DNA of 64,000 nt from Eledone cirrhosa. Lineage: Eukaryota. The translations under genes were made by a program, and so were the position numbers. Shown here piece after piece: positions 1 to 64,000 of this stretch. The notes under the pieces were generated by a model, which was not told the DNA's origin, did no database searches, and worked only from the letters and a program-made list of their open reading frames with translations. The stretch covers positions 61,132,001-61,196,000 of the forward strand of contig OZ024745.1 in NCBI GenBank assembly GCA_964016885.1, read 5' to 3'. Each line of letters opens with the position of its first letter. Within the stretch, counting starts at the first letter, position 1.

Positions 1-3000
1 CTGATCATCTAGGTAACGGTGGTTGTATGGCTAGGACAGTTCTCCTCAGATCACCTAGGTAACTGTGGTTGTATGACTAGGACAGTTCTCCTCTGATCAC
101 CTAGGTAACTGTGGTTGTATGGCTAGGACAGTTCTCCTCAGATCACCTTGGTAACTGTGGTTGTATGAATAGGACAGTTCACCTCTGATCACCTAGGTAA
201 CTGTGGTTGTATGGCTAGGACAGTTCTCCTCAGATCACCTAGGTAACTGGTTGTATGGCTAGGACAGTTCTCCTCAGATCACCTAGGTAACTGTGGTTGT
301 ATGACTAGGACAGTTCTGCTCTGATCACCTAGGTAACTGTGGTTGTATGGCTAGGACAGTTCTCCTCTGATCACCTAGGTAACTGTGGTTGTATGTCTAG
401 GACAGTTCTCCTCAGATCACCTAGGTAACTGTGGTTGTATGGCTAGGACAGTTCTCCTCAGATCACCTAGGTAACTGTGGTTGTATGGCTAGGACAGTTC
501 TGCTCAGATCACCTAGGTAACTGGTTGTATGGCTAGGACAGTTCTCCTCTGATCACCTAGGTAACTGTGGTTGTATGTCTAGGACAGTTCTCCTCTGATC
601 ACCTAGGTAACTGTGGTTGTATGGCTAGGACAGTTCTCCTCAGATCACCTAGGTAACTGTGGTTGTATGTCTAGGACAGTTATCCTCTGATCACCTAGGT
701 AACTGTGGTTGTATGTCTAGGACAGTTCTCCTCAGATCACCTAGGTAACTGTGGTTGTATGGCTAGGACAGTTCTCCTCTGATCACCTAGGTAACTGTGG
801 TTGTATGGCTAGGACAGTTCTCCTCAGATCACTTAGGTAACTGTTGTTGTATTGCTAGGACAGTTCTCCTCTGATCACCTAGGTAACTGTGGTTGTATGT
901 CTAGGACAGTTCTCCTCTGATCACCTAGGTAACTGTGGTTGTATGTCTAGGACAGTTCTCCTCTGATCACCTAGTTACCTGTGGTTGTATGGCTAGGACA
1001 GTTCTCCTCTGATCACCTAGGTAACTGTGGTTGTATGGCTAGGACAGTTCTCCTCAGATCACCTAGGTAACTGTTGTTGTATTGCTAGGACAGTTCTCCT
1101 CTGATCACCTAGGTAACGGTGGTTGTATGGCTAGGACAGTTCTCCCCAGATCACCTAGGTAACTGTGGTTGTATGGCTAGGACAGTTCTCCTCAGATCAC
1201 CTAGGTAACTGTTGTTGTATTGCTAGGACAGTTCTCCTCAGATCACCTAGGTAACTGTGGTTGTATTGCTAGGACAGTTCTCCTCAGATCACCTAGGTAA
1301 CTGTGGTTGTATGGCTAGGACAGTTCTCCTCAGATTACCTAGGTAACTGTGGTTGTATGGCTAGGACAGTTCTCCTCAGATCACCTAGGTAACTGTGGTG
1401 GTATGGCTAGGACAGTTCTTTTCAGATCACCTAGGTAACTGTGGTTGTATGGCTAGGACAGTTCTCCTCAGATCACCTAGGTAACTGTGGTTGTATTGCT
1501 ATGACAGTTCTCCTCTGATCACCTAGGTAACTGTGGTTGTATGGCTAGGACAGTTCTCCTCAGATCACCTAGGTAACTGTGGTGGTATGGTTAGGACAGT
1601 TCTCCTCAGATCACCTAGGTAACTGTGGTGGTATGGCTAGGACAGTTCTCCTCAGATCACCTAGTTTACTGTGGTTGTATGGCTAGGACAGTTCTCCTCA
1701 GATTATCTAGGTAACTGTGGTTGTATGGCTAGGACAGTTCTCCTCAGATCATCTAGGTAACTGTGGTTGTTTGGCTAGGACAGTTCTCCTCTGATCACCT
1801 AGGTAACTGTGGTTGTATGGCTAGGACAGTTCTCCTCAGATCACCTTGGTAACTGTGGTTATATGAATAGGACAGTTCACCTCTGATCACCTAGGTAACT
1901 GTGGTTGTATGGCTAGGACAGTTCTCCTCTGATCACCTAGGTAACTGTGGTTGTATGGCTAGGACAGTTCTCCTCAGATCACCTAGGTAACTGTGGTTGT
2001 ATTGCTAGGACAGTTCTCAGATCACCTAGGTAACTGATTGTATGGCTAGGGCAGTTCTCCTCAGATCACCTAGGTAACTGTGGTTGTATGACGAGGACAG
2101 TTCTCCTCTGATCACGTAGGTAACTGTGGTTGTATGGCTAGGACAGTTCTCCTCTGATCACCTAGGTAACGGTGGTTGTATGGCTAGGACAGTTCTCCTC
2201 TGATCACCAGTGTAACTGTGGTTGTATGACTAGGACAGTTCTCCTCTGATCACCTAGGTAACTGTGGTTGTATGGCTAGGACAGTTCTCCTCAGATCACC
2301 TAGGTAACTGGTGGTATGGCTAGGACAGTTCTCCTCAGATCATCTAGGTAACTGTGGTTGTATGACTAGGACAGTTCTCCTCTGATCACCTAGGTAACTG
2401 TGGTTGTATGGCTAGGACAGTTCTCCTCTGATCACCTAGGTAACTGTGGTGGTATGGCTAGGACAGTTCTCCTCTGATCACCTAGGTAACTGTGGTTGTA
2501 TGGCTAGGACAGTTCTCCTCAGATCACCTAGGTAACTGTGGTTGTATGTCTAGGACAGTTCTCCTCTGATCACCTAGGTAACTGTGGTTGTATGTCTAGG
2601 ACAGTTCTCCTCAGATCACCTAGGTAACTGTGGTTGTATGGCTAGGACAGTTCTCCTCTGATCACCTAGGTAACTGTGGTTGTATGGCTACGACAGTTCT
2701 CCTCAGATCACTTAGGTAACTGTTGTTGTATTGCTAGGACAGTTCTCCTCTGATCACCTAGGTAACTGTGGTTGTATGTCTAGGACAGTTCTCCTCTGAT
2801 CACCTAGGTAACTGTGGTTGTATGTCTAGGACAGTTCTCCTCTGATCACCTAGGTAACTGTGGTTGTATGTCTAGGACAGTTCTCCTCTGATCACCTAGT
2901 TACCTGTGGTTGTATGGCTAGGACAGTTCTCCTCTGATCACCTAGGTAACTGTGGTTGTATGGCTAGGACAGTTCTCCTCAGATCACCTAGGTAACTGTT

Positions 3001-6000
3001 GTTGTATTGCTAGGACAGTTCTCCTCTGATCACCTAGGTAACGGTGGTTGTATGGCTAGGACAGTTCTCCCCAGATCACCTAGGTAACTGTGGTTGTATG
3101 GCTAGGACAGTTCTCCTCAGATCACCTAGGTAACTGTTGTTGTATTGCTAGGACAGTTCTCCTCAGATCACCTAGGTAACTGTGGTTGTATTGCTAGGAC
3201 AGTTCTCCTCAGATCACCTAGGTAACTGTGGTTGTATGGCTAGGACAGTTCTCCTCAGATTACCTAGGTAACTGTGGTTGTATGGCTAGGACAGTTCTCC
3301 TCAGATCACCTAGGTAACTGTGGTGGTATGGCTAGGACAGTTCTTTTCAGATCACCTAGGTAACTGTGGTTGTATGGCTAGGACAGTTCTCCTCAGATCA
3401 CCTAGGTAACTGTGGTTGTATTGCTATGACAGTTCTCCTCTGATCACCTAGGTAACTGTGGTTGTATGGCTAGGACAGTTCTCCTCAGATCACCTAGGTA
3501 ACTGTGGTGGTATGGTTAGGACAGTTCTCCTCAGATCACCTAGGTAACTGTGGTGGTATGGCTAGGACAGTTCTCCTCAGATCACCTAGTTTACTGTGGT
3601 TGTATGGCTAGGACAGTTCTCCTCAGATTATCTAGGTAACTGTGGTTGTATGGCTAGGACAGTTCTCCTCAGATCATCTAGGTAACTGTGGTTGTTTGGC
3701 TAGGACAGTTCTCCTCTGATCACCTAGGTAACTGTGGTTGTATTGCTAGGACAGTTCTCCTCAGATCACCTAGGTAACTGTGGTGGTATGGCTAGGAGAG
3801 TTCTCCTCTGATCACCTAGGTAACGGTGGTTGTATGGCTAGGACAGTTCTCCTCTGCTCACCTGTGTAACTGTGGTTGTATGACTAGGACAGTTCTCCTC
3901 TGATCACCTAGGTAACTGTGGTTGTATGGCTAGGACAGTTCTCCTCAGATCACCTTGGTAACTGTGGTTATATGAATAGGACAGTTCACCTCTGATCACC
4001 TAGGTAACTGTGGTTGTATGGCTAGGACAGTTCTCCTCTGATCACCTAGGTAACTGTGGTTGTATGGCTAGGACAGTTCTCCTCAGATCACCTAGGTAAC
4101 TGTGGTTGTATTGCTAGGACAGTTCTCAGATCACCTAGGTAACTGATTGTATGGCTAGGGCAGTTCTCCTCAGATCACCTAGGTAACTGTGGTTGTATGA
4201 CGAGGACAGTTCTCCCCAGATCACTTATGTAACTGTGGTTGTATGGCTAGGACGGTTCTCCTCTGATCACCTAGGTAACGGTGGTTGTATGGCTAGGACA
4301 GTTCTCCTCTGATCACCTGTGTAACTGTGGTTGTATGACTAGGACAGTTCTCCTCTGATCACCTAGGTCACTGTGGTTGTATGGCTAGGACAGTTCTCCT
4401 CAGATCACCTAGGTAACTGGTGGTATGGCTAGGACAGTTCTCCTCAGATCACCTAGGTAACTGTGGTTGTATGGCTAGGACAGTTCTCCTCTGATCACCT
4501 AGGTAACTGTGGTGGTATGGCTAGGACAGTTCTCCTCTGATCACCTAGGTAACTGTGGTTGTATGGCTAGGACAGTTCTCCTCAGATCACCTAGGTAACT
4601 GTGGTTGTATGGCTAGGACAGTTCTCAGATCACCTCGGTAACTGTGGTTGTATGGCTAGGACAGTCCTCCTCAGATCACCTAGGTAACTGTGGTTGTACG
4701 GCTAGGACAGTTCTCCTCAGATCACCAAGGTAACTGTGGTTGTATGGCTAGGACAGTTCTCCTCAGATCACCTAGGTAACTGTGTTTGTATGGCTAGGAC
4801 AGTTCTCCTCTGATCACCTAGGTAACTGTGGTTGTATGGCTAGGACAGTTCTCCTCAGATCACCTAGGTAACTGTGGTTGTATTGCTAGGACAGTTCTCA
4901 GATCACCTAGGTAACTGATTGTATGGCTAGGGCAGTTCTCCTCAGATCACCTAGGTAACTGTGGTTGTATGACGAGGACAGTTCTCCTCTGATCACGTAG
5001 GTAACTGTGGTTGTATGGCTAGGACAGTTCTCCTCTGATCACCTAGGTAACGGTGGTTGTATGGCTAGGACAGTTCTCCTCTGATCACCTGTGTAACTGT
5101 GGTTGTATGACTAGGACAGTTCTCCTCTGATCACCTAGGTAACTGTGGTTGTATGGCTAGGACAGTTCTCCTCAGATCACCTAGGTAACTGGTGGTATGG
5201 CTAGGACAGTTCTCCTCAGATCATCTAGGTAACTGTGGTTGTATGACTAGGACAGTTCTCCTCTGATCACCTAGGTAACTGTGGTTGTATGGCTAGGACA
5301 GTTCTCCTCTGATCACCTAGGTAACTGTGGTGGTATGGCTAGGACAGTTCTCCTCTGATCACCTAGGTAACTGTGGTTGTATGGCTAGGACAGTTCTCCT
5401 CAGATCACCTAGGTAACTGTGGTTGTATGTCTAGGACAGTACTCCTCTGATCACCTAGGTAACTGTGGTTGTATGTCTAGGACAGTTCTCCTCAGATCAC
5501 CTAGGTAACTGTGGTTGTATGGCTAGGACAGTTCTCCTCTGATCACCTAGGTAACTGTGGTTGTATGGCTACGACAGTTCTCCTCAGATCACTTAGGTAA
5601 CTGTTGTTGTATTGCTAGGACAGTTCTCCTCTGATCACCTAGGTAACTGTGGTTGTATGTCTAGGACAGTTCTCCTCTGATCACCTAGGTAACTGTGGTT
5701 GTATGTCTAGGACAGTTCTCCTCTGATCACCTAGGTAACTGTGGTTGTATGTCTAGGACAGTTCTCCTCTGATCACCTAGTTACCTGTGGTTGTATGGCT
5801 AGGACAGTTCTCCTCTGATCACCTAGGTAACTGTGGTTGTATGGCTAGGACAGTTCTCCTCAGATCACCTAGGTAACTGTTGTTGTATTGCTAGGACAGT
5901 TCTCCTCTGATCACCTAGGTAACGGTGGTTGTATGGCTAGGACAGTTCTCCCCAGATCACCTAGGTAACTGTGGTTGTATGGCTAGGACAGTTCTCCTCA

Positions 6001-9000
6001 GATCACCTAGGTAACTGTTGTTGTATTGCTAGGACAGTTCTCCTCAGATCACCTAGGTAACTGTGGTTGTATTGCTAGGACAGTTCTCCTCAGATCACCT
6101 AGGTAACTGTGGTTGTATGGCTAGGACAGTTCTCCTCAGATTACCTAGGTAACTGTGGTTGTATGGCTAGGACAGTTCTCCTCAGATCACCTAGGTAACT
6201 GTGGTGGTATGGCTAGGACAGTTCTTTTCAGATCACCTAGGTAACTGTGGTTGTATGGCTAGGACAGTTCTCCTCAGATCACCTAGGTAACTGTGGTTGT
6301 ATTGCTATGACAGTTCTCCTCTGATCACCTAGGTAACTGTGGTTGTATGGCTAGGACAGTTCTCCTCAGATCACCTAGGTAACTGTGGTGGTATGGTTAG
6401 GACAGTTCTCCTCAGATCACCTAGGTAACTGTGGTGGTATGGCTAGGACAGTTCTCCTCAGATCACCTAGTTTACTGTGGTTGTATGGCTAGGACAGTTC
6501 TCCTCAGATTATCTAGGTAACTGTGGTTGTATGGCTAGGACAGTTCTCCTCAGATCATCTAGGTAACTGTGGTTGTTTGGCTAGGACAGTTCTCCTCTGA
6601 TCACCTAGGTAACTGTGGTTGTATTGCTAGGACAGTTCTCCTCAGATCACCTAGGTAACTGTGGTGGTATGGCTAGGAGAGTTCTCCTCTGATCACCTAG
6701 GTAACGGTGGTTGTATGGCTAGGACAGTTCTCCTCTGCTCACCTGTGTAACTGTGGTTGTATGACTAGGACAGTTCTCCTCTGATCACCTAGGTAACTGT
6801 GGTTGTATGGCTAGGACAGTTCTCCTCAGATCACCTTGGTAACTGTGGTTATATGAATAGGACAGTTCACCTCTGATCACCTAGGTAACTGTGGTTGTAT
6901 GGCTAGGACAGTTCTCCTCTGATCACCTAGGTAACTGTGGTTGTATGGCTAGGACAGTTCTCCTCAGATCACCTAGGTAACTGTGGTTGTATTGCTAGGA
7001 CAGTTCTCAGATCACCTAGGTAACTGATTGTATGGCTAGGGCAGTTCTCCTCAGATCACCTAGGTAACTGTGGTTGTATGACGAGGACAGTTCTCCCCAG
7101 ATCACTTATGTAACTGTGGTTGTATGGCTAGGACGGTTCTCCTCTGATCACCTAGGTAACGGTGGTTGTATGGCTAGGACAGTTCTCCTCTGATCACCTG
7201 TGTAACTGTGGTTGTATGACTAGGACAGTTCTCCTCTGATCACCTAGGTCACTGTGGTTGTATGGCTAGGACAGTTCTCCTCAGATCACCTAGGTAACTG
7301 GTGGTATGGCTAGGACAGTTCTCCTCAGATCACCTAGGTAACTGTGGTTGTATGGCTAGGACAGTTCTCCTCTGATCACCTAGGTAACTGTGGTGGTATG
7401 GCTAGGACAGTTCTCCTCTGATCACCTAGGTAACTGTGGTTGTATGGCTAGGACAGTTCTCCTCAGATCACCTAGGTAACTGTGGTTGTATGGCTAGGAC
7501 AGTTCTCAGATCACCTCGGTAACTGTGGTTGTATGGCTAGGACAGTCCTCCTCAGATCACCTAGGTAACTGTGGTTGTACGGCTAGGACAGTTCTCCTCA
7601 GATCACCAAGGTAACTGTGGTTGTATGGCTAGGACAGTTCTCCTCAGATCACCTAGGTAACTGTGTTTGTATGGCTAGGACAGTTCTCCTCTGATCACCT
7701 AGGTAACTGTGGTTGTATGACGAGGACAGTTCTCCCCAGATCACTTATGTAACGGTGGTTGTATGGCTAGGACAGTTCTCCTCAGATCACCTAGGTAACT
7801 GTGGTTGTATGGCTAGGACAGTTCTCCTCTGATCACCTAGGTAACGGTGGTTGTATGGCTAGGACAGTTCTCCTCTGATCACCTGTGTAACTGTGGTTGT
7901 ATGACTAGGACAGTTCTCCTCTGATCACCTAGGTAACTGTGGTTGTATGGCTAGGACAGTTCTCCTCAGATCACCTAGGTAACTGGTGGTATGGCTAGGA
8001 CAGTTCTCCTCTGATCACCTAGGTAACTGTGGTGGTATGACTAGGACAGTTCTCCTCTGATCACCTAGGTAACTGTGGTTGTATGGCTAGGACAGTTCTC
8101 CTCTGATCACCTGTGTAACTGTGGTTGTATGACTAGGACAGTTCTCCTCTGATCACCTAGGTAACTGTGGTTGTATGGCTAGGACAGTTCTCCTCTGATC
8201 ACCTAGGTAACTGTGGTGGTATGGCTAGGACAGTTCTCCTCTGATCACCTAGGTAACTGTGGTTGTATGGCTAGGACAGTTCTCCTCAGATCACCTAGGT
8301 AACTGTGGTTGTATGACTAGGACAGTTCTCCCCAGATCACCTAGGTAACTGTGGTTGTTTGGCTAGGACAGTTCTCCTCAGATCACCTAGGTAACTGTGG
8401 TTGTATTGCTAGGACAGTTCTCCTCTGATTACCTAGGTAACTGTGGTTGTATGGCTAGGACAGTTCTCCTCAGATTACCTAGGTTACTGTGGTTGTATGG
8501 CTAGGACAGTTCTCCTCAGATCACCTAGGTAACTGTGGTTGTATTGCTAGGACAGTTCTCCTCAGATCACCTAGGTAACTGTGGTTATATTGCTAGGACA
8601 GTTCTCCTCAGATCACCTAAGTAACTGTGGTTGTATTGCTAGGACAGTTCTCCTCAGATCACCTAAGTAACTGTGGTTGTATTGCTAGGACAGTTCTCCC
8701 CAGATCACCTAGGCAACTGATTGTATGGCTAGGACAGTTCTCCCCTGATCACCTAGGTAACTGTGGTTGTATGGCTAGGACAGTTCTCCTCAGATCACCT
8801 AGGTAACTGTGGTTGTATGGCTAGGACAGTTCTCCTCAGATCACCTAAGTAACTGTGGTTGTATTGCTAGGACAGTTCTCCCCAGATCACCTAGGCAACT
8901 GATTGTATGGCTAGGACAGTTCTCCCCTGATCACCTAGGTAACTGTGGTTGTATGGCTAGGACAGTTCTCCTCAGATCACCTAGGTAACTGTGGTTGTAT

Positions 9001-12000
9001 GGCTAGGACAGTTCTCCTCAGATCACCTAGGCAACTGTGGTTGTATGGCTAGGACAGTTCTCCTCTGATCACCTAGGTAACTGTGGTTGTATGACGAGGA
9101 CAGTTCTCCCCAGATCACTTATGTAACGGTGGTCGTATGGCTAGGACAGTTCTCCTCTGATCACCTAGGTAACTGTGGTGGTATGGCTAGGACAGTTCTC
9201 CTCTGATCACCTAGGTAACGGTGGTTGTATGGCTAGGACAGTTCTCCTCAGATCACCTAGGTAACTGTGGTTGTATGACTAGGACAGTTCTCCTCTGATC
9301 ACCTAGGTAACTGTGGTTGTATGGCTAGGACAGTTCTCCTCAGATCACCTTGGTAACTGTGGTTGTATGAATAGGACAGTTCACCTCTGATCACCTAGGT
9401 AACTGTGGTTGTATGGCTAGGACAGTTCTCCTCAGATCACCTAGGTAACTGGTTGTATGGCTAGGACAGTTCTCCTCAGATCACCTAGGTAACTGTGGTT
9501 GTATGACTAGGACAGTTCTGCTCTGATCACCTAGGTAACTGTGGTTGTATGGCTAGGACAGTTCTCCTCTGATCACCTAGGTAACTGTGGTTGTATGTCT
9601 AGGACAGTTCTCCTCAGATCACCTAGGTAACTGTGGTTGTATGGCTAGGACAGTTCTCCTCAGATCACCTAGGTAACTGTGGTTGTATGGCTAGGACAGT
9701 TCTCCTCAGATCACCTAGGTAACTGGTTGTATGTCTAGGACAGTTCTCCTCTGATCACCTAGGTAACTGTGGTTGTATGTCTAGGACAGTTCTCCTCAGA
9801 TCACCTAGGTAACTGTGGTTGTATGGCTAGGACAGTTCTCCTCTGATCACCTAGGTAACTGTGGTTGTATGTCTAGGACAGTTCTCCTCTGATCACCTAA
9901 TTAGCTGTGGTTGTATGGCTAGGACAGTTCTCCTCTGATCACCTAGGTAACTGTGGTTGTATGGCTAGGACAGTTCTCCTCAGATCACCTAGGTAACTGT
10001 TGTTGTATTGCTAGGACAGTTCTCCTCTGATCACCTAGGTAACGGTGGTTGTATGGCTAGGACAGTTCTCCCCAGATCACCTAGGTAACTGTGGTTGTAT
10101 GGCTAGGACAGTTCTCCTCAGATCACCTAGGTAACTGTTGTTGTATTGCTAGGACAGTTCTCCTCAGATCACCTAGGTAACTGTGGTTGTATTGCTAGGA
10201 CAGTTCTCCTCAGATCACCTAGGTAACTGTGTTTGTATGGCTAGGACAGTTCTCCTCAGATTACCTAGGTAACTGTGGTTGTATGGCTAGGACAGTTCTC
10301 CTCAGATCACCTAGGTAACTGTGGTGGTATGGCTAGGACAGTTCTTTTCAGATCACCTAGGTAACTGTGGTTGTATGGCTAGGACAGTTCTCCTCAGATC
10401 ACCTAGGTAACTGTGGTTGTATTGCTATGACAGTTCTCCTCTGATCACCTAGGTAACTGTGGTTGTATGGCTAGGACAGTTCTCCTCAGATCACCTAGGT
10501 AACTGTGGTGGTATGGTTAGGACAGTTCTCCTCAGATCACCTAGGTAACTGTGGTGGTATGGCTAGGACAGTTCTCCTCAGATCACCTAGTTTACTGTGG
10601 TTGTATGGCTAGGACAGTTCTCCTCAGATTATCTAGGTAACTGTGGTTGTATGGCTAGGACAGTTCTCCTCAGATCATCTAGGTAACTGTGGTTGTTTGG
10701 CTAGGACAGTTCTCCTCTGATCACCTAGGTAACTGTGGTTGTATTGCTAGGACAGTTCTCCTCAGATCACCTAGGTAACTGTGGTTGTATGGCTAGGACA
10801 GTTCTCCTCAGATCACCTAGGTAACTGTGATGGTATGGCTAGGACAGTTCTCCTCAGATCACCTAGGTAACTGTGGTTGTATGGCTAGGACAGTTCTCCT
10901 CTGATCACCTAGGTAACTGTGGTGGTATGGCTAGGACAGTTCTCCTCTAATCACCTAGGTAACTGTGGTTGTATGGCTAGGACAGTTCTCCTCAGATCAC
11001 CTAGGTAACTGTGGTTGTATGGCTAGGACAGTTCTCCTCTGATCACCTAGGTAACTGTGGTGGTATGGCTAGGACAGTTCTCCTCTAATCACCTAGGTAA
11101 CTGTGGTTGTATGGCTAGGACAGTTCTCCTCAGATCACCTATGTACCTGTGGTTGTATGGCTAGGACAGTTCTCCTCAGATCATCTATGTACCTGTGGTT
11201 GTATGGCTAGGTCAGTTCTCCTCAGATCACCTATGTACCTGTGGTTGTATGGCTAGGACAGTTCTCCTCAGATCACCTAGGTAACTGTGGTTGTATGGCT
11301 AGGACAGTTCTCAGATCACCTAGGTAACTGTGGTTGTATGTCTAGGACAGTCCTCCTCAGATCACCTAGGTAACTGTGGTTGTATGGCTAGGACAGTTCT
11401 CCTCAGATTACCTAGGTAACTGTGGTTGTATGGCTAGGACAGTTCTCCTCAGATCACCTAGGTAACTGTGGTTGCATGGCTAGGACAGTTCTCCTCTGAT
11501 CACCTAGGTAACTGTGGTTGTATGACGAGGACAGTTCTCCCCAGATCACTTATGTAACGGTGGTTGTATGGCTAGGACAGTTCTCCTCTGATCACGTAGG
11601 TAACTGTGGTTGTATGGCTAGGACAGTTCTCCTCTGATCACCTAGGTAACTGTGGTTGTATGACTAGGACAGTTCTCCTCTGATCACCTAGGTAACTGTG
11701 GTTGTATGGCTAGGACAGTTCTCCTCAGATCACCTAGGTAACTGTGGTTGTATGGCTAGGACAGTTCTCCTCTGATCACCTAGGTAACTGTGGTTGTATG
11801 GCTAGGACAGTTCTCCTCAGATCACCTAGGTAACTGTGGTTGTATGACTAGGACTGTTCTCCCCAGATCACCTAGGTAACTGTGGTTGTTTGGCTAGGAC
11901 AGTTCTCCTCAGATCACCTAGGTAACTGTGGTTGTATGGCTAGGACAGTTCTCCTCAGATCACCTAGGTAACTGATTATATGTCTAGGACAGTTCTCCCC

Positions 12001-12720
12001 TGATCACCTAGTTAACTGTGGTTGTATGGCTAGGACAGTTCTCCTCAGATCACCTAGGTAACTGTGGTTATATTGCTAGGACAGTTCTTCTCAGATCACC
12101 TAGGTAACTGATTGTATGGCTAGGACAGTGCTCCCCTGATCACCTAGGTAACTGTGGTTGTATGGCTAGGACAGTTCTCCTCAGATCACCTAGGTAACTG
12201 TGGTTATATTGCTAGGACAGTTCTCAGATCACCTAGGTAACTGATTGTATGGCTAGGACAGTTCTCCTCTGATCACCTAGGTAACTGTGGTTGTATTGCT
12301 AGGACAGTTCTCAGATCACCTAGGTAACTGATTGTATGGCTAGGACAGTTCTCCTCTGATCACCTAGGTAACTGTGGTTGTATGGCTAGGACAGTTCTCA
12401 GATCACCTAGGTAACTGATTGTATGGCTAGGACAGTTCTCCCCTGATCACCTAGGTAACTGTGGTTGTATGGCTAGGACAGTTCTCAGATCACCTAGGTA
12501 ACTGATTGTATGGCTAGGACAGTTCTCCCCTGATCACCTAGGTAACTGTGGTTGTATGGCTAGGACAGTTCTCCCTTGATCACCTAGGTAACTGTGGTTG
12601 TATGGCTCGGACAGTTCTCAGATCACCTAGGTAACTGATTGTATGGCTAGGACAGTTCTCCCCTGATCACCTAGGTAACTGTGGTTGTATGGATCGGACA
12701 GTTCTCAGATCACCTAGGTA
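1..12720. repeat. 46-bp tandem satellite array, about 277 units, open at the window start; consensus GATCACCTAGGTAACTGTGGTTGTATGGCTAGGACAGTTCTCCTC(A/T)
   Basis: GATC recurs at 3, 49, etc. (period 46), head-to-tail with no spacers; occasional 43- and 44-bp deletion variants. Confidence 0.99.
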
Positions 12721-13415
12721 CTCTTGGGTTCTAAATAATAGCGGGGGAGTTGTAATAAGTGAGGTGGTGGAAAATCATAAATTTTTCTAGGTTGTCTCCG
12801 TTGATTTAAAAAAAAATAACCCAGAATTAGCCGTTTAGTTTTTAATGTATAAAGAAAATTAATTGTTGCAGGAATGCTACCACTTAACCCTTTACATTAC
12901 TCTATATTTACTATTGTATTTTCACAGTAAACACTTTATTTCACATAATAATCTTATATAATATCAAATCTATGAGATTTTGATATTATTTACTTTGAGA
13001 ACAATACCTTAACATACGTATGAGTGGCTAGTTACAGCTGGTTTGAACAGAAAGAGGTGAGAGAATCATGGCCGAATACTGCCGGTTTAAATGCGAAAGG
13101 GTTAACCCTTTCGCATTTAAACCTGCAGTATGATTCTCTCACCTCTTTCTGATCAAACCAGCCGTAACTGACCATTCATACTGATGTTAAGGTATTGTTC
13201 TCAAAATGAATAACATCAAAATCTCATAGATTCGATATTATGTGAGGTAAAGCCTTTACCGTCAAAATACAGTAGTATATATATTATAGAGTAATGCAAA
13301 TGCTAAATGGTTAAAATATAATTTCACCGGAGATAGATTGTCAAAATTTGATAAGTAGTGGGGGTCTGAAAAATTAATAAGTTGGGGTGGGGGATTATCT
13401 GAGACCCGAGAGTAC
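12718..13415. mobile_element. Non-autonomous TIR element (MITE) with GTACTCT(T/C)GGGT termini, interrupted by a nested piggyBac-type MITE dimer
   Basis: Left end gtactcttgggttctaaataat is near reverse-complementary to right end attatctgagacccgagagtac; a related copy lacking the nested insert at about 52785-53060 reads through the TTAA site. Confidence 0.65.
12884..13314. mobile_element. Two inverted copies of a ~225-bp piggyBac-like MITE sharing one TTAA
   Basis: TTAA-CCCTTT...AAAGGG-TTAA termini; central palindrome atgcgaaagggTTAAccctttcgcat at 13102-13105. Confidence 0.8.
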
Positions 13416-14489
13416 TTTGCTTTCTACTGAATGATTATTTAACTGACTTTCTGCTATCTTCATAAATAAATATATTTAAATAAATTACTTTTGCGTTCAT
13501 CATTTTTTTTCTTTTATTGACATAGCTATCTTGCTTTCTCTGCCCAGCTAGCTTGTTAAGATGTCACTGGACTTTTATTTATTTATCATATTTGGTTATG
13601 TTATTTTATTTAAAATGGAAGTTTCAGTTATATTTGGGAAGGGTCATGTTTTCCTAATATTGCCAAAAATAGTAAACGACACTCACTGTTTGGTTTGGTT
13701 TTTGCTTCAGTATATTTTTATATAAATAATTTAGCTGGCAATCAATGTTTATCATTGATTGACCAACATTTGAAAATATAAATATAGTTTCTCAAAGTTC
13801 TTTTGTCACACATTTTTGTGACATCTTCAGTGATTATTGCTGTATTTCCTCCCGTTGTGTTTCTTTAACATTTTTTTTTTGCTTGTCTTTGTTTGTGCCT
13901 GCGTTTGTGTGCATGTATTCTATTTGGTGTGTGCTCATGTGTTTATGCGTTTATATTCTATCTTTGGTCACTAGTGTGTGTTTGTGTGTGGACGTTGTTA
14001 TTGCATCTGTGTATATTTCTATTCTATCTTTGATCACTAATGTATGTTTGTGTATGGTTATTGCTATTGTTGTTGCTATTCCACTCATGTTCAGTAATTT
14101 CCATCAATCCTATTGACACTACAACTGCTGTCAACATAGTGTAATTGATACCATGTAAAACTATTATATTGTCAATCAGTCGATCTTTTCAAGCCTGCAG
14201 CTGCTGATACTAATGTGTAATGGCTATTATGTATAATTTAATGTAAAATGGAGGGAAACTGTTCTTATTTTCTGGATGGGCTTTTTTTTTTTTTTTTTTT
14301 TTTTTCAGGCTCACAATGTTTATTTGTTTATACTTTATTGATGTTTAACTGCCAGTGGTATAAAAGCAACTCTATCAGTTTTTGCAACGAAGTTCAAACT
14401 ATACAAATCCTTGGTAACTTCGATCCTTTGTATGGGTGTGAGAGTTGAACTCTCACAGCTGACATGGAACAAAGAATCCAGTCATTCGA

Positions 14490-14832
14490 GCACAAAACAA
14501 ACAGCTTTGTCAGGCTGCAAGTTAACAGGTATGCTGGTAGACAGGAACCACTTTTTCGATAGTGAAAAAGCAGAAGCTTGCCTGGTATGGTCATATATCC
14601 TGCCACACCTCCTTGTCTAAAACCATCCTTCAGGGCACAGTCAAAGGAGGGCAAAGAAGAGGCAGACAAAGAAAATCCTAATCCAACAACATTAAAGGCT
14701 GAACTGTTCACAACACAGAGACCCTTCTATGCATGACAGAGAATAGAGGCCAATAACGACAACTGATTGAGAAAGCACCTAGAGTGGCACCCCAACGACT
14801 GGCTGCACCAGTTGTGGGAACATGAAGAAGAA
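14490..14832 (+). mobile_element. Degenerate RTE-clade LINE 3' fragment
   Basis: Translates to ...LSKTILQGTVKGGQRRGRQRKS.. typical of the RTE ORF C-terminus; GAA-type tail. Confidence 0.6.
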
Positions 14833-15133
14833 TGAAAGATATATGAGGGTTGAGCCATTACATTACAATAAAACTGTTTTTACCTTGGAGAAAATTACTA
14901 TTTTATACATTGAAGACTGGATCTTTGTATTCACATATTCACATTTCTGGTTTGAAATTCTATTAATTCCTTGTACCATATTTCTGGCTTGAAATTCTAT
15001 CAATTCCTTTAAATAAAGATTTTACTGTCAATCCTCTTTCATCATGTCAGAACAAAACATTGCAAGAGGTGTAGACCTTTTTGTTATTTTATCTATTAAT
15101 ATTAACTCCTTTTCTTATTGTTTTTTATTACAG

Positions 15134-60775
<45,642 letters not shown>

Positions 60776-61857
60776 GTAAGTTCATCTTCATTGAAATTGA
60801 ACTGTTTTCAGAAGACATTCTTTTGAATTCATCAAATCACACTTAGAATAGATAAATAGATAAATCAAATACTGATATTTGATTGAAGTAGAGCTTATTA
60901 AATTTTACTAATCTATCTCTGACAAATTTTTTTATTTAAGTGGCAGCATTCCTGTGAGAATTAATTTTCTTTATACATGACAAAAAAAGTACATTACTAG
61001 AAATATACGTTATAAAATAAATAGGATGTGTTGGGGGGGGGGGGGGTCTCAATATGTAAACTAAACAACTAATTATATTTCTTTTTTTTTTTTTTTTTAA
61101 ATCAACGGAAACAATTATCAATCCCCACCCCCATATTATTTGGGACCCAAGAATACTTAAAGTACTTGATTCTATTTTCAGTAACTTTAAATAGATGAAA
61201 ACGACCCTCTTGCAGGCACGATGGTAATCTATTATGTTAAATTTCCTTATCATTTTCTTGACTGTAGATATACTGAAGTCAGAATAAAAAGTCCTTTTGA
61301 GAAAAACAAAGAGATATCTACAACAGCTAGTAGTCCTATATGTTTATCCACTTGGCTAGGAGGCAATTTAATCAACTATACCTCTTCTCTTTACTAAATT
61401 ACTAAAACTGTATGATTAAGAGGACGATAGATTTGCTAGAACGTCAGACAAAATGCTTTACAGTATTTAGTCACGGCTCTTTACATTCTGTGCTCAGATC
61501 TTGCCAAGGTTAACTTTGCTTTTCATCTATCTAGCATTGATAAAATACCAAAATACTAGCCAAGTAGTACAGGGAGTTGTAATAATCAACTTTCCCATCT
61601 CCCTTCCAAAAATTATCTGGCCTTGTGCCTAAATTAGATACCTATATTAATGTAATATGAATAATCTGATACACTTCATTTAAAAAAAAAAAAATCTTCT
61701 TCTTCTGCTTCTCTCTTCTATTTCTCCTTCTCCTTCTCTCTTCTATTTCTCCTTCTCCTTCTTTCTTCTTTTTCTTCTTCTCCTCCTCTTCTTTTTTTTT
61801 AGTGCAGCTCCATGTAGGGAAATGCTTCCTTTGGTGGTGAACTACCTGATTCTGACA

Positions 61858-63052
61858 TCAAAGACCCTTCATGAGCTGCTGCGCCTCCGATACAGCATCA
61901 TTGAAGGCCTGACCTAGGGTTCCGAACCTTACTTTGCCCAGCAGGTTCTTCTTAAACGTAGAGATGAAACTTGAAGGATCCGGATACTGTTCTAGAAGCT
62001 GAACCATTGATTCAGCTAGCGATAATCCGGTGTAGGGGACGGCTGCCTCTTCTACCAATGATACGTCCGGAACGAAGTTGTAGGCGACTTTGAAGGCTAG
62101 AGCGTCCACAAGCGCCTCTTCTACATATCCCGGCTCTATGTTTCTTGAATCAATGAATCTCTTGTCCTTGTTCAGACATCCAATCATTCCATAAAACGTG
62201 TGCAGGTAAGGGTTCGATCCCACAGAGAAGACACACTTATCTATCAGTCCCAAGGACTTCTGATAAGGGAAAATCCCTGTTTCCGAAGCTCCTGCATTTA
62301 GGGACCTCAACATTCTCGTTATTTCGTTCGCCCCGGCTTCATTTATCATTAGGTAAAGCAGATCGGAGATGGTCAAATTAAGAATATTCATGAAGTGATT
62401 CAGAACTTCGATTATGTGCATGCCTTCGTATCGGGCCAGTATAGTTCCTCTTCGCAGTAATGACAAGTCATGTGCATTATAGTTACCTGAAATGATCATT
62501 TTTCACAATATGACTCAGGAAGCCGTTAAGAAGCATATCCTGATCATACCGATAAGGATGTGTCATCCTATAATTGTTAAAAGTTTTTATTATATTCTGT
62601 TTATAGTCGCCGACTTCCAGACTTGTCCCCGCATTTACTACCTTATAAAGGGTGACGATATAAAGTAGTAGTCCGAGATGGTGATTTTGAGTGGACGTTG
62701 TTGCGGTGGGTGTGGGGAAGCTGGAATTCTCGGTGATGGTGAAGAAGTCTGCAGGAGTGACTGTATTCTTTTGTCGAATAAAACTGTAATTCTGCAGATC
62801 AGCATTAATATCGAATTTTAGATAAGACTGGCAATACCTGATCATGAAGTGTAAGATGTGTTTTGGTAGAATTTCTTGTGTGTTTGCCTTGGTTTGAATG
62901 AAGTCGTGAGCCGCGTTAACATCTCCCCCAGAGAAGATGGTTACTTGCTGGGGCTGAAAGGATTCAGAATTAAAAACGTCAAAGTCCTTAGTCGTCTTGC
63001 TAAGGCTAAATTTCAGCTCCTCATGACCAGTGGAATTGGAAGAATTAGACAT
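61858..63052 (-). pseudogene. Endogenous viral element: rhabdovirus-like (Mononegavirales) nucleoprotein N gene, split into two overlapping ORFs (62483-63052 and 61858-62499)
   Basis: Intronless, about 400 aa joined; LLLYIVTLYKV, LRRGTILARYEG, PYQKSLGLIDKCVFSVGSNPYLH and RFGTLGQ are collinear with recalled vesiculovirus N motifs LPLYLLGLYRV, FRYGTIVSRFKD, PYLIDFGLSSKSPYSSVKNPAFH and REKTIGK. Confidence 0.85.
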
Positions 63053-63320
63053 AATGGATTGAAGGATTATAAAGACAACAGTAAAATACGATAAATCCGT
63101 GTTGTCTAATTATTAACATTAAATGTTAATGGTAAGTGTTGTAAGAATAGCTGTGGACGAAGCTATTATGGTAGTTTACCAGAGCTGGCAAGAAGATGAT
63201 GGGTAGGCGAGGAAATGTTGGCCTCCCAGATGTATTGCCGAATGTGCTAGGGAGCTAGGAAAAAATGGCCGGCCGCTTTGATAAGAAAAAAAGCAAGCTG
63301 AGCGATATCCAATTTTAGCC

Positions 63321-63499
63321 GCTTACTACAATGTATGAGGCTATTCCAACAAATTTACATTCCCCTTTTTTTAGCCGTTAAAAGAAATATAGATTTATGC
63401 CGCTTACTTGCTGTAGTTGCTGCTTACTTCAATGTATGAGGCTATTCCAACAAATTTACATTCCCCTTTTTTTAGCCGTTAAAAGAAATATAGATTTAT
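63321..63499. repeat. 78-bp direct duplication (63321-63398 and 63422-63499)
   Basis: CAATGTATGAGGCTATTCCAACAAATTTACATTCCCCTTTT..AGCCGTTAAAAGAAATATAGATTTAT occurs twice. Confidence 0.9.
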
Positions 63500-63505
63500 T
63501 TATTG

Positions 63506-63958
63506 TTTTTTTTTTGCGATTTATTTGCTACTGGGGCATAGATTTCTTTATTTGCCCCTTCTTTGTTTGTTTTTTTGCGATTTATTAGCCTTTTGGGGTC
63601 ACACACACCCCCGTAGAAAGTGTGCGACCTTTCTGCCAGGGAGCACAGAGAGAGGGGGGGTGCTCCCTTCTTCTCTTACCTGTACAAGCCGATATAGAGA
63701 GATGGCCCACTTACACGGGCCATTATTGCTACTTTCACCCATCTTTCATGGAATTGGCTGGGACTGAGTGCCTTTTTCTCCACCTTGATCCTTCTTTCGA
63801 AGTGGTATCGGAAGAAGAGGACCATTTGTTGGCCGGCGACATATCCCCACAGTTTCCTCGTTGCAAACGCATCTGGGACATTTCTTTTCCAAGGGGTTTC
63901 CGTCCCGGAATCCGTGTCTGTAGAGCCTTTCCCGAACGGGCAGGGCCCCTCGGTATAA
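63506..63958 (-). mobile_element. 5'-truncated, internally deleted L1/Tx1-clade LINE 3' end with poly-A
   Basis: Frames not in the ORF track: LYRGALPVRERLYRHG...KCPRCVCNEETV (zf-RVT-like), then FRYHFERRIKVEKKALSPSQFHERWVK...* (stop 63676-63678); AATAAATCGC-A(n) at 63570-63586 and 63506-63525. Confidence 0.75.
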
Positions 63959-64000
63959 TAGTAAGTATTAGTGGTTGTAATAAAAATGCAATCAAAATGT

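Follow-up and report, generated by a model that had tools for sequence, protein, structure and literature searches.

A rhabdovirus nucleoprotein gene copy joined to a Gypsy LTR element in an intron of the octopod Eledone cirrhosa

Introduction

Bornavirus EBLN elements are plain retrocopies of the nucleoprotein (N) gene made by LINE-1. Retrocopies generated by LINE enzymes are typically bordered by target-site duplications of about 7-20 bp, a duplication placed directly after the A-run being the usual target-primed footprint, and U6-L1-type chimeric retrocopies serve as the model for LINE template switching at the target. The locus described here resembles the EBLN elements in that N extends from gene start to gene end and is accompanied by an A-run and a candidate target duplication. 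Unlike them, however, it forms part of a fusion with a Gypsy element; elsewhere in the same genome, most N copies lie in or against LTR elements.

LTR retrotransposons have been linked in general terms with endogenous viral elements (EVEs), as stated in PMC7522710. In Aedes cells, more than 200 virus-LTR hybrids have been ascribed to copy-choice between Gypsy elements and viral RNA; a viral fragment bordered by Gypsy LTR and gag sequence is among the cases, and the recombination is described as not driven by homology (Tassetto et al. 2019, PMC6797480). Our material is alike in consisting of virus-Gypsy hybrids with the viral piece beside LTR or gag sequence; in contrast to the Aedes account, several junctions in the octopod genome display short microhomologies, and four chimeras retain both integrase ends and 4-bp duplications. 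Open-licence papers held nothing relevant on cephalopod or octopus EVEs or rhabdoviruses, which supplements to genome papers may list, and nothing relevant on the junction mechanism. The capture mechanism is known from mosquitoes, while the host group and the junction detail look new; the locus on its own is a decayed example of a class already described, and the value lies in the genome-wide series to which it led. The stretch of DNA analysed, 64,000 nucleotides and hereafter the window, is part of a chromosome-scale contig of the 3.0-Gb genome (G000:C5:61,132,001-61,196,000); features beyond its end are given as window-equivalent positions.

Results

The minus strand of the window harbors a rhabdovirus N gene at 61858-63052, as the preliminary description had proposed. 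Its reading frame leads from an ATG at 63052 to a stop at 61858 and is shifted near 62490, yielding frames of 189 and 214 codons, and the assembled copy is unable to encode a full-length N. The 214-codon frame (61858-62502) matches Rhabdo_ncap (PF00945) at E 1e-17 with 64.6 bits, the cut-off being 26, and the N frame also recovers solved rhabdovirus N chains (E 1.6e-8). On the same strand, the viral 5' UTR (63053-63103) opens with the gene-start motif AACAC, 51 nt ahead of the ATG, and matches the 5' UTR of the N copy at locus L011. At the other end, a 57-nt viral 3' UTR (61792-61857, minus strand) terminates in the gene-end motif CACT-A9, with the A9 run at 61792-61800, and gives way to a (GAA/GGA)n tract, both likewise as first described. 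Other N copies have CATTAG-A9 or CATCAG-A9 at the gene end; behind CATCAG-A9 come CT and a new AACTC gene start, a layout in keeping with the gene borders of rhabdoviruses. The viral piece spans gene start to gene end, with 13 extra nt preceding the gene start. As its A9 equals in length the A-run of copies that read through the gene end (L158 and L162), the run is no proof of an mRNA tail.

The copy is a real rhabdovirus N EVE. Its position within a chromosome-scale contig and an intron of a DOCK-family gene, together with two alleles in one sample, indicates that it is integrated and inherited. One contig crosses the N-Gypsy junction, reaching 60 bases into the element, and shows no differences; its sample may be the source of the assembly, and the contig therefore lends no independent support to the junction. 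In two other runs of this sample, a further allele was seen that differs by two substitutions and a single small indel, so the insertion is likely present in both haplotypes of that sample. N was also detected at thin depth in four further samples (X4, a 151-base contig; X5, depth of at most 4.5; X6, four reads; X7, two reads), the samples with N deriving from two studies in all. No empty allele was recovered among the seven runs, in which contigs break at the GAA tract and RAD coverage is patchy.

Word-indexed protein searches, run with either the C-terminal frame or that of L008, came back empty, but HMMER recovered 60 proteins at E <=0.001. Three of the top four proteins (ten of the 60 were looked up) originate from Octopus bimaculoides and Argonauta hians, the closest named ones being O. 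bimaculoides A0A0L8FVJ3, named for a rhabdovirus nucleocapsid domain, and the hypothetical A. hians proteins GAB1610042.1 and GAB1603531.1, at 48-59% identity over the matched C-terminal stretches. We calculated a tree of 22 rows, leaving out L122 and one short Argonauta row, with three rows less than half filled. Here the N copies and two octopod proteins form one clade (support 100/99) on a long branch, the tree program having flagged long branches that meet. None of the 22 rows places a named exogenous virus inside this clade.

The insertion resides in a DOCK-family host gene, with one exon at 56716-56823 on the plus strand (TPR_DOCK profile positions 53-88) and further exons past the insertion (profile positions 201-262 and 301-371). 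DOCK exons on the plus strand flank the composite on both sides; it thus sits within an intron, in the orientation opposite to that of the host gene. Elsewhere in the window, a 46-bp satellite array covers positions 3-12720 (278 copies, 92% matches). The (GAA/GGA)n tract behind the A-run (61695-61791, minus strand) belongs to the host and forms the distal half of a purine-rich tail of repeats that the insertion likely cut in two. Strongly GA-rich tails follow 5 of the 17 paralogues of the 5'-flank repeat, and it is likely that both flanks are halves of one purine tail. No target duplication had been recognised initially, but the left-flank 12-mer is matched best immediately behind the A-run, giving a 12-bp candidate with one mismatch (61780-61791 and window-equivalent 65440-65451). 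This candidate may hint at a target-primed insertion, but carries little weight in sequence of such low complexity. A 3' A-run (A9) and a 5' truncation are both present at the locus, and integrase ends, that is two intact LTR ends with a 4-bp duplication, are absent. Neither a sister nor a master of the chimera turned up in the assembly, in which the closest of the other N copies is 71% identical.

Beyond the viral gene, a 1792-bp palindrome extends from 63301 to window-equivalent 65092, its near arm within the window at 63301-64000. The boundary of the composite, originally set at 63958, is actually located at window-equivalent 65438. The arms of the palindrome measure 755 bp and are 98.9% alike (8 of 755 sites differ), a similarity that inside a palindrome may stem from gene conversion and is not necessarily a sign of youth. 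A search with 63100-64000 produced 4440 first-look candidates, 40 of which were scored; apart from the query locus itself, these were 96-99% alike, and many formed inverted pairs spanning about 1.7 kb, including one directly past the window end. The Merlin family is defined by GG termini and a target duplication of 8-9 bp. We class the palindrome as a Merlin-family foldback DNA transposon. As in Merlin/IS1016, GG termini and 8-bp duplications are found, the latter with at most one mismatch at 14 of the 19 other distinct foldback copies with both ends visible, and in L192 an IS1595-type transposase (PF12762) lies between these very terminal repeats. Foldback ends are common to two of the 30 fetched transposase loci, L192 sharing both and L195 one. 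Unlike Merlin/IS1016, the element is a non-autonomous palindrome with a LINE fragment per arm, and the copy at this locus has AG termini and no 8-bp duplication. The foldback family (window 63301-64000, L012-L041, L192, L195) is very abundant and little diverged, bears a LINE ORF2 end in both arms and contains a transposase in one copy.

The LINE piece is a Tx1/L1-like ORF2 C-terminal fragment at 63685-63846 (minus strand) in the near arm, with a mirror copy in the far arm. Its frame shares 47-60% amino-acid identity with LINE ORF2 relics at L163, L165 and L104 (tblastn, fetched loci), L165 itself displaying weak RVT_1 and zf-RVT matches under the cut-off; a Pfam scan of the foldback frames matched no family. 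Also inside the near arm are two AATAAATCGC-A runs (63516-63525 and 63577-63586), both already pointed out, and a duplication measured at 81 bp and 98% (63318-63398 and 63419-63499), earlier estimated at 78 bp. The Tx1 fragment and the AATAAATCGC runs are present in both arms and in most foldback copies; the other fetched foldback loci carry the 81-bp unit once per arm, with the exception of L021, which contains two elements. Since the far arm carries the Tx1 piece, A-runs and duplication in reverse, the co-orientation of LINE end and N emphasized in the preliminary description is meaningless. The Tx1-like origin suggested there stands, but the role as fusion partner does not: the piece is a passenger of the Merlin foldback, and rather than being tied to the viral gene it is found independently of N throughout the genome, an outcome that the preliminary description itself had named as contrary to its reading.

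Between the duplication and the ATG lie 265 bp, in agreement with the roughly 270 bp initially given as unassigned, but about 185 bp of these (63117-63300, minus strand) belong to the internal region of a Gypsy (CsRn1-like) element and stop about 240 nt before the position of its 3' LTR. The segment is 93-95% identical to 39 of 39 other places in the genome among the best 40 of 747 candidates, and within these 40 only the present locus crosses into N, which leaves a mobilisation of N by 3' transduction from the Tx1 piece, and a recurrence of the chimera at other loci, without support. The similarity to four aligned element copies stops at 63117, and a 13-nt filler (63104-63116, minus strand) separates this point from the viral gene start, with no clean microhomology seen at the Gypsy-N junction of this locus. 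Past the foldback, outside the window and again on the minus strand, the element resumes with its leader (window-equivalent 65093-65179), a tRNA-Trp primer site (65180-65196) and a 5'-truncated LTR of 241 bp (65198-65438); about 1.4 kb of the element is missing, its place being taken by the foldback. The primer site is complementary to host tRNA-Trp(CCA) 3' ends at 17 of 18 bases, ARAGORN calling no tRNA in the six first pattern loci and tRNA-Trp in two cluster stretches. Tandem tRNA-Trp genes, 7 in 10 kb, occur at L210 (G000:C4:353.41-353.42 Mb). The LTR is devoid of its first ~200 bp, all 29 other fetched copies reaching to within 12 nt of the LTR start, and its divergence from four family members is 2.6-5.8%; N is not followed by a 3' LTR at this locus. 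We also considered the 5' end of the chimera as an LTR transcription start, which was not supported, a subfamily diverging at LTR position 145-149.

Full copies of the partner family measure 2.7-2.9 kb, with LTRs of about 453 bp that terminate in AA and are 94-99% alike in pairs. Exact 4-bp duplications flank 9 of 11 such copies, one further copy having 3 of 4 and one being ambiguous within an AT repeat, and the single copy scanned has no frame of at least 100 codons. A related coding copy, L161, possesses a CHCC Gag motif and the order PR-RT-RH-IN, and has leader sequence in common with the partner element. A tRNA-Trp primer site, a 4-bp target duplication and the CHCC Gag motif are traits of CsRn1-like Ty3/Gypsy elements, according to PMC2582038. 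The first two are shared by the partner and the third by its coding relative, whereas the direct partner is non-coding and has LTRs ending in AA; we classify it, by traits, as a non-coding Gypsy LTR element with CsRn1-like features.

DNA and protein searches revealed at least ten N loci genome-wide, a lower bound. Gypsy yardsticks not cut from the tested locus were matched by 6 of these 10 and by none of 77 control loci of similar size that had been fetched for other queries. A first control was confounded by a short repeat in the gag-pol yardstick and by self-cut yardsticks and was hence repeated without that repeat and without the L009, L158 and L159 yardsticks. L158, L162 and L159 adjoin a purine tract and a TGTAG LTR-like start, a weaker, motif-level call; a 140-bp N fragment on C25 has no Gypsy sign, the sole such case of the ten. 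The Gypsy clan of the present locus recurs at five other N loci, with the same 3' region and the same family in L008, L009 and C28. Synonymous sites are saturated between five N groups, and dN/dS is 0.04-0.08 for pairs with L010 or L011 inside the L008 group. We assign the loci to at least five viral lineages, captured independently, and this saturation, combined with the differences of L010 and L011 from each other and from L008/L009, argues for at least seven captures.

Both integrase ends and 4-bp target duplications are preserved at four N loci, L008, L009, L010 and L011. L011:3670-7293 (G000:C2:336.02 Mb) is a two-LTR Gypsy provirus with sense N and the duplication AGGC, in which gag and a protease-like stretch remain and N replaces RT, RNase H and integrase; its viral gene start shows CGGAT microhomology to pol, and the 5' junction is of the same type as at the present locus. 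L008, L009, L010 and L159 instead have the order partial LTR, antisense N, element sequence, LTR. In L010:4116-6321 (G000:C2:55.89 Mb; duplication CGCT), the partial LTR's own T-run is joined to the viral A-tail, which makes this locus the best single evidence for putative priming on viral poly-A. This join, and the partial LTR that precedes antisense N, lead us to infer that viral RNA can be copied from a primer of plus-strand LTR DNA. Beside the L159 cassette, at 5850-6300, lies putative Helitron-like helicase sequence.

L008:4188-6573 (G000:C4:337.14 Mb) and L009:4433-6256 (G000:C5:74.85 Mb) are two copies of one chimera and have both junctions in common; 132 bp of U3 precede N in antisense, its 3' UTR, a purine tract and a complete LTR, with no primer-site word found, and L009 shows a GATTTG microhomology. 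The 4-bp duplications differ, TATA within an AT repeat in L008 and GAAC in L009, and the N parts show about 17 synonymous and 14 non-synonymous differences (dN/dS 0.22). On C28 (L160:5715-10000 and L161:1-4969; G000:C28:117.48 Mb), an antisense N fragment and the Gypsy 3' region form five tandem 1796-bp units, four near-identical in N and the fifth differing at 9-10 synonymous and 4 non-synonymous codons, with a coding Gypsy element after them. L158:4160-6354 (G000:C2:47.05 Mb), flanked by a 102-bp direct repeat, and L162:4080-7000 (G000:C219) continue past the end of N and enter the gene behind it, by position a putative P, so that their template would have been a read-through or genome-length RNA. 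Mononegavirus L-gene fragments occur at L166-L172 (G000:C3:130.16 Mb and three other places); of the solved structures, that of vesicular stomatitis virus L is nearest to the largest fragment (E 7e-137). Association with Gypsy sequence is slight at the L-gene loci, with a 71% match at 1 of 4 tested; primer-site-like words in these loci were rejected, having no preceding LTR end.

Discussion

Nine of the ten N loci adjoin Gypsy or Gypsy-like sequence, and it is likely that Gypsy elements trapped viral RNA repeatedly. Congruent with this, the N-Gypsy junction of the present locus was probably made by a Gypsy reverse transcriptase, copy-choice within a Gypsy particle linking the 5' end of the N template to the element RNA. 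A chimeric transcript from a master element would subsequently have been inserted by target-primed reverse transcription, primed on the viral A-run, with a LINE enzyme placing the chimeric RNA into the GAA tail. Lacking integrase ends and showing a candidate 12-bp duplication in that tail, the chimera was likely inserted by either a LINE enzyme or break repair. Finally, the Merlin foldback would have arrived last and taken away the ~1.4 kb of Gypsy element, a late arrival being suggested by arms that differ at only 8 of 755 sites compared to 2.6-5.8% for the LTR part. This entire sequence of events, Gypsy template switch, LINE insertion without integrase and Merlin last, has in our estimation an even chance of being correct. 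Of the LINE capture of N mRNA first put forward, what survives is an mRNA-like viral copy and possibly a LINE-type final step, but not the Tx1 partner.

The final step may also have proceeded without a LINE, the Gypsy reverse transcriptase building the whole chimeric cDNA in the particle, primed with the viral A-tail, and the product being captured at a DNA break in the microsatellite. Such a course would need no master copy, congruent with none being found, and the T-run to A-tail join of L010 makes it likely that Gypsy DNA does prime on viral RNA; moreover, the target duplication is weak. Nevertheless, the priming LTR piece seen in L008, L009, L010 and L159 is missing here and a 12-bp duplication right after the A-run is what target priming usually leaves, rendering break capture unlikely. 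Just as unlikely is that a LINE enzyme, acting in trans at the target, primed on the viral poly(A) and then switched to Gypsy RNA, in essence the mechanism of the preliminary description with another partner. The common orientation of both RNAs, the 3' A-run, the 5' truncation and the candidate duplication would all agree with such an event, which again requires no master, yet it leaves unexplained why the partner should come from the very Gypsy clan of five other N loci.

L011 proves that complete Gypsy::N proviruses exist, and at least one deletion, that at the Merlin site, has already affected the locus, so the copy might be a provirus of this kind that integrated and later lost U3 and the 3' LTR. 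Two deletions would however be needed, one stopping exactly at the viral gene end, and the flanks still look like halves of one repeat tail, making this very improbable. That the Tx1 LINE was a cis partner, or mobilised N by its 3' transduction, can practically be dismissed, for although the fragment is Tx1/L1-derived and oriented towards N in the near arm, it is standard in both Merlin arms, separated from N by Gypsy sequence and without a sister chimera among the 40 scored matches.

Returning to the Gypsy-made junction, the series as a whole permits a wider proposal, which we put forward as speculative and would not expect to hold in full. The octopod Gypsy clan may constitute a standing trap for rhabdovirus mRNA, in which nascent plus-strand LTR DNA primes on the transcript and is extended into an antisense copy of N before switching back to the element, the product integrating with both ends intact. 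The cassettes could then integrate repeatedly, as for L008 and L009, and, jointly with the antisense intronic copy, supply an inherited small-RNA memory directed at an as yet undescribed lineage of octopod rhabdoviruses.

The junctions come from a two-LTR provirus with N in sense, from antisense cassettes that start within U3, from a chimera that integrated twice and from a copy without integrase ends. They provide base-level detail for the capture of viral RNA by LTR elements, a process mostly described from insects. The reverse-transcription step that captures viral RNA has thereby become testable, as has the question of whether cephalopods make EVE-derived small RNAs. For the virus, the loci document a lineage of rhabdoviruses, likely from octopods, with at least seven entries into the germline, which these searches met mainly as genomic fossils.

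Follow-up and report, generated by a model that had tools for sequence, protein, structure and literature searches.

A broken endogenous rhabdovirus nucleoprotein gene joined to an LTR retroelement in a DOCK intron of Eledone cirrhosa

An intron of a DOCK gene of Eledone cirrhosa carries, on the opposite strand, an intronless segment that resembles a gene of a negative-strand RNA virus. The locus raises the question of what this segment is, from which virus it came, by which route it entered the genome, and whether it still does anything there. The window analysed here is a stretch of 64,000 nt (contig OZ024745.1, positions 61,132,001 to 61,196,000), in which a sequence-only reading had proposed a near full-length rhabdovirus-like nucleoprotein (N) gene. 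The minus-strand insert is an endogenous rhabdovirus N gene. Its features are listed below in window positions; siblings are the other N copies of the same genome.

60649..60775, plus strand: DOCK exon upstream of the host intron (TPR_DOCK, E 1.5e-5, with donor site; start approximate, from the profile match)
61685..61791, minus strand: purine-rich simple-repeat tail (GAA/GGA units) followed by a T run, at the downstream junction
61792..61804, minus strand: gene-end-like signal ending in A9, homologous to the N gene end of siblings
61858..62502, minus strand: C-terminal piece of rhabdovirus N with RNA-binding-groove motifs (214 aa stop to stop; PF00945)
62480..62495, minus strand: frame-break site, a short out-of-frame deletion (from alignment with siblings)
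62483..63052, minus strand: N-terminal piece of rhabdovirus N (189 aa from ATG; its stop is a product of the frame break)
63093..63103, minus strand: gene-start-like signal; the same motif occurs in siblings, at two loci between N and P and at a third where N begins
63117..63301, minus strand, same sense as N: internal piece of a 2.7-2.9 kb non-autonomous LTR retroelement (94% to copy L070)
63299..64000, no strand assigned: left arm of a palindromic element, young, 1.8 kb long and in high copy number, that sits within the LTR element and continues to L011 3095

Identity, extent and host intron

The two overlapping minus-strand frames noticed earlier are present as noted (62483-63052 and 61858-62502). 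They overlap by 20 nt, contain no internal nonsense codons, and a frame of at least 200 aa arose in 0 of 2000 shuffles of the N segment. The segment (GC 42.5%, CpG observed/expected 0.79) is richer in GC and CpG than the downstream intron flank (30.4%, 0.33), so the contrast with AT-rich flanks drawn by the first reading holds on that side; the upstream flank, however, is a nested transposon.

In a Pfam profile search the C-terminal piece matches PF00945 (Rhabdo_ncap) with E 1e-17 and 64.6 bits against a cut-off of 26, and in the PDB it matches the N proteins of SVCV, VSV, and rabies virus. The motifs RxGTIxxR and GLxxKxx(F/Y)SxxxNPxxH align residue for residue with VSV and SVCV N. Searched alone, the N-terminal piece found no match in Pfam or the PDB; its identity is 62-88% with sibling copies and 33% with the Octopus bimaculoides protein. 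It is counted as rhabdovirus N because the siblings carry both a PF00945 match, their single open frames covering most of the profile from position 28-47, and a profile-profile match (profile of the N copies against Yongjia tick virus 2 N, probability 98.5, E 3.9e-15).

The sibling frame L017, itself without the gene start, is a natural stand-in for searches and folding, and the comparison with the VSV and rabies N fold was made on it. Its predicted model (pLDDT 86, pTM 0.83), whose underlying alignment included 32 other N-like rows and may bias it towards the family, has VSV, rabies, and SVCV N as best PDB matches (E 1e-12 to 1e-9, TM 0.67-0.76), against TM 0.40-0.48 for N of other Mononegavirales. 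Rhabdovirus N was the top match in both structure libraries searched. Profile match, motif alignment, and sibling fold thus bear out the identity first proposed from the letters of the DNA. The motif KCVFS, which had been taken as a sign of divergence, does belong to a divergent lineage, but as a trait of that lineage: all siblings spanning the motif share it, which rules out decay of this copy.

The insert extends from about 63111 to 61792, slightly wider than the first estimate of 61858..63052. The motif at 63093..63103 resembles what we take to be the canonical rhabdovirus start signal, and a short trailer separates the N frame from the gene-end-like signal. As both signals are present, the insert covers the whole N transcription unit; both were found in none of the siblings whose ends were read.

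The insert is flanked on either side by plus-strand TPR_DOCK exons, and N is therefore antisense to the host gene, as had been claimed. The host intron is 5,075 nt long with GT-AG borders, and the exon ending at 60775 joins in frame with the one starting at window-equivalent 65851. The two exons match neighbouring, partly overlapping TPR_DOCK stretches (profile 185-225 and 201-262). A further exon downstream is closest to DOCK2 and DOCK5, which indicates a gene of the DOCK1/2/5 type. Compared with the PDB, the short DOCK exons gave no match, whereas Pfam and a longer exon did.

Sibling copies and the octopod lineage

With a sibling protein as query, the genome yields 21 matches at 10 N-clade loci, one of them a five-copy tandem array, and PF00945 adds a weak eleventh locus that falls outside the N clade in the tree. 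Together with P-like pieces and four loci with L, these copies answer the earlier call for further viral insertions. Two loci, C4 and C5b, have both junctions in common (92% over 1,760 nt), and C2b shares its insertion with C219, a 92-kb contig that may be an alternate haplotype; about eight captures are thus left.

The tandem array (L066-L067, G000:C28:117.477-117.485 Mb) has a period of 1,796 nt, each unit combining the 5' half of N with pieces of the LTR element that adjoins the window copy. The N copies at L013 4190-5890 and L014 4430-6160 are surrounded by LTR pieces, a polypurine tract, and a 3' UTR, to which they run antisense. They have identical junctions and are one capture that was later copied; they differ by 12 synonymous and nine non-synonymous changes (pS 0.064, pN 0.014), compared with 2.6% in the shared flank. 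Another copy (L022 2280-3630 / L069 6580-10000) is cut off by a sequence that we take to be a Helitron Rep/helicase, although the piece searched had no Pfam match. Weak N and L remnants at L021 1705-2061, L037, and L039 seem to stem from other, more distant mononegavirus lineages, the N piece lying outside the octopod clade.

At two loci, L068 4740-7290 and L065 (G000:C219; C2:47.05 Mb), an intact gene junction leads from N to a P-like ORF, which had no match in Pfam. At L068 the copy terminates in A13, with a direct repeat of some 34 nt on either side. The search with L gave seven matches at four loci (best 496 bits), a lower bound because a stricter first look was used. About 4.8 kb of an L gene at L064 1997-6830 (G000:C3:130.16 Mb) contains stops, frameshifts, and a terminal partial internal duplication; its neighbour, in tail-to-tail arrangement, is a Ty3/gypsy pol with 863 open codons. 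The L and N loci are assumed to derive from the same virus lineage. A genome search for the glycoprotein (G) found no match, and neither did its control.

Among 1.84 billion protein representatives, a search with sibling N gave 184 matches at E <0.001. Among the matches listed, identity is 43-60% for the four best, 52% for a 66-aa piece, and 20-34% for the rest; three of the five closest are O. bimaculoides A0A0L8FVJ3 and Argonauta hians GAB1603531.1 and GAB1610042.1. Two N trees were built, one from 109 of the 150 listed N-like proteins (eight named, plus those of 380-530 aa) and a second of 24 rows. In both, the octopod proteins and the N copies of this genome form one clade with support 100 and a stem of 1.27 changes per column; the sister group of the clade is unstable between the trees. 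The Octopus and Argonauta sequences, at 43-60% identity to the sibling query, are genome-predicted annotations only.

Compared with the PF00945 family (N of VSV, SVCV, rabies virus, and Almendravirus), these loci agree in profile, motifs, two-lobed fold, and length, and in the first place of N before a P-like ORF at sibling loci. They differ in an identity of about 20-34% to non-octopod proteins, the KCVFS-type motif, the long stem, and the broken, host-embedded copy. The Rhabdoviridae have conserved gene-start and gene-end signals and the gene order N-P-M-G-L; observed here are start- and end-like motifs common to several loci and, at two, a second ORF after N. With the best 120 of 219 matches, mostly named alpharhabdoviruses (dimarhabdovirus-type), the L piece shares 45-52% identity, and it scores 448 bits with VSV L and 350 with rabies L, others reaching at most 45. 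A quick-method L tree of 75 rows, with 74 of the 120 listed L proteins and no outgroup, places it on a long branch of 2.3 with no close neighbour.

Searches for a living relative were largely empty. A word-indexed protein search confirmed 0 of 2793 candidates with sibling N and one of 7999 with a 34-row alignment, because N is too divergent for that index; an IMG/VR scan with L gave five pattern matches and a metagenome scan with N gave 37, of which none was confirmed. Judged by its sequences, a divergent lineage tied to octopods and without a named living member is supported.

Rhabdoviruses of molluscs are not new in themselves. Killamcar virus 1 (Uniorhavirus) and Chemarfal virus 1 (Margarhavirus), found in mussels, represent two classified genera, and octopus, cephalopod, and squid do not occur in the available text of that paper (PMC12282299). 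They resemble the octopod loci as mollusc-associated Rhabdoviridae, but the octopod L piece did not group with Killamcar virus 1 in the quick 75-row tree, Chemarfal virus 1 being outside its set. In a gastropod, the dog whelk, a probable rhabdovirus N EVE thought to be endogenous is placed near lyssaviruses by its authors; compared by description, it shares with the present copy a mollusc host and the restriction to N, antisense small RNAs being a feature of the dog whelk (PMC6085071). By its title, Rey-Campos et al. (2023), cited in PMC11097642 and PMC11209166, deals with rhabdoviruses in cephalopods and may already cover the octopod clade or call it endogenous. The suggestion of an undescribed mollusc-infecting lineage has to be qualified in view of these precedents. 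A literature search, with few subscription journals covered, found no description of cephalopod rhabdovirus EVEs.

Between the window pieces and the siblings, pS is 0.81-1.01 and pN 0.08-0.24 in all eight comparisons. Low pN beside saturated pS points to purifying selection in the virus before insertion, and saturated synonymous sites with little protein change indicate that the window copy came from a separate virus; a duplicate of another copy in this genome is ruled out by the same values. Since this saturation extends to every sibling copy tested, divergence does not date the insertion.

The retroelement join and the route of capture

Thirteen nucleotides separate the LTR element from the gene-start signal downstream of it; the element stops at 63117, where intact copies continue differently. 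On its other side it reaches outside the window (L011 3094-3439) with its primer-binding site and a portion of its 5' LTR. The intact copy L070 has LTRs of 446-448 nt that are 98.9% identical, a primer-binding site, and a 4-nt target duplication. At C28 the internal start of the element runs on towards gag- and pol-like sequence, and the pol linked to this family encodes reverse transcriptase, RNase H, and integrase in gypsy order. Within the 64-kb window and the flanks of the N loci, which these counts cover, the family or its pol end occurs at seven of the 10 N-clade loci; with shared insertions counted once, five of eight captures are joined to it directly or within 65 nt. Its single match in the window abuts the N insert, and no LTR match was found at C2b, C2c, and C25 (for C25, in 3.1 kb of sequence).

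Other repeats lie nearby. The palindromic element within the LTR element (window 63299-64000 and L011 1300-3095) is nearly perfect, with arms of 767 nt each that are 98.3% alike; 40 copies scored among 4440 candidates are 96-99% identical, and each arm holds a frame of 146-164 codons with no Pfam match. The ORFs at 63589-63999 and 63676-63999, considered as further viral genes, had no Pfam match and belong to this element. Just upstream of the LTR piece is the 3' end of what we take to be a LINE, with a similar purine-rich tail. Retroelement fragments at 40955-41494 and 47888-48639 are presumably an RTE-like end and two copies of a Penelope-like GIY-YIG region. Three siblings have CRE-like LINE fragments nearby, which were dropped as a capture agent, as they lie 0.7-3 kb from the inserts.

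Template switching by retroelements is a route by which non-retroviral endogenous elements arise. The locus is probably explained in this way, the enzyme and the switch being what we infer from the join. A rhabdovirus would have infected germ-line cells of the host and made N RNA; the reverse transcriptase of the Ty3/gypsy LTR family would have copied this RNA, switching template to (or from) the RNA of the non-autonomous family member; and the hybrid DNA would have entered the DOCK intron opposite to the direction of the gene. The insert would then have lost short stretches, one of which broke the frame, and now be a decayed neutral fossil. After the viral part of the window copy there is no 3' LTR, and the insert has no target-site duplication >8 nt, so an integrase-type insertion is unsupported.

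The main rival concerns this last step. LINE-type target-primed capture is the route of bornavirus N elements in mammals, and here either a polyadenylated N mRNA or a ready LTR-virus hybrid transcript could have been inserted by target-primed reverse transcription. The insert end does coincide with the gene-end A run and is followed by the purine-rich tail without a 3' LTR, the neighbouring LINE-like 3' end has a similar tail, and the C219 copy combines its A13 end with the direct repeat of about 34 nt. The A9 run, however, does not exceed in length the gene-end run that is templated in the siblings, the window insert has no target duplication above 8 nt, and the 5' join is to LTR-element sequence that recurs at other loci, which together make a LINE route unlikely.

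Capture by LTR elements has parallels in Aedes, in which rhabdovirus-derived pieces lie among Ty3/gypsy LTR elements (PMC7161354, PMC7522710); the octopod copies belong to another phylum and are dispersed, one of them in a protein-coding intron.

Inheritance, frame break and significance

Four of the seven listed sequencing runs were compared with the locus; X1-X3 may come from the sample used for the assembly. In run X1 a single contig covers 61806-63177 without any difference, at a depth of 8.5 against 9.8 in the flank, and X2, from the same sample, carries another allele. X4, from another sample, holds an 88-nt piece of the insert at depth 2, and X5, from another study, has raw reads over 62372-62639 with a depth of up to 4.7 and few start points. 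Part of the insert is thus present in all three samples from two studies (S1 whole, S2 as the 88-nt piece, S3 as reads). Contigs of X1 and X2 bridge the upstream, LTR-side junction with 61 nt on the repeat side, while the downstream repeat tract is spanned by none of the compared contigs and the junction there rests on the assembly; linkage to the flanking DNA is accordingly confirmed on one side. Depth equal to that of the flank, two alleles, a second study, and host flanks agree with the germline copy first proposed: the insert is inherited and present in more than one individual.

Near 62480-62495 the window copy is about 32 nt (net) shorter than the five sibling copies whose alignment covers the site, which rules out a one-base shift as the cause of the ORF break, and the deletion falls in a part conserved with VSV N. 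Relative to siblings there are also in-frame gaps at about 62082 and about 62030 and immediately ahead of the stop, which could be strain differences. The second allele differs by two substitutions and a 4-nt indel at the frame-break site in 1,372 nt and, worked out by hand, is likewise out of frame. The window copy is a pseudogene that would make no full N protein, and nothing points to selection on that protein. The low mutational load from which a recent insertion or selection had been argued is not supported, given the deletion in a conserved part, the in-frame gaps, the two alleles, and the saturation that prevents dating. Most likely the locus is a neutral fossil, removed with the intron.

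A use as RNA could be independent of the frame. The insert in DOCK pre-mRNA, complementary to N mRNA, might be cut into piRNA-like guides and kept by selection as an antiviral memory, for which the broken frame would be immaterial. The antisense orientation and the presence of the insert in both alleles seen would fit, and there are precedents in antisense 5'U 28-nt RNAs of the dog whelk element (PMC6085071) and a knock-out test in Aedes (PMC7522710). Yet this is a lone insert in a protein-coding gene rather than an Aedes-type cluster (PMC7161354), the IMG/VR, metagenome, and protein searches found no living cognate virus, and the reading is decidedly improbable. Moreover, antisense orientation is the usual outcome of survivor bias among intronic inserts. 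An assembly artefact or contamination by a parasite or exogenous virus, for which only the unbridged downstream tract speaks, is largely refuted and extremely unlikely given the single-copy depth, the bridged upstream junction, two alleles, and second study, the broken frame within a 134.7-Mb contig of a 3.0-Gb genome, siblings on five chromosome-scale contigs and one small contig, and relatives on 27-Mb and 1-Mb Argonauta contigs.

Rhabdovirus EVEs are a known kind of element, with cases in arthropods and nematodes and the probable one in the dog whelk. What is new is the evidence that an unclassified rhabdovirus lineage of octopods was captured in the germ line more than once, in connection with LTR elements. 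About eight captures with saturated synonymous sites point to a lineage that is long-lived and diverse. A wider reading is possible but doubtful, in which this old, diverse lineage would have genus rank or higher, probably be vertically transmitted, and reach the germ line repeatedly; a single Ty3/gypsy family would capture its genes there and at times copy them further, two loci having both junctions in common, and the inserts, the present one by way of the DOCK intron, would feed a piRNA-type antiviral memory as in mosquitoes. If it is true, part of the 'rhabdovirus' in cephalopod transcriptomes is endogenous. Transcriptome matches of cephalopods to rhabdoviruses may in any case be of endogenous origin, and the locus offers a test of EVE-derived piRNA defence in molluscs. 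The inserts prove from the genome itself that germ-line cells of a probable cephalopod support rhabdovirus replication, which is thus not confined to what the animal eats or to its parasites. Their N, P-like, and L sequences provide queries for living viruses, with a bearing on octopus aquaculture and on the host range of rhabdoviruses.
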